A DNA stretch of 64,000 nucleotides from an uncultured Chloroflexia bacterium (GTDB taxonomy: Bacteria > Chloroflexota > Limnocylindria > Limnocylindrales > CSP1-4), in the NCBI GenBank assembly GCA_963713975.1, contig OY970218.1:3360001-3424000 (forward strand). The letters run 5' to 3'. A program made the position numbers and the translations under genes. Positions 1 to 64,000 of this stretch are shown one piece after another. A model generated the notes under the pieces. That model saw nothing but the letters and a program-made list of their open reading frames with translations, had not been told where the DNA came from and did not search any database. How positions within the stretch are numbered: position 1 is the first letter of the stretch; each line of letters begins with the position of its first letter.

Positions 1-637
1 CCTGCTTCTCGGCGGCCGCAACGTACAGCGCGAGCAGGATGGGAGCCGTGGCGTTGATCGTCATCGAGGTGCTGACCGTGCCCAGCGGGATGCCGGCGAA
101 CAGGACCTCCATGTCGGCCAGCGATGAGACCGGTACCCCCACCCGTCCCACCTCGCCCTCGGCCTCGGGCGCGTCCGAGTCGAACCCCATCTGGGTGGGC
201 AGGTCGAAGGCGACGGAGAGACCGGTCTGACCCTGCTCCAGCAGGTAGCGGAAGCGCTCGTTGGTCTCGGCGGCCGTCGCGAAGCCCGCGTACTGGCGCA
301 TCGTCCAGAACCGGGAGCGGTACATCGTCGGTTGCACGCCACGAGTGAACGGGTACTCGCCCGGCAGCCCGAGGTCCACCGCGGGGTCCATGGCCGCGAC
401 ATCATCGGGCGTGTAGACATCCGAGATGGCGATCTCCGAGGTGGTCGCGAACACGTCCCTGCGCTCCGCCGAGGCGGCAACGGCCCTGGACCGCGTGGTG
501 GCACGCCAGCGCTCCACGTCAGCGACGTGACCGGACGCCGCCGGATCGCCGCCGCGACCTCCGTCCGGCGGCTGGTTCGCCTCCCCACCACCGGCCTGGC
601 TCGCGCCGCCCCGTGCTGCCTGCGCCTCCTCGTCCAC
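1..637 (-). CDS. Methylmalonyl-CoA mutase, N-terminal (substrate-binding) subunit; runs off window start
   Basis: Translated by hand (not in ORF track): [50 protein letters not shown]; GTG at 637 preceded by GGAGG. Confidence 0.93.
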
Positions 638-648
638 CCAGACCTCCG

Positions 649-1335
649 CTAGCTGATGACCACGAGCAGGTCGCCGATCTCGATGTTGACGCCCACGGTG
701 ACCCCGACGCGGTCGATCGTCCCGTCCCGCGGCGCACGGAGCTCGTTCTGCATCTTCATCGCCTCGACCACCAGGAGCTGCTGGCCCGCCGTGACCGCGT
801 CGCCGGCCGCGACGGACACCGACACCACCTTACCCGGGATGATGGCCTTGACCTGCAATGGTCCGCTCTGCGCGTTCGACGCACGCCCACGGCCGGCCCG
901 CTCACGAAGCGCCGCGATCCGCTCGGACTCTACGTCCACGAGGAAGCGGAAACCGTCGACCAGCACCTCGCGAACGCGGACCCCGACAGGCCCCGGCGAT
1001 GAGGGCTCGAGGATCACCCTGGTGGCGTCGCCATCCTCGACCAGCGCGAAGCGGCCCTCGCCCGTGCACCAGACAGCCGCGTCCATGGGCGTGTCGTCCA
1101 CGAGCACCCGTCTTTGCGCAAGGACACTCCCCCGCTCCGCGCCATCCGATTCGATGGCAACGCCACCGAGCGGGCCCGTGCCCACGGTCGGGTTCGTCAT
1201 GCGCAGCGGCTCGGGCGAGGGCCCGATGCGCATCGCCGGCTCGTCCCCGATCCGATTGATCGCGGACAACTGCACGCGCACCGCTCGCGGGTCCACCTGG
1301 GCATGCACGACCTGGTCCGTCGTCAGCTCGGCCAT
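649..1335 (-). CDS. Biotin carboxyl carrier (biotin/lipoyl attachment) protein
   Basis: C-terminal EAMKMQNE biotinylation motif; ATG overlaps end of biotin carboxylase gene. Confidence 0.88.
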
Positions 1336-2912
1336 CGGTCCGCTCCCCGTATGCGTGCACCCTGTCGCCATCCACTGCCGCCGATCGCTTGACGAGACGC
1401 GGTGCCCGCCGTCGTCCCTGCCGACGTGCCCGCCAAGGTACCCGCCGCCGCCGGTTCCCGGCTGATGGCTTCCAAACCCGTTGCGAGCAATGCGCGGCGA
1501 CGCGCCGCGGACCGGGCCGCGTCCCCTTTCCAGTGCTGCTCAACCCATCCGGTCGACAGGTCGCCGTCGCGGAAGGCCGCGCTCCGCGCGACCTCGCGGT
1601 GGAACGGGACGGTCGTCTGGACACCGCCGATCTCCGTCTCGTCCAGGGCACGGCGCAACCTGTCGATGGCCGCATCGCGGTCATGGGCGTGGACCATCAG
1701 CTTCGCGATCAGGTTGTCGTACTCCGCGGGCACACGATCGCCGGCCTCGATATGCGTATCGACGCGCACGCCCGGACCGGCCGGCATGACCCAGCGTCCG
1801 ACCCGGCCCGGCGTCGGGGCGAAGGCCTGTGCGGGATCCTCGGCCGCGATGCGTACCTCGATCGCGTGGCTCGACGGCGTCGCCGCCCGCTCCCCCGCGG
1901 CGACGACCTCCGCGCTCAACGGCTCCCCGGCCGCGATCCGGAACTGCTCACGGACGATGTCCACCCCGGACACAAGCTCCGTCACGCCGTGCTCCACCTG
2001 GAGTCGTGTGTTGACCTCCAGGAACCAGAAGTTGCCTTCCGGGTCATGCAGGAACTCGCAGGTCGCCGCATTGCGGAGTCCCGCCGCCTCGCCCAGCCGG
2101 ATGGCCAGGCCGTGCAGATGACGACGCTGGCCCTCGCTCAACCCGGGCGCCGGGGCCTCCTCCACGAGCTTCTGGTGGCGACGCTGGAGCGAGCAGTCGC
2201 GCTCCCCGAGCGCGACGACACGACCCTGCGCGTCGGCGAGCAGCTGGACCTCGATGTGGCGCGCGGGCAGGATCTCGCGCTCCAGGTAGACGGAACCATC
2301 GCCAAATGCGGACGCCGCCTCGCTGGATCCGGAGACGAGCGCCGCAGCCAGGTCCTGCTCGCGGGTGACGCGTCGCATTCCCCGGCCACCACCCCCCGCG
2401 GCTGCCTTGACGAGCAACGGGAATCCGATCTCGCGTGCCGTGGCAAGGATCTGCGCCACTTGATCCGGGTGGTCCACCGGCGCGGGCTCCAGGGTCCCCG
2501 GCACCGACGGCACACCGACCTGCGCGGCGAGCCGGCGCGCATTGAGCTTGTCGCCCAATGCCTCGATCGCATCCGATGCCGGTCCCACGAACACGATGCC
2601 GGCATCCTCCGCGGCCCGCGCAAACGCGGCCCGCTCGGCGAGGAACCCGTAGCCCGGGTGGATCGCCTCTGCTCCGGTCGAGCGCGCCGCGTCGATCACG
2701 GCGTCGATCCGGAGGTAGCTCTCGGACGGGGCGGACGGCCCGATGTGGACGGCCTGGTCGGCAAGTCGGACGTGGGCGGCACCGACGTCGGCGTCGCTGT
2801 AGACGGCGACGGCCTCCATCCCCATCTCGTGGCAGGCCCTGATGATCCGGACCGCGATCTCGCCGCGATTTGCGATCAGTACGCGCCGGAACGGCGCCGC
2901 CTGGGTCGTCAT
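1323..2912 (-). CDS. accC: Biotin carboxylase subunit of acyl-CoA carboxylase
   Basis: LIANRGEIA, HPGYGFLAE, GGGGRGMR, RDCSLQRRHQK, EVNTRLQVEH motifs. Confidence 0.95.
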   Translation of the reverse strand: MTTQAAPFRRVLIANRGEIAVRIIRACHEMGMEAVAVYSDADVGAAHVRLADQAVHIGPSAPSESYLRIDAVIDAARSTGAEAIHPGYGFLAERAAFARAAEDAGIVFVGPASDAIEALGDKLNARRLAAQVGVPSVPGTLEPAPVDHPDQVAQILATAREIGFPLLVKAAAGGGGRGMRRVTREQDLAAALVSGSSEAASAFGDGSVYLEREILPARHIEVQLLADAQGRVVALGERDCSLQRRHQKLVEEAPAPGLSEGQRRHLHGLAIRLGEAAGLRNAATCEFLHDPEGNFWFLEVNTRLQVEHGVTELVSGVDIVREQFRIAAGEPLSAEVVAAGERAATPSSHAIEVRIAAEDPAQAFAPTPGRVGRWVMPAGPGVRVDTHIEAGDRVPAEYDNLIAKLMVHAHDRDAAIDRLRRALDETEIGGVQTTVPFHREVARSAAFRDGDLSTGWVEQHWKGDAARSAARRRALLATGLEAISREPAAAGTLAGTSAGTTAGTASRQAIGGSGWRQGARIRGADRWPS

Positions 2913-2960
2913 CGGGTGCTCCCCGGTCGGTTGTCTGTGCGCAAAGACACTGGCGGAGGG

Positions 2961-4565
2961 TCAGAGCGGAATGTTGCCATGCTTCTTCCGCGGGTTGGTG
3001 TCGCGCTTGTCCGCAAGAACCTCCAGCGAGCGGATCAGCCTCGGCCGTGTCTCGCGCGGGAGGATGACTTCGTCGATGTAGCCCCGGGCTGCAGCGATGT
3101 ACGGATTGGAGAACTCCTTCTCGTACTGGCTCACGAGCCGGCGATGTTCGGCGGCGCCATCCTCGGCATGCGCGATCGCGTCCTTGAAGATGATGTTCAC
3201 CGCCCCCGCGGCCCCCATCACCGCGATCTCCGCGGTTGGCCAGGCGAAGTTCATGTCACCCCGGATGTGCTTGCTGCTCATCACGTCGTAGGCACCCCCG
3301 TAGGCCTTGCGTGTGATCACGGTGACCTTGGGGACGGTCGCCTCGCAATAGGCGTATAGGAGCTTCGCGCCATGCTTGATGATCCCGCCATGCTCCTGGG
3401 CGACGCCGGGCAGGAAGCCCGGGACGTCGACGAAGGTCACCAGTGGCACGTTGAACGCATCGCAGGTTCGCACGAACCGCGCCGCCTTCACCGACGCGTC
3501 GATGTCGAGCGCGCCCGCAAGCACCGCGGGCTGCTGGGCGACGATCCCCACAGGCCGGCCCCCGAGTCGCGCGAACCCGATGAGAATGTTTCCCGCCCAC
3601 GCAGGCTGGAGCTCGAAGAACTCGCCGTCGTCGACGATCCGGTTCAGGACGTCGTGCATGTCGTAGGGGGTGTGTGGCTCGTCCGGGACGATGCCGTCCA
3701 GCTCCGGTGCCATGCGGTCCGACGGATCCGTTGTGGAGGTGACCGGCGGATCGGCAAGGTTGTTCTGCGGCAGGTGGGCCAGCAGGCGCTTGACGTGGTC
3801 CATCGCCTCGGCCTCGTCGCGGGCCGCGAGGTGCGCCACGCCGCTCCGGCCGGTGTGGACGCCCGCACCGCCGAGGGCCTCGGCGTCGACCTCCTCGTGG
3901 GTCACGGCCTTCACCACGTTGGGACCGGTGACGAACATGTAGCTCGTCCCCTCCACCATCACGGTGAAGTCGGTCATCGCCGGCGAGTACACGGCACCGC
4001 CCGCGCATGGACCAAGGATCACCGAGATCTGGGGGACGACGCCGGAGGCAAGCACGTTGCGGAGGAAGATCTCCGCGTAGCCGCCGAGCGAGGCAACGCC
4101 CTCCTGGATGCGGGCCCCACCCAAATCGTTGAGCCCGACCACCGGCGCACCGACCTTCATCGCCAGGTCCATGATCTTGCAGATCTTCTCCGCGTACGCC
4201 TCGGACAGGGATCCGCCGAAGACGGTGAAGTCCTGCGAGAACACAAACACCAGGCGGCCATCGATCGTGCCGTGCCCGGTCACGACACCATCGCCGAGGA
4301 AGTGCTGACGGTCGAGGCCGAACTCGGTCGCACGGTGGGTGACGAAGGCGTCCATCTCCACGAACGAGCCCGGGTCCAGCAAGAGGTCGAGGCGCTCCCG
4401 TGCGGTCAGCTTGCCCCACGCATGCTGGCGCTCGATCCGCACCGGACCACCGCCCAGGAGGGCTTCCGCGCGCATCTGCTCCAGACGGGCGATCCGTTCC
4501 GCATTCTTGGACACGTCCAGTGCTCCCTCCGGGATCCCGGGCTGGCTGTCGTTGCGCAAAGACAT
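2961..4565 (-). CDS. pccB: Propionyl-CoA carboxylase carboxyltransferase (beta) subunit
   Basis: [33 protein letters not shown]-terminal KKHGNIPL; clustered with mutase. Confidence 0.92.
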
Positions 4566-4735
4566 CGGGTTGTCCCCATCATAGGCGGGACGACCACCGC
4601 CCTTGTGGGCCGGTCGGCAGGGCCAGTCCTCGGGATCCGGACGCGCGGTGGCTGCAGCGCTCCCGGTTTCCGGTTTGTGATCGCCGGGTTGCGGGTTCGA
4701 TATGGGTGTTGCGGTAGCACGCCGGCCCCGGCTGG

Positions 4736-4777
4736 ATATCCACAATACGGTGCACAACTCGGCCCTGGTGTGGACAA
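4736..4777. promoter_or_regulatory. Cluster of three DnaA-box-like 9-mers upstream of parA
   Basis: ATATCCACA (4736-4744), GGTGCACAA (4749-4757; rc TTGTGCACC), TGTGGACAA (4769-4777; rc TTGTCCACA). Confidence 0.5.
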
Positions 4778-4869
4778 CACGCTCCGCCATCCGGCGCGGC
4801 GCTGTAGCATTCGCCGAGTCTCGTCGTCACATCCGGCCCCGCGGGCCGTTCGCTTCCGAGGTGGTGCCC

Positions 4870-5640
4870 TTGACCCACGTGATCGCGATTGCCAACCAGA
4901 AGGGTGGCGTCGGCAAGACCACGACTGCGATCAATCTCGCCGGCGCGCTCACCGAGCACGGCCTCCGCGTGCTGCTCATTGACATGGATCCACAGGCAAA
5001 CCTGACGGCCGGCGTGGGCATCAACCTCAATACCGTGGAGCGGTCCATGGCTGACGTCCTGGCCGACGGCCGGTGCACGCTCGCCGAGGCCGTGCTCCCT
5101 ACGGAGACCGCCGGCATCGACGTCGCCCCCGCGCACATCGACCTCGCCAGCACGGAAGGCGAGTTGTTCACGGCGCTGGGTCGTGAGGGGATCCTGCGCG
5201 ATGCGATGAGCGAGGCGATCGGGGATTACGACTACGTGCTCATCGACTGCCCGCCGAACCTCGGGCTGCTGACGGTGAACGGCCTCGTCGCCGCGAACAG
5301 CGTGATCATCCCGGTGCAGACGCAGTTCTACGCGATGAAGGGCCTCAACAACCTGGTCAAGGTCATCAATGCGATCCGGCTCAAGCTCAACCGGGACCTC
5401 CGTATCCTCGGGCTGCTGCCCACGTTCTACGACGGCCGCACCAACCTCGCGAAGGACATGCTCGACGAGCTGCGCGTCGTCGGCGATCACCACGTCTTCC
5501 GCACCATCATCCGGAACACCGTGAAGCTAGGCGAGGCGCCCCTCGTCGGACGGCCGATCACGTCGTACGCGAGTTCGTCCGACGCCGCCGCCCGGTACCG
5601 CGAGCTCGCCCGGGAGGTGATCGAACTTGGCCAGGACTGA
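4870..5640 (+). CDS. parA: ParA/Soj family ATPase
   Basis: Deviant Walker [26 protein letters not shown]; TTG start after GAGGTG. Confidence 0.95.
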
Positions 5641-6637
5641 CTTCCGAGCGGCAGCCGCCCGCCGCCTCTCCGAGGAGCGCGAGCTCCCGCCCGCGATCGT
5701 CAGCCTCCTCTCACCGGAGACGACGCATCGCTCGACCGGCGTCAAGGTCGTGCCCCTCGATCGTGTCGAATCGAACCCCGAGCAGCCGCGGCTGGCCTTC
5801 GACGAGGAGACGCTCAAGGAGCTGGCCGCCAGCATTCGCGAGCACGGGGTGCTCCAGCCGATCCTCGTGCGGCCCATTGGCGAGAACCATTTCCAGCTGA
5901 TCGCGGGCGAGCGTCGCTGGCGAGCGTCCAAGCTGGCCGGCATGATCACGATCCCCGCCCTCGTTGAGGACATCGACGACGAGACTGCCCTCGAGATCTC
6001 GATCATCGAGAACCTCCAGCGCGAGGACATCTCGCCGCTCGACGAGGCGGCGATGTACGACCGGATGATCCGGGACCACGGGTACAGCATCCGCAAGCTC
6101 GCCGAGAAGCTGGGCAAGGACAAGGGGTACCTGGAGAACCGCCTCCGGCTGGCCGACGCCCCGCCCGAGGTCCGGGAGCTCGTGTCTTTGCGCAAGGACA
6201 CCCTCTCGCACGCTTATGAGCTCATGAAAGTGACCGACCCCCGGAAGCGCAAGAAGCTTGCCGACCAGGTCGCCCGCAACGAGCTGTCGCTGGTCAAGCT
6301 CCGCGAGCGGATCGAGGGACGACCGGCCCGCCAGGCCCCCGATCCCGAAGGCGAGGAGCTGGAAGCGCCGGTGGCGGAACCCGAGCCCGAGGTGGCCGCC
6401 GAGGGCTGGACCGATCACACCGGCGGCCCCGAGCCCATCCGCGACGACACCCTGGTGACCGCCAAGCAGCAGCTCAACACCGCGGTCGAGGACCTGCTGG
6501 ACGTCCTCCGCAACCCGGAGGTCCTCGCGGCGATCGGCTCGACCGACCGGACCAACCTCGCCAAGTACCTGACGATCGCCAAGCTCAGGCTGGAGAACGC
6601 GATCGCGGTCGTGCGCACCGGAGACTCCGACCGCTAG
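5627..6637 (+). CDS. parB: ParB/Spo0J family partition protein
   Basis: [38 protein letters not shown]; overlaps parA. Confidence 0.95.
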
Positions 6638-6655
6638 GCCTCCCCTCCCCGACCC

Positions 6656-6692
6656 ACAAATAGAAGCCGGCGCCATGATTGGCGCCGGCTTC
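6656..6692 (-). terminator. Intrinsic terminator-like hairpin (may act bidirectionally)
   Basis: Perfect 13-bp stem GAAGCCGGCGCCA-tgat-TGGCGCCGGCTTC (6663-6692); TATTTGT follows on minus strand. Confidence 0.7.
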
Positions 6693-6801
6693 ATAAGTCC
6701 TGCCGCCCAACTGGGCAAGGGCGGTGGCGATGGGATCAACTGGTGGTCGCCGGTGCGGGTCCCCTGGGTCACATCGGGGGCCCCGTCGGCCTCGACGAAG
6801 G
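6656..6801 (-). ncRNA. Candidate small structured RNA (possibly 6S-like)
   Basis: TACGAT -10 at 6807-6812 on minus strand, no credible ORF, nested complementarity, ends in a strong terminator. Confidence 0.35.
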
Positions 6802-6890
6802 AGGCAATCGTACCGGCGGTTTGGGTGGACCGCGAGAGGTACTTCCGTTCCGGAGCGGCCGGGACCTTGGGTGGTTCGCCGGCGCACCGG

Positions 6891-7820
6891 TCAGCTCGCG
6901 GGCGACCCGACCGTGGCGCTCAGGGCACCCAGCCAAGCCACGGCCAGCAGGCCCGTCCCGACTGCCTGGACGTCCCACGAGAGCTCCCGGAGGCCCGTGA
7001 TCCCGCGCCTCGCGGCCAGGAGTCCCATCACCGCCCCTCCGATTGGCGCCATGGTCGCGAGCAGCACGGCACCAACCCATCCTGTCGGAGCCCCGAGTGC
7101 AACCGACGTGCCCACGGCGAGCACGGCGACGACCACCTGAAGGGCGAGCACGAGGCGCGAGGCCCGGGCCCAGCCCAGGGCCAGCGCGATCGACCGCTGC
7201 CCGGCGGCGCGATCGCGCTCCATGTCCACCAGGGAGTTGGCAAGGGCAAGTGCGGTTCCCGCGTTGGCCGCTGCTGGGATCAGGACCAGGAACAGGCCCG
7301 GCAGCTCACCGGTTGCCCCGTACCAGCCATAGACGGGAAGGAGCGGGATCCCGGTCGCGAGCGGCAGCCAGGAGAGCGTGGTGCCCTTCGCCCAGAGGTC
7401 GTAGGCGATGCCGATGGCGAGGCCGACGACGGCCAGCAGCAGGGCACCCGGGCCGCCCACGAGCGAGAGCAGGAGCCCTGCCGACCCGGCCACGACGGCC
7501 GCGAGCCTCGCCTGGGTGACCGACACCAGGCCGTCCGGGATGGGTTTGCCAGCCTTGAGGCCCGCGTCGGTCGAGGCGTCCACGAGATCGTTGACGATGC
7601 CGATCGTGAACTGGAGCAGGGTCATCGAGAGGCCGAGCGCCGCCGCGATCGGCAGACCGCCACCGGCCACGAGGGCCACCAGGGCGACGACGGCGCCATC
7701 GAGCAGCGACGGGAACGGGTGAACGAGGCGGGCGACCGTCAGGAGCCGGGCAGCGGATGAGACGAGTGCCGCGGGTCGGTACGCCACCGGTCCGGGTACC
7801 TCCGGCTCGGAGGTCGCCAC
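6891..7820 (-). CDS. UbiA family prenyltransferase
   Basis: NDLVDASTD and NSLVDMERD aspartate-rich motifs, KPIPDG, multiple TM segments. Confidence 0.88.
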   Translation of the reverse strand: MATSEPEVPGPVAYRPAALVSSAARLLTVARLVHPFPSLLDGAVVALVALVAGGGLPIAAALGLSMTLLQFTIGIVNDLVDASTDAGLKAGKPIPDGLVSVTQARLAAVVAGSAGLLLSLVGGPGALLLAVVGLAIGIAYDLWAKGTTLSWLPLATGIPLLPVYGWYGATGELPGLFLVLIPAAANAGTALALANSLVDMERDRAAGQRSIALALGWARASRLVLALQVVVAVLAVGTSVALGAPTGWVGAVLLATMAPIGGAVMGLLAARRGITGLRELSWDVQAVGTGLLAVAWLGALSATVGSPAS

Positions 7821-7872
7821 GGCGAGCGGCGCCGCTGCGGGGCCTGTGGCGGGGCCCGGCGTGGCCGGATCG

Positions 7873-8238
7873 TCAGACGTAGACGATCTCGTCGAAACAG
7901 GCCACGAGATACTCGATCAGCCGCTCCCGACCGTCTGGCGTCTGCGACCGGACACCGGGCACCAGCGCCCAGAGTGCGACAGCGGGGACCATCAGCCGCC
8001 CCTCGGCGTCGCGTCCCACCGTGGCAGGCGGGCCGCCACCAAAAGCGAACACGCGTTCGAATTCCTGTTCCGTGAGCCCTGTGGCGCGGCGGAAGTCCTC
8101 CACGACGCGCACGACACCGCGACGGATCGCGACGTCCCGCATCATCTCGGCGGCCCAGGAATCGATCTGGCCGTCGGGCTGCTCCGCGAGGCGCGCGCGG
8201 TACTCGGTGGTGTCGACTGAGAGGCCTGTCGCTCCCAC
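7873..8238 (-). CDS. Hypothetical protein (121 aa)
   Basis: Protein-like ORF with GC3-rich codons; GGAG upstream. Confidence 0.7.
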   Translation of the reverse strand: MGATGLSVDTTEYRARLAEQPDGQIDSWAAEMMRDVAIRRGVVRVVEDFRRATGLTEQEFERVFAFGGGPPATVGRDAEGRLMVPAVALWALVPGVRSQTPDGRERLIEYLVACFDEIVYV

Positions 8239-8288
8239 GGGTTCTCCATGCGTTCGATGGTCACCCAGCAGGATGCCACAAGCCGGGG

Positions 8289-9065
8289 TCAGCCGGGACC
8301 CGCGCCAGCCTCGTCGCGGTTGCGTGCCAGGTCGGCGGCGTCACCCTGGCCGTGTGCCGGGCGGCTCCCCTCGGGCCAGTCGTTGAACAGCTCGGTGAGC
8401 CAGCGCCCGAAGCGGCCGGGCTCCTCGCGATCCGGGAAGTCGGCCACCATCGCCAGCAGCGCGTCACTTGTCCGCTTCGTGAGGACGTCGACGGCGCCCC
8501 GCGTCGGGCGTCCCTCGGCCGGCAGCGGCTCACCCACGCGCACCCGGATGCGACGCCCGAAGCCGAGCCAGCTGGTGCCGTTGACGGCGATCGGGATGAT
8601 CGGGACGCCGGCGCGCAGGGCGAAGTACGCGGTCCCGTCCATGAGCGGCATCAGCTCCCGCTCGCCGCGGTGGATCCTCCCCTCCCCCGCGATCACGATG
8701 ACCCATCCGTCGTCCAGCACGCGCTGGACCCGCCGCGTCGTGTCGATCAGGTCCGTCTTCGCGGGCCTGTACGGGATCCCGAACCCGGCCCAGGAGATGA
8801 GCCGGTTGCGGGCACCCGACGTCATGTCGGCCTCCTTCGGTCCGAACATCGCGAGCATCGGGGCGGCCGGGAGGACGGCCAGCAGGATCAGGGGGTCGGT
8901 CCAGTTGAGGTGGTTGAAGCAGTAGATCGCCGGACCCTGTGCACAGTGATCACGCCCCTCGACGCGGAGGCGGAACAGGGCTCGCACGATAACGACGCAG
9001 AACCACCTGACCAGGCGGACTCGGGCGGGCCGGTGGACGGGGCCGACCAGGCTGGGCGTCGTCAC
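8289..9065 (-). CDS. Lysophospholipid acyltransferase (PlsC family)
   Basis: NHLNWTD (HX4D), AGEGR (FPEGTR-like), VPIIPIAV motifs. Confidence 0.9.
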   Translation of the reverse strand: MTTPSLVGPVHRPARVRLVRWFCVVIVRALFRLRVEGRDHCAQGPAIYCFNHLNWTDPLILLAVLPAAPMLAMFGPKEADMTSGARNRLISWAGFGIPYRPAKTDLIDTTRRVQRVLDDGWVIVIAGEGRIHRGERELMPLMDGTAYFALRAGVPIIPIAVNGTSWLGFGRRIRVRVGEPLPAEGRPTRGAVDVLTKRTSDALLAMVADFPDREEPGRFGRWLTELFNDWPEGSRPAHGQGDAADLARNRDEAGAGPG

Positions 9066-9162
9066 CCGCCGAGTATGCGCCGCGATGAGCGGGACCGAAG
9101 CGGCGAACCGGCGCCCAACGGAGAGGCGAGGAGCCTTCGTACGCCGGCGCGAAGCGCCGCGG

Positions 9163-9828
9163 TCAGTCAGGCAGCGCGTCCGGATCCAGGTCGGCGAGGC
9201 TCGGGACGACTGCGTCGGCAAGCTCGCGCGCATTCCCGGCCGGCGGGACGCTGGGATTCGGCACCAGGACGACCGTCATTCCGGCGGCCTTGCCTGCCCG
9301 GACCCCGTTCACCGAATCCTCCACGACCAGGCAGCGACGCGGATCCACGCCCAGCCGCGACGCCGCGAGGAGGTACACATCGGGTGCCGGCTTGCCACGG
9401 GCCACCTCGTCCGAGGAGACGATGGCACCCATGGTGTCGTGGAGGCCGAGCGCATCGACGGCGGCGGCGATCACGTCCCGGTGCGACGACGAGGCGATCG
9501 CCACCGGCCAGCCCAGCGCGATCCGTCGGACCTGCGCCGGGGCGTCGTCGATCACGGGGGCTGGCCGCGCGGCATAGCAGCCGACCACGCCCGCCACGAT
9601 CGCGTGCTGGATCTCGTCCTCGGCCAGCTCGTCGAGGCCCAGGCGCTGCCGCATGGTCCGCGCCCATTCGCGCGAGTTGCCGCCCATCACGGAGGCCTGG
9701 TCGTCGTCCGTCCACGGTCGCCGGTGCTCCCTGGCGAAGGTGATGCGCACCTCGTTCCACCACGGCTCGCTGTCGACCAGCACGCCGTCCATGTCGAACA
9801 GCACGGCATCGAAGCGACGATGGCCCAT
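9163..9828 (-). CDS. HAD family phosphatase
   Basis: FDMDGVLVDSE, ASSS, GKPAPD, EDSVNG motifs; GGAGG SD. Confidence 0.92.
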   Translation of the reverse strand: MGHRRFDAVLFDMDGVLVDSEPWWNEVRITFAREHRRPWTDDDQASVMGGNSREWARTMRQRLGLDELAEDEIQHAIVAGVVGCYAARPAPVIDDAPAQVRRIALGWPVAIASSSHRDVIAAAVDALGLHDTMGAIVSSDEVARGKPAPDVYLLAASRLGVDPRRCLVVEDSVNGVRAGKAAGMTVVLVPNPSVPPAGNARELADAVVPSLADLDPDALPD

Positions 9829-9950
9829 GTGACCTCCGGGGAACCGGCCAGCTTCCGTGACCGGGTGGGACACAGGCTAGCGAATCCGGACTGCCCGGGC
9901 CGCACGGGCCGCCTGGTGTGACTTCAGGGCGCCAGACGTGACACGAACGT

Positions 9951-9998
9951 TGAAGTCTCGCGTCAGTAGGGGTTTACCGAACGCACCACTCGGGACCT
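9951..9998 (+). repeat. Left terminal inverted repeat
   Basis: TGAAGTCTCGCGTCAGTAGGGGTTTACCGAACGCACCACTCGGGACCT, the exact reverse complement of 12263-12310. Confidence 0.95.
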
Positions 9999-10023
9999 CT
10001 GTGCCATCCGACCTGACACTCGG

Positions 10024-11484
10024 ATGGCCGACAACCCCAGTGAGATGCCGAAGCCGAGGATTCAGACAGCCCGACGACCGGAGTGCCCGAAGCACCAGGG
10101 CGACGTGTGGCTCGACGGCTTCTACGGGCGCACCCAGCACCACGAGCGGCCGCGATTTCGTTGTGTGCCCCGGATAGATCCGAGAACGGGCAAGCGGCCG
10201 CCGCTCCACGCGAACGGCGAGAAGCCGCACCCATTCATCGAGCGGCTCGCCCGCCGGCATCGCACGTCGGGCGCGGGCACGCCGCACTTCTGCGAGGAGT
10301 GCGAGCACACGCTCGACCGGCACGAGGGGCCGCAGACGACACGGCGCCAGTCCTTCACCGTTCGGGAAGCCGCGCACGCCGTCGTCCAGGTCGCGCAGGG
10401 GATCAGCATGCGCCGCGCCAGCCGTGATGCGCGCGAGAGCGCCGACCGCCTCACGCCGACCTCGTGGGGGATGCTTCGCGCGAGTCCGCACGGGCAGCTT
10501 GCCTCGGACCAGCTCGCGATGTTCGGGACGATCGTCCGCGACGCCCTGATCCCGCCGACCTGGCCCGACAGTGTCGCGCTCGACGAGACCACCTTCGATG
10601 TGGTGGTAACGGACGTGGCCGACGACGGCGAGAAGACCTCGTTTCGTGGCGCGGTCAGCGTCCTCGGCGTGTATGGGTATCCGAACGGGCGCGGCTCGGG
10701 CCGCGCTGCGGCGCTCTCTCCGCGCGGCGGCGGGGACGCGGTGGAGTGGCTCGCGGTGCTCAAGTCACGGCCGAACGCGCCATCGTGGGTGGTGTGCGAC
10801 CAGGGCAAGGCGGTCGTGTCAGCCATCAAGACGGCGTGGCCGAAGGCGACGGTCTACGTCTGCGAGGCCCACCTGCGGATGCTCGCCGAGAATCGGCTCG
10901 CGGCCGACGGCTTCGACCGCAGGAGCGCGCTCTGGCGGGCGATGCCGGGAGCGATCGGCGACCGGGCGCGGTGGGAGCAGCTCGAGGCCGACATGCACGC
11001 CGCCGGTGCGAGGCAGACGCTCGCCTGGATGAGCTCGAACCGCCGGCTCATGGAACGCCAGTGGCGGGTCCGGGATCCGAACCGGCCGCTCTCGATCGGC
11101 GGGCTCGAGACCGTTCTCCGCGAGGTCGTCCATCGGCTTGGGGACCGCAGGCTCGTGTTCCGCAACCGAGCCCGGCTCGAGCTCGTGTTCGACCTCATGG
11201 GCCTCGAGATGGCCGGGCTTGCGACCGAGCGGAGCGTCCGCGACATCATCCGCCGCGACCTTCTACGCAACAAGGGCCGGCCTCGACTTCCGCGGCGCTC
11301 GCTCGACGATCACGGTTCCTCGTCGCTCTACGACGCCATCCGAGCCGTCAACGTCAGGCGGGGGCCGATACGAGCGGCGGCCCTTGTCAGACAGCACAAG
11401 CGCCGAGCTCGGGAGCGCGCCACTGGGCAGAAGGCACTTCAGCGACCCCCGCGACGACCGCCCATCGGGTCAACGCGCCCGTAG
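10024..11484 (+). CDS. DDE transposase-like protein (Mutator/IS256-like CxxH core, N-terminal Zn-binding motifs)
   Basis: CPKH..RFRC and CEEC motifs; VALDETTF, VVCDQG, VCEAHL, SIGGLE catalytic-type motifs; lies within the TIRs. Confidence 0.8.
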   Translation: MADNPSEMPKPRIQTARRPECPKHQGDVWLDGFYGRTQHHERPRFRCVPRIDPRTGKRPPLHANGEKPHPFIERLARRHRTSGAGTPHFCEECEHTLDRHEGPQTTRRQSFTVREAAHAVVQVAQGISMRRASRDARESADRLTPTSWGMLRASPHGQLASDQLAMFGTIVRDALIPPTWPDSVALDETTFDVVVTDVADDGEKTSFRGAVSVLGVYGYPNGRGSGRAAALSPRGGGDAVEWLAVLKSRPNAPSWVVCDQGKAVVSAIKTAWPKATVYVCEAHLRMLAENRLAADGFDRRSALWRAMPGAIGDRARWEQLEADMHAAGARQTLAWMSSNRRLMERQWRVRDPNRPLSIGGLETVLREVVHRLGDRRLVFRNRARLELVFDLMGLEMAGLATERSVRDIIRRDLLRNKGRPRLPRRSLDDHGSSSLYDAIRAVNVRRGPIRAAALVRQHKRRARERATGQKALQRPPRRPPIGSTRP

Positions 11485-11539
11485 CGCCTTGCTGACCGCG
11501 CACACGAGAGGGACGGTGAAGCTCCGGGCGAGCCTCGCA

Positions 11540-12154
11540 CTACTTCGCGAGTAGGCGCCGACGCCAGGCAAGGCTTCCGGCGAGCAATCCTGCCAGGGCG
11601 ACGATCAGGCCGACGGGAAGCTCCTGCGCTGGTGGCTCCGGGAGCGTCGCCGTGTCGGGCGGCGTCAGCCGGAGCAGCCGGAAGACCTCGGCGACGGTGA
11701 TCCTCTCAACGCCGACGGAGTCCCACGGCGTGCCTCGGATCCAGGCGACCGTGTTGACCTGGATCGCCGGGCTGAAGTCGGTGGCGTCAAACGCGAGCGC
11801 GATCCGATCGCCTTCGCGAGCCTGGATGACGCCTGCGCAGGGCTGCGTCGGCAGATCGTTGATCTCCATCGTTCGCCCGGCGTCGCCGACGGGGGTGTAA
11901 CGGACTCGGAGCGTGAAGCGGCTCGACCATCCATTGTTAGTCGCAGCCCGGGCGAGGCCGCCGTCGCGCACGGCGATCACATCTCCGATGACCACGCGCT
12001 TGGCGGTGGCGAGGGCGTCTCGGAACGATGGGACGGGGCCATCACACTCGGCCGCAACAGGAAGCGGGCTGACCGCGATCGCGCCAAAGGCGACGGCACT
12101 TGCGAGGACGCCGGTGATGAAGCGGCGCCAAGGATCGGAGCGGTTCGTGTCCAA
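11540..12154 (-). CDS. Passenger gene: secreted/surface-anchored protein
   Basis: Signal peptide ending VAA-ECDG; C-terminal Pro-rich linker, TM helix and WRRR basic tail. Confidence 0.75.
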   Translation of the reverse strand: MDTNRSDPWRRFITGVLASAVAFGAIAVSPLPVAAECDGPVPSFRDALATAKRVVIGDVIAVRDGGLARAATNNGWSSRFTLRVRYTPVGDAGRTMEINDLPTQPCAGVIQAREGDRIALAFDATDFSPAIQVNTVAWIRGTPWDSVGVERITVAEVFRLLRLTPPDTATLPEPPAQELPVGLIVALAGLLAGSLAWRRRLLAK

Positions 12155-12262
12155 GTGCGCCCCCTTCGTGTGGCTCGCCAGTGTCGTGGTGGACGCGTCA
12201 GCGGCTCGTCATGCTACGCGGCCGCTCGAAGCTGTCCCCACAGGGGACACCTGGAGGCACGA

Positions 12263-12310
12263 AGGTCCCGAGTGGTGCGTTCGGTAAACCCCTACTGACG
12301 CGAGACTTCA
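12263..12310 (-). repeat. Right terminal inverted repeat
   Basis: Exact reverse complement of 9951-9998. Confidence 0.95.
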
Positions 12311-12394
12311 ACGAACGTGTCACAGGACCTTTCCTCCGGCAGCGGGACGCGCGATGATGGCCGTCGGCCGCTGGGGCCGTGGAGGTCTGGTCAC

Positions 12395-13387
12395 GTGCAC
12401 GTCAATCGCGGGCTCATGGGATGGGGCGTCTTCTTCATCGTGCTGGGGGCCGTGCCCCTCGCGGTGCGATCCGGCACGATCGACGAGTCGGTCGTGCGAC
12501 GGGCGTGGGAGCTGTGGCCGCTGATCCTGATCGGGATCGGCCTGGGGCTTGTGCTGGCACGGACCCGGCTGGCCATCGTGGGCACCCTGGTCGTGGCGGT
12601 CACGTTTGGCCTGATGGGCGGCGCCCTGCTGGCCGGAGGTGTGGGGGTGGTGAGCGGGGTCGGGCCATGCGGCCTCGGGGGTGGCAGCGGCTCCGGCCAG
12701 TCGTTCGAGACGCGGACCGGCTCGTTCGCGGGCGACGCGACAGTCCGCCTCGAGATGGACTGCGGCGAGGTGGCCCTGAGCCCGGTCGATGGCGCGGACT
12801 GGACCGTGGCGGGAACGGCGGACGGGGGGCGCGCGCAGGACATGACCGCGACGGATCGCCGGCTCGTGGTGCGCACGCCGGATCACAACGGCGCCATCCT
12901 CGGCACCGCCCCAACCCGCTGGCAGGTGGCGCTGCCACGGGCGACGGCGGTCTCGGTGGAACTGACCCTCAACGCCGGCTCCGCGGACCTCGATCTCGCG
13001 GGCATGACCGTCCCGGCCGCGACCGTGGACGTGAACGCGGGCGACGCCAGGATCGACCTGCATGACGCCGCGGGGACCCAACGCCTCCAGGCATCGGCCA
13101 ACGCCGGCTCGCTGGTGATCCTCCTGCCGGTGCCAGTCGGAACCCTTGCTGGTTCGATCACCGTGAACGCCGGGTCCGCGAAGCTCTGCATTCCGGACGG
13201 CGTCGCGGTCCGGGTACGGAGCGAGGACAAGGCGCTCGGCTCGGTCGACGTCGGCGGCGGCGGCCTGATCCGCAACGGAGACACTTGGTCCACGTCGGGC
13301 TTCGCAGACGCGTCGTCGCGCATCGACGTCACGGTCAACGTGAACCTGGGCAGCATCTCCATCGACCCGGAGGATGGTTGTGACTGA
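12395..13387 (+). CDS. LiaF/DUF5668-like membrane protein with C-terminal beta-rich (DUF4097-like) extracytoplasmic domain
   Basis: WGVFFIVLG..WELWPLILIGIGL TM motif followed by repeated (V/L)NAG(S/D) beta repeats; GGAGG then GTG. Confidence 0.7.
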   Translation: MHVNRGLMGWGVFFIVLGAVPLAVRSGTIDESVVRRAWELWPLILIGIGLGLVLARTRLAIVGTLVVAVTFGLMGGALLAGGVGVVSGVGPCGLGGGSGSGQSFETRTGSFAGDATVRLEMDCGEVALSPVDGADWTVAGTADGGRAQDMTATDRRLVVRTPDHNGAILGTAPTRWQVALPRATAVSVELTLNAGSADLDLAGMTVPAATVDVNAGDARIDLHDAAGTQRLQASANAGSLVILLPVPVGTLAGSITVNAGSAKLCIPDGVAVRVRSEDKALGSVDVGGGGLIRNGDTWSTSGFADASSRIDVTVNVNLGSISIDPEDGCD

Positions 13388-13919
13388 ACGGCTCTACCGG
13401 AACCCGACGGACCGGGTCATCGCAGGGGTCGCCGGTGGCCTGGCCACCTGGCTCAACATCGACCCGTCGCTGGTCCGGATCGCGTGGGTCCTGCTGGGCA
13501 TCTTCTCGGGCGGGATTTTCGTGCTCGTCTACATCGTGATGATGATCGTGGTGCCGCTGCCACCGCCTGGCTGGGTGCCGCGGCCCCGTGACGCCGCCGG
13601 ACCGGGTCCGTCAAGCGGTGCCGCGTGGCCGCCCGAGCCTGGGACCTGGACATCGACCCCGGGCGATCCCGGGACCTCGGGCTCCCCCACCCCGACCTGG
13701 GGCACACCCCCGCCGGGCGGATCGGCGGAGCCGGCACCGGGCCGCGTCAGCTCCGGCAACGCGGGCATCGTCGGGGGCGTGATCCTCATCGGGCTTGGCG
13801 TCTGGTTCCTCGTAGACCAGTACGTCGATATCAACTGGCAGCTCCTGTGGCCGGTCGCGGTGATCGTGGTCGGCGTGGTGCTCATCGCCGGGGCGCTGAT
13901 GCGCCGACCGTCGGCCTAG
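13380..13919 (+). CDS. PspC domain protein with C-terminal LiaF-like TM hairpin
   Basis: RLYRNPTDRVIAGVAGGLA..DPSLVRI PspC signature; WQLLWPV TM motif. Confidence 0.88.
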   Translation: MTERLYRNPTDRVIAGVAGGLATWLNIDPSLVRIAWVLLGIFSGGIFVLVYIVMMIVVPLPPPGWVPRPRDAAGPGPSSGAAWPPEPGTWTSTPGDPGTSGSPTPTWGTPPPGGSAEPAPGRVSSGNAGIVGGVILIGLGVWFLVDQYVDINWQLLWPVAVIVVGVVLIAGALMRRPSA

Positions 13920-13943
13920 CATCGACACCGCGTCCCTGTCCTG

Positions 13944-15017
13944 ATGGATTCCGCCGCCGCCCTGCTATCGCTCTGCATATTCGGGGTCGCGGGCGGCCTG
14001 CTCCTGCTCTGGCGCGGGCTCGCCGGCTATCGGTCGGCCGTCATGCTCGGCGACACGTCGACCTCACAGATCGACAGCCTGGCGGCTGGAGAGGTGCGCG
14101 TGTCCGGCGTCATCGTGCCCGGCGAGGTGACCCTCGTGTCGCCGCTCCAGAGCGCTCCGTGCGTCTGGTACCGCGCATCCGTGCGCGCCGGGGGGCGTGA
14201 CGACGATGTGGTCTTCCAGGAGGAGAAGGCCGTCGGGTTTCGCGTCCGCGACGGTGATGGCGCCATCCGCGTGTTCCCGGCTGGTGCCCGGATCACGGCC
14301 ACGCCGCGGTTCAAGGGGAGCGCCAGCCTGATGGGCGACGCCCCGGCCGGGCTCAACCCGAGGGTTGGTTCGGCCTACGGGCCCGGCGCACGGGCGGACG
14401 ACGGCGAGCCCGAGGACCGCGCAGCCGCGATCGCCGCGCTCCTGACGGTGCGCCAGCCGGCCGCACGGGACCTCGAGCTCGACGGCGAGGGTCGCGGCCG
14501 CAACTACGAGGAGGCACGGCTCGAACCCGGCGATGTCGTGACCGTCGTGGGCACCGCCCTCCCGTTTGGACACCTGCGCGACCCGTTCGGAGCCGACCGC
14601 ATGGACCGGGCCGCCGACCCATTGACGGGTCTCGACGATCCGCTCGTGGCGGCGGAGATCGCGCAGGCCCGCGCCGCCGGCACGTTGCTCACGCCCGAGG
14701 AGGCATGGGGTAACGCCGCGATCCCGGGCTTCGGCATCGGGAAGCCGGTGCGCGAGCCCGAGCTTGACCCCACCGCGGACCGGCCGGTCCTCGCCCCACA
14801 CACCGAGGCTGCGGAGGCCGCGGCCCGCTTCGACATTGCCCCCGACACGCTGGTCCTGGCCGCAGGAGAGGGATCGCCGCTGGCCATCGTCGAGGGAGCG
14901 CCCGGAGCGGCCGTCGCACGCGAGCAGGACAAGTTCCTCCTCGGGCTCCTGGGGGCCGCGATCGCCATCGGGTCCGCTATCGTGGCCGCCATCATCCTAG
15001 GAGACCCGCCCGCGTGA
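13944..15017 (+). CDS. GIDE-like domain membrane protein
   Basis: TM-DTSTS-GEVRVSG-SPLQSAPCVWY-EEARLEPGD-TM pattern; coupled to lemA by GTGA overlap. Confidence 0.6.
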   Translation: MDSAAALLSLCIFGVAGGLLLLWRGLAGYRSAVMLGDTSTSQIDSLAAGEVRVSGVIVPGEVTLVSPLQSAPCVWYRASVRAGGRDDDVVFQEEKAVGFRVRDGDGAIRVFPAGARITATPRFKGSASLMGDAPAGLNPRVGSAYGPGARADDGEPEDRAAAIAALLTVRQPAARDLELDGEGRGRNYEEARLEPGDVVTVVGTALPFGHLRDPFGADRMDRAADPLTGLDDPLVAAEIAQARAAGTLLTPEEAWGNAAIPGFGIGKPVREPELDPTADRPVLAPHTEAAEAAARFDIAPDTLVLAAGEGSPLAIVEGAPGAAVAREQDKFLLGLLGAAIAIGSAIVAAIILGDPPA

Positions 15018-15589
15018 CCCCCGCCAACGGTGCCGCCCTGTTCGCCCTCCTGGTGCTGGGCGTCATCGTCGTGTTCCTCGCGATCACCACCTACAACGCG
15101 GTGGTCGCCTTGCGCAACCGGATCGCAAAGGCGTGGGCCAACATCGACGTGGCCCTCAAGCAGCGCCACGACCAGCTGCCGAACCTTGTGGAGGCCGTCC
15201 GGGGGCTGATGGCCTTCGAGCGAGACGTGCTCGAGGAGGTCACCATCGCGCGGGCCGCGTACTCCGACCGGGACCCGATCCCGGCCCAGGCCGCCACCTC
15301 CGAGGCGACGTCGGCCGCGGTGCGGCACCTGTTCGCCGTCGTCGAGAACTACCCGGAGATCAAGTCCGCCGGCAACGTGATGGCGCTCCAGGCAGAGATC
15401 GCCAGGCTCGAGGACGTCATCGCCGACCGGCGCGAGCTCTACAACGACCAGGTCTTCCGCTACAACACCCGTATCGCGCAGGTGCCGGCGAACATCCTCG
15501 CCTCGCTGATCGGCTGGCGCCCCGAGCCGTTCTTCGCGGCCACCGAGGAGGAGCGGGCGAAACCTGCGGTGGAGCTGGGCGGAGCCTGA
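15014..15589 (+). CDS. lemA: LemA family protein
   Basis: YNAVVALRN, AWANIDVALKQRHD, VENYPEIK, RRELYND motifs. Confidence 0.93.
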   Translation: MTPANGAALFALLVLGVIVVFLAITTYNAVVALRNRIAKAWANIDVALKQRHDQLPNLVEAVRGLMAFERDVLEEVTIARAAYSDRDPIPAQAATSEATSAAVRHLFAVVENYPEIKSAGNVMALQAEIARLEDVIADRRELYNDQVFRYNTRIAQVPANILASLIGWRPEPFFAATEEERAKPAVELGGA

Positions 15590-15624
15590 CGGGCAGAGGC
15601 CCGGGCCCCGACTTGGCGACCTGA

Positions 15625-15666
15625 GTCACGGTCAGTCACGGGTCCGTCACCGATCGCGCCTAGACT
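15625..15666 (+). promoter_or_regulatory. msrA promoter with three phased GTCAC direct repeats
   Basis: GTCAC at 15625, 15635 and 15646; TAGACT -10 at 15661-15666; GGAGG SD downstream. Confidence 0.45.
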
Positions 15667-15691
15667 TCGGGCACACCACGGAGGTCGTCCC

Positions 15692-16345
15692 TTGCAGTTC
15701 CTGTTCCGCCAACCGTCGATGCCTGACCCGTCCGATCTCCTGCCCGGCCGGGCCGAGCCAATCGTGGATCCCGCGCCGCACTTCGTCTCGCGGCGCTCAC
15801 TGGTGCCCCCCTATCCCGACGGCTTCGAGGTCATGGACGTCGGCATGGGCTGCTTCTGGGGCGCCGAGAAGAAGTTCTGGTCGATCCCGGGCGTCTGGGT
15901 GACGGCCGTCGGCTACCAGGGCGGCGGCACGCCGAACCCGACCTACCAGGAGGCCTGCTCCGGCCATACCGGGCACGCGGAGGTGGTCCGGATCGTGTTC
16001 GACCCCTCGGTGGTCACGTACGAGCGTCTGCTCAAGGTGTTCTGGGAGTCCCACGACCCGACACAGGGCTTCCGCCAGGGCAACGACCGGGGCACCCAGT
16101 ACCGCTCCGCGATCTTCAGCCACGGCGAGGCGCAGCTCGCTGCGGCGACCGCGTCCCGGGAGATGTACCAGGGCGAGCTGGCCAAGGCCGGCTACGGGGC
16201 GATCACCACCGAGATCCGCGAAGCGCCGACGTTCTACTTCGCGGAGGACTACCACCAGCAGTACCTGGCCAAGAACCCTGGGGGCTACGACTGCCACACC
16301 GCGACGGGGGTTGCGTGCCCGATTGGAGTCGGGGTGAAGGCGTAG
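15692..16345 (+). CDS. msrA: Peptide methionine sulfoxide reductase A
   Basis: GCFWG, GHAEVV, RQGNDRGTQYRS, AEDYHQQYL motifs. Confidence 0.96.
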   Translation: MQFLFRQPSMPDPSDLLPGRAEPIVDPAPHFVSRRSLVPPYPDGFEVMDVGMGCFWGAEKKFWSIPGVWVTAVGYQGGGTPNPTYQEACSGHTGHAEVVRIVFDPSVVTYERLLKVFWESHDPTQGFRQGNDRGTQYRSAIFSHGEAQLAAATASREMYQGELAKAGYGAITTEIREAPTFYFAEDYHQQYLAKNPGGYDCHTATGVACPIGVGVKA

Positions 16346-16430
16346 GCCAATGCGCACGGGCCAATAGCCCCTTGCGGAACGCGCTTGGGATTGGGGCATG
16401 CGACCCAGGACATCGCCCGCCTACTGGCCC

Positions 16431-16658
16431 ATGCGCATCCTGCTCTCGATCGGGATCGCGTCGGTCGCGGTCATCGCGCTTTGGGCGCTCCTGCCACCGA
16501 TCGAGCTCACCATTGGCGGCGCGTATGGGGAGTTCGACGCGCCAATCGGCGTGGGCGTTCTGGCAGTAGCCTTCGCGGCCATCGGACTCCTCGGAATGAT
16601 CCGCGTGTTCCGAACGGCTGACGGCGAGCCGCCGCGCTGGCGCTACCGCGACCGCTGA
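16431..16658 (+). CDS. Small two-TM membrane protein
   Basis: Two hydrophobic segments; ends in PPRWRYRDR. Confidence 0.55.
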   Translation: MRILLSIGIASVAVIALWALLPPIELTIGGAYGEFDAPIGVGVLAVAFAAIGLLGMIRVFRTADGEPPRWRYRDR

Positions 16659-16793
16659 CGCGGAATCGGGCCCGCGGCTCCGGCGAGTCGCACTGCATCA
16701 GCGAGTCATCCCGCCGCCTTGAACAGCGACGGTTCCATGGCGAGCCGCGGGGCCTCGTCGGACGCAGCGGTCGCTCAACCAGGAGGACCTCCG

Positions 16794-17090
16794 TTGTCGT
16801 TTCAGGCGTACCTGGACAACATCGAAGCGAAGACCGGCAAGACGCCGCGCGAGTTCATCGCGCTCGCCGAGGCTCGCGGGTACGACGATCCAGGCGTCAA
16901 GGCCGGTGTCATCGTGGAATGGCTCAAGACCGACTTCGGTCTCGGGCGCGGTCACGCGATGGCGCTCGTCTACGTCATCAAGAACGGCCCGAAGATCGAT
17001 CCCAAGCATGTCGGCACCGAGGGTTCGCACAGCGATCCGTCCGACACGCTCTGGCTGGATGGGCGGGCCACCAACCCGGTCCCTGGTTGA
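16794..17090 (+). CDS. DUF4287 family protein
   Basis: SFQAYLDNIEAKTGKTP..WLKTDFGLGRGHAMALV; AGGAGG then TTG. Confidence 0.82.
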   Translation: MSFQAYLDNIEAKTGKTPREFIALAEARGYDDPGVKAGVIVEWLKTDFGLGRGHAMALVYVIKNGPKIDPKHVGTEGSHSDPSDTLWLDGRATNPVPG

Positions 17091-17106
17091 CCTGGGCTTC
17101 GCCCCG

Positions 17107-17460
17107 TCAGCCTGCGGCCACCACGCAGAAGCGATTGCCCTCCGGGTCGGCCAGGATCACGTAGTCGGCGTCGGCAGGCCGCTTCGCCCAGCGGACCTCG
17201 GTGGCGCCGAGGCCGATGAGGCGCCGGACCTCCGCGGCCTGGTCCTCCGCGTACAGGTCGAGGTGGATCCTCGGCGGCACCCGATCGGCCGCCGCATAGG
17301 CGTCGAGCGAGATGTTCGGCCCCACATGGTCCCGAGGATGAAGCAGCACGAAGTCGTCGCTGTCGTCAACGCGCCGGACGTAGTCCAGCGCCGCGGCCCA
17401 GAACCGGGCCTCGAGCTCCAGGTCGTCCACGCGGAGCACGATCGAGCCGACGCGGATCAC
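17107..17460 (-). CDS. VOC/glyoxalase family protein
   Basis: FWAAALDY, RIHLDL, LADPEGNRFCV. Confidence 0.9.
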   Translation of the reverse strand: MIRVGSIVLRVDDLELEARFWAAALDYVRRVDDSDDFVLLHPRDHVGPNISLDAYAAADRVPPRIHLDLYAEDQAAEVRRLIGLGATEVRWAKRPADADYVILADPEGNRFCVVAAG

Positions 17461-17470
17461 GCGCCCACCA

Positions 17471-17959
17471 TCACTGAACGGTAGTGCTGCCCCGCGACCG
17501 GGTCGCCCAGTTAAGGACGGCCACGGCCATGATGACCGCGGCGACCGCGAGACCGAGGCCCAGGATCTCGAGATCCCCGGTCCATTCGACGGCCTGGCCG
17601 AGGAATGCGACCAGCAGGGCGACGATGATCACCTCGGTCAGGTTGTCCTTGAGGTCGTCGAGCGAGTCGATCTTGAGCCACCCGGGAAGCGGCAGGTCTG
17701 CGCTGACGAACAGCTGGTACAGCCCGGCCGAGATGACGAACAGGACGGTCCCGATCAGGAAGATGTCGATCAGGGCCACCGTGTCGGCGATGAGGCTCTT
17801 GCTCGCCGTGGCGGAGACGTCACCGACCCGGATCAGTTCGACGATTACGGCCATCACGCGGATCAGGCCGAACACCTGGAGCGTCGCCGAAGCAAGGAAC
17901 GACCCCAGGACCGCGAGGAGGATGAGGAACCGGCTGGTCCCGAGGATGTTGCGAATCAT
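17471..17959 (-). CDS. YqhA (UPF0114) family membrane protein
   Basis: IDIFLIGTVL..GLYQLF..WLKIDSLDDLK. Confidence 0.85.
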   Translation of the reverse strand: MIRNILGTSRFLILLAVLGSFLASATLQVFGLIRVMAVIVELIRVGDVSATASKSLIADTVALIDIFLIGTVLFVISAGLYQLFVSADLPLPGWLKIDSLDDLKDNLTEVIIVALLVAFLGQAVEWTGDLEILGLGLAVAAVIMAVAVLNWATRSRGSTTVQ

Positions 17960-18046
17960 GGCGGCGATCGTACCCGACGAGCCCGCGGGAGATCACGCCC
18001 CCGGACCGGGACGCCGCGACCCGCGGTCCGCTGCAACAATGGCGCG

Positions 18047-18676
18047 ATGCACGCCGTCGGCAAGACTACGACGCCCGCCTGGCGTCAGGCAGCGGTGGTC
18101 GCGGTCGCCGGCCTCGCCACCGGGGTGCTGACCCAGGTCGGCCAGGGCGCCCTGCCCGATGACTGGTCCCAGGCCGCGAACGCGATCTCGCCGTGGCTGC
18201 TGGTCGCCTTCCTCGTGGGCTCGACGATGCCGGATCCGCGGCGGGCCGCGCTGGCCGGGATCGGGACGCTGGTGCTCGCCCTCGTGGGCTACGACGCGAT
18301 GATCCTGCTCCGGTATGGCTATGGACCGGGGGCATCATCGACGGTGTTCTGGGGGATCGGCGCCCTCGTCGGGGGTCCGGTCTTCGGGATCGCCGGCACC
18401 TGGTGGCACACCGGCCCGCCACGGCGGCGCGCGATCGCCATCGGGTTCCTGGTTGCCGTCTTCGTGGCCGAAGGGCTGCGCAATGCGCTGATGCTCGCGT
18501 ACCCGGCCGCAGGCTCCGCGTTCATCATCGTCGGGTTGCTGCTGCCGCTGATCCTGGGACGTTCTCGGGGCGACCGGGTGGGTGCCTACGTGGCGACCGT
18601 CCCCCTGCTCGGCCTGGGCGTCCTCGGCTACCTGGTGTTCATGTTGCTCAACGACGTGACTGCCGGTCTGAGGTAG
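18047..18676 (+). CDS. Multi-TM membrane protein (DUF6518-like)
   Basis: About six TM segments; ANAISPWLLVAF, GGPVFG, AEG motifs. Confidence 0.65.
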   Translation: MHAVGKTTTPAWRQAAVVAVAGLATGVLTQVGQGALPDDWSQAANAISPWLLVAFLVGSTMPDPRRAALAGIGTLVLALVGYDAMILLRYGYGPGASSTVFWGIGALVGGPVFGIAGTWWHTGPPRRRAIAIGFLVAVFVAEGLRNALMLAYPAAGSAFIIVGLLLPLILGRSRGDRVGAYVATVPLLGLGVLGYLVFMLLNDVTAGLR

Positions 18677-18707
18677 CGGGCTTGCGGGCCGCACTAGGAT
18701 GACCGGC

Positions 18708-19568
18708 ATGCCAGTCCTCGACGACCTCTGGGACTTCGACGATCCCGCGACATCGGAGGCGCGCTTCCGGGCGGCGATCGAGGCGGCCGGTGCCTCCGGT
18801 GATCCCGCGGCAGCCGATGAGGCCCGTACGCAGCTGGCGCGGTCGATGGGTCTCCAGGGCCGGTTCGACGAGGGCCATGCAACCCTGGACCGGGTGGATG
18901 CCGATCACCCGGCCGAGGACCGGATCCGCGTGCGGTCACGCCTGGAGCGCGGCAGGCTCCTGCGGTCGGGCGATGACGTGCCCGCCTCCATCGCCCCGTT
19001 CGAAGCAGCGTGGGAGCTGGCGCGGGCGCTCGGCCAGGACGGACTGGCCGTCGACGCCGCCCACATGCTGGCCATCGTCGATGCTCCGCCCGGCGAGCCG
19101 GTCTGGCACCCGCGGGCGCTCGAGCTGGCCGACGCATCGCCCGACCCGGCCGCCCGCAAGTGGCGCGGCAGCCTGTGGAACAACATCGGCTGGGCACGCT
19201 TCGAGACTGGCGATCTCGCCGGTGCGATGGCCGCCTTCGAGACGGCCCTCGCCGCGCGCCGCGAGCAGGGCCAGCCCAGGGAGACCCGGGTCGCGCAGTG
19301 GTGCGTCGCCCGCTGCCTGCGCGCGCAGGGCCGTCCGGCCGAGGCGCTGGCGATCCTGCAACGACTGGTCGCCGAGACGGCGGCTGCCGGCGATCCGGAG
19401 GACGGGTACGGGACCGAGGAGATCGGCGAGTGCCTGCTGGCGATGGGTCGCGAGGAGGACGCACGGCCGTACTTCGCGCGGGCCGCGGAGATGCTCGGCG
19501 CCGATGCCTCGCTTGCGGAGCACGAACCGGACAGGATCACCCGCCTCCGGGACCTGGGCCGGGGCTGA
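18708..19568 (+). CDS. Tetratricopeptide-repeat protein
   Basis: LWDFDDPATSEARF, TQLARSMGLQG, SLWNNIGW, helical repeats; start chosen from TAGGAT-N7-ATG. Confidence 0.8.
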   Translation: MPVLDDLWDFDDPATSEARFRAAIEAAGASGDPAAADEARTQLARSMGLQGRFDEGHATLDRVDADHPAEDRIRVRSRLERGRLLRSGDDVPASIAPFEAAWELARALGQDGLAVDAAHMLAIVDAPPGEPVWHPRALELADASPDPAARKWRGSLWNNIGWARFETGDLAGAMAAFETALAARREQGQPRETRVAQWCVARCLRAQGRPAEALAILQRLVAETAAAGDPEDGYGTEEIGECLLAMGREEDARPYFARAAEMLGADASLAEHEPDRITRLRDLGRG

Positions 19569-19582
19569 GCCGGCGCCACCTG

Positions 19583-19624
19583 CGCGCGTAGGATCCCGCG
19601 CGCAGGATCCCGCGCGCCGGATCT
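19583..19624 (+). repeat. 3 x 14-bp tandem repeat
   Basis: CGCGCGTAGGATCC / CGCGCGCAGGATCC / CGCGCGCCGGATCT. Confidence 0.7.
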
Positions 19625-20190
19625 CAGCCGTGCCCGCTCCCCCGTGCCCCTTCCAGGATCCCCCGGATGATGGCCGCCTGCTCGCGTGCGTCGTCCAGCG
19701 CCCCGTGCGTGTGCGGCAGCGACACCGGATACCGCTCGATCATGTCCATCCGTGAGGTTCGAGCCCAGCTGTCCACCTCCGCCAGGTGCCGGCCGAGATA
19801 GAGCGCCTTGATATCGATCGCGCTGTGCCCCAGCGGGTTCCGACCCAGGTGCCGCCAGAACGCGTCGGCGATGAACATCCAGTCGAACGGGGCGTTGAGC
19901 GCCACCATCACCGGGCGCGAACCGGGCGGGACCACCTGGGCCAGCCACGCATCGAGCGCAAACATGGCCGCTGCCGGGTCCAGCCCCTCACGCTCCAGGG
20001 TGGTGCGATCCAGCCCATGGATCCGCTCGGCCTCCGCCTGCCAGGGGAGCCCGGGCTCGGGGCGCAGGCGCAGCTCGATCCCCCGCTCCGAATCGTCAAT
20101 CGGGCAGGCGCCGATGGACAGGAGGCTTCCAGTGTGCGGCGTGGGCCCCGACGTCTCGACGTCGATGCTGATCCAGGTCTCCACGGCCAT
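19624..20190 (-). CDS. DEDDh 3'-5' exonuclease (RNase T/DnaQ-like)
   Basis: IDVETSG, NAPFDW, HGALDDA motifs. Confidence 0.9.
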   Translation of the reverse strand: MAVETWISIDVETSGPTPHTGSLLSIGACPIDDSERGIELRLRPEPGLPWQAEAERIHGLDRTTLEREGLDPAAAMFALDAWLAQVVPPGSRPVMVALNAPFDWMFIADAFWRHLGRNPLGHSAIDIKALYLGRHLAEVDSWARTSRMDMIERYPVSLPHTHGALDDAREQAAIIRGILEGARGSGHG

Positions 20191-20296
20191 CGGCCTCCCT
20201 CGCGGCTTCCCCCGTGGCCGATACTAGCGAGGACCGGGACCTCGGGGGGTGCCGGCGGCGTCGTTGCCGGCCGATCGGTGGCGAGAGGTGCGACTG

Positions 20297-21649
20297 ATGG
20301 CGACGGGCAAACCGGACACGGAAGGCGGCCACGAGGACCGTGCGGCGGCCCTGGGGGACATCATGGCGTCTGCGGCGCGCCTGGGCGTGGAGCTCGACGA
20401 GGCCGAGGCCGCCGAGTGGATCGCGGCTCTCGAGGTGGAGTCCACCGGTGGAGACGTGGTCGTCGACGTGGACAGCGGCATCTTCGGCCACCGGGTCTCC
20501 ATGCTGGACTTCACGCCGCAGGATCTCGCCCGGTTCCGTGCCGTTGGTGAGATCGTGGGCTTCGCGGACCGTCCGCCGGAAGTGCGGACGGCCCTCGCGC
20601 TGTCCGGCTCCGCCGCCCAGGGCAAGGTCCAGGCCTTCCCGGGCGACTGCGACTACTTCGAGCGCATCCACATCACGGCACCCACTCGGGCCGAGGCCTG
20701 CACGATCCTCGCCCGGGAGATGCGGGCAAAGGCGATGGACACCCGCGTGGGACCCTCGTATCGGCTGTGGGAGGTCAAGTTCGGCGGCTACCCCTTCGAC
20801 GGCCAGCGAGACGACAAGCCTGCCCGCAAGGGTGCTCCTATCTCCTGGTCGGCCGACGAGGTCGCGGCCGGTGCCGTCATGGTGGTCCGCGACGGCGAAC
20901 CGGTGACGGTGACCTGGGACGAGGTGGCCGGCGAGCCGGGCTGGTGCAAGCTTGACTGGATCGTGGCGGACCCGGAGCGCCGCGCCCTGGCCAACGCGAG
21001 CAACATGCTCGACGTGACGTGGGAGGCGCCCGATGGCGAGATCACGCCGCTCGACGGATTCGTGGACCCCTACTTCCAGGAGGTCTACCTCGAGCCCGAG
21101 TCCCTGCCCCTGTTCCAGAAGCTGATCGGCGAGCTGGCCACGGACTCCGTGGAGGTGTACGTCTCGCAGCTGGAGCACGAGGTCGTCAAGTACGCGACCA
21201 AGGATGTCAGCTGGGGCAAGGTCGCCCGCCGGCTGTACAACATCTTCCGACTCACGGGCCGCTATCCCGAGGCCGCCTACCTGCGTGAGCTGTTCGATGA
21301 GCCGACCACGGTCCTGTACCAGGTTGCCGCCCTCGTGCGCACCCTCGACGAGGCCGATCGCCCCGGCGCCGAGTTCGAGACCGAGATGATGCTCCGCCAG
21401 ACGGACGAGCTCATCATGTCGGCGGTCCAGGCGCTGGAAGGCCGCAGCGAGGCCGAGATGGTCCGCCATCTCCTCGCGCTTCGCGACAACATCCAGGCCC
21501 GCCACGGGACCGCCGGACGGATCGACGATGTGAGCGGGGTGAAGGAGCGGGCGATGGAGGCCGTCAACGAGTACTTCGAGCACCGGTTGTTCGAGGTCCC
21601 ATCGATCAAGGCCTACGTGGTCGGGCTGGTGGCCGCCTCCGCCCCCTGA
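20297..21649 (+). CDS. Uncharacterised protein with pol-beta-type nucleotidyltransferase motif
   Basis: LSGSAAQGKVQAFPGDCDYFE (hGS..DxD) followed by a helical C-terminal half; GAGGTG SD. Confidence 0.6.
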   Translation: MATGKPDTEGGHEDRAAALGDIMASAARLGVELDEAEAAEWIAALEVESTGGDVVVDVDSGIFGHRVSMLDFTPQDLARFRAVGEIVGFADRPPEVRTALALSGSAAQGKVQAFPGDCDYFERIHITAPTRAEACTILAREMRAKAMDTRVGPSYRLWEVKFGGYPFDGQRDDKPARKGAPISWSADEVAAGAVMVVRDGEPVTVTWDEVAGEPGWCKLDWIVADPERRALANASNMLDVTWEAPDGEITPLDGFVDPYFQEVYLEPESLPLFQKLIGELATDSVEVYVSQLEHEVVKYATKDVSWGKVARRLYNIFRLTGRYPEAAYLRELFDEPTTVLYQVAALVRTLDEADRPGAEFETEMMLRQTDELIMSAVQALEGRSEAEMVRHLLALRDNIQARHGTAGRIDDVSGVKERAMEAVNEYFEHRLFEVPSIKAYVVGLVAASAP

Positions 21650-21673
21650 TCCACGCGTGCGCTCCGTCGCCTC

Positions 21674-22945
21674 TCAGCTCAGGTAGCGCAGCCAGAGGTA
21701 GCCGGTCGAGATCACCAGCGACACGAGCACCACCACCGAGCCGTACTTCAGGAACTCGACGAAGCGGATCGGATGGCCGGACCGAGCCGCGAGGTTGGCG
21801 ACGACCACGTTCGCCGATGCGCCCACGATGGTCAGGTTGCCGCCCAGGCACGCGCCCAGCGCCAGCGACCACCACAGGGGCTCGATGTCCATGCCTGTCT
21901 GCCCCAGCCGCTCGACCACCGGGATCGCCGTGGCGGTGTACGGGATGTTGTCGACGATGGCGGAGGCGATGGCGGAGAACCAGAGCAGGCCGATGGTGGC
22001 GGCCTCCGGCTGGCCTGCCGAGGCCTGGGCGAGCTGGTCGGCGAAGCCGCCGACGATCCCGGTCTGGACGATCCCCTCGACGAGGATGAACAGCCCGACG
22101 AAGAAGAACAGCGTCGACCACTCGATCTCCCGCAGGGTCCGGTGCGGGTCGAGCTTGGCCACCAGCATCAGCACCGTCGCTCCCAGCAGGGCGATGGTCG
22201 CGGGCTCCACCCCGATGGCCGAATGGATCAGGAACCCGAAGATCGTGGCGCCGGCGACGATCAGCGAGCGGATCAGGAGCCCGCGATCCTGGATCACGTT
22301 CTCCTCCTGCCGCTCGAGGGCCGCCTCCCGGCGTTCGTCGGGTACCTGGAGCGCGCCCTTGAACGCGATGCGGACGATGACGACGAAGGCGAGGAAGACG
22401 AGGACGGTGACCGGCCCGAGGTTGAGCAGGAACTCGCCGAACCCCAGGCCGGCCGCCGAGCCGATCAGGATGTTGGGCGGGTCGCCGATGAGGGTCGCGG
22501 TGCCGCCGATGTTCGAGGCGAGGATGCCGGAGATCAGGTAGGGCATCGGAGACACGTCGAGCCGCCGCGCGATCGAGAGCGTGATCGGCGTCATGAGCAC
22601 CACCGTCGTCACGTTGTCGAGGAACGCGGACAGGACGGCGGTCACGGTCGCCAGGATCAGGAGCAGCCGGATGGGATGGCCGCGGGACAGCGCCACGGAT
22701 CGGATCGCCAGCAGCTCGAAGAAGCCCGTCTTGGCGAGGACCGACGCGATCACCATCATCCCCGCCAGCAGGAAGATGACGTTGAGGTCGATCGCCGCGA
22801 ACGCCTCGTGCTGGTCGAGGATCCCGAAGGCGACCATGAGCAGGCCGCCGAGCAGCGCGATGAGGGTGCGATCCCACCGCTCGAGCGCGATCAGCACATA
22901 GGCGACGACGAAGATCGCCGCTGCGACCCAGGCATCCATGCTCAC
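21674..22945 (-). CDS. ArsB/NhaD family ion transporter
   Basis: SAFLDNVTTV, ASNIGGTATLIGDPPN, SAIVDNIP, GGNLTIVGASANVV. Confidence 0.92.
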   Translation of the reverse strand: MSMDAWVAAAIFVVAYVLIALERWDRTLIALLGGLLMVAFGILDQHEAFAAIDLNVIFLLAGMMVIASVLAKTGFFELLAIRSVALSRGHPIRLLLILATVTAVLSAFLDNVTTVVLMTPITLSIARRLDVSPMPYLISGILASNIGGTATLIGDPPNILIGSAAGLGFGEFLLNLGPVTVLVFLAFVVIVRIAFKGALQVPDERREAALERQEENVIQDRGLLIRSLIVAGATIFGFLIHSAIGVEPATIALLGATVLMLVAKLDPHRTLREIEWSTLFFFVGLFILVEGIVQTGIVGGFADQLAQASAGQPEAATIGLLWFSAIASAIVDNIPYTATAIPVVERLGQTGMDIEPLWWSLALGACLGGNLTIVGASANVVVANLAARSGHPIRFVEFLKYGSVVVLVSLVISTGYLWLRYLS

Positions 22946-23033
22946 GGGAGCCACCCCTCGGTGGGCGTGGGGCGGGATCTCGTGGCACGGGCCGCGAAAG
23001 ACCGGCGCCGGGCATCAGGGAGACGGGGGCGCG

Positions 23034-23117
23034 TCAGCAATCCGGTCCGTCGCCGGCCGCCACCACCAGCGGCGCGCGCCCGCAGGGCACCGCGTTCATC
23101 GTCTCCAGGATCTTCAC
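23034..23117 (-). CDS. Candidate leaderless 27-aa leader peptide MKILETMNAVPCGRAPLVVAAGDGPDC
   Basis: TATTCT (23125-23130)-N7-GTG, then stop and C-rich spacer before the transporter gene. Confidence 0.35.
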   Translation of the reverse strand: MKILETMNAVPCGRAPLVVAAGDGPDC

Positions 23118-23183
23118 GGGCCCAAGAATACCCGGAGCGGCGACCACGACCGCCGGTCGCCTACGGGCTGAACTCAGGGGAAG

Positions 23184-23258
23184 TGGCTCCGGCGGTAGGA
23201 TTCGAACCTACGACCAAGTGATTAACAGTCACCCGCTCTACCACTGAGCTACGCCGGA
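23184..23258 (-). tRNA. tRNA-Asn (GTT)
   Basis: TCCGGCGTAGCTCAGTGGTAGAGCGGGTGACTGTTAATCAC..GGTTCGAATCC..GGAGCCA; cloverleaf with encoded CCA. Confidence 0.98.
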
Positions 23259-23399
23259 GCGAGGAAGCCGGCCGGGGCCGTCTTCGGGAGCGCCGTCGCG
23301 GCGCCGCGGGTGAGAATAGCAGGACCCCGGGCCGCCATGCCGCAATGCTAGGGCTCGCCGCCGCTGCGGGACCTCCCCGGCGACCCTAGACTCAAGGCC

Positions 23400-24245
23400 A
23401 TGAGCCTGATCTCCCCGGACGAGCTGCTCGCGCGGCTCGGTGACCCCACGCTCCGGATCTGCGACGTGCGCTGGTGGCTCACCGATCCGGGCAAGGGGCG
23501 CCGCGATTACGCCGCCGCCCACCTCGCGGGCGCGGTCTTCGTGGACGCCGACCGGGACCTTGTGGCTCCAGTGGGTCCAGGCCGCCATCCCCTCCCCTCC
23601 CCGGCCGAGTTCGCACGGCGGATGGAGCAGCTGGGCATCGGCGACAACAGCGACGTGGTCGCCTATGACGACGCGGGTGGAACGATCGCGGCCCGCCTGT
23701 GGTGGATGCTGGACGACCTTGGCCACGCAAGGGTGCGGGTGCTCGATGGCGGGATCGAGGCGTGGGTGGCGGCCGGCGGCGCGTTGACGGACGAGGTCCC
23801 GGCCACCCGGCCCGGCCGGCTGACCCTGCGAACGGCGTGGACCCGGACCATCGACCGCGAGGCGCTGGTGCCCCGCCTGATCGCCGCGGACATCGCGCTG
23901 ACCGACGCGCGGGCCCCCGAGCGCTACCGCGGCGAAGTGGAGCCCGTGGATCCCGTGCCCGGCCACATCCCGGGCGCCGTCAGCCGGCCCACCGCCGGCA
24001 ACCTGGGGCCAGACGGGCGGTTCCTGCCGCCAGATGCCCTCCGCGGCCGGTTCGCCGACCTGGGGCTGCAGGTCGCGGTTGCCTGTGGGTCGGGCATCAA
24101 CGCCTGCCACAACGCGCTCGCTATGCGGATCGCGGGCCTGCCGGATCCCCTGCTCTACCCCGGGTCATACAGCGATTGGGCGACGGCCGGGATGCCGATT
24201 GCGACCGGCGATGCGCCCGGAAGGCTGTACCGGGAGCCCGGATAG
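23400..24245 (+). CDS. Two-domain rhodanese/3-mercaptopyruvate sulfurtransferase (SseA-like)
   Basis: GRHPLP, AARLWWML, VLDGG, GHIPGA, active-site CGSG, YPGSYSDW. Confidence 0.92.
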   Translation: MSLISPDELLARLGDPTLRICDVRWWLTDPGKGRRDYAAAHLAGAVFVDADRDLVAPVGPGRHPLPSPAEFARRMEQLGIGDNSDVVAYDDAGGTIAARLWWMLDDLGHARVRVLDGGIEAWVAAGGALTDEVPATRPGRLTLRTAWTRTIDREALVPRLIAADIALTDARAPERYRGEVEPVDPVPGHIPGAVSRPTAGNLGPDGRFLPPDALRGRFADLGLQVAVACGSGINACHNALAMRIAGLPDPLLYPGSYSDWATAGMPIATGDAPGRLYREPG

Positions 24246-24248
24246 GCG

Positions 24249-24575
24249 CTACGCCGCTCGAGGATCCTGGCCGCGGGCCCACACCCGCAGGACCAGCAGC
24301 TGCACGACGGCCACGAGCAGCGCCGCCGCGAAGCCGATCGCGATGTCTCCCAGGAGCGCCACCTGGAACCCGAACAGCCCGATCTCCGGGCCAACGACGA
24401 GTCCCAGCTTGTGCCCGATCACGTAGAACGCCCCGAAGCTCGCGAGGATCGGCAGCGGGTACGCAGCGAGGCCCCGGGGGCCGCCCCAGCGCGCGACCAG
24501 GCGCACCGCCAGGATGCCGACCAACGCGGAGCACAGCAGGAACAGCGAGACCAGAGCGTAGGCTTGCGGCGGCAT
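24249..24575 (-). CDS. Small three-TM membrane protein
   Basis: Hydrophobic ORF; TAGGAT-N6-ATG. Confidence 0.65.
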   Translation of the reverse strand: MPPQAYALVSLFLLCSALVGILAVRLVARWGGPRGLAAYPLPILASFGAFYVIGHKLGLVVGPEIGLFGFQVALLGDIAIGFAAALLVAVVQLLVLRVWARGQDPRAA

Positions 24576-24609
24576 GGCCCGATCCTAGCCCGGATCCGCG
24601 CGCCGGGCG

Positions 24610-26985
24610 TCAGCGGCGGCCGCGCACCTTCGCCGAGACGTAGCTGCGATTGCCGGCCGCGTCCACAGCGCGCACGTAGTAGCGGGCGCCCCTGACGGTG
24701 TAGATGCGGATCTTCGAGACCTTGGTGACCGCCACCGGCCTCGAGCGGCCCGCCCGGTAGACGTAGTACTTGGCGACCTTGACGTTGTCCACCGACGACG
24801 ACCAGTCGAACTTCACGTAGGCGCCGGACCTCGACACCCTGTGGAAGGACTTCGGCGTGCTGGGTCGGGCGGTGTCGGCGAGCGTCTTGACGGTGATCAC
24901 CGCGGTGGGACCGACGTGGCCGCCCGCGTCGAGCGCTGCGACGGTGTACGCGTAGCTCGTCCGCGGTGCCCGTGCGGTGTCCTTCCAGGTGAGCGTCGAC
25001 GGGGTGGCCACCACGGTCCCGTTTCGGGTCACGCGATAGCCCACCACCCCGACGTCATCGGTCGCCGCCGTCCAGGCCAGCGACACGGTGGTCGTCGTGA
25101 CGGTTCCGCTGACCTCGTCGGGGGCCGTCGGGGCCTGGCTGTCGCTCGGCGGCGGGCTGGTGGGGCCGGGCGTCGGGGTTGCCGTTGGCGCAGGCGTCGC
25201 GGTCGGCGCAGCCGTCGGGCTTGCGGTCGGAGTCGGACTGGCCGTCGCGGTGGCGGTCGGTGCAGGCGTAGGCGTCGGGCTTGCCGTCGGGGTCGGACTG
25301 GCCGTCGCACCCGGTGTCGGCGTCGGGTTCGCAACGACGGGAACGGTCACCGGCACCGACACCGCAGGCCCGAGGTTGGTCGAGGTGTCGACGGCCGCGA
25401 CGGTGTAGGCGTACGAGGCGCCAGCGGCAACCGAGACGTCCGTCCAGGACGTCGCGCCCGCCGCGGTCGTGGCGAGCGTCGTGCCGTCACGGCTGATCCG
25501 GTACCCCGCGATCGCGACGTTGTCGCTGGCCGACGTCCAGCCGAGCGTCACCGATGCCGGTGTGCCCGTCCACGTGACGTTCCCGGGGGCCGTCGGCGCG
25601 ATCCCCTCACGGACGCGGACCAGGATCCCGTCCGCGTCGATGGACATCGGGGTGATCGAGATCGTCGACACCGGGTCGGTCATCGTGCTGCCGACCTGGA
25701 GCGGTGCGTCCTTGAGGTCTGCCGTGGCGGGCGTGCTGTCGAGGAGGAGCGTGGCCAAGGGCGACCCCGTCGGACTGGCCGTGCCCCTGCCGATGCGGAC
25801 GGTCACGCCAACGACCGCGGGCGAGCCCACGGCATAGGTGTCGAACGAGCCATACGGCGTCCTGATGTCAAGGTCGAAGTACGTGCCGTCGCCGCGCGGG
25901 ATCTGCACCAGCCGCAGGCCGCTGGAGCCGAAGTACGGGGCGATCGTGTAGGTGTTGCCGGGCACGCCGATCACCTTCTCGGCCGCATCCAGCCAGCCCA
26001 GCTCGCCGAGGTGGGAGGCGTGGTTGTGGCGCAGCGCGTTGTTGCCCATCGTGGAGAAGGGATCCGCGTAGCCCACCTCGGTGCACTCTGTGGTGGCCGC
26101 GATCATCACGCGCGTCCCACCACTGACGCAGTAGTCGGCGTTCGAGTGGGCCAGGCCGAAGTTGTGGCCAACCTCGTGGGTCATGACCTGGACGCTGAGC
26201 GTCCCGTTGAGATAGCTGTACCGGCCGGGCACGTACCCCAGGCCGGCCCAGACGCACTGGCTGGTGTAGGGAAAGACGAACATCACGTTGGTGTAGGCGG
26301 CCAGGTTGGCACCCGCGGCGTTGGCGGCGTTCCAGGCCAGCGTGTGCCACGACTGCCAACCGCAGCCGGTGGTAACCGCGTCGATCGTGTACCAGCCGAA
26401 CACCGCCCCGGTCGTCGTCAGGCGGCCCTTCGACTCCTCCTCGTAGTAGCGCTTGAAGCTCGTGGAGCTGTTGAGCAGCGCGTCCTCGACGGAGGCCTTC
26501 GTGAATGGCTGGGTGGTGAGGTTCGAGAAGTTGAACATCACGACCGCGAAGCTCTTCGCGACAGGGTTGGTGAGGGCCTCCACCGTGCCCTCGGAGGTCG
26601 TCCCGCCCGCGAGGGGCACGCTGCCGGTCTCCGTCTCCCATGCGCCCAGCACCGGGGTCTTCGCCCGCTGGCGGATCCTGAGGCCGTGGCCCGGCGCGGC
26701 CGACGCGACCCTGAGGGCGCCGCGAACCCGGGTGCCGGTGACCGACACGCGGGAACCCGCTAGTTCGCGCGGGCTCCCGGACGCGAACTCCAAGGGCGTG
26801 ATGACCGGTCCGGAGCGCAGCGTGTGCACGAAGTGGTCCCGACCGTCGCCCATCTCCACCTGGGCCGTCTCGATGGTCCCCGTGAGGGTCTCCTCAGCGG
26901 CCCCACCGGCGGTGACGGCGGAGACCGGGGCCGCGAATATCGCGGCGAGGACGAGGGCAGGCAGGACCTGCAAGGACGGGCGCAT
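24610..26985 (-). CDS. Secreted zinc metallopeptidase (M11/M6-like) with fibronectin type III domains and Pro/Thr linker
   Basis: Signal peptide; HEVGHNFGLAH metzincin motif; YADPFSTMG Met-turn; W..A.D.V.V.GY FN3 repeats; PTASPTPT repeats. Confidence 0.88.
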   Translation of the reverse strand: MRPSLQVLPALVLAAIFAAPVSAVTAGGAAEETLTGTIETAQVEMGDGRDHFVHTLRSGPVITPLEFASGSPRELAGSRVSVTGTRVRGALRVASAAPGHGLRIRQRAKTPVLGAWETETGSVPLAGGTTSEGTVEALTNPVAKSFAVVMFNFSNLTTQPFTKASVEDALLNSSTSFKRYYEEESKGRLTTTGAVFGWYTIDAVTTGCGWQSWHTLAWNAANAAGANLAAYTNVMFVFPYTSQCVWAGLGYVPGRYSYLNGTLSVQVMTHEVGHNFGLAHSNADYCVSGGTRVMIAATTECTEVGYADPFSTMGNNALRHNHASHLGELGWLDAAEKVIGVPGNTYTIAPYFGSSGLRLVQIPRGDGTYFDLDIRTPYGSFDTYAVGSPAVVGVTVRIGRGTASPTGSPLATLLLDSTPATADLKDAPLQVGSTMTDPVSTISITPMSIDADGILVRVREGIAPTAPGNVTWTGTPASVTLGWTSASDNVAIAGYRISRDGTTLATTAAGATSWTDVSVAAGASYAYTVAAVDTSTNLGPAVSVPVTVPVVANPTPTPGATASPTPTASPTPTPAPTATATASPTPTASPTAAPTATPAPTATPTPGPTSPPPSDSQAPTAPDEVSGTVTTTTVSLAWTAATDDVGVVGYRVTRNGTVVATPSTLTWKDTARAPRTSYAYTVAALDAGGHVGPTAVITVKTLADTARPSTPKSFHRVSRSGAYVKFDWSSSVDNVKVAKYYVYRAGRSRPVAVTKVSKIRIYTVRGARYYVRAVDAAGNRSYVSAKVRGRR

Positions 26986-27204
26986 GTGGCTCCTTGGCTC
27001 CTGGACGGCACACGCGTGGCGTGCATCCGAAGCGTCGGTCCCCGTGGCGCGCGATGGCATCGCCCGGGTTGTTCATCTGCGCTCGGTCAATGGTCCCGGT
27101 GCGGTGCGGGCACGCGCCAGCGCCGGATCCTGTGCGGTCGGGTCGAGGGTGGTTGGGGCCGGATGTGGCCGATCCGGCCCAGGTTCAGCAGGCGGCCCGA
27201 GGCG

Positions 27205-27561
27205 TCAGGCGCCCGCGGGCTCCTCGGGCTGGACGGCACCCACGGCGTCGTCCGCGGCGTCGGCAACGGTCCCCGCGGCGTCGTCCGCGGCGGCGGCCAG
27301 GTCCCCCGCCACGTCCCCGGCATCACCGGAGACGGATGCGGTGAGATCGCGCACCTGGGCGATCCGGGTGTCGAGCTGCACCTGCATCTCGGCAACCGCC
27401 GATTCGACCCTCGCGCCAAGCGCGTCGAGGTCGCCCTTGCTGATCTCCGAGCGGACCTCCTCGAACACCTCGCGAAGATCACGGCCGGTCTGGACCGAGT
27501 ACGCGACGGCACCCACGGCGCCGATCACCAGCCCGCTGAGGAACCCTACGACGACCTTCAT
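27205..27561 (-). CDS. YtxH-like protein (N-terminal TM plus Ala/Asp-rich coiled coil)
   Basis: GFLSGLVIGAVGAVAY..TGRDLRE; AAGGAGG SD. Confidence 0.65.
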   Translation of the reverse strand: MKVVVGFLSGLVIGAVGAVAYSVQTGRDLREVFEEVRSEISKGDLDALGARVESAVAEMQVQLDTRIAQVRDLTASVSGDAGDVAGDLAAAADDAAGTVADAADDAVGAVQPEEPAGA

Positions 27562-27677
27562 GCTGCTTCCTCCTTGGTGGCACCCAGCTCGACGGGCCCC
27601 CGCGTATGGCTCAAGGATACGCCCGAACGCCGCAGGCCCCGGCCGGGCCGGGTCGTTCCGGCTTGTGCGCCTGCGGT

Positions 27678-29417
<1,740 letters not shown>

Positions 29418-29501
29418 GTCAGCGGGTCCTCCGAGTGGTGGGGCGCGGTGCGATGGGACGCATCCGTGGATGGATTGGGTGGGTGATCGAGGATCGGCCG
29501 G

Positions 29502-31436
29502 TCATGAGGCGGTGACCGCCGGCCGGGCGAGGAGCCGGGTCTGGTCCCGGCGCTTGTCCAGCGACCGGCGCTGCTCGTTGAGGAGTCGTCGTTCGAGCAT
29601 CAGCCGCTCGACGCCGACCGTGTCGCTCTCACGCTCGGCCTCCGCGGTGGCGTCGCGGTTGAAGCTGCTGCGCTCCTGCCACTCCACGTCGTCGAGCTCC
29701 AGCATCAGGCGCTCGATGTCGTAGGCGAGCGCACGATCGCCCAGGTCCCGCGGGTTCGGCCCGGGACGCGAGATGAGCGCCTGGCCCAGGGCCCGGCTCT
29801 CCTCGTCCAGCCCGTCGAGGATCGCGGCCAGCGAGAAGGGCGGGCGGACCCCGTGGTCGTCGCGGGTGCGGGCCACGACGATCGCGCGATACAGCTCCCG
29901 AGCGACCTGGCTCGGCATCCGGTCCGGTCCCAGGCCGTCGAGCAGGGCGTCATGCGCCTCGGGCACCAGGAGGGCCAGCCGCAGCAGCTCCTGCTCCGTG
30001 CGCGAGACCCCGCGCAGGATCTCCGTCACGGGCAGCGCGTCCGGGGCGTGGGTCACGGCGGCCGCGGTGAAGCGGTCACCGCCGGAGCGGGCGTCGTGCT
30101 CGCGGTCGCGGCGGCGGTGCATCGCCTCGAGCAGCGTCCGCTCCTCCACTCCCGACACCTGGCGCACCCGCCCCAGGTAGGCGTCGCGGAGCACCGGGTT
30201 CGGCAGGTTGCGGATGATCGGCAGCACGGCATCGACGAACCGCGCCTGGCCGCCGGGCGTGCGGAGGTCGTGGGCGCGGGCATGAACGTCGATCAGGTAG
30301 TCCACGATCGGGCGGGCCGTGCGCACCTCCTCGCGCCACCGGTCCGGCTCGTCGCGCATCACCTCGTCGGGGTCCAGGCCCTCGGGGAGGCGGACCACCC
30401 GGACGTCGTCCAGCTCCACCCCGGATTCGTCACCCGCCAGCTGCCGGATCACCTCTTCCAGGGCGGTCGCGCCGAACGTGCCCGCCTTCTGGCCCGCGGC
30501 GTCGACGTCATAGGCGAGGGCGATCCGCTTCGCATAGCGCGTGATCAGCGCCACCTGCTGCGGCGTGAGCGCCGTGCCGAGGCTGGCGACCACGTTCTCG
30601 AAGCCGGCCTGGTGGGCCATCAGGGCGTCGGTGTAGCCCTCGACGATCACCGCCTGGCCCGTCTTGCGGATCGCCGTCTTGGCCCGGTCCACGAGGTACA
30701 GCGTCCGGCTCTTGTCGAACAGCGGCGTGGCCGGCGAGTTGAGGTACTTGGGTCCCCGATCAACGCCGTCCTCGCCCTCCTTGCCCAGGATCCGCCCACC
30801 CAGGCCCACGGGGTGCCCGTTCGTGTCCCGGATCGGGAAGATCACGCGCTCCCGGAAGCGGTCGTACACGCCGCCACCGCGCTGGCGCGGGCTCGCCAGG
30901 CCCACCTCGAGCAGCTCGGCCGGGTTGACCTGGCGCTTGGCCGCGAGCTGGCGGACGAGGGTGTCCCAGCCACCCGGGGCCCAGCCCAGCTGGTGCCTCG
31001 CGATCGTGTCGTCGGTGAACCCGCGTCCGCGGAGGTAGTCGAGGGCCGGCTCGCCCGTCTTCGATCCGGTCAGCACCGCGTGGTAGAAGGCGATCGCGCC
31101 CTCCAGGACCGTGCGCAGGCGGGCGTTGTGGGCGTCCTCGCGCTTCGTGCGCTCGTCCACCTCCACGCCGGCACGGCCGGCGAGCACCTTGAGCGCCTCC
31201 GGGAACGAGAGCGACTCCCGCTCCATGACGAAGGTGAAGATGTCGCCGTGCTTGCCACAGCCGAAGCAGTGCCACGTGTCGCGGGCGGGCGTCACCACGA
31301 AGGAGGGCGTCTTCTCGCCGTGGAACGGGCACAGCCCCTTGAGGGTGGTCCCCGCCTTCTTCAGCTGGACCGTCTCACCCACCACGTCCGCGACAGGCAG
31401 GCGGCCCTTGATCTCGGCGACGACGCCGACGGCCAA
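29502..31436 (-). CDS. dnaG: DNA primase
   Basis: CPFHGEKTPSF..CFGC zinc finger, KYLNSP, VEGYTD TOPRIM; upstream of rpoD. Confidence 0.97.
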   Translation of the reverse strand: MAVGVVAEIKGRLPVADVVGETVQLKKAGTTLKGLCPFHGEKTPSFVVTPARDTWHCFGCGKHGDIFTFVMERESLSFPEALKVLAGRAGVEVDERTKREDAHNARLRTVLEGAIAFYHAVLTGSKTGEPALDYLRGRGFTDDTIARHQLGWAPGGWDTLVRQLAAKRQVNPAELLEVGLASPRQRGGGVYDRFRERVIFPIRDTNGHPVGLGGRILGKEGEDGVDRGPKYLNSPATPLFDKSRTLYLVDRAKTAIRKTGQAVIVEGYTDALMAHQAGFENVVASLGTALTPQQVALITRYAKRIALAYDVDAAGQKAGTFGATALEEVIRQLAGDESGVELDDVRVVRLPEGLDPDEVMRDEPDRWREEVRTARPIVDYLIDVHARAHDLRTPGGQARFVDAVLPIIRNLPNPVLRDAYLGRVRQVSGVEERTLLEAMHRRRDREHDARSGGDRFTAAAVTHAPDALPVTEILRGVSRTEQELLRLALLVPEAHDALLDGLGPDRMPSQVARELYRAIVVARTRDDHGVRPPFSLAAILDGLDEESRALGQALISRPGPNPRDLGDRALAYDIERLMLELDDVEWQERSSFNRDATAEAERESDTVGVERLMLERRLLNEQRRSLDKRRDQTRLLARPAVTAS

Positions 31437-31485
31437 TCGCAGGCCCTCCCCGGCTCCCGAAGGTGCTCCCGGCGGAAATGACTAC

Positions 31486-31565
31486 GGACCTGTCAAGTCT
31501 TGACAGGTCCCGATTGGGCCCGAGGTTACCCCCGGTCAGGGGGCTTGACAAGAAATCCCGTCAAG
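31486..31565 (-). promoter_or_regulatory. dnaG-rpoD promoter with TTGAC/GTCAA inverted-repeat operator-like sites
   Basis: Minus-strand TTGTCA-N17-TAACCT; perfect palindrome GGACCTGTCAAG-T-CTTGACAGGTCC (31486-31510); CTTGAC-N10-GTCAAG (31544-31565). Confidence 0.6.
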
Positions 31566-31592
31566 TGCCGGGGGCGGGCAGACGACCTTCCC

Positions 31593-34500
31593 TCAGCGAA
31601 TGACAACGAACCCGTCGACGTCCACGCGGGCATGCTTCGGCGTGCCAACCACCTCGACGCGGACCGCGTGGCTGCCGGCGCTGGCCCACGACCGCGTGAA
31701 CACGACGCGGCGTGTCCCGGGGGCCGTGGCGTGCAGGTTGACGGTCGTGGCGAGCCGGCCGTCCACGTAGATTCGCGCCTTGCCGCGCCCCGGCCCGACG
31801 GCGGCGACCCAGGCCACCCGACGGCCGGTGAACCGGAACGTGGCGCGTGCGCCGGCCGCGGTCGACCAGTGGGTGGAGCGGCCGACATACCGGCTGCTCC
31901 TCGAGATGTGCCAGCTGCCGCGGTACGTCACGGCGGAGGCGCCGTCGGCGTACGCCTTGACGCGGAATGTCCGGCCGTAGGCCCACGCCGACCGATGCCC
32001 GGCGGGGTCGATGGCCTGGACGGCAAACCGGTACGTGTGTCCGGGCGCCAGCGTCCCCCGAGCCGTCGCCCGCGTGACGCCCGTGGCCCAGGCCGCGAAC
32101 GGCCCGCCGTCGACCGAGCGGCGCATGTCGTAGCGCACCTCGCCGGCCTGGGTGTCGCTGCCCTCCCACGTGAGGTCGACGGGCACGGCGGCGCCGGTCG
32201 AGGCCCGGGCCCGGGCAATCGACTCCACCGGTGAGGACACGACGGGGACAGCGAGATCCACGATCACCTGCCTGGCGGGCGAGGTCGCGAGGACGGCCCC
32301 GGACGGCCCGAGCGCCTGCACGCGCCACAACCAGGTTCCGGACGGATAAGCCCCGAGCGGCGCCCACTGGCGCTGCCCGGTGACCACCGACTCGCGCGGA
32401 CTGCCGAACGACGCGTCGTCGTCCGCCTGCAGGCGGTAGGCGGCCGCACCGGCGACGGTCCCCCACGCGAACTGGACGATCCCGGTGGCCGAGACCTCGC
32501 CGGAGGCGGGTTGCAGCAGCACCGCAGCGGCCGGCGGCCCGATGGTGAACGTGGCCGGAGCACCCCACGACGAGGCACTGCCGCTGAGGATCGATCGCAC
32601 GTGCCAGGTGTACGTGCCCGCCGCGAGCTCGTCGAACGGCGCGTACGCGGCCTCGTGGGTGGTTGCCTGCAGCACCCGGGCTGCCGGAACGGCCGCGGTG
32701 CCGGCGAAGACCTCGACCTCGTAGGTGTCGGAGAAGGCGGCCGGCACCCACGCGAGCAGCGGGGTCTGCGCGACGGCCGTGCCGCTCGGGGGATTCACGG
32801 GATTGGGTCCCGCCCACTCGATGGTGATCGATCGGGATGCGTGTGCGGTCGGCCGCCCGCTCCCGGCATGCGCCCAGAGCTCCCACGTCCACGTGCCGGG
32901 CGGCAGCACCCAGGTCCGGGTCGGGGCGCCGCCGAGCTGGCTGGCCGTCCCGTTCTCCGGAGAGCCGATCAGGGCCGGGTGGTAGGCGAATGCCTCCGTC
33001 CGGGGCGTGCCGATCGAACCCGTGGTCGCGGGCGCCTGGAGCAGGTCCTTCCAGGCGAGGGTCACCTGGGGCCCTGCCACGATCTCGCCCTCGGCGGGCG
33101 AGATCATCAAGGGTGCCGGCAGGGTGAGCAGGAAGAGGTGCGTGGCACCGTCGCTGCAGCGCTGCTCCACGCACGCACTGACGTCCCATTCGGCCGATCC
33201 CGCGGGCGAGCCAGAGACGGGGCCCAGGATGTCCACGATCGGCTGGATGCTGGTGCCCGGGGTCGCGGCGCCCAGCATGCCGCCTCCCGTCCCCCGGTAC
33301 CCGACCGTGTAGCCGGTCGCGCCGGTAACGGGCTGCCAGGACAACCGAGGCGTGTCGGCGTAGACCGCGCATCCAGCGGCCACGCAGTCGGCGGGCGAGG
33401 TGATCTCAGGAGCCGGAAGTCGGTCCAGGACGAAGGTCGAGGGTGCGCCGCGCGCGACCACGTCGCCCGCGGCGTCGAACGCGAGGACCACCCACGTGTG
33501 CTGGTGCGCGTCCAGGTCGCCGGTCGGGTAGGTCCACACCGGGAAGGTGAGGGCAGGGCTCCACGAGTTCTCCAGGTCATCCGGCAGGACGTCCGGCAGT
33601 CCCCGGTAGACGCGGTAGTGGTCGGCGCCGACAACCGGGGTCCAGGAGAGCGTCGGCGTCACGAGCGAGTGGCTGCCATCGGGAGGGCCAGCAGGGTCGG
33701 GCGCGGCCGCCGTGGGGGTGATCGGCTGGATGGAGAACGATCGCTCGGCCGACCGCCAGGCGACGGTGTCGGCATCACCACCCGGGAGCGCGACCCGCTC
33801 CACGTACCAGGTGAACGGGCCGTCGGAGGGATCGAGTGGCGCCTCGGGCGTGTACGTGCCGGCCCAGGTGAGCCTCCGGGCGACGATGTCGCCGCCCGCA
33901 TCCTCGACGGTGACCCGCATGGGGTGCCCTCCGGCGGCATTCCATGCCAGCGTGGGAACGTGGACGATCTCCCCGTCGGCAGGCACCAGGAGCGTGGCAA
34001 CCGGCGGGTCCCAGGTGAAGGTCCGCACGACCGACCAGCCGCTCGCGGGCAGGCCCGGCAGGTGGACGATGTCGGTGTCGATACCGCGGACGCGCCAGTG
34101 GTAGGTGGTCCCCTTGACCAGGACGTACGGGGCGATCTGCTCCGCGGTCGTGACGTCCAGCGCCGGCTCCGTGGTTGCATAGTCGGCGACGCCCGTGCCG
34201 AAGCCGGCATCGGCGGAAACCTGCACCGCGTAGTGCGACGCACGGAGCGACGGGGTCCACGCCAGGGTGACCACCGCGCCCGTCACCGTCCCGTCCGCGG
34301 GCGCGAGCGGCATGGGCGGGTCGCTCATGGTCCGGGTAACGAGGCGCGGCGCCGTCCACGGCCCGGGAGGATCCGCCGGGTTCCCGGAAACCGCGCGCAC
34401 GCGCCACGCGAGCGTCGTCCCGGCCGGGACAACGGGATCCTCGACGAGGAAACGGGTGGCGGTTGTGGCGTAGGAGCGGGCGGCCGCGGCCCCCCAGTCC

Positions 34501-35297
34501 GGGTCCGGACCGGGCGTCACCTCGACGTCATACCCGGCCGCCCCGGGCATCGGGTCCCAGGCTACCTCGATGTCACGTACCGCGGCGCCGTCCCGCGGCT
34601 CGAGGCCGGTCGGCACACCGGCCGAGGCGGCGCTGAAGGATCGGACGGCCGACCACGGCCCGGTCGCCACGCCGTTGCGGGCCACGGCTCGCACCCGCCA
34701 GGAGTACGAGACGCCCGGCAGCGCGAAGGTGGCGACGAGCTGCGTGGTGCGGGTCAGTGCCGGGAACGGGTCGCCCAGGGCAGGGTTGTCGGCCAGCTGA
34801 ACCTCGTAGGAGGCCGCCCCGCCCACCGGCGTCCACGCGAGGACGGGCACCGCAGGATGCTCGAATGCCGCCCCATCCGCCGGCGTCACCTGGACCGGGG
34901 CCGCGAGGGACGGGGCCTTGACGAACGTCGACACCGCCCAGGGCCCGCGCGCTCCGCCCTCATCCATGGCCACGCGCCAGTGCCACGTCCCGGGATCCAG
35001 GTCGAGCTCCGGCGTTGCGGCCGTGTTGGAGGTGATGACGTCATACACCGGGTCCGCGAAGGTCCCATCGGCCGCCACCTGGACCGCGTAGTGGCCGGCG
35101 CCATAGATGCCGGTCCAGGTGAGCTCGGGCTCGACGACCGACGAGGCGCCGGCCAGCGGCGCGGTGATCACCGGGGCCTCGATCGGCGTCGCGGCCGCCG
35201 AGGCCGGGATCCCCGGTGCGAGCAGCCCGAGCCCGACAAGCATCGAGACGAGGGCCGTTGCTGCGGGTCGCGAGCGACGGGATCGGTGAGCCGGCAT
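31593..35297 (-). CDS. Large secreted protein with about ten FN3/Ig-like repeats
   Basis: Signal peptide; recurrent P..G..P.L.W.PV.GA..Y.V / Y.WRVRA..G.WS..F units; basic C-terminal beta domain. Confidence 0.85.
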   Translation of the reverse strand: MPAHRSRRSRPAATALVSMLVGLGLLAPGIPASAAATPIEAPVITAPLAGASSVVEPELTWTGIYGAGHYAVQVAADGTFADPVYDVITSNTAATPELDLDPGTWHWRVAMDEGGARGPWAVSTFVKAPSLAAPVQVTPADGAAFEHPAVPVLAWTPVGGAASYEVQLADNPALGDPFPALTRTTQLVATFALPGVSYSWRVRAVARNGVATGPWSAVRSFSAASAGVPTGLEPRDGAAVRDIEVAWDPMPGAAGYDVEVTPGPDPDWGAAAARSYATTATRFLVEDPVVPAGTTLAWRVRAVSGNPADPPGPWTAPRLVTRTMSDPPMPLAPADGTVTGAVVTLAWTPSLRASHYAVQVSADAGFGTGVADYATTEPALDVTTAEQIAPYVLVKGTTYHWRVRGIDTDIVHLPGLPASGWSVVRTFTWDPPVATLLVPADGEIVHVPTLAWNAAGGHPMRVTVEDAGGDIVARRLTWAGTYTPEAPLDPSDGPFTWYVERVALPGGDADTVAWRSAERSFSIQPITPTAAAPDPAGPPDGSHSLVTPTLSWTPVVGADHYRVYRGLPDVLPDDLENSWSPALTFPVWTYPTGDLDAHQHTWVVLAFDAAGDVVARGAPSTFVLDRLPAPEITSPADCVAAGCAVYADTPRLSWQPVTGATGYTVGYRGTGGGMLGAATPGTSIQPIVDILGPVSGSPAGSAEWDVSACVEQRCSDGATHLFLLTLPAPLMISPAEGEIVAGPQVTLAWKDLLQAPATTGSIGTPRTEAFAYHPALIGSPENGTASQLGGAPTRTWVLPPGTWTWELWAHAGSGRPTAHASRSITIEWAGPNPVNPPSGTAVAQTPLLAWVPAAFSDTYEVEVFAGTAAVPAARVLQATTHEAAYAPFDELAAGTYTWHVRSILSGSASSWGAPATFTIGPPAAAVLLQPASGEVSATGIVQFAWGTVAGAAAYRLQADDDASFGSPRESVVTGQRQWAPLGAYPSGTWLWRVQALGPSGAVLATSPARQVIVDLAVPVVSSPVESIARARASTGAAVPVDLTWEGSDTQAGEVRYDMRRSVDGGPFAAWATGVTRATARGTLAPGHTYRFAVQAIDPAGHRSAWAYGRTFRVKAYADGASAVTYRGSWHISRSSRYVGRSTHWSTAAGARATFRFTGRRVAWVAAVGPGRGKARIYVDGRLATTVNLHATAPGTRRVVFTRSWASAGSHAVRVEVVGTPKHARVDVDGFVVIR

Positions 35298-35347
35298 GAC
35301 GGATCCTCCCGGGCCGGACGCAACCGCAACTGTACTTCCCGAGGACG

Positions 35348-36217
35348 TCACGGGGCGAGCTTCCACACGTAGCTCGTGAGCGGGACTCCGTTCGGCGTCG
35401 TCTCGGCCCGGACCCGCGCACTGTCGCCGGGCTTGTGGCACACCACGGCGATCTGGGCCGTGTTGACCTTCCAGCGCGTCTCCCACCAGATCACGTGGTA
35501 CTCGTGCTCCCCGACGACGATGTAGGGCTCCACGTCACCGTCAGGGTTCTTCCATGTCATGCGCACGTCGTAGGCCCACGTTTCCCAGCCCTTGCTGGCG
35601 CACACGTCTCCGATATCGGTCGGAATGTCGGTGCGCGACATCAGGAGTGTCGCGCCGTGGACGGTGAGGGGCGACCCGAGCGAGCCGCTCCCGACATAGG
35701 TCCGAGGGGTTGGCTCCTCCTCGCCACCTGGCTGCGGCTCCCTGGTCGGCTTGGACGTCGGCTCGGAGGTGGGCTTCGCGGTGGGCTTGTCAGTAGGGTC
35801 CGGGGTGGGCTTGCCGGTGGGCTCCGGGATGGGTTCCGGGGTGGGTTCAGGGGTCGGCGATGGCGGGGTCGGCGACTCCGCTGCCGGCTCGGGCACGGGC
35901 GACGGCGATTCGAGCGTTGACGCGATACCCTCCGCCGGGACGACGACCGAGGGCAGGGCAGGCGTCGCAGCAGGAGCGCCGCCCGGCCGGCCGGCGAGGA
36001 CGATGGCGGCGACGGCCGCGACCACGAGCGTGGCGCCAACCGTTCCCGTGGCCCCCCAGGTCCGCCGCCATCGCCCCGTTCCCGTTGGAGCCCCTGCGGC
36101 AATCAGGCGCTCGACCCTGACGTCAAGAGCGGTGAGGCGGCCGGGAGCCGGATCCTCGCGGAGGAGCTGCTCGAGGTCCCGCTCGAGGTCCTGCTCAAAG
36201 CCATCACGGCCGCTCAT
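35348..36217 (-). CDS. Putative anti-sigma-like membrane protein with Pro-rich stalk
   Basis: Overlaps the ECF sigma gene end; short cytoplasmic N-terminus, one TM, PTPEP/KPT repeats, small extracellular domain. Confidence 0.6.
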   Translation of the reverse strand: MSGRDGFEQDLERDLEQLLREDPAPGRLTALDVRVERLIAAGAPTGTGRWRRTWGATGTVGATLVVAAVAAIVLAGRPGGAPAATPALPSVVVPAEGIASTLESPSPVPEPAAESPTPPSPTPEPTPEPIPEPTGKPTPDPTDKPTAKPTSEPTSKPTREPQPGGEEEPTPRTYVGSGSLGSPLTVHGATLLMSRTDIPTDIGDVCASKGWETWAYDVRMTWKNPDGDVEPYIVVGEHEYHVIWWETRWKVNTAQIAVVCHKPGDSARVRAETTPNGVPLTSYVWKLAP

Positions 36218-36749
36218 CGAGCACCTCCCGGAGGCGCGCCAAGCCGCGCTCGATCAACTTCTGCGTGGCGTCTTCGCGCTTGCCGATGACCTCGCCGATC
36301 TCCCGCGCGGACAGGCCGACGCCATACCGGAGCACGATCGCATCTCGGGTCGTGTCCGGCAGGCCCGCAAGAGCCGTCCGCAGCACTTCGGCGCGCTCGC
36401 GCGCCAGGAATCCGGGCTCGGGACCCGGATCCGTGGGCACGATCGATGTGATCTGCCTGACGGCAACGCGACGCACCGCGCGCCGGCGAGACTGATCGAT
36501 GGTGGCGTTGCGCGCCGTCCGCAGGAGCCACGGCAGCCCAATCTCGCGGGTCGGGTCACGTCCCAGCTGCGCAAATGCCCGCTCGAACACGACGGCCGAG
36601 GTCTCGAGCGCGTCCTCCTCCGTGGGGCTGACGGCATGGAGGTAGCGGACGACGGAACCGCGGTGCGTGACGTACAGCCGCTCGAGCGCCGCCGACGGCG
36701 TCTGCGTCAAGCCTCGTCCCCTCGCTGCATCCGTGATCGCGACCAGCAT
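36204..36749 (-). CDS. ECF RNA polymerase sigma factor
   Basis: VFERAF, WLLRTARNATID, LAGLP..RDAIVLRYGVGLSAREIG, RGLARLR. Confidence 0.88.
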   Translation of the reverse strand: MLVAITDAARGRGLTQTPSAALERLYVTHRGSVVRYLHAVSPTEEDALETSAVVFERAFAQLGRDPTREIGLPWLLRTARNATIDQSRRRAVRRVAVRQITSIVPTDPGPEPGFLARERAEVLRTALAGLPDTTRDAIVLRYGVGLSAREIGEVIGKREDATQKLIERGLARLREVLDERP

Positions 36750-37017
36750 GCCCCACATCCGTGCGTTGCTGACCTGTAAACGCACAACCCGTGTCGAACC
36801 GGACATGCGCACAAGGCCGCCGCAGGCCAGGATCATCCTTGAGGTCAGCGAGAACGGTCGGTGGGCCTGCCGGGCCGCGCTGGCTCGGATCCGGCCGAGT
36901 GGCAGTCGTCGGCGGCATCCACCATCCGGCACACTGCTGTGGCGGCGGCGGCCAGGCACACGGACGCCGCACAGACCCGCGGACGAACGGGCTGCGGAAC
37001 TAGGCAGGAGGCACCGG

Positions 37018-37923
37018 ATGGACGCACGGCTCGAACGCATCGGGCGGCTGGCGGCGGTGGCCCGCGGGCTGGAGCGCGAGGGCGCGTACAACGGCGCGAA
37101 GCTGGTCCGGGTGGCGCTCCAGCGGGAGCTGGTCCGATTTGCCGAGGTCGAGTCCCCGGCCGGTGGCGATGCGGCGGCCGCGGCTGTCGAGGCAATGGTC
37201 ACCGACCTTGGCTCCGACCTCCCGGCCGCGTTGCTGCCGCCCCTCCGGGCGGTGGGGCCCGCGGTCCGCGAGGGCCGGACGATCTCCCTCGACGACGCCC
37301 CACGGGCCCGGATCTGCCGGGTGTGCGGGGCGGTCTTCCTGGGCGACGCGGTACCGCCCGCCTGCCCGACCTGCGAGGCTCCCGCCCTCTCGTTCCACGA
37401 GGAGCTCCCGGTCTGGTACCTGGAGCCGGCGGACCGTGGCGCGATCCTCGCCGCCCTTGCCGCCGGGCCCCGCCACCTCGACGCCGCCCTGGCCGGCCGC
37501 ACGGACGATGCCCTGGCCCGACCGCCCGCCGCGGGCGCCTGGTCGGCCGCCCAAACGCTCGAGCACCTCCTGTTCGTGGAGGAGCTGTTCGCGGGGCGGA
37601 TCGACCGACTCCTCACCGAGACGGAGCCCGACCTCGCGGCGGCCGCCGTGTGGGCGGATACGCCGGCATCGGACGAGGGGACGGCGGCGACCGGCGAGAC
37701 GGCCGGGACCCTCGCCAGGCGGATCCGCGATCTGCGCCACGCTGCGGTTGACCGCCTCGCCGCCCTCGACGACGTGGACTGGGGTCGTGCCGGCCGCCAC
37801 CCGGAATGGGGCCGCGTGACGGTCCTCTCGCAGGCGGCCTACTTCGCCCGCCACGAGGCGTCGCACCTGGCCCAGCTCGTCGCCGCCGCAGACGGTCGCG
37901 TGCCCGGCAAGGGACGCTCCTGA
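37018..37923 (+). CDS. DinB family protein with rubredoxin-like zinc ribbon
   Basis: CRVCG..CPTC; WSAAQTLEHL; HPEWG; HEASHLAQL; GGAGG SD. Confidence 0.8.
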   Translation: MDARLERIGRLAAVARGLEREGAYNGAKLVRVALQRELVRFAEVESPAGGDAAAAAVEAMVTDLGSDLPAALLPPLRAVGPAVREGRTISLDDAPRARICRVCGAVFLGDAVPPACPTCEAPALSFHEELPVWYLEPADRGAILAALAAGPRHLDAALAGRTDDALARPPAAGAWSAAQTLEHLLFVEELFAGRIDRLLTETEPDLAAAAVWADTPASDEGTAATGETAGTLARRIRDLRHAAVDRLAALDDVDWGRAGRHPEWGRVTVLSQAAYFARHEASHLAQLVAAADGRVPGKGRS

Positions 37924-38032
37924 CCCGGCGGGCTGAGGACGACCCGGGCGATCTCTCTGCCGTCCTGACTGATGATCGCGGGGACCTGGAGCCATAGTCT
38001 GGCTCCAGCACTCGAGCCGCGGGTGCGCCGCG

Positions 38033-38180
38033 GGGCGGTTCAACCATCGGGTGCGGTGCGGTTTGCGCCGTCTGGCGGCACGGCTGTCGGCTGGACAGGG
38101 CTCGGGAGGCGACGAATGTGCCGCCCGGCGGCTGAAACCTCGGTCCGCCCGACCATGGAGTCGCTGGGCGGCACAGATGG
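38033..38180 (+). repeat. Intergenic repeat, copy 1 (MITE/REP-like)
   Basis: Shares TCGGGTGCG..CGGTTTGCGCCG.CTGGCGGCACG.CTGTCGGCTGGAC.GGGC.CGGGAG with 39239-39386. Confidence 0.75.
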
Positions 38181-38200
38181 GGTGAGCTGGCCCGGGGCAA

Positions 38201-38234
38201 CGAGAAAGGCCGGCCCCGGATCGGGGGCCGGCCT
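38201..38234 (-). terminator. Intrinsic terminator of the SHOCT gene
   Basis: AGGCCGGCCCC/GGGGCCGGCCT stem followed by TTCTCGTT on minus strand. Confidence 0.6.
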
Positions 38235-38269
38235 CGCTTGGTTGCGAAGGGATCGCGATGGGCTCGCGA

Positions 38270-38629
38270 TCAGGCCAGCAGCTTGGCCTTGAGGGAGTCG
38301 TACTCGGGGATCGTGATCGCGCCGGCGTCGCGCAGCTGGGCGAGCTTGGCGAGCTCGTCCGCCGTGGACACCTGCGACGCCGCGGTCGTTGCGGCCTGGG
38401 CCTGGGTCATCATCTGCACGTCCTGGGCCGTGACCTTGGGCCGGGCGATGATGTAGATCAGGCAGCCGAGGAACGGGATGATGAAGATCACGAAGATCCA
38501 CACGGCCTTCATGCCGCCGTGGATGTCGTTGCGGCGGAAGATGTCCGTGAAGATGGAGATGAAGATCCAGATCGCCATCACCCAGAAGAAGAAGACGATC
38601 ATCGCCATGATCCATTCAGTAAAGTTCAT
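38270..38629 (-). CDS. PLDc_N plus SHOCT domain membrane protein
   Basis: DIFRRNDI.G.KAVW..IPFLG.LIY; ADELAKLAQLRDAGAIT..EYDSLKAKLL. Confidence 0.88.
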   Translation of the reverse strand: MNFTEWIMAMIVFFFWVMAIWIFISIFTDIFRRNDIHGGMKAVWIFVIFIIPFLGCLIYIIARPKVTAQDVQMMTQAQAATTAASQVSTADELAKLAQLRDAGAITIPEYDSLKAKLLA

Positions 38630-38825
38630 ATACCTCACCTAACCTCGGCACGGAGGCGTCTTCCCTCCGATGTGGAGCCCCATTGTGCTGTACGAGCCGC
38701 CTGAATGCGAGTGGGAGCGGCGGCACAAGGTCGGAGGTGCATGTCCGCCGCGTCGGACGCGGCCCGCTTGCCGGATCGGCTAGACACCGGTTCGGCCGTT
38801 CACGATGGCGAGCATGGAGGATTGG

Positions 38826-39149
38826 ATGACTGCATACGGGTATATCGAGAACCTACGGGCGGAGGTCAACGTGCCCTCCGGCGGGATCCTCAGCAGGACG
38901 CTGTACGAGGACGAACGGCTGTCGCTCGTGATCTTCGCCTTCGACACGGGTGAAGAGCTGACGGAGCACACGTCGGCGTTCGCCGCCCAGATCGAGATCC
39001 TGGACGGAACAGCCGACGTGGTGCTCGACGACGAGGCGCGTTCGGTCGGCGCCGGCGCCTGGATCGCCATGCCTCCCGGGATGCGCCATGCGATCAGGGC
39101 TACGACTCCGCTCGTGATGGTCCTCACGCTGCTCCGCGGGACCGGCTGA
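38826..39149 (+). CDS. Cupin domain protein
   Basis: FAFDTGEELTEHTS..MPPGMRHAI. Confidence 0.88.
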   Translation: MTAYGYIENLRAEVNVPSGGILSRTLYEDERLSLVIFAFDTGEELTEHTSAFAAQIEILDGTADVVLDDEARSVGAGAWIAMPPGMRHAIRATTPLVMVLTLLRGTG

Positions 39150-39238
39150 CCGACCCGGGCGAGGGTCCCACGACGTCGGCCGTGGTTCCAGCCAGTGGCC
39201 AACCGACAGCGGGCACCCGCCCGGTGGGGTGAGCCGCT

Positions 39239-39386
39239 GGGCGGCTCTACGGTCGGGTGCGCGCCGGTTTGCGCCGCCTGGCGGCACGCCTGTCGGCTGG
39301 ACGGGGCACGGGGAGCGACGCCCGTGCCGCTCGGCGGCTGGATCGTGGGCTGACCCGACGGTTGAACCGGTGGGCGGCGCGGATGC
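39239..39386 (+). repeat. Intergenic repeat, copy 2 (MITE/REP-like)
   Basis: Diverged direct copy of 38033-38180. Confidence 0.75.
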
Positions 39387-39480
39387 GGATCGGCCCAGAT
39401 GGCGAAGCGCCTGCCGGCTGACCGCCTGCGGCCCGGCGCCGCGGCACGGGCCCCGGGGTCGCGTCAGGCGCCAGCCCGCC

Positions 39481-39804
39481 TCAGGCCTCGTTCCCGGGAC
39501 CCTCCCCCACTCCGCTCGCCTCCCGCAGCGTGTGCCCGTCCACGCGCCTCCCGAACCTCTTCGAGAGCTCCGCCACCAGAGCGTCGGCGACGTCGTCGGC
39601 ACCGCCCTCGCGCTCGGTCCAGGCCGACCACTCGAACTCCTCGAGATAGTCGTCCGTCCCCGCCAGCCCCTCGCGCATGGTGATCCGGCTGATCTCCTGC
39701 ATGAACCAGCGGGCCATCGTCCGGTTCGCCCGGCTCCCCGCGTCGTCGGTGGCCTGGACCTGGGTCGGGATCTCGCGCCAGGCGAGGACGCGGTAGCGGG
39801 CCAT
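39481..39804 (-). CDS. 'Virulence factor' family small protein
   Basis: YRVLAWREIPTQV..WFMQEISRITMREGLAGTDDYLEEFEW pattern; GGAGG SD. Confidence 0.7.
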   Translation of the reverse strand: MARYRVLAWREIPTQVQATDDAGSRANRTMARWFMQEISRITMREGLAGTDDYLEEFEWSAWTEREGGADDVADALVAELSKRFGRRVDGHTLREASGVGEGPGNEA

Positions 39805-39826
39805 GCGGGCTCCTCCGGCTCGGGAC

Positions 39827-40351
39827 CTAACAGCCCTGCCCGCTGGCGCGGTCCATGGCGCTGGCAAGGGCGTCCTTCTCCGCGTCCGGGAGGCTCCGGT
39901 CCAGCACCGCGAGGTACTGTTCCTCCTCGGCGAGGTGGACCTTGAGCAGCGCGTGCAGGCGGTACAGGGACCGCCGCAGGGCCAGACCCTCCATCTCGTC
40001 CCAGGTGCACTCGTTCTCGTGGACCTGGTAGGTGCCCAGCTCCGCGACCAGGAGCCGGACGGTCGCGTGCTCCTCGCGCATGGGGGCCATGGTGTGGCGG
40101 GGCCCCATCAGGGTCTCGAGGCGCTCGTACAGGATGGCCTCGAAAGCGTCCATGCGCGGGACGAGCTCGTCCGCCACGAAGGCGTACTCCTCGTTGTAGA
40201 GCGCGTGAAGCGCGGCGCATTCCACGCGCCCCACCATCTCGGCGAGGGTGAGGAGGCGGTCCACGTGCGGCATCAACCGCGCGTGGTAGGCCTCGCTGGT
40301 GGCGCGCAGCGAGGAGAGGTCGCCGGCGGGCTGGGGCGTGTCGGTGCTCAC
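39827..40351 (-). CDS. Hemerythrin domain protein
   Basis: H, E..LY, MREEH, HLAEEE motifs. Confidence 0.8.
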   Translation of the reverse strand: MSTDTPQPAGDLSSLRATSEAYHARLMPHVDRLLTLAEMVGRVECAALHALYNEEYAFVADELVPRMDAFEAILYERLETLMGPRHTMAPMREEHATVRLLVAELGTYQVHENECTWDEMEGLALRRSLYRLHALLKVHLAEEEQYLAVLDRSLPDAEKDALASAMDRASGQGC

Positions 40352-40455
40352 CGGGGCATCCTAGCCGGGCTCGGGTCTGCCCGCACCACGACCCTGGCCG
40401 GTACGTTCCCTTTCGGTGGTGCCGCAGGACTGGGCCTGCGGCACGTCACTCGAGG

Positions 40456-40947
40456 CTAGGCGCCTGCGACCGGGTGCTCCAGGGCCGCCTTGACCGCGTC
40501 AGCCACGTCGTCCGTGACGCCGTGCTCGATGATCCGGAGATAGGCATCCTCCTCCGCGAGGTGGACCTTCAGCAGCGCGTACAGGTGGAACAGGACGCGC
40601 CGGATCGAGAGGGTCCGTGCCAGGGTCACGTGGCCCTGGCCCTCGTCCACGAGCACGCCGAGCTCCGCGATCAGCTCCCGGATGCGGGCGTGCTCACGGC
40701 GCATGGGCGCCATGGAGTGGCGGTTCTGGAACATCCGCTCCAGCTCCGGGTAGAGGGCGCGCTCGGCGGCCTCCATGTGCGAAAGCAGCGTCCCGACGAG
40801 GAACCCTCGCAGATCGCGGAGGCTGGTCTGGGCCGCGTCGGGCGCGCTGGTGAGCAACGCGTCGGCGATCTCGGGCATGCGGTTCACGGTCTCGAGCAGC
40901 CGCTCGTGGTGCACGTGTGCCGTCTGCGGCAGCGTCTCGCTGGTCAT
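40456..40947 (-). CDS. Hemerythrin domain protein
   Basis: HHE, HMEAAERALYP, MRREH, HLAEED motifs. Confidence 0.85.
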   Translation of the reverse strand: MTSETLPQTAHVHHERLLETVNRMPEIADALLTSAPDAAQTSLRDLRGFLVGTLLSHMEAAERALYPELERMFQNRHSMAPMRREHARIRELIAELGVLVDEGQGHVTLARTLSIRRVLFHLYALLKVHLAEEDAYLRIIEHGVTDDVADAVKAALEHPVAGA

Positions 40948-40950
40948 GGC

Positions 40951-42159
40951 TCAGGCTCCTTCCGTTGGCTGGCGCGACAGGGCGACGTAGAACAGGGCCA
41001 CGGGCCGGTAGACCGCGTGGGCGAGCTTCATGAAGGGGGCGAGGAGCACGAGCTCCATCGCGACCGCGACGTGGACGAGGAACAGCCAGTAGCCCCAGGT
41101 GGGGGCGCTCGGCAGGTAGAGCGCGAGCTCGATCGCGAAGCCGGTGACGGCCGTGACCCACAGCAAGCCCAGCAGCAGCCAGTCGGCGGTGGTGGAGCGC
41201 TTGACGCTCCGGTTGGCGGCGCGGCGCCGGTCGATGATCAGGACGGTGGCCCCGTACACGAGGAGCGCCCCGGCGACGGTGCCAAGGAGCCGGACCGGGT
41301 ACCAGATCGGGACCGGGGTCCCCGTCTCCTTGATCCCGAGCAGCGCGAGCCCGTAGTCCAGGCCGGTGGCCAGCAGCAGGCCCAGGAAGCCCCAGACCAC
41401 GAGCGCATGGACCAGCCAGCGGCGGCGGTACCAGGGCACCGCCATCGCGACGTCGTCGGCCTCGCACTCCTCGCGGAAGCGGACCTGGCCCAGCGACTCG
41501 CGCCCGACGGCGCTCCACAGGGCGCGGCCGGTCCGGCCGAGTGCCGCACGCGACCCGAGCACGCTCCGCGGGCTCTCGCCCTCGCGGCGCCCGATGTCAC
41601 GGGCCATGGTCGCGATGCCCAGCACGCCGGCGAGGACGACCACGATCATGACGACGATGCCGGTGTCGTGGATGAGCTCGGACGGGATCCACTCGAAGAT
41701 CGCGAGGGTCTCGGTGCTCATGGGCCCGCGGGCCGAGTACATGAACGCCGCGAAGAGCACCGCCAGGAGGACGGCGACCACGGTCGCAAGGACCGGTCTG
41801 GTGTAGAGCGTCCGGGCAAGGTGCGTCCGGTCGTAGGAGGCGATGGCGTAGCGACGGGTCGCCGCCATGAACTCGGACGGATCGGCCTGCGTGGGGCAGG
41901 TCTCGGCGCACTCGCCGCACTGGTAGCACGCCCACAGCTCCTTGGAGCCCAGGAGCGCGTCCTTCATGCCCAGCTGGGCGTAGCGGATGATCCGGCGCGG
42001 GAAGGTGCCGTCGGTCTGGGACATGGGGCAGGTCGCGGAGCAAGTGCCGCAGGAGAAGCAGGCGCTGATGTCGGTGGCCCCGAAGCGCTGGAGGTCCGGG
42101 TACAGGCCCACGTCCAGGCGGGCGGGAGCGGCAACGGCGGGAACGGTGGTGGCAGTCAT
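40951..42159 (-). CDS. QmoC-like protein: HdrC-type 2x[4Fe-4S] domain fused to a cytochrome-b-like membrane domain
   Basis: CFSCGTCSATCP, CYQCGECAETCP, then TM helices with H residues (WLVHAL, LVHVA, KLAHAVYRP). Confidence 0.82.
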   Translation of the reverse strand: MTATTVPAVAAPARLDVGLYPDLQRFGATDISACFSCGTCSATCPMSQTDGTFPRRIIRYAQLGMKDALLGSKELWACYQCGECAETCPTQADPSEFMAATRRYAIASYDRTHLARTLYTRPVLATVVAVLLAVLFAAFMYSARGPMSTETLAIFEWIPSELIHDTGIVVMIVVVLAGVLGIATMARDIGRREGESPRSVLGSRAALGRTGRALWSAVGRESLGQVRFREECEADDVAMAVPWYRRRWLVHALVVWGFLGLLLATGLDYGLALLGIKETGTPVPIWYPVRLLGTVAGALLVYGATVLIIDRRRAANRSVKRSTTADWLLLGLLWVTAVTGFAIELALYLPSAPTWGYWLFLVHVAVAMELVLLAPFMKLAHAVYRPVALFYVALSRQPTEGA

Positions 42160-42404
42160 CAGGACTCCCGCCCGGTGGGCACGTACTGGAAGTAGCCGTC
42201 GGGGGCGTTGCCCTTGATCTCCTCGAGCCAGCCATAGCGCCGCATGCCCATGACCCAGAACAGGACCTCGTGGCTGGGCGAGCCGACGGCCTCGGCGATC
42301 TCGGGGACGGTGAGCGGGCCACCGCGCAGGGCTGCGAGGATGCGGGGCCGCATGACCGGCTCCTCCCTCATCACCTCGCGCGGGTCCCGGGACAGGTCAG
42401 GCAT
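42159..42404 (-). CDS. Small winged-helix protein
   Basis: RILAALRGGPLTVPEIAEAVG; stop/start overlaps with both neighbours. Confidence 0.75.
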   Translation of the reverse strand: MPDLSRDPREVMREEPVMRPRILAALRGGPLTVPEIAEAVGSPSHEVLFWVMGMRRYGWLEEIKGNAPDGYFQYVPTGRES

Positions 42405-44170
42405 CAGACGGGCACCTCCACGAGGCCCTCGATCATGGCGGTGATCTCGGCGTCGGTGTAGCCGAGCAGGTCGATCGCGTTCTCGGGGCAGATCGGCACG
42501 CAGCCGCCGCACCCCTTGCAGCCGGTCGGGCTGATGACCGCGAAGTGGCGATCCCCCTCCTCGGTCATGGAGATCGCGTCGTAGGGACAGGCCGTGAGGC
42601 AGTCGCCGCAGGCGGTGCACGCCTCGGGCTCCACGATCGCGACCAGGGGATCGAGCTCCGTGTAGCCCTTCTTGAGGACCGACGCGCTCTGGGTCACGGC
42701 GGCCAGGCCGGACATGACGCTCTCACCCGAGGTCTTCGGGCCCTGGCAGGCGCCGGCGATCAGCACGCCGTCCACCACGGTCTCGACGGGGCGGAGCTTG
42801 GGATGGATCTCGTTGAAGAAGCCGTCACTGCCGGCCGGCAGCTTGAGCACGTCCACCAGGCCCTGGTTCTCGCGCGGGACCATGCCCGTGACGAGGACCA
42901 CCAGGTCCACGGGGATCGCCATCTCGATCCGCTCGGTAAGCAGGTCGCGGACCGTGACGGTCAGGCGCCCGTCGGGGCCCTGGGACACGGACGGCGGCTC
43001 CTCGTTGTCGAACTTGAGGAAGACCGACCCGGTCGTGCGAGCCTCGGTGTACAGGGGCTCGAACTTGCCGTACGTGCGCATGTCCCGGTAGAGGTGGAAC
43101 TGGCGGATGGCCGGATCGAGGCCCGAGACCTCCACCGCCGTCTGGACCGTGGCGGCACAGCAGAACCGGGAGCAATACGAGTTGGCGCATCCGGCCGTTT
43201 TCCGGCTGCCGACGCAGTACACGTAGGCCACACTGCGGACCGGTCGGCCCTGCCACGCCAGGCTGCCGGTGGAGCCGTCCACCAGCTCTTTGAACTCCGT
43301 CAGGGTGACGACGCCGTCGATGCCATAGCCGAGCTCGCCCTCCTCGGGGCGGTAGTCGTCGAAGCCTGTGGCCACGACGATCGAGCCGACGGCGACCTCG
43401 ATGGCGCCGGCACCCTCGCCGCCGATCCGGAGGCTGACCAGGTAGTTGCCGAAGCTTCCGGCCTTGCCGACGAGCTCCGCGCCGGTGAGGACCGTGATCG
43501 TGGGGCGCTTGCGGACCTCGGCCACGAGGTTGCCGATCAGGTCCGTGCCCTTGCGGTTGTGGGGATACATCGCGCCGAGCCGGCCGACCCGGCCACCCAG
43601 CTCGAGCTCACGTTCGACGAGGGTCACCTTGAGGCCGATGTCGGCCAGGCCGACGGCCGCCCGGAGGCCCGCGATCCCGCCGCCGATGACCAGGGTGTGA
43701 GGGATCGTCTCCACGACCACCGGCTCGAGCGGCACGGTGTGACGGGTCCGCCCGATACCGGCCTCCACGAGAGCGGTTGCCTTGGCGGTCGCGCCATCGT
43801 GGTCGTCCGTGTGGACCCAGGAGCACTGCTCCCGGATGTTGACCTGGGTGTACTCGTAGGGGTTGAGGCCGGCCCGCTGGGCCACGCCGCGGAAGGTGTA
43901 CGTGTGCAGCTTGGGCGAGCACGAGGCGACCACGAGGCCGTCCAGCTGGTTGGCCTGGATGTCCTCCACGATCTCCGACTGGGTCGCGTCCGAGCAGGTG
44001 AACATCGCGGTCTTCGCGACGACGACGTCGCCGTTGCCGCGGATGTCATTGACCACCTTGTCGACGTCGACATAGTCGCTGATGTTGCCGCCGCAGTGGC
44101 AGACATACACCCCGATGCGGCGGCCGGTCTCGGCCTCGGGCGCCGGCTGCAGGACCGTCTCGTCGCTCAT
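42404..44170 (-). CDS. hdrA: Heterodisulfide reductase subunit A-like flavoprotein
   Basis: VYVCHCGGNI, ASCSP, NIREQCSWVH, IGGGIAG, YCVGSR..CSRFCC, C-terminal 2x[4Fe-4S]. Confidence 0.92.
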   Translation of the reverse strand: MSDETVLQPAPEAETGRRIGVYVCHCGGNISDYVDVDKVVNDIRGNGDVVVAKTAMFTCSDATQSEIVEDIQANQLDGLVVASCSPKLHTYTFRGVAQRAGLNPYEYTQVNIREQCSWVHTDDHDGATAKATALVEAGIGRTRHTVPLEPVVVETIPHTLVIGGGIAGLRAAVGLADIGLKVTLVERELELGGRVGRLGAMYPHNRKGTDLIGNLVAEVRKRPTITVLTGAELVGKAGSFGNYLVSLRIGGEGAGAIEVAVGSIVVATGFDDYRPEEGELGYGIDGVVTLTEFKELVDGSTGSLAWQGRPVRSVAYVYCVGSRKTAGCANSYCSRFCCAATVQTAVEVSGLDPAIRQFHLYRDMRTYGKFEPLYTEARTTGSVFLKFDNEEPPSVSQGPDGRLTVTVRDLLTERIEMAIPVDLVVLVTGMVPRENQGLVDVLKLPAGSDGFFNEIHPKLRPVETVVDGVLIAGACQGPKTSGESVMSGLAAVTQSASVLKKGYTELDPLVAIVEPEACTACGDCLTACPYDAISMTEEGDRHFAVISPTGCKGCGGCVPICPENAIDLLGYTDAEITAMIEGLVEVPV

Positions 44171-46944
44171 GCCGGCACCAGCTCGATCTGGGGAAGGGGC
44201 TTCGTCCGCTCGAGGTGGGCCGCGACCTGGGCCACGGCGGCACCCGCGTGCAGGATGGAGTCCGCGATGTCCTTGGCGCCGGACGCGGCCCCGGCCACGT
44301 AGACGCCGGGGATGCTGGTCTGGCCCGGGTTCACGTCCTCCTCCGGCTCCGCCACGTACTGCCATTCGTCCAGGGCGAGCTCGCCCACGTCGAACAGCCG
44401 CTCGGCGTCCTTGTTCGGCAGCACCCCCACCGCCAGCACGACCAGGTCGTACTCGGCCTCGGTGATCGCGCCGCCGTTCTCGATGTCCTCGTACTTGAGG
44501 ACCAGGTTCCCGCCCGGCAGCTCGGTCACGTCCGCGATCCGGCCCTTCACGTAGGTCGCGCCCATGTCCTTGGCCTGCTCGTAGAACTCGTCATAGCGCT
44601 TGCCCGGGGCCCGGATGTCCATGTAGTGGACGGTGATGTCGGCCAGGGGCAGGGCGCCCATCAGGAGCTGGTTCTGCTTGATGGAGTACATGCAGCAGAA
44701 GCGCGAGCAGAGCGGGTTGCCGACGGTCTCGTCGCGAGACCCGGTGCACAGGATGTAGGCGATCCGCTCGGGAACCTTCCCGTCGCCCGGGCGCAGGATC
44801 GTGTTGAACGGCCGCGTCGGAGCGAGCAGCCGGTCCATCTGCATGCCGGTGATGACGTTCTTGTACATGCCGAACCCGTACTCGGGCTTGAGGTCCGCGG
44901 GGAACAGCTTGAAGCCGGTGGAAACGACGACGGCGCCGACCCTGATGTCGCGCTCCTGGTCGGTCGCACGCAGGTCGATGCAGCCGTCCACGGGGCAGGC
45001 CGAGACACACTCGTTGCACTCGGAGCAGACGGCGCAGTCGATGCACCGGCCGGACGCCCGGCGGGCCTCCTGCTCCGTGAGCGGTGCCTCCACCTCGCGG
45101 AAGTCCGTGGGGGCCGTGACGAGCACGGAGCCCTCGGGCGTGGCCGCGGAGAGGGTGTAGGCCTTCTGGCGGGCCAGCACCTGCTGCTTGTCCACGACGG
45201 GCAGGCGCGTGTCCCAGTCGTCGAACTCACGGCCCGACAGCCAGGCGTCGATCTGGTGGGCGGCCTTGCGGCCCTCGCCCACCGCCCGCGTGATGTCCGT
45301 GGGCCCGTGCACCGCGTCGCCGGCGGCGAACACGTGGGGTGTCCCCGTCTGGCAGGTCACCGGGTCCGAGGTCACCCGGCCATTCTTCGCGACGGCGACG
45401 CGGTCGCCGAAGAGGCTTGTGTCAGGGCGCATGCCGATGGCGGCGATGATCACGTCGGCCGGGATCGTCGTGTCGGAGCCCGGGATGGGCTCGGCGGAGC
45501 GACGCCCGGAGGCATCCGGGGCGCCGAGGCGCATCTCCTGGCAGCGCAGCCCGGAGACCGCGCCCTGGGCATCACCGATGACCTCGGCCGGGGCCACCAG
45601 GAGCCGGAACTCGACGCCCTCCTTCTCGGCATCCGCTGCTTCCACGTGGTGGGCGGGCATCTCGTCGCGGCTGCGGCGATAGGCCACCGTCACGGAGGCC
45701 GCGCCAAGACGCCGCGCGGTTCGCGCCGCGTCCATCGCCACGTTGCCACCGCCCACGACGATGACGCGCTTGCCGGCGAGCTCGGGCGCATCGTCCAGCT
45801 TCACGCGGCGCAGGAAGTCCGTGCCGCCGAGGACGCCCAGGCGATCCTCGCCCGGGACGCCGAGACCGGTCGAGCGGTGGGTGCCGATGGCGACCAGCAC
45901 CGCGTCGAAGCCCTCGTCCTTGAGCGCGGCGGGATCCGTCACGGGGCTGTCGGTCACGATCTCCACGCCGAGCTCGGTGACGTTCTCGATGTCGCGGTCC
46001 ACCACCGCCTCGGGCAGCCGGTAGGACGGGATCCCCAGGCGCAGGAAGCCGCCGGCGACCGGAGCCGCCTCGTAGACCTTGACGGCGTAGCCCAGGCGGG
46101 CGAGCTGCCAGGCGGCGGTGAGGCCGGTGGGACCGGAGCCCACGATCGCGATTCGTCGTCCGTTGGGCGCCGGGCGCTCGATGCCGTTATCCGCGCCGCT
46201 CACGTCATGCGCGTCGGAGGCGAAGCGCTTGAGGCGGCGGATCGGGAGCGTTCCCTCCAGCGAGCCGCGGGTGCAGTCGACCTCGCACGGTGCGTAGCAG
46301 GCGCGTCCGAGGGTGCCGACGAACGGGGTGGCGTCCAGCACCAGCCGGTAGGCCTCCTCGTCGAGGCCGCTGCGGATCAGGCTGACGTAGCCGTGGGCCT
46401 GGATCCCGGCCGGGCACGCGAACGAGCACGGCGAGCTGCCGACACGATCGATGACGGCCTTCTTGGGCACGGCCTGGGGGAAGGCGATGTGGGCCGCGCG
46501 ACGGGCGACCAGGTCCGCATTGAACTGGTCGGGCACGGCCACCGTGCACGCGGTCTCGCACTTCTGGCAGCCGGTGCAGGTGTCGATGTCGACGAAGCGG
46601 GCCTTCTGGGTGACCTTCGCGTTGAACGTGCCGTCGGCCGAGGTCCGGATCTGGTCCACGCGGCCGTAGGTCATGGCGGTGATGTTCGGGTGGTGGATCG
46701 TCGACGCCATCTTGGGGGTCGAGATGCAGGAGGCGCAGTCGAGCGTGGGGAAGACCTTGCTGAGCAGGATCATCTTGCCGCCCACGCTGGCGTCCTTTTC
46801 GACCAGCAGGACCTTGTAGCCCATGTCGCCGAGCTTGAGAGCGGACTCCATGCCGCCGATGCCGGACCCGACGACCAGGACGTCGTAGTCGGTCGCGGTG
46901 GTGGCCTCGTCGCGGGTGGCGCAGGTGTCGGTCATCGTGGTCAT
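44167..46944 (-). CDS. HdrL-type protein: HdrA-like flavoprotein with inserted GltD-like NAD(P)H oxidoreductase module
   Basis: LSKVFPTLDCASC, CTGCQKC, CPAG..GRACYAPCEVDC, VGSGPTG, VGGGNVAMD, CTGSR..CSRFCCMY. Confidence 0.9.
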   Translation of the reverse strand: MTTMTDTCATRDEATTATDYDVLVVGSGIGGMESALKLGDMGYKVLLVEKDASVGGKMILLSKVFPTLDCASCISTPKMASTIHHPNITAMTYGRVDQIRTSADGTFNAKVTQKARFVDIDTCTGCQKCETACTVAVPDQFNADLVARRAAHIAFPQAVPKKAVIDRVGSSPCSFACPAGIQAHGYVSLIRSGLDEEAYRLVLDATPFVGTLGRACYAPCEVDCTRGSLEGTLPIRRLKRFASDAHDVSGADNGIERPAPNGRRIAIVGSGPTGLTAAWQLARLGYAVKVYEAAPVAGGFLRLGIPSYRLPEAVVDRDIENVTELGVEIVTDSPVTDPAALKDEGFDAVLVAIGTHRSTGLGVPGEDRLGVLGGTDFLRRVKLDDAPELAGKRVIVVGGGNVAMDAARTARRLGAASVTVAYRRSRDEMPAHHVEAADAEKEGVEFRLLVAPAEVIGDAQGAVSGLRCQEMRLGAPDASGRRSAEPIPGSDTTIPADVIIAAIGMRPDTSLFGDRVAVAKNGRVTSDPVTCQTGTPHVFAAGDAVHGPTDITRAVGEGRKAAHQIDAWLSGREFDDWDTRLPVVDKQQVLARQKAYTLSAATPEGSVLVTAPTDFREVEAPLTEQEARRASGRCIDCAVCSECNECVSACPVDGCIDLRATDQERDIRVGAVVVSTGFKLFPADLKPEYGFGMYKNVITGMQMDRLLAPTRPFNTILRPGDGKVPERIAYILCTGSRDETVGNPLCSRFCCMYSIKQNQLLMGALPLADITVHYMDIRAPGKRYDEFYEQAKDMGATYVKGRIADVTELPGGNLVLKYEDIENGGAITEAEYDLVVLAVGVLPNKDAERLFDVGELALDEWQYVAEPEEDVNPGQTSIPGVYVAGAASGAKDIADSILHAGAAVAQVAAHLERTKPLPQIELVPA

Positions 46945-47384
46945 TCCGCCTTCGCCGGGCCCATGGCGACCAGCGCCTCCGAGAACCCCTGCACGTGCTT
47001 GGTGAACGGCTCCGAGCACACCGAGCAGATCGCCGCCATGCGCAGCCGGCTGGCCGCGATGCCCTTCTCCTTCATCTGCTTCTGCGACTCCGACATGATC
47101 CGGCTGGAGCGCTTGGCACAATCGGGCAGGTAGGCGCACTCGTCGCCATCGGACGCCACGAACACGCCGTCGAACCCGGACGCCAGTGCGTGCAGGATCC
47201 AGGAGGGCCGGATGCCGCTGGTGCACGGCAGGCCGATGACGTTCACGCCCGGCGAGTAGTGCATGTGGGCGCTGCCGGCCAGGTCGATGCCGGGGTCGGA
47301 GATGTTGTTCGTGGAGAAGACGAGGATCCGCGGGACGAACGTGTCGCCCGGTGCCTGCGGTTCGGTCGCGACGGGTGCGGTCAT
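46941..47384 (-). CDS. mvhD: MvhD/FlpD [2Fe-2S] subunit
   Basis: DLAGSAHMHY, LPCTS, GFDGV, ECAY, ICSVC; ATGA coupling to the HdrL gene. Confidence 0.85.
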   Translation of the reverse strand: MTAPVATEPQAPGDTFVPRILVFSTNNISDPGIDLAGSAHMHYSPGVNVIGLPCTSGIRPSWILHALASGFDGVFVASDGDECAYLPDCAKRSSRIMSESQKQMKEKGIAASRLRMAAICSVCSEPFTKHVQGFSEALVAMGPAKAE

Positions 47385-47465
47385 GGACGCGGTGCTCCTG
47401 CGGGCCGGAGTGTCGTCGCGACGCGGGCCGTGAGGGCGGGTCGCGACGACATCAGCGATCGGGTG

Positions 47466-47726
47466 CTACTTGCGGCGGGTGACGAAGACGCGGTCGTAGC
47501 CGTCGGCCTCGAGGGTGCCCATGAAGTCGTGGCCGACCTTGGTCGACCAGGCGCTGATGTCGGACTTGGTGCCGGGATCGGTGGACCAGAGCTCCATGAC
47601 GGAGCCGACGGGGACACCGGACATGCCCTTCTTGGCCTCCAGGAGCGGGCCGGGGCAGGCGGCGCCACGGGCGTCGATGATCTCGGCGGCTTCGATGGCC
47701 TCGAGCTCGGCAACGGTTGCGGTCAT
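47466..47726 (-). CDS. tusA: TusA/SirA sulfur carrier
   Basis: IDARGAACPGPLL, STDPG..DI.AW..GH. Confidence 0.9.
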   Translation of the reverse strand: MTATVAELEAIEAAEIIDARGAACPGPLLEAKKGMSGVPVGSVMELWSTDPGTKSDISAWSTKVGHDFMGTLEADGYDRVFVTRRK

Positions 47727-47785
47727 TTCGAGTGGTCTCCTAGTACACGAGGGCGTTGGTGGCTGACGTGATCTCGACGATGGCG

Positions 47786-48193
47786 CTAGATGAAGACGAG
47801 CTGGCCATCCTCGGCAGCCAGCAGGAAGGCGGCGATGCCGCCCGACGAGTCGACGATGGGGTCCAGGGTCGTGACGTCGATGCCCAGCACGTCCAGCGAC
47901 CCGGAGCAGGCGAGGACCGAGACGGTTCCCAGCTCCTTGGCCATCCGGAAGGTCTCCAGCCACGGGATCGACCTGGTTCCGTGCACCGGCCGGCTGGTGC
48001 CGTCGGCGGTCGAGTCCCAAGCGAGCCCAAGGCTCTCCTCCAGGCGCTCGGTACGGAACGCGTCCAGGGCCCAGTACTGGAGCAGGATGTTCACGGGTCG
48101 GTCCATGGCCGCCGCGCCGGCGGCGAGCGTCGCCGCGGCGTGCAGTTTGTCGGCCGTGCCCGAGAACAGGACGAGGTTCAGGGTGTCGCTCAT
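47786..48193 (-). CDS. DsrE/DsrF-like (DsrE2) sulfur relay protein
   Basis: LFSGTADK..AAAM..YWAL..LACSGSLD. Confidence 0.82.
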   Translation of the reverse strand: MSDTLNLVLFSGTADKLHAAATLAAGAAAMDRPVNILLQYWALDAFRTERLEESLGLAWDSTADGTSRPVHGTRSIPWLETFRMAKELGTVSVLACSGSLDVLGIDVTTLDPIVDSSGGIAAFLLAAEDGQLVFI

Positions 48194-48576
48194 CGATTGG
48201 TCACCTGTGCCGGGAGTTGGGTGGTGGAGGTCGCGGGCTGTGCGTCACGGGCCGCGGCGGCGGCGAGGCTGCCGAGCGCGGACAGGCGACGAACGATCAC
48301 GCTGCGCATGAGGTCGCAGGCGGCAAGGATCTCGGGGTCGGCAAGGCGATAGCGAACCGCCCGACCGTCCCGCGTGGCATCCACGAGACCCGCGGCGCGC
48401 ATCGCGGCGAGGTTCTGGGACACCGTGGCCTGGGGCAGCGCCAGCTCCTGCGCGAGCTCGCGGACCTCGAGGGGGCCACGGCCGAGCAGATGGACGATCC
48501 GCAGCCGGTGCGTACCGGCGAGCGCCCGGATGAGGCCGATCTGGATCAGATCAATCTCATTGACGGGGTCGTACAC
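48190..48576 (-). CDS. ArsR/SmtB family transcriptional repressor
   Basis: RALAG.HRLRIVHLL..VSQNLAAMRAAGLV..RDG..VRY.L. Confidence 0.9.
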   Translation of the reverse strand: MYDPVNEIDLIQIGLIRALAGTHRLRIVHLLGRGPLEVRELAQELALPQATVSQNLAAMRAAGLVDATRDGRAVRYRLADPEILAACDLMRSVIVRRLSALGSLAAAAARDAQPATSTTQLPAQVTNR

Positions 48577-48616
48577 ATGGCCTCCTGCGCCCTTTGGAGT
48601 AACTGTCCTCTATATC

Positions 48617-48635
48617 TATATGCGATCTGCATATA
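48617..48635. promoter_or_regulatory. Putative ArsR operator palindrome
   Basis: TATATGC-GATCT-GCATATA in an AT-rich patch about 40 bp upstream of arsR. Confidence 0.6.
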
Positions 48636-48848
48636 TGAGCCCTGAGCCATTGGTCACCGAGCGGAGGGACGGGCGGCCCGGGCCATCGGTGGCGCGACCC
48701 CCCGAGCGGCAGCCGATTGGCGCGAAGGGCAGGCGTGGTATCGGCCGGCTGGCCGGCGCACGGGCCGGCTCGCAAGCGGTCGACCCGACTGCTGGAGGGC
48801 CCGGAGGGTCGAGAGGGCGGCTCCAGGATGGCCGCGTGCCGGGCCCCG

Positions 48849-49982
48849 TCAGGCGGCGGGGAGCTCCACGTCGAAGCGCGCTCCGGCTCCGGGCTGGTTG
48901 GCCACCGTCACGGTGCCGTCCAGGGCCACCACGATCGCGTGCACGATCGCGAGCCCGAGGCCGCTGGTGCCGGTGGACCGGTCCCGGGCAGGGTCGGCCT
49001 GGTAGAAGCGGTCGAAGACGTGGGCGAGGTCGTCGGTGGCGATCCCCGGGCCCGAGTCCAGGACGGTGATCCGGACCCGGCCCGGCGAGGTCGTCGACGC
49101 AGCCGCCCCGATCCGTACCCAGCCGCCGGCGCCCGCGTAGCGGAGCGCATTGTCGGCGAGGGCGTTCAGGACCTGGCGCAGCCGGTCCGAGTCGGCGCGG
49201 ACGGCGAGGGGGCCCGGATCGACCGCCTCCACGCGCGGCCCACCGGGCGATGAACGGGCTGCGGCGGCACGTACGACGGCCTCGAGCAGCGGCTGCAGCA
49301 GGACGGCCTCGATGTGCAGCGGCAGGGACCCCGACTCGGCCAGCGACACGGTCCGCAGGTCGTCGACGATCCGGCCCAGCAGCCGTGCCTGCTCCCGGAT
49401 CGTCTCGAGGTGGCGGTCGTCGTGCTCGTAGACACCATCGATGACGGCAGAGGTCGTGGCATCGATGACGGCGAGCGGCGTCTTGAGCTCGTGTGCCGCG
49501 TCCGCGAAGAACCGGCGGCGGGCAACCTCCGTCGCCTGGAGGCCAGCCGCCATCCCGTCGAACGAGCGCGCCAGGGAACCGATCTCATCGGTCCGGTCGG
49601 CGAGACCCGATCGCACCTCGAGATCACCCCTCGCCACGGCCGCGGCCGCCTCCTCGAGCCGGCCCAGGGGCCGGACCGTGCGCGTCGCCAGGACCAGCCC
49701 GACAAGGAACGCGACCACGGCCGCCGCGATGGCGACCAGGACCAGGGTGAGGATCGTCTCCTGTTGGACCTGCTGCCAGTACAGCGCCCCCTGGCCGGTC
49801 CCCGCTCCCCCGCTGGGCCCGTTGCCCAGCCCGCCCCCAGGCCCTGGGTGAGCGGCGGACGCGTCGCCGAGCGCCGCGGCGAACCCGCGCCCGACGATGG
49901 ACGGGGCCGCGACGACCACGGCCGCGGCCGTCAGGAGGGCCACGAGCGCCATCACGGACGCGAGACGCGCCCGGAGGTTCAC
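48849..49982 (-). CDS. Sensor histidine kinase (HAMP-HisKA-HATPase, BaeS-like)
   Basis: DEIGSLARSF, AAHELKTPL, NALRY, DSGPGI, GLGLAI. Confidence 0.94.
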   Translation of the reverse strand: MNLRARLASVMALVALLTAAAVVVAAPSIVGRGFAAALGDASAAHPGPGGGLGNGPSGGAGTGQGALYWQQVQQETILTLVLVAIAAAVVAFLVGLVLATRTVRPLGRLEEAAAAVARGDLEVRSGLADRTDEIGSLARSFDGMAAGLQATEVARRRFFADAAHELKTPLAVIDATTSAVIDGVYEHDDRHLETIREQARLLGRIVDDLRTVSLAESGSLPLHIEAVLLQPLLEAVVRAAAARSSPGGPRVEAVDPGPLAVRADSDRLRQVLNALADNALRYAGAGGWVRIGAAASTTSPGRVRITVLDSGPGIATDDLAHVFDRFYQADPARDRSTGTSGLGLAIVHAIVVALDGTVTVANQPGAGARFDVELPAA

Positions 49983-50689
49983 GGCCGCGCTCCGCGATAG
50001 CCGACGCCGCGGATCGTCTCGATGTACGGCTCACCACCCGGCCTGCTGCTCAGCTTGTGGCGCAGGTTCTTCACGTGGCTGTCGATCGTCCGGTCGAAGG
50101 CGTCGAAGGCCTCGCCGAACACCATCTCGCCGAGCTGCTCGCGGTTCAGGGCGACGCCCGGGCGCCCGGCGAACGCGAGAAGGAGGTCGAACTCCGCGCG
50201 GGTGAGCGCGAGCAGGGTGGTGCCACGACGGACCTCGCGCCCGGCTGGGTCGATCTCGAGATCGAACCAGGTGGCCGCGCCGTCGGGTCCTGCTCCGCCC
50301 GGGGTCATGGCGGCGACGGGGGCCGCCTGCGTCCGCCGCAGGACGGCGCTGACCCGGGCCACCAGCTCGCGTGGCTCGAATGGCTTCGTGACGTAGTCGT
50401 CGGCGCCGATCTCGAGGCCGGCCACGCGATCGATCACGTCGTCGCGGGCCGTCAGCAGCACGACCGGCACCGTGCTTCCGGAGCGGCGCAGCTCGCGCAG
50501 GACGTCGAAGCCGTTCCGGCCGGGCAGCATCACGTCCAGGACCACGAGGTCCGGCGCGGACCGGAGAGCGAGCTCGAGGGCAATGGTCCCGTCGGTGGCC
50601 GTGAGCACATCATGGCCGTCCCGGGCAAGGTACGCCCTGACGACCTCGAGGATATGCGGTTCGTCGTCCACGACGAGGATGCGCGGCAT
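49979..50689 (-). CDS. OmpR family response regulator
   Basis: VVDDE, LDVMLP, GADDYVTKPF, DSHVKNLRHKL, TIRGVGY. Confidence 0.95.
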   Translation of the reverse strand: MPRILVVDDEPHILEVVRAYLARDGHDVLTATDGTIALELALRSAPDLVVLDVMLPGRNGFDVLRELRRSGSTVPVVLLTARDDVIDRVAGLEIGADDYVTKPFEPRELVARVSAVLRRTQAAPVAAMTPGGAGPDGAATWFDLEIDPAGREVRRGTTLLALTRAEFDLLLAFAGRPGVALNREQLGEMVFGEAFDAFDRTIDSHVKNLRHKLSSRPGGEPYIETIRGVGYRGARP

Positions 50690-50720
50690 GGGGCGAGCAT
50701 CCGGGGACGACACCGGCCCG

Positions 50721-51398
50721 TCAAGCGGAGCGGTGTGTCCCGGCCCGACGCGCGTGCACAACGGCGTCGATGGGGACCGCGGCGCCCGGCCCGCGGCGCA
50801 CCGTGGCCGCTTGGACGACCGTGAACCCCGCCGGCAGGCCTGCCACGACCTCCGCAGGCACGAACAGCACATCAGGGTCCTGCGGCCCGCCGACACCCTC
50901 CGCAAGGTTGAGGAGGTCGTGCCCGACCACGAGGAGGCTCCCACCCGGCGCCACGGCCGCAGCGGCTCGCTCGTACACGCCCCGGCGCTCGTCCCCGGGC
51001 AGGTGGATGAACATCAGCAGCACCAGGTCGAACGCCCGGGCATCGGGCTCCCACGTGAGCAGGTCCACCAGCCGCCAGTCGATTTCCACGCCCATCGCTT
51101 CCGCAGCGGCCGCCGCCCGCTCGAGCGCGACTCCCGAGAAGTCGGCGGCCGTCACCCGCCAGCCGTCCGCCGCCAGCCGGATCGCGTTCCGCCCGTCACC
51201 GGTCCCCAGGTCCAGAGCTCGCCCGGGCGCCAGGTCTCGCGCGACGGCCACGAGGGTCGGATCGGGCTCGTGGGCCTCGATGGGGTCGTGCGCCGAGTGC
51301 CGCGCATCCCAGAGCTCGCGGCGCGACGGACCTGCTGCGCCGCTGCTCGCGTCGGCCTCGGCCTTCGGGCCGGACGCGTTCCGTACAGGCTCCGTCAC
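50721..51398 (-). CDS. Class I SAM-dependent methyltransferase
   Basis: ALDLGTGDGRNA, DFSGVAL, FDLV. Confidence 0.9.
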   Translation of the reverse strand: MTEPVRNASGPKAEADASSGAAGPSRRELWDARHSAHDPIEAHEPDPTLVAVARDLAPGRALDLGTGDGRNAIRLAADGWRVTAADFSGVALERAAAAAEAMGVEIDWRLVDLLTWEPDARAFDLVLLMFIHLPGDERRGVYERAAAAVAPGGSLLVVGHDLLNLAEGVGGPQDPDVLFVPAEVVAGLPAGFTVVQAATVRRGPGAAVPIDAVVHARRAGTHRSA

Positions 51399-51407
51399 AC
51401 CGGCCTC

Positions 51408-52358
51408 CTAGTTGACCAGCGGAGGCGTCCGGCGGTCGTCATCGGGTGATCCGAACCGCTGGCGCAACTCGTTGTCGAGGTGGTCGGCCACGTTCCCCAG
51501 CTGCACGCATGCGAACGCGACCTGCTCGGGCGTGAGGCCGACGCCCGTGATCTCCATAGCCACCGTCAGGCCACGGTGGCCCCAGAAGATGCGTCCGAAG
51601 AGGATCCGGCGGTTGATGTCGTTGAGGGCCTCGAGCATCGGCAGCGTGAGGTCCACGTCGTCGAGCACCGTTGAGAACAGCTGCACCAGCGGCGGCGTCC
51701 CGGCGACGGCGCGCACGTACATCAATGCGCTGCCGATCCGCACCGGGATGTCCCCGTCGGCGTCCCGGATCAGCTCCGTAAGGCCCAGGAATGCCTTGAG
51801 CGCGTCCTCCAGCCGCCGGTTGAGGCCTGCCAGCGCCGGCATCGGGCCCGCCGGCTCCAGGTCACCCCGAGTCCGCGGCAACCGCTCGGCCCGGATCCCG
51901 AGACCGAGCGGCGGCAGACGGCCCTCGAACGCCGGGAACCCTCGATGCAGGAACCGGAGACGCACCGGCGACGGCACTCCGAAGACATCGCGGAGCGTCT
52001 GAACGGTCAGGGCGGCCACGTCGGCCCAGGGAGCCGGGTTGGGCCATTCCCGGTGGAAGTTGCGGTCCCCGCCGGAACCTGACGACTCCGGCCACTGCCA
52101 GCCGAGCTCGCCCAACCGCTCCTCGGCATCGGGTGTGAGCGCATGCGCCGGCACGAGGTGCACGTTGCCGGACGCCTCGGCACGGAACCCCTGGCGACCG
52201 CTGTGCGCGAACTGCACGTACGGCCCGGAGCCCTCCCTGGCACGGGGCGGCAGGATCAGGATCAGGAAGGTCTCCGGCAGCATGCGCTCGAGCGCCGGCG
52301 CCAGCCGCGCCTCGAATGCGTCCCAGCTGAGCTCCTCGCTCGTCTCGGAGTCCACCAT
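51408..52358 (-). CDS. T3SS-chaperone/YbjN-like (TY-Chap) two-domain protein
   Basis: YVQFA..AEASGN..LGW..NF N-terminal domain; DADGDIPVRIGS..LNDIN..FGRIF C-terminal domain. Confidence 0.6.
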   Translation of the reverse strand: MVDSETSEELSWDAFEARLAPALERMLPETFLILILPPRAREGSGPYVQFAHSGRQGFRAEASGNVHLVPAHALTPDAEERLGELGWQWPESSGSGGDRNFHREWPNPAPWADVAALTVQTLRDVFGVPSPVRLRFLHRGFPAFEGRLPPLGLGIRAERLPRTRGDLEPAGPMPALAGLNRRLEDALKAFLGLTELIRDADGDIPVRIGSALMYVRAVAGTPPLVQLFSTVLDDVDLTLPMLEALNDINRRILFGRIFWGHRGLTVAMEITGVGLTPEQVAFACVQLGNVADHLDNELRQRFGSPDDDRRTPPLVN

Positions 52359-52365
52359 TGGCGGC

Positions 52366-52851
52366 CTACTTCCCCGGGTTGCGGCTGGCGGATGGACGCG
52401 GGCGAGCGACCCACTCGAGATACAGCGCATCGAACTCCGCCACGAGGCGGGCGCGCTCCTTCATCACCGCGGCCCATTCGTCCAGCGCGGCCCAGCCGGC
52501 CTCCGTCAGCTCGTAGTCGCGCCGTGCGGGCCCGGAGCCGGTCGCCCATGTGGACCGCACCTGGTCCGCCTTCTCCAGGTCGCGCAATGTGCGGTAGACC
52601 TGACCGACATCCACCGGGCCGTTCGTGATCCCAAGCTGTGCGAGGTCCCCGACGATCCCGTACCCGTGCACGGACCCACTGGTCAGCAGCGCGAGGACGA
52701 ACGGCTCCATCCAGCGATGGTGGGGGCCGACCTGCGCCCAGCCACGATGAACCGGGGCACCGTGGGAGTCCGTGCCGGACGCGATGCCCTGGCCGGAGGT
52801 ACCGGAGGGTTGCTCCTGATCACCGGTGCGTTCCGGACGGCTGTCACTCAT
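52366..52851 (-). CDS. PadR family transcriptional regulator
   Basis: HGYGI, VYRTLRDLE, GPARRDYELTEAG. Confidence 0.9.
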   Translation of the reverse strand: MSDSRPERTGDQEQPSGTSGQGIASGTDSHGAPVHRGWAQVGPHHRWMEPFVLALLTSGSVHGYGIVGDLAQLGITNGPVDVGQVYRTLRDLEKADQVRSTWATGSGPARRDYELTEAGWAALDEWAAVMKERARLVAEFDALYLEWVARPRPSASRNPGK

Positions 52852-52962
52852 GTGCCGGGAGCATACGGGGTCACGGCCCAGATCGGGAACTGGCCGTGCG
52901 GCGGATGGCGAGGGGTGTAAATCACCGACGGCCCGCCCGCCCGCACGCTAGGCTTCACCGCC

Positions 52963-54852
52963 ATGACCGCGCATGACCGCACGCTGGCCGCCATCGTCGA
53001 TGCCTTCGTCCCTGCGGCGGATGGCATCCCGTCTGCGAGCGAGCTGGGTGTCCACCGCCGGCTGCTGGCGGAGGTCGATGCCCTCGGCAAGCCCGCGCTG
53101 CGGCGCCAGCTGGACCTGCTGCTATGGGCGATGAGCTCTCGCATCGGCTCGCTGGCGATCGGTGGTCGACCCGGACGGATCGCGGACATGGACCAGGAGG
53201 GTCGCGAGGCCTTCATGCGGCGGCTGGGCGGCAGCGCCATCCCGCTCAAGCGCACGGCCTTCCAGGACCTCAAGCGCCTGACCCTGCTCCTCGCCTACGG
53301 GATCGAGGACTCGCCGTGGCGGGCTCGGACGGGATTCGTCGCGCCCGTGCCGGATCCGCCGAGCCTCAGCCGGGTGACGGCCCGGACGCCCCGCGCGGGC
53401 GAGGTGCTCGACGCGGACGTGGTCGTCATCGGCTCCGGACCCGGGGGCAGCGTCACCGCTGCGATGCTGGCGGCAGCCGGCAAGCGGGTCCTCGTGCTCG
53501 AGCGGGCCGCCATGGTCACCGAGGCCGGCTTCGGTGGGCCAGAGCTGGATGGCCTGGGCACGCTGTTCCTCGACCGCGGGCTCGCGGCCACCAGCGACCG
53601 CTGGATCTCCATCCGCGCGGGCAGTGCTGTCGGCGGCGGGTCCGTCATCAACTGGGCGTCCTCGCTGCGCGCCCCGGAGGCCGTACGCGACGAATGGCGG
53701 GCCGCGGGCATCGGGGACGACCTGGACGCGCACTACGGCGCGATCGAGGAGGACCTCCACGTCACGGCGGACGAGAGCACCCACAACGGGCCCAACGCCA
53801 TGCTCGCCGCGGGACTCGACGCGCTCGGCCTGTCTCACCAGGTGATCCCGCGCAATGTGCGCGACTGCGGTGACTGCGGTCCGTGCGCCGTGGGCTGCCG
53901 GAGCGGCGCCAAGCAGTCCGTGCTCCGGCGGTCCCTCGCGTCCGCGTGCGCCCTCGGTGCCGAGGTCCTCGATCGCACGGAGGTCCTCACGTTCAGCGTC
54001 GAGCATGGGCGTGCCACCGGCGTCACGGCGCGTGTGCCCGGCGGCGAGATCACCGTGCGAGCGCCGATGGTGGCGCTCGCCGGCGGGTCGATCCTGTCCC
54101 CCGCCGTGCTCCAGCGCTCCGGGATCGCGCCGGGCGTCGCGGGCCGGACCCTGCACCTCCACCCGGTGGTCGCGGTTGCGGGCGTCTACCCGGAGTCGCT
54201 GGCGCCCTGGTCAGGCGTTCCGCAGAGCGTGATGAGCGACGCCTATGCCGATGTCGCCGGGCCCTGGGGATTCCGTCTCGAGGCGGCCCCGACGCACCCC
54301 GGGCTGATCGCCAGCGGGTTCCCGTGGTGGGACAGCGCCGGCCACCGCGAGATCATGACCCAGTGCGACCGGACCGCGGCCTTCCTGGCCATCGTCCGGG
54401 ACCGGGGCACGGGACGCGTCGACGTGGGTCGCGACGGGGCCGTCACGGTTCGCTATGCGCCGGGGGCGCAGGAACGGGAGCTCATGCGCCGTGCATCCCT
54501 TGAGCTGGCGCGACTCCACCGGGCGGCCGGGGCGGAGCGGATCGTGCCGCTCGTGACCCCACCGCTGGAGTGGCGGACCGGGCAGCCGTTCGATCCGTAC
54601 CTCCAACGGCTCGAGGCCCGCCCGATCGAGGCCAACCGCGTCCTGCTGTTCACGGCGCACCAGATGTCCTCGTGCCGGATCGGCCACAGCCCCAGGTCGA
54701 GCGTCGCCGACCCGGATGGCCAGGTGCACGGCATCCGTGGCCTGTACGTCACCGATTCGAGCGCCATGCCCACCGCCAGCGGCGTGAACCCGGTGTTGTC
54801 CCTGATGGCGCTCGCCCACCGGACCGCGACCCGCATGGTTGCGGCCACCTAG
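52963..54852 (+). CDS. GMC family oxidoreductase (long-chain alcohol oxidase-like)
   Basis: VIGSGPGG, VGGGSVIN, CGPCAVGC..AKQS, AHQMSSC, PTASGVNP. Confidence 0.9.
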   Translation: MTAHDRTLAAIVDAFVPAADGIPSASELGVHRRLLAEVDALGKPALRRQLDLLLWAMSSRIGSLAIGGRPGRIADMDQEGREAFMRRLGGSAIPLKRTAFQDLKRLTLLLAYGIEDSPWRARTGFVAPVPDPPSLSRVTARTPRAGEVLDADVVVIGSGPGGSVTAAMLAAAGKRVLVLERAAMVTEAGFGGPELDGLGTLFLDRGLAATSDRWISIRAGSAVGGGSVINWASSLRAPEAVRDEWRAAGIGDDLDAHYGAIEEDLHVTADESTHNGPNAMLAAGLDALGLSHQVIPRNVRDCGDCGPCAVGCRSGAKQSVLRRSLASACALGAEVLDRTEVLTFSVEHGRATGVTARVPGGEITVRAPMVALAGGSILSPAVLQRSGIAPGVAGRTLHLHPVVAVAGVYPESLAPWSGVPQSVMSDAYADVAGPWGFRLEAAPTHPGLIASGFPWWDSAGHREIMTQCDRTAAFLAIVRDRGTGRVDVGRDGAVTVRYAPGAQERELMRRASLELARLHRAAGAERIVPLVTPPLEWRTGQPFDPYLQRLEARPIEANRVLLFTAHQMSSCRIGHSPRSSVADPDGQVHGIRGLYVTDSSAMPTASGVNPVLSLMALAHRTATRMVAAT

Positions 54853-55224
54853 ATGCGGGTCCCGTATGTGAGGATCGTCGCCACGCCGGACGCGGGCAGC
54901 CGGTTCGTCGATGCGTCGGCGGACCTCGCGGACGGCGACTTCGCACCCCCGGCACCGCCGCTCGGCCTCTCCACCGTGGCCGGGGCGCGGGAGGTCCGGT
55001 TCATCGGCGCCCCGGCGGGCTGGGATTCTCCTCCCCACCCGGCGCCGGCTCGCCAGTGGGTGGTGATGGTGGCGGGCACGGTGGAGACCGTGACCTCCGA
55101 TGGGGAGACTCGGCGGTTCGGACCCGGCGCCGCGGTGCTCCTGGAGGATACGGACGGGGCCGGCCACCGGACGCGGGTCGTGAGCGACGAGGCGTGGCTG
55201 GCGATGGTGGTCGTGCTGTCCTGA
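54853..55224 (+). CDS. Cupin-like protein
   Basis: HPAPARQW..G..SDGETRRFGPG..LLEDTDGAGH. Confidence 0.8.
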   Translation: MRVPYVRIVATPDAGSRFVDASADLADGDFAPPAPPLGLSTVAGAREVRFIGAPAGWDSPPHPAPARQWVVMVAGTVETVTSDGETRRFGPGAAVLLEDTDGAGHRTRVVSDEAWLAMVVVLS

Positions 55225-55368
55225 GCGACGATCTCCCGGCCCCTGGAGCATCCCCCGATTTGACGTGGACGGCAACATCGTGGACCCTCCCCCGCAACAC
55301 CGCGCTGGGCGAGCCGGATGGTTGGCCGACCCGCAGGAGGAACCAGCGCGGATCCCAGGGAGGCTTCG

Positions 55369-55836
55369 ATGCCGCGATTCCCGGTGATCCCGGTCTTGCT
55401 CCTGGCGCTCCTGGTGGCCGCGTGCGGCGGTGGAGGTTCGAGCGGCGACGGCGGCGCGGCAGCCAGTGCCCCGGGGGCGGCGACCGTGACCAACGGCGAG
55501 GTGCCGCCGGGCAGCTCGGTCTACTTCGGCAGCGCCTACGATCCGGCATCGTTCGGGCTCGCGGACCGCACCACCAAGATCAAGGTGGGCGACCCCGTCG
55601 TCGCCGTCGGCAGGGCGCTGGCGCCGGTGGACGGCACCACGGTCCAGCTCAAGCTCGAGGCGGGCGGGAAGGTGAAGCCGCTGCGCGCGCCATCGGCGAT
55701 GGACAACCCCGAGAGCGCGACCTTCATGGTGGCCGACCTCACCTCCGACAACCTGGGGCCCGGAACGTGGATCGTCTCGTTCGTGAACGCCAACAACCGG
55801 GTCATCGCGTCCGGCTTCCTCTCGGTCGCACCCTGA
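55369..55836 (+). CDS. Lipoprotein, unknown function
   Basis: Lipobox LVAAC followed by a Gly/Ser linker; GGAGG SD. Confidence 0.8.
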   Translation: MPRFPVIPVLLLALLVAACGGGGSSGDGGAAASAPGAATVTNGEVPPGSSVYFGSAYDPASFGLADRTTKIKVGDPVVAVGRALAPVDGTTVQLKLEAGGKVKPLRAPSAMDNPESATFMVADLTSDNLGPGTWIVSFVNANNRVIASGFLSVAP

Positions 55837-55839
55837 CGG

Positions 55840-55868
55840 TTGACGCGCGGCCCGATCGGCGGCATCGT
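55840..55868 (+). promoter_or_regulatory. Sigma-70-type promoter of the cys leader/cysE-cysK transcript
   Basis: TTGACG (55840-55845)-N17-CATCGT (55863-55868). Confidence 0.6.
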
Positions 55869-55874
55869 TGGGTG

Positions 55875-55919
55875 ATGGCGTCCTTCCGGCTCTCCTGCGC
55901 GTGTCCACGGCGGCGCTAG
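55875..55919 (+). CDS. Putative cysteine-sensing leader peptide MASFRLSCACPRRR
   Basis: ATG 6 nt after the -10 (leaderless), two Cys codons, stop inside a palindrome, C-rich tract before cysE. Confidence 0.6.
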   Translation: MASFRLSCACPRRR

Positions 55920-56088
55920 CGCCGCCTGTTCCCGACGCGCCCGGCGCCGCCCGCGCCCGAGCCCTTCCGGCCATCGTTGGCCGCCCCGCCACTCGCGAGC
56001 AACGCCCGGACCACCGTCCGCCGCCGTCCGCCCTGCCCTTTCCGTGACCCGGATGCCCGGGTCCACCCCTGCATTTCCGGTGCCACCC

Positions 56089-56976
56089 ATGTCGTCACGT
56101 CGCACTTCCAACGTCGATCCAGGGCCCGATGCCCACCCGACCGACCTCGTCACCCTCGCGGCACACATCGCCGAGGACGAGGCCACCATGTTCCGTCGAC
56201 TCCCCGATCGGGACCTCGTCGCGGCCTTCGCCGACGGCGTGATCTCACTGCTCTTCCCCGACGGCCGCGCCGCGCCGCGCACCCCGGCCGGGATACATGC
56301 GGAGCTGGACGCGCGCTGCAGGGCGCTCGCACCCGTCCTCGCACCCCTGAAGGACAAGCTCCCGGCGTCCCCGGAGGAACTTGCCCGCGACTTCCACTCC
56401 GGCCTGCCTGCCATCCATGAGCAGCTGACCCTCGACGCGGAGGCCATCGAGGCCGGCGACCCGGCTGCCCATGGCACCGCCGAGGTGGTCCTGGCCTACC
56501 CGGGCTTCCAGGCGCTCGCCTTCCACCGGATCGCCCACGCCCTCCATCTCCAGGGCATCCCCCTGGTCCCGCGCATGATCTCGGAGTTCGCCCACGGGCG
56601 GACGGGTGCCGACATCCATCCCGCGGCGCGCATCGGCCGCTCCTGCTGCATCGATCACGGCACCGGGCTCGTCATCGGCGAGACGGCGGTGATCGGCGAC
56701 GACGTCAAGCTCTACCAGGGCGTGACGCTCGGGGCACTCTCCGTGTCCAAGTCCGCCTCCGGGACCAAGCGTCATCCCACGATCGAGGATCGTGTCGTCA
56801 TCTACGCCAACGCGACCGTGCTGGGCGGCGACACCGTCGTGGGCTCGGATTCCGTCATCGGCGGCAACGTCTGGCTGACCCACTCCGTGCCGGCCAACTC
56901 CCTCGTCTACCACCAGAGCCAGGTTCGCGTCCGCTCTGTGGCCGAGCTTGCCGACCCGACCGACTTCGTCATCTAG
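56089..56976 (+). CDS. cysE: Serine O-acetyltransferase (start uncertain, 56044-56089)
   Basis: GDPAA, YPG, TGADIHP, IDHGTG.VIGET, LYQGVTLG, KRHPTIED. Confidence 0.93.
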   Translation: MSSRRTSNVDPGPDAHPTDLVTLAAHIAEDEATMFRRLPDRDLVAAFADGVISLLFPDGRAAPRTPAGIHAELDARCRALAPVLAPLKDKLPASPEELARDFHSGLPAIHEQLTLDAEAIEAGDPAAHGTAEVVLAYPGFQALAFHRIAHALHLQGIPLVPRMISEFAHGRTGADIHPAARIGRSCCIDHGTGLVIGETAVIGDDVKLYQGVTLGALSVSKSASGTKRHPTIEDRVVIYANATVLGGDTVVGSDSVIGGNVWLTHSVPANSLVYHQSQVRVRSVAELADPTDFVI

Positions 56977-56988
56977 AAGGGAGACCCC

Positions 56989-57903
56989 GTGATCTTCGAC
57001 AGCGTCCTCGAGACCATCGGCAACACGCCGCACGTCCGCATCAACCGCCTCTACGACCCACGAGTGAGCGTGTGGGCCAAGCTCGAGCGCCAGAACCCCG
57101 GTGGCAGCATCAAGGACCGGATCGCCCTCGCGATGATCGAGGAGGCCGAGGCCAACGGCGCCCTCCGGCCCGGCTCGGTGATCGTCGAGCCGACCTCCGG
57201 CAACACGGGCATCGGCCTTGCGCTCGTCGGTGCGGTCAAGGGCTACCGGGTGATCCTGGTGATGCCCGAGTCGATGTCGGTGGAGCGCCGCAAGGTGATG
57301 CAGCTCTACGGGGCCGAGCTGGACCTCACGCCGCGCGAGCTGGGCATGAAGGGCGCCATTGCCCGCGCCAACGAGATCGCGGGCCAGACGCCCGGTGCGT
57401 GGATCCCGATGCAGTTCGACAACCCCGCCAATCCCGCGGTCCATCGCCGCACCACCGCCGAGGAGATCGCCCGCGACTTCCCCGACGGCCTGGATTACAT
57501 CGTCACCGGGGTTGGCACGGGTGGCCACATCACGGGCGTGGCGGAGGCCCTCAAGCCGCGCTGGCCGGGCCTCAAGGTCCTGGCGGTGGAGCCCGCGCTG
57601 TCACCGGTCCTGTCGGGTGGAACGCACTCGCCCCATCCCATCCAGGGCATCGGTGCCGGGTTTATCCCGGGCGTGATGCGACCGGACCTGCTCGACGGGA
57701 TTCTCCAGGTGGAGGCGGCGGACGCGATGCAGTACGCCCGGCGGGCGGCGAGTGAGGAGGGGCTCCTGGTCGGGGTGTCCTCGGGGGCATCGCTGGCGGC
57801 GGTGGCCCAGCTCCTGCCGCAGGTCGCGGACGGTGCGCGGATCCTGGCGTTCACGTATGACACCGGCGAGCGGTACCTGTCCGTGGAGCAGCTGTTCGGG
57901 TAG
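56989..57903 (+). CDS. cysK: Cysteine synthase A
   Basis: [38 protein letters not shown]. Confidence 0.96.
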
Positions 57904-57993
57904 CTCCGCGCGGTTGGCCCTCGGGCCTGGGCGCCGCGGCTGCGCCGTGATCGGTCGACACGGCATGCGCCGGCCGATCACGGAAGCAGCTCC

Positions 57994-58788
57994 CTACTTC
58001 TTGCTGGCCTTGCGGCCCTTCTTGGTCTTCGGGGACGCCGTGGCCGCGATGCCCTCGGCGATCCCGGCTTCCCGGGCCCCCTGCTCGACCATGACCGTCC
58101 CCGCCGTCGCGAGCTGGCGGGTGGCCTCTGCCTCGCCCGCCGCCGCGCTGAGGTCCGCCACACCCGCGGCGGTCCGGCGCAGCCCGTCCGAGACGGCCTC
58201 GTCCCGCGAGTCGCGGAGCGCGTCCGCGGCCTGCAGCTCGCGCACGCCTTCGGCCAGCTCATCGAGGCCGAGCGCGGCCAGCCGGTCGCTCATGGCCTCC
58301 ATGCCGTTGGCCAGGGCCGCTGCCCCCATGGCCCGCCCGATCTCGTTGACGGCAAGACCGTGGAGCTGGCGGCCTTTGCCATCGAGGAAGGCGGAGAAGA
58401 CGGGCATGCCCATCAGGTCGGCAACCTCGCTGGCAACCCCGAGCTGCCCGGAGATCGAGGCCATCACCATGCCCCGGTCCAGGTTGTCGGCGCCCACCGC
58501 GGCGAACAGCTCTCCGAGGGCGGCGACGTCGCCCGAAACGTCCAGCGTCTCAGCCCCGCGCACGGCATCCCGGGCCCCCAGCTCGGCGGCAACCTCGCTC
58601 AGGCCCTCCATGGTCTCGGCAGCGCCCAGCTCGTCCGCCCCCTGGGCAAGGTCGACGGCACCTGCCGCAACGTCCGCAACTGCAGCGGCCGCGGCATCGG
58701 CCGCGGCGTCGAGCAGCTCTGTGCCGGCGTCGAGGTCCTCGGACGCGACCTCCTTGATCGCCTCCGGCGTGGGCTTGTTGGTTGCCAT
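57994..58788 (-). CDS. Ala-rich helical hypothetical protein with Lys-rich tail
   Basis: GGAGG SD; internally repetitive A/D/E/G-rich sequence; ends KTKKGRKASKK. Confidence 0.7.
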   Translation of the reverse strand: MATNKPTPEAIKEVASEDLDAGTELLDAAADAAAAAVADVAAGAVDLAQGADELGAAETMEGLSEVAAELGARDAVRGAETLDVSGDVAALGELFAAVGADNLDRGMVMASISGQLGVASEVADLMGMPVFSAFLDGKGRQLHGLAVNEIGRAMGAAALANGMEAMSDRLAALGLDELAEGVRELQAADALRDSRDEAVSDGLRRTAAGVADLSAAAGEAEATRQLATAGTVMVEQGAREAGIAEGIAATASPKTKKGRKASKK

Positions 58789-59089
58789 GCTCTGTCCTCC
58801 CTGGCTGCGGAACACATCTGGTCCGGGCGAACGGGCAGCTCCGTCCCCGGGACGCGATTCACCGCTGCGTCCCATCACACCAGCGTGTGCCTCCGGGTCA
58901 ATCACCCGGTCCGCATGATCCTGACGCAATGTCGACCATGATCCCACCGGGACCATCGGCGCGCAGCCCGATACGACGGTCCGGTGGCGCGCACGCGCAC
59001 CACCACGGACGATAGCGGGCATCAGGTATCTGCGCGCCTCTCTATGGGTCCCCGAGGAGGCCGCACCCGATCGCGAGGGAGTTCACCGC

Positions 59090-59572
59090 GTGGATGCAAC
59101 CCGCATTCCGGAACCGTTCGGCTGGGAGGACCCGCTGACCGGTCTCGAGGGGCCCGACTTCTGGCAGCGCGCGCTCGTGGCCGAGGTCGCCCGGAGCGCC
59201 CGATACGGGCGCTCCCTGACGGTGGTGATCTGCGACCTGGAGGGCATCGACGACCTGGTCGACTCGTGGGGGATCGACGTGGCCCGGCATGCCATCCGCG
59301 AGGCGGCCCAGTGCCTGCGGCGGACGTCTCGCGGCAGTGACTACCTGACCCGCATCGGCACCTCCCGGTTCGGGGTGGTGCTGACCGAGACGGACGAGAT
59401 CGCGGCGATCAACTTCGTGGAGCGCGTCCGCGAGGCCGGTCCCCGCTCGATGCCCCGCGGAACCGACGGGCTCCGCTTCCTGTTCGGCTGGGCCAGCCCC
59501 ATGACAGGCGAGTCGGCCGATGCCGTCGTCCGCCGGGCCGACGCCCGCCTGATGGCGGAGATCGAGACCTAG
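59090..59572 (+). CDS. Stand-alone degenerate GGDEF domain protein
   Basis: DPLTGL, RSARYGRSL, RGSD; active-site motif reads GTSRF. Confidence 0.82.
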   Translation: MDATRIPEPFGWEDPLTGLEGPDFWQRALVAEVARSARYGRSLTVVICDLEGIDDLVDSWGIDVARHAIREAAQCLRRTSRGSDYLTRIGTSRFGVVLTETDEIAAINFVERVREAGPRSMPRGTDGLRFLFGWASPMTGESADAVVRRADARLMAEIET

Positions 59573-59804
59573 GTTCCCGCGCACTCGCGGGCGCTGCGTC
59601 AGGCGCGCCGGCATGCCCGCCACGCAGTCAAAGGACGACTGCTCGTCACCTTGTCGAATTCCCCTGGGCCAGGTTCGGGTGACAGGTAGTCACGAGCTCG
59701 AGGTCTTGTCACGAGGATGTCCGGTTCCGGCTGTCCAGCTCTGACGGACACTCGTACGCTGTCCATCTGGCGGGGACTCGCGAGGACGGCGGAGATCGAG
59801 ACCT
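59554..59804 (+). repeat. 17-bp direct repeat pair 234 bp apart
   Basis: GGCGGAGATCGAGACCT at 59554-59570 and 59788-59804. Confidence 0.7.
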
Positions 59805-59826
59805 GGGATCGTGGCTCTCGCACCGC

Positions 59827-61218
59827 TCAGTGTGAGGAGATCCGCTCCGCCAGGCTGCGTCCGGTCGGTGGCTTGCCCGTGCGGGCGGTCTGCTCATCCA
59901 GGCGGCTGAAGGCCCATTGGGCGTAGCGAACGCCGAGATAGCGGAACGGCTCGATCTCCCAGTTCTTCGAGTGGTGGTTGACGAGCGGCAGCGCGGTCAA
60001 CGGGCTCTCCGTCCCGCTGATCAGGTCCGTGAGGACGCGGCCGGCGAGGTTCGTCGTGGACACGCCGTGACCGATGTACCCGCGGGCCGTCGCGATCCCG
60101 GTCGCCAGGTCGAACGCCATCGTCGGATGCCAGTCACGAGGCATCCCCAGCGGGCCTCCCCACTCGTGCGTGAAGCGGATGTCGCGCAGCACCGGGAACC
60201 ACTCCCGCACGAACCCCTTGAGCCCCTCGTGCGTCGGTCCGTGGCGGTCGTACTCGGGCCGGATCGGCGAGCCGAACCGGTACGGCGCACCGCGCCCGCC
60301 AAACAGGATCCGGCCGTCCTCGGTCCGCGAGAGATAGTCGATGGACAGCCGCGTCGAAGCGACGACCTCGCGGTTCGCCCACCCGATCTCCGCCCACTGG
60401 GCGTCGCTCACGGGCTCGGTCAGCACGATCAGCGACCACAGAGGAACGAGCTGGCGATGCAGGCGCGGGATCTCCGAGAGATAGGCCTCGCCCGCCAACA
60501 CCACGACCGGCGCCCGCACCTCGCCGCGTGCCGTGACCAGCGTCGCCCGGCCCGACGCGTCGCGCGGTCGGAAGTCCGTCACGGCCGTCTGCTCGATGAT
60601 CCGGACGCCCAGACGCTCGACGACGCGTGCGAGTCCGCGGGTCAGGCGGCCCGGATGGACGACCGCGGCGTCGTCCGAGGCGAGGGCGCGGACCGCTCCC
60701 GCGACGTTGATGCGGTCCTTGAGCTGGGCGGCGTCGACCAGCCGGTAACGGTCGCCGAACCCGAACCGCTCGTACTCGCGGAGTGAGTCCTCGAGCGACG
60801 GCACTCCTTGGGGGCCGCGGGCGATGATGATCTCGCCGCCCTTGTGGAAGCCGGCGTCGATCGCCTCCGCCGCGCAGGCCCGACCCACCTCGTCGACCGC
60901 GTCGTAGGTCGCCTGCTGGGTCCGCCTGGCGGCGTCGTCGCCGTGGAGCCGCGCCAGCCGGTCCATCGTGATGTTGAGGTCCGGCGCACACCACGCCCCG
61001 TTGCGGCCGGAGGCCCCGAAGCCCGCGATCTCGCGCTCGACGACGACGATGTCCAGCCCCGGGTCGCGCCGCTTGAGGTAGTAGGCCGTCCAGAGACCCG
61101 TGAGGCCGGCTCCCAGGATCGCGATGTCGGCGTCCAACGAACCGTCGAGGGCTGGACGCGGGGCGAGGTCGTCGCCGGAGGTCTCGAGCCAGTACGAGAT
61201 GGCGTCGCGATGGTCCAC
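59827..61218 (-). CDS. FAD-dependent oxidoreductase (DAO/PuuB-like)
   Basis: SYWLE, ILGAGLTGLWTA, GASGRNG, HPGRL, GYIGHGV. Confidence 0.9.
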   Translation of the reverse strand: MDHRDAISYWLETSGDDLAPRPALDGSLDADIAILGAGLTGLWTAYYLKRRDPGLDIVVVEREIAGFGASGRNGAWCAPDLNITMDRLARLHGDDAARRTQQATYDAVDEVGRACAAEAIDAGFHKGGEIIIARGPQGVPSLEDSLREYERFGFGDRYRLVDAAQLKDRINVAGAVRALASDDAAVVHPGRLTRGLARVVERLGVRIIEQTAVTDFRPRDASGRATLVTARGEVRAPVVVLAGEAYLSEIPRLHRQLVPLWSLIVLTEPVSDAQWAEIGWANREVVASTRLSIDYLSRTEDGRILFGGRGAPYRFGSPIRPEYDRHGPTHEGLKGFVREWFPVLRDIRFTHEWGGPLGMPRDWHPTMAFDLATGIATARGYIGHGVSTTNLAGRVLTDLISGTESPLTALPLVNHHSKNWEIEPFRYLGVRYAQWAFSRLDEQTARTGKPPTGRSLAERISSH

Positions 61219-61338
61219 GGGCGCATGGTACCCACGGCCGCGTCCGCTGCGACCCGCAGTTGCGGGAACGAAGTGCGGCACGTTGCCGCCGTGAGCGGTA
61301 GGGTTGTCGCCCACCACCCGAGCCGCCGAGGTAGCCCC

Positions 61339-61695
61339 ATGACCGCCACCCCGACCACCGTCGGCGAGCTGTTCCGCTCGCTGGGCCTGACGCTGACCAT
61401 CCGCGCCGCCGCGGGCGACGAGGAGGAGGACGCCTGGGCCTGCACGCTGACCCGGCCCGACGGGGGCACGTACGAGATCGAGTCGGTCGCGTTCTTCGAC
61501 GTCGATCCCGACACGGGCGACGAGTGGATCGTCGAGCCCAGCCCGTCGCGCGCGCTGTCCGTGCTGGCCGGCGGCGACGTCGAGGACGAGACCGGCGACG
61601 ATGCCTCGGAAGACACCGAGGCGCAGGCCCGCGACTTCCTGGGTGACGAGGCCTACGCACTGCTCAACGAGCTGGACGCCCTCGGCATCGAGTAG
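61339..61695 (+). CDS. Acidic hypothetical protein
   Basis: GAGG SD; D/E-rich ORF with typical codon bias. Confidence 0.7.
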   Translation: MTATPTTVGELFRSLGLTLTIRAAAGDEEEDAWACTLTRPDGGTYEIESVAFFDVDPDTGDEWIVEPSPSRALSVLAGGDVEDETGDDASEDTEAQARDFLGDEAYALLNELDALGIE

Positions 61696-61755
61696 CCGGG
61701 ACGGGACGACCGTCCCGCGAACGGGACTGACCCGGCGCCGGCCCACGTCGGCAGC

Positions 61756-62046
61756 CTAGGAGACGGGCTCCAGGTCCACGGTCCGGACGGTCCGTGACCG
61801 GCCTGCCTCGGTGCGCACCACGGCTGCCGGTACGACGCCGCCGGCCATCTTCTCGATGACCGCGGTCTCGCCCGCGTACAGCCCCGTGCCGAGGATCCGG
61901 ACCCGGTGACCGATCTCCAGCCCCTGCCGTCCGTCGAGGGCGGCGGTGTTGATCGACACGCCGGTGGGCGGGGCACCGATCCCGGTGGTCGGCCGGGGGT
62001 TCGTCTTCTTGGGTGGGATGAAGACCTTGCGCTTGCGGGTGCCCAC
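61756..62046 (-). CDS. Small basic protein with KOW/SH3-like C-terminal domain
   Basis: LEIGHRVRILGTGLYAGETAVI; Lys/Arg-rich N-terminus. Confidence 0.65.
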   Translation of the reverse strand: MGTRKRKVFIPPKKTNPRPTTGIGAPPTGVSINTAALDGRQGLEIGHRVRILGTGLYAGETAVIEKMAGGVVPAAVVRTEAGRSRTVRTVDLEPVS

Positions 62047-62099
62047 TAGCGGTCTCGTCGGGCGCGCGAAGGGCGCCCTGCTCGTGCTGTCTGCGTCAC
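62046..62099 (-). CDS. Candidate 17-aa Arg-rich upstream ORF MTQTARAGRPSRARRDR
   Basis: GAGGTG SD, GTG start; TAG overlaps the next GTG (TAGTG). Confidence 0.35.
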   Translation of the reverse strand: MTQTARAGRPSRARRDR

Positions 62100-62184
62100 A
62101 TACACCTCGTCATGCCGACTCCATTGCGAACGGCCGGCCGCAGGAAGTGTATGCGACCCGCGCCACGTGCTCTCGCCGGCACTC

Positions 62185-62451
62185 TCAGGCCAAGACCTCG
62201 ACGGCCGTCGCGAGCGACCTGTCCGACGGCTCCACGAGCACCGTGCCGCCCGGCAGGACGACCACCGGGATGGCCAGGTAGCCCGCATCCGCGAGCATCG
62301 AGCGAACCGCCGGGTCCGCGTCGCGGTCGATCCAGACCCACTCGATCCCGGACGCGTCGAGCCAGCGCTTCGTGCGGCGGCAGTCGCCGCACCAGTCGGC
62401 ACCGTAGACGGTCACGACATCGGCGATGGGGAGCGCGGCGGGGTTGGGCAC
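62185..62451 (-). CDS. Glutaredoxin-like (mycoredoxin/NrdH-type) protein
   Basis: VYGADWCGDC, IPVV, LVEPS. Confidence 0.88.
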   Translation of the reverse strand: MPNPAALPIADVVTVYGADWCGDCRRTKRWLDASGIEWVWIDRDADPAVRSMLADAGYLAIPVVVLPGGTVLVEPSDRSLATAVEVLA

Positions 62452-62533
62452 GGATCGATTGTCGGACAGGTGGGGCACTCCGTGCGGGGCCACCCGGATG
62501 GGATCCTGGCCGCGCAGCCTCGAGAGGTCCCGG

Positions 62534-63511
62534 CTACAGGGCCAGCGCACCGTTGAGGTCGCGAAGCAGGCCGGCGGACCGCCGCAGGCCCGATGCCTCC
62601 TCGGCGGACAGCCCCAGGCGCAGCGTCCGTTCCACGCCCCGACGTCCGACGACCGCTGGCAGCGAGAGGTAGATGTCGTCAATGCCGTAGTAGTCCGCGA
62701 TCAGCGAGCTCACCGACAGCACCGTGTGCTGGTCCCGCAGGATCGCCTGGACAATCCGGACCAGGCCGGCCGCGACCGCATAGTAGGTGGCGCCCTTGCG
62801 CTCGATGATCTGGTAGGCGGCGTCGCGGGTGGCCTCGAAGATCTCGCGCATGGCATCGTCGTCGTCCACCATGCCCGCGGACGCCGCGAAGTCCCCGAGC
62901 GGCATGCCCGCGATGTTGGCCGACGACCAGACCGGGACCTCGGAGTCGCCATGCTCACCGGCGATGTGGGCGTGCACCGAGCGCGGGTCCACTCCGTAGT
63001 GCTCCGCGAGCAGCATCCGGAAGCGAGCGGTATCGAGGATCGTCCCGGACCCGATCACCCGCTCGGCCGGCAGGCCGGCAATCCGGTAGGTGAGGTACGC
63101 CAGCGCGTCCACCGGGTTGGTCGCGACAAGGATGATTCCATCCGGGTTGGCCTCGGCGATCTGCGGCACGAGCTCGCGGAAGATCGCGGCGTTCTTCTGG
63201 ACCAGGTCGGTGCGGGTCTCGCCCGGACGCTGTGCCGCACCGGCGGCGATCACCGTGATCGCGGCGCCGCGGCAGTCCGAGACGGGACCGGACCAGACGC
63301 GGGCCGTCCGGGCGAACGGGACCGCGTGCATGAGGTCCATCGCCTCGCCCTCGGCCTTCCGCTCGTTGGCGTCGGACAGGACGATCTCCGACGCGAGGCC
63401 GGACAGGAGGAGCCCGAAGGCGAAGGTGGACCCGACGGCGCCGGCGCCGACCACGGCTACGCGGGTGGGGTGGGCGGGTTCGAGCGGATCGACGATGGTG
63501 GACGCTGTCAT
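62534..63511 (-). CDS. ldh: L-lactate dehydrogenase
   Basis: VGAGAVG, AQRPGETR, ATNPVD, GTILDTARF, GEHGDSE. Confidence 0.95.
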   Translation of the reverse strand: MTASTIVDPLEPAHPTRVAVVGAGAVGSTFAFGLLLSGLASEIVLSDANERKAEGEAMDLMHAVPFARTARVWSGPVSDCRGAAITVIAAGAAQRPGETRTDLVQKNAAIFRELVPQIAEANPDGIILVATNPVDALAYLTYRIAGLPAERVIGSGTILDTARFRMLLAEHYGVDPRSVHAHIAGEHGDSEVPVWSSANIAGMPLGDFAASAGMVDDDDAMREIFEATRDAAYQIIERKGATYYAVAAGLVRIVQAILRDQHTVLSVSSLIADYYGIDDIYLSLPAVVGRRGVERTLRLGLSAEEASGLRRSAGLLRDLNGALAL

Positions 63512-63634
63512 GCGGCCACCCTACCCGAAGCGGCTCCCACGGGCCACGACCTCCGCCGTCACCGGCCCGCAACCCGTCCGGGCGTGTAGAGTCGCCTCGG
63601 CGCCCCGCTCATCCGCCCGCGAAAGGTCACGCCC

Positions 63635-64000
63635 GTGTCGCTGCCGTCACTCTCCCGCATCCCCGCCCCGCCCGACGCCATCCTCGGCCTGGCCGAGGCG
63701 TTCAAGGCGGACCCGCGCGCGGACAAGATCAACCTCGGCTCCGGGGTCTTCGTCGATGCGACCGGCAAGACCCCCGTCCTGCCCACCGTGATCGAGGCCG
63801 AACGGAGGCTCGCCGAGGCGTCCGGGAGCAAGCTCTACCGGCCCATCGACGGAGACGCCGCCTACCGCGAACTGGTGCGAGCCCTGGCGCTCGGGGCCGA
63901 CCACGAGGCCGTCACCTCCGGGCGCGCCCTGGCCACCCAGACCCCGGGCGGCACCGGTGGCCTGCGCGTCGCCGCGGACCTGCTCCGCCAGACCGGGTCC
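63635..64000 (+). CDS. Aspartate/aromatic amino acid aminotransferase (AspC/TyrB type); runs off window end
   Basis: Translated by hand: APPDAILGLAEAFKADPRADKINLG..QTPGGTGGLRVAAD. Confidence 0.9.
   Translation, partial: MSLPSLSRIPAPPDAILGLAEAFKADPRADKINLGSGVFVDATGKTPVLPTVIEAERRLAEASGSKLYRPIDGDAAYRELVRALALGADHEAVTSGRALATQTPGGTGGLRVAADLLRQTGS

Follow-up and report, generated by a model that had tools for sequence, protein, structure and literature searches.

What does a membrane redox complex of the Qmo type act on when the sulfur carriers TusA and DsrE hold the genomic place of its partner enzyme? The question arises from 11 genes on the minus strand of the window, the whole stretch of 64,000 nucleotides analysed here, at positions 39481-48576. 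The genes and the site upstream of them are as follows:

48617..48635, no strand: operator-like palindrome TATATGC-N5-GCATATA, from reading of the sequence
48190..48576, minus strand: arsR, ArsR/SmtB-family repressor, 128 aa, one Cys (C87); HTH_5 E 6e-12
47786..48193, minus strand: DsrE2B-like sulfur transferase, 135 aa, conserved Cys96; PF13686 E 2.5e-10
47466..47726, minus strand: tusA, sulfur-carrier protein, 86 aa, Cys24 in a CPGP motif; PF01206 58 bits
46941..47384, minus strand: mvhD, free-standing [2Fe-2S]-type electron-transfer subunit; FlpD E 2e-26
44167..46947, minus strand: hdrL, QmoA-like HdrA flavoprotein with NfnB/GltD-type module; Pfam and NCBIfam
42404..44170, minus strand: hdrA, HdrA-type flavoprotein; matches to 8rvu/5odc
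42159..42404, minus strand: small winged-helix protein, 81 aa, no Cys; AF2 model and generic winged-helix matches
40951..42159, minus strand: qmoC-like membrane subunit; NF038018 E 4e-62, Fer4 and NarI-type membrane domain
40456..40947, minus strand: hemerythrin-domain protein 1; PF01814 E 4e-12
39827..40351, minus strand: hemerythrin-like protein 2; PF01814 19.1 bits, below the Pfam cut-off
39481..39804, minus strand: PF13769-domain protein; PF13769 E 8.7e-11

All 11 genes lie where the original prediction had placed them, with the many stop/start overlaps that it described. The junctions, counted from the arsR side, measure -4, 59, 81, -7, -4, -1, -1, 3, 104, and 22 nt, so that about six to seven of the ten overlap or are separated by at most 3 nt. 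The product is predicted to be a Qmo-like complex with flavin, iron-sulfur, and haem cofactors, anchored in the membrane and tied to sulfur carriers and to an NADPH module.

The redox subunits resemble known proteins in unusual combination. HdrL is composed of HdrA halves with a GltD/NfnB-type insert (NADPH-FAD-2x[4Fe-4S]) located within the ferredoxin insert, and residues of about 180-635 are absent in short-type relatives. The solved folds closest to its AF2 model are StnABC subunit C (8oh5_C, E 3e-49), NfnABC, and NfnI-L (5jca_L), and the FPTLDCASC motif is retained. The window copy is of the HdrL subtype, with an NfnB/Stn-type NADPH module inside a QmoA-like subunit. HdrA has an N-terminal FeS domain, an FAD domain, and a C-terminal 2x[4Fe-4S] ferredoxin domain; it matches methanogen HdrA (8rvu and 5odc) with E of about 1e-105, but in this comparison it has neither the inserted ferredoxin domain nor the TLDCxxC motif. 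Together with the free MvhD, in which C120 and C123 are invariant across 65 sequences, HdrA corresponds to a split QmoB, and HdrL is the counterpart of QmoA. The QmoC-like protein combines an HdrC-like 2x[4Fe-4S] domain with a cytochrome-b-type membrane domain and scores 210.7 bits against NF038018, below the NCBIfam cut-off of 300. Eight Cys are invariant in it and His251, His363, and His381 are conserved; by sequence it thus has two [4Fe-4S] clusters together with ligands for b-type haem, and it links the complex to the quinone pool. The conserved Cys of HdrL, HdrA, MvhD, and QmoC revealed no site that could catalyze S-S chemistry: those that are well conserved are all FeS ligands or common to canonical QmoC.

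The operon is not the oddity that it first appeared to be, and belongs to a very widespread cassette. The strict core order tusA-mvhD-hdrA-hdrA-wHTH-qmoC was found at 65 loci from at least eight phyla. One is the window, 14 belong to a set of 20 related regions, and the other 50 to a set of 80 cross-phylum loci; recurrence of the same order at this frequency indicates that the arrangement is not due to chance. The winged-helix gene lies between hdrA and qmoC in all 65. Its product gives an AF2 model of pLDDT 86, similarity searches with it returned nothing beyond generic winged-helix matches, and it is a hallmark of the cassette. The long HdrL form is present in seven of the 50 strict cross-phylum loci, the NADPH module being missing from the other 43. 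In the same 50, arsR occurs in 24 and a YeeE/YedE-type sulfur transporter in 10, while aprA, aprB, and sat gave no match in any of the 80 cross-phylum loci. No published description of the cassette was found in the literature.

Conservation of the cluster extends to the sulfur carriers. Every one of the 65 strict loci has tusA immediately upstream of mvhD, and every one of the 65 cassette TusAs keeps Cys24. Of the 50 cross-phylum loci, 49 have a DsrE-family gene no more than 9 kb away. Judged by gene content, the cassette is apparently always accompanied by TusA, a DsrE-family protein, and the small winged-helix protein, and never by AprAB or HdrB. Among solved structures, the window DsrE2B-like protein is closest to 2qs7 (E 2.9e-15), and the active-site Cys residues of the two align; 2qs7 is named DsrE2B in the available part of PMC11094781. 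Relatives have a classical DsrE gene between dsrE2 and tusA, which the window has lost. One clean TusA-MvhD fusion protein (P0105) was also found.

A new observation is that ArsR-TusA fusion proteins are common and stand at the head of the same cassette. Fusions of an ArsR-type HTH to TusA account for 38 of 120 longer TusA homologues among the matches listed, and the loci found via one such fusion all continue with mvhD-hdrA-hdrA-wHTH-qmoC where the sequence permits. Stop-free fusions are present in five of 80 loci, with mvhD within 400 nt in all five. A TusA fused to a DNA-binding repressor would be an odd substrate carrier, which favors a signaling role, and the fusions suggest that TusA may be part of a sensing arm.

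The rest of the genome, a single contig of 3.62 Mb with a marker completeness of 92%, was searched for the partners of known complexes. The best match to AprA reaches 22.8 bits against a cut-off of 641.75, and Sat (PF01747), DsrA, stand-alone HdrB, and any siroheme sulfite reductase or NIR_SIR domain are absent; NIR_SIR is likewise absent from all 61 genomes of the order sample. The sole carriers of HdrB-type CCG domains are four fused Fer4+CCG proteins, encoded hundreds of kb from the operon and adjoining neither HdrC nor HdrA. One of these has a long hydrophobic N-terminal part followed by Fer4 and two CCG domains, and one also bears an FAD-oxidase domain. The genome holds a single HdrA cassette, and a query from locus L052 detected no YeeE homologue in it. 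A separate arsR-dsrE2-tusA-dsrE2-tusA-SQR-like cluster is found elsewhere on the contig.

These data bear out the original prediction that the operon contains no HdrB, AprAB, or hydrogenase and that it differs from both canonical Qmo and sHdr. Like QmoABC of sulfate reducers and some sulfur oxidizers, it encodes two HdrA-like flavoproteins, an MvhD module, and a membrane QmoC with an HdrC-like FeS domain and an HdrE-like cytochrome b, without HdrB (PMC3333476, available part). Unlike QmoABC, neither operon nor genome has AprAB or Sat, MvhD is a separate gene rather than a fusion to QmoB, an NfnB-type NADPH module forms part of the QmoA-like subunit, and a winged-helix gene precedes qmoC. Canonical clusters of the same phylum (L053 and L054) read sat-aprBA-qmoABC, without tusA or the winged-helix gene, and the apr-linked type is distant, with about 30% QmoC identity. 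'Type II' Qmo, with HdrA-like QmoA/B and QmoC, is also known from organisms without Dsr or Apr, and its role is said to need experiments; compared by description only, the available part of that source makes no mention of TusA, DsrE, a winged-helix gene, or an NADPH insert (PMC10504309). HdrABC-MvhAGD of methanogens (5odc, 8rvu) shares the FeS, FAD, and ferredoxin domains of HdrA and a separate [2Fe-2S] MvhD, but the window operon lacks HdrB, HdrC, and hydrogenase and would direct its output to quinone via QmoC. The sHdr system is controlled by an ArsR-type regulator. It also encodes TusA and DsrE-family carriers with an HdrA-containing complex, whereas the window operon has no sHdrB/sHdrC (CCG) subunit and a membrane QmoC anchor instead (PMC11094781, available part). 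The HdrL insert is 35-40% identical to the NADPH-binding, FAD, and 2x[4Fe-4S] subunit of the transhydrogenases NfnAB, NfnABC, and StnABC (5jca, 9bov, 8oh5), although here the module sits in an HdrA-type flavoprotein with no NfnA or StnAB partner. Finally, the genes dsrE2-tusA-yeeE-dsrE2 that come after 10 of the 50 cross-phylum cassettes resemble the YTD (YedE-TusA-DsrE) cluster, which has been put forward as marking sulfur disproportionation (PMC8528874, PMC12998232, available parts); no YeeE/YedE gene adjoins the window operon.

Our best explanation of the whole, in which our confidence is evenly divided, is a Qmo-type membrane redox complex of a 'sulfur-carrier cassette' family acting on carrier-bound sulfane sulfur. 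At its flavins the complex would couple NADPH and the menaquinone pool through bifurcation or confurcation. Such a mechanism has been suggested for Qmo, in the form of confurcation with a low-potential co-donor (PMC3333476, available part). The third partner would be sulfane sulfur on TusA or DsrE2B, as persulfide or thiosulfonate. As to direction, which we purely infer, reductive release of sulfide would be preferred, beyond what menaquinol alone could drive, and the system would assist in managing or providing reduced sulfur in a lineage that has no siroheme sulfite reductase. The mechanism first put forward, an NAD(P)H:quinone/ferredoxin complex acting on TusA-SSH and induced by sulfane sulfur, is plausible but unproven, and TusA may belong to the sensor no less than to the enzyme.

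It is somewhat unlikely, but in keeping with the frequent ArsR-TusA fusions and with arsR and tusA being adjacent or overlapping in many loci, that TusA and DsrE serve a sensor only, relaying sulfane sulfur to ArsR. The enzyme would then be a general NADPH:quinone oxidoreductase, possibly ferredoxin-coupled, that performs redox balancing and whose expression is tuned by sulfur status; an NfnB-type module and QmoC alone would make a complete wire from NADPH to quinone, and no site for sulfur chemistry was found in the redox subunits. However, tusA directly precedes mvhD even in the 26 of 50 cross-phylum loci without detectable arsR, one TusA-MvhD fusion is known, and the DsrE-family genes, with the YeeE-TusA-DsrE set in 10 of 50, exceed what a sensor needs. 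Furthermore, since 43 of 50 cassettes lack the NADPH module, most would be left with no evident soluble substrate.

Groups such as Anaerolineales and Bacteroidales are fermenters, and many carriers of the cassette are MAGs titled Anaerolineales or Bacteroidales, in which sulfide oxidation is less expected. This weighs against an oxidative reading, which we consider quite unlikely, in which sulfide or carrier-bound sulfur is oxidized, persulfide is loaded onto TusA or DsrE, and electrons are bifurcated downhill to menaquinone and uphill to NADP+ or ferredoxin, as an energy-saving alternative to sulfide:quinone reductase. The two flavins are of bifurcating type, the architecture could in principle work in either direction, sulfur oxidizers operate Qmo in the opposite sense (PMC10504309, available part), and the SQR-like cluster elsewhere in the genome points to sulfide oxidation in the biology of this organism; yet there is no conserved Cys pair or other sulfide-oxidizing site, and the genome encodes none of the downstream oxidation enzymes (sHdr, rDsr, Apr/Sat). 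Very improbable is an ordinary Qmo/Hdr complex whose catalytic partner (AprAB, HdrBC, or sHdr/LbpA) is encoded elsewhere. The four CCG-domain proteins, one with its hydrophobic N-terminal part, would be the candidates, but their fused type and remote location, the lack of AprA, Sat, and DsrA from a single-contig genome, its sole HdrA cassette, and the distance of the apr-linked clusters all argue against it.

In the preferred reading, the palindrome that precedes arsR would be the site at which ArsR represses the operon, and TusA would probably also hand sulfur to ArsR as a signal. The window ArsR scores 74.8 bits against NF033788 (cut-off 55) and 39.6 bits against BigR, far under the cut-off of 155; cassette ArsRs of other phyla conserve two Cys, of which it retains one. 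The palindrome lies 41 nt upstream of the arsR start and overlaps a -10-like AT-rich stretch. A genome scan found the perfect site ATATGC-N5-GCATAT once in 3.62 Mb, and a similar box occupies the equal position upstream of arsR in six relatives (L055, L056, L058, L041, L040, and L044), from which we infer a role as operator. Weak evidence for expression comes from two RNA libraries of a single study, in which relatives are represented by short contigs.

The last three genes are lineage-specific additions, perhaps for protection against oxygen or iron. The second hemerythrin-like protein is 37% identical to the first, and a hemerythrin gene beside qmoC is confined to the class-level lineage of the window, the 80 cross-phylum loci giving no hemerythrin match. 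The PF13769 gene is kept behind the hemerythrins in L039, L055, L056, and L057.

Profile scans and an ORF listing of the window recover the eleven-gene minus-strand operon that the original prediction had described, in surroundings of 70-75% G+C. Seven of its ten junctions overlap or are at most 3 nt apart, and the operon is real and conserved.

Genes of the operon, in order of transcription
48190-48576, minus strand: arsR, ArsR-family repressor
47786-48193, minus strand: DsrE-family gene (DsrE2B-like), with a match to 2qs7
47466-47726, minus strand: tusA (PF01206)
46941-47384, minus strand: mvhD, a separate gene, 147 aa
44167-46947, minus strand: hdrL, HdrA-type with a Fer4_20/Pyr_redox_2 insert
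42404-44170, minus strand: hdrA, 588 aa
42159-42404, minus strand: winged-helix gene, 81 aa
40951-42159, minus strand: qmoC-like gene, Fer4_8 and Nitrate_red_gam
40456-40947, minus strand: hemerythrin-type gene 1
39827-40351, minus strand: hemerythrin-type gene 2
39481-39804, minus strand: PF13769 gene

On the same strand, 5′ of arsR and separated from it by 272 nt, lies a two-component system composed of a histidine kinase with a HAMP domain (48849-49982) and an OmpR-type response regulator (49979-50944), which is kept in this position in four close relatives (loci L040, L055, L056, and L058). Just 3′ of the operon is the gene for a small PLDc_N/SHOCT membrane protein (38270-38638), a second copy of which, 83% identical, is found at G000:C1:2056945-2057304 (G000 being the genome that holds the window, and C1 its contig). 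Consensus promoter and terminator scans of the operon gave nothing informative. Short contigs from two metatranscriptome runs of one study, 92-99% alike, span most of 39.6-48.2 kb, and almost none fall on 48.6-50.2 kb; they come from relatives represented in RNA libraries and do not prove transcription.

The QmoC-like protein is present in 28 of 36 genomes of the same genus, in none of 24 from a sister family with genomes of about 1 Mb, and in 18 of the 401 genomes of an even phylum sample, the window's own included. Twenty related regions were fetched around such genes, and 14 of these hold the strict order tusA-mvhD-hdrA-hdrA-wHTH-qmoC, here called the cassette (wHTH being the winged-helix gene). 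The six others comprise a degraded cassette (L040), a locus with a split hdrA match (L045), two contig ends (L046 and L050), and two clusters (L053 and L054) that by Pfam are the canonical sat-aprBA-qmoABC, without tusA or a winged-helix gene and with a QmoC about 30% identical. From the degraded cassette (G405:C3:34946-54145), hdrL and most of hdrA are gone, and an mvhD/hdrA remnant sits in one ORF; arsR, dsrE2, tusA, the winged-helix gene, qmoC, and the hemerythrins are retained.

A cross-phylum set was drawn from a QmoC-alignment scan with one genome per species, keeping the best 80 of 577 relatives, whose record titles name Chloroflexota, Bacteroidota, Planctomycetota, Acidobacteriota, Desulfobacterota, Verrucomicrobiota, Krumholzibacteriota, Armatimonadota, and others. 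Within these best 80, the full strict order is found at 50 loci, a wHTH-qmoC pair whose upstream portion is cut off or interrupted at 14, and other architectures without the winged-helix gene at 16. No apr or sat match was detected at any of the 80. Locus L051 has an FAD_binding_2/Succ_DH_flav_C protein 5 kb upstream that bears a weak aprA label, with no aprB or sat beside it. Of the 50 full loci, 49 have a DsrE-family gene within 9 kb, 24 have arsR, 10 a YeeE/YedE-type transporter, and seven the long form of HdrL. The window's order, together with its DsrE-family gene, agrees with 64 other loci, and the window operon is ordinary within its own widespread family. TusA, DsrE, and the winged-helix protein are constant companions of the complex, from which Apr and HdrB are absent. 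The hemerythrins and the PF13769 gene that follow qmoC are, among the related regions and cross-phylum loci, specific to the window's own lineage, which a FastTree QmoC tree places as a deep clade of 14 rows, separate from the remaining 51. One of the other architectures, hdrA-qmoC-hdrA-mvhD without tusA or a winged-helix gene, was seen at L079, L094, L097, L112, L116, L122, L130, and L137, carried by Bacteroidales, Elusimicrobia, and one Methanoperedens-titled record.

Judged by their domains, the predicted redox subunits correspond to QmoA (with an added NADPH module), a split QmoB, and QmoC. The QmoC-like protein joins Fer4_8 (E 3e-11) to Nitrate_red_gam (E 1e-6), that is, an HdrC-type 2x[4Fe-4S] part and a NarI/HdrE-type membrane domain, with eight invariant Cys and three invariant His (His251, His363, and His381). 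It scores 210.7 bits against the NCBIfam qmoC equivalog NF038018, below the cut-off of 300. It has the fusion of an HdrC-like 2x[4Fe-4S] part with an HdrE-like di-haem membrane domain that marks QmoC of canonical QmoABC. The three His and Cys232 are common to apr-linked QmoC, and Cys232 was therefore discarded as a cassette-specific catalytic Cys. Conservation analysis of HdrL, HdrA, and MvhD likewise revealed no orphan conserved Cys that could serve as a catalytic site. Whereas canonical QmoB carries a C-terminal MvhD-like fusion, MvhD is here encoded by a free-standing gene 5′ of hdrL.

The HdrA of HdrABC has an N-terminal domain, an FAD domain, and two ferredoxin domains, one inserted and one C-terminal. 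Against the methanogen HdrA structures 8rvu and 5odc, the window HdrA aligns over its N-terminal FeS, FAD, and C-terminal ferredoxin domains (E about 1e-105). The inserted ferredoxin domain and the TLDCxxC motif are missing from it, and it ends after the C-terminal ferredoxin domain. HdrL begins at the FAD fold, without the N-terminal domain, and keeps FPTLDCASC along with a ferredoxin insert that is split in two halves by an NfnB-type module. HdrL and HdrA together may mimic a single HdrA dimer. The module that splits the insert consists of Fer4_20 (E 1e-13) and Pyr_redox_2 (E 9e-44), corresponding to a 2x[4Fe-4S] N-terminal part and FAD/NADPH Rossmann folds of the NfnB/GltD type. In an AF2 model of HdrL, pLDDT is 71 overall and 80-95 across the insert, which Foldseek matched at 35-40% identity to 8oh5_C, 9bov_A, and 5jca_L, the subunits that bind NADPH in StnABC, NfnABC, and NfnI, respectively. 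A YRR motif, a putative 2′-phosphate site, is invariant in 17 HdrL sequences. The NfnB-type insert is absent from short-type relatives. On the FastTree QmoC tree the long state requires at least five changes, and the insert may not have had a single origin. A predicted cofactor wire runs through the complex in the order NADPH-FAD-FeS-FAD-FeS-haem b-quinone.

The carrier proteins are recognizable by family. TusA scores 58.1 bits against PF01206 (cut-off 28.6), and its Cys24-Pro-Gly-Pro motif is invariant in 65 of 65 cassette sequences; against the E. coli TusA equivalog NF001423 it reaches 29.2, below the threshold of 78. An alignment of the window TusA with the two from the SQR-like cluster described below and four from other loci yielded no usable cassette-specific signature. 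The DsrE protein matches 2qs7 over its whole length (E 2.9e-15), with ACS aligned to ACS and the active-site Cys conserved, and is DsrE2B-like, a name taken from PMC11094781. Between dsrE2 and tusA, relatives carry a further DsrE gene of the classical kind, about 121 aa long and with a CxPC motif, for example at L055:9026-9394 and L044:9667-10032. It is missing from L040, L041, and the window, which has a 59-nt spacer there (47727-47785). The winged-helix protein contains no Cys. A DsrD-like identity for it was rejected, as the only matches were generic: HTH families in Pfam scans of the 65 members, and MarR/SmtB/Z-alpha folds in Foldseek (E >= 2e-3).

G000 is a single contig of 3.62 Mb with a marker completeness of 92%, and it holds one copy of the HdrA-type cassette. 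Profile searches of this genome revealed no AprAB or HdrB partner of the kind that would have refuted the original prediction. The best AprA match scored 22.8 bits against a cut-off of 641.75, and PF01747 ATP sulfurylase, DsrA, and NIR_SIR gave no match; one PAPS_reduct gene is present. No HdrB or HdrC gene lies at or near the operon. CCG domains occur in only four proteins of the genome, all of them fused Fer4+CCG and lying between 147 kb and 3.2 Mb away from the operon; one of the four has an FAD-oxidase domain, and another, judged by reading its sequence, a long hydrophobic N-terminal part.

Canonical QmoABC is linked genetically and functionally to AprAB (with Sat), as the clusters at L053 and L054 illustrate for this phylum, whereas the window genome has neither AprA nor PF01747. 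HdrABC has a catalytic HdrB with two CCG domains and an HdrC beside HdrA, which are lacking in the window operon, and the sHdr system is defined by the shdrC1B1AHC2B2 set (or its B3 type), whereas the window operon is devoid of HdrB and HdrC. The dsrE2-tusA-yeeE-dsrE2 tail of some cross-phylum cassettes resembles the YTD cluster (PMC8528874, PMC12998232). PMC10504309 notes a 'type II' Qmo in organisms that have neither Dsr nor Apr, and calls for experiments. The gene set of the cassette was not found described in full-text literature searches or in passages of PMC10504309, PMC12142623, PMC8528874, PMC12998232, PMC11094781, PMC13490349, and PMC3333476.

Siroheme sulfite/nitrite reductase (NIR_SIR) is missing from all 61 genomes of an order sample (G000 and 60 relatives), and by gene content the lineage appears to have no capacity for sulfite reduction by the usual enzyme. 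Because NIR_SIR is missing throughout the order sample, and PF01747 from G000, the lineage looks dependent on reduced sulfur. A correlation between the cassette and the loss of sulfite reductase was uninformative, as NIR_SIR is absent from the 61 genomes with or without the cassette.

Control of the operon was approached through ArsR. A perfect palindrome, TATATGC-N5-GCATATA, is located at 48617-48635, 41 nt 5′ of arsR; in a genome-wide regulon search its core had one perfect site in G000, at arsR itself, and a similar box is kept in six relatives. The window ArsR has one Cys, not the sensing pair of persulfide-responsive BigR/SqrR-type repressors, and scores 39.6 bits against the BigR equivalog NF040642, below the cut-off of 155. 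In cassette ArsRs from other phyla, Cys is conserved at alignment columns 16 and 87; the window lineage keeps only the second of these, and the first is not aligned with the BigR Cys position.

ArsR-TusA fusions that head the cassette are new here. Among 120 longer TusA homologues listed from a profile search, 38 have an ArsR-type HTH before TusA (within P0021-P0116), and two carry an MvhD domain, P0105 as a clean TusA-MvhD fusion and P0118 as an apparently frameshifted read-through. All four TusA-only longer proteins inspected (P0002, P0013, P0015, and P0101) are tandem proteins in which a degenerate TusA-like domain without Cys precedes a TusA of the cassette type. A metagenome scan queried with one ArsR-TusA fusion gave 80 loci (L145-L224), and every one of at least 4 kb continues with mvhD-hdrA-hdrA-wHTH-qmoC to the limit of its sequence. 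Stop-free fusions are present at five of the 80 loci, with mvhD at most 400 nt away in all five and qmoC in both of those with sufficient sequence. At most of the others, arsR and tusA share a frame and are parted by ordinary stops; selenocysteine or read-through was rejected there, as the stops are mixed (TAA 56, TGA 32, TAG 7) and lie at scattered positions of the linker.

Complexes of the Qmo and Hdr types have a central place in the cycling of sulfur and methane, and we know of no role assigned to 'orphan' Qmo-like complexes without Apr or Dsr. In the cassette, such complexes have constant companions in TusA, DsrE, and a small winged-helix protein, often joined by ArsR. On the model of the confurcation proposed for Qmo (PMC3333476), flavin-based coupling would link NADPH and menaquinone to a third couple of low potential. 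This couple would be carrier-bound sulfane sulfur, and the preferred direction would be its reduction to sulfide, with the reverse reaction of the carrier sulfur as a live alternative. A further live alternative would have TusA and DsrE act in regulation only. Because the fusions are common and head the cassette, ArsR and TusA are functionally tied, which supports sulfur-responsive control and weakens the view of TusA as only a substrate carrier.

A role for the carriers in both catalysis and control would amount to a third kind of Hdr/Qmo-type machine, a tentative proposal that we consider rather unlikely to hold as a whole. In such a machine, a peripheral FeS cluster or a flavin would directly reduce (or form) the persulfide on TusA or DsrE with no HdrB-type catalytic subunit, flavin bifurcation would couple this to menaquinone (and to NADPH in the HdrL subtype), and the same TusA would report sulfur load to ArsR. 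If true, the cassette would be a main gate for reduced sulfur in an order without sulfite reductase. Given its spread over many phyla, one biochemical study would annotate hundreds of genomes and could uncover a new means by which protein-bound sulfur is coupled to NADPH and the quinone pool, and the ArsR-TusA fusions offer a direct handle on sulfane sulfur sensing.

Two other loci of G000 share components with the operon. A copy of the palindrome with one mismatch, which is about chance level (estimated expectation 0.6), overlaps the start of the gene for a His-rich regulator (G000:C1:2510769-2511914; L142:4270-5415), named as PadR-type by reading its translation; a small Cys-rich ORF comes next after this gene, along with a third hemerythrin paralogue. 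A second sulfur cluster (G000:C1:2314034-2317139; L143:7041-10139) has the order arsR-dsrE2-tusA-dsrE2-tusA-SQR-like. Its ArsR paralogue has two Cys and is 54% identical to the window ArsR, its SQR-like flavoprotein combines Pyr_redox_2 and FCSD_central, and about 6 kb 5′ of the cluster is a gene for the large subunit of a [NiFe]-hydrogenase (L143:254-1609).
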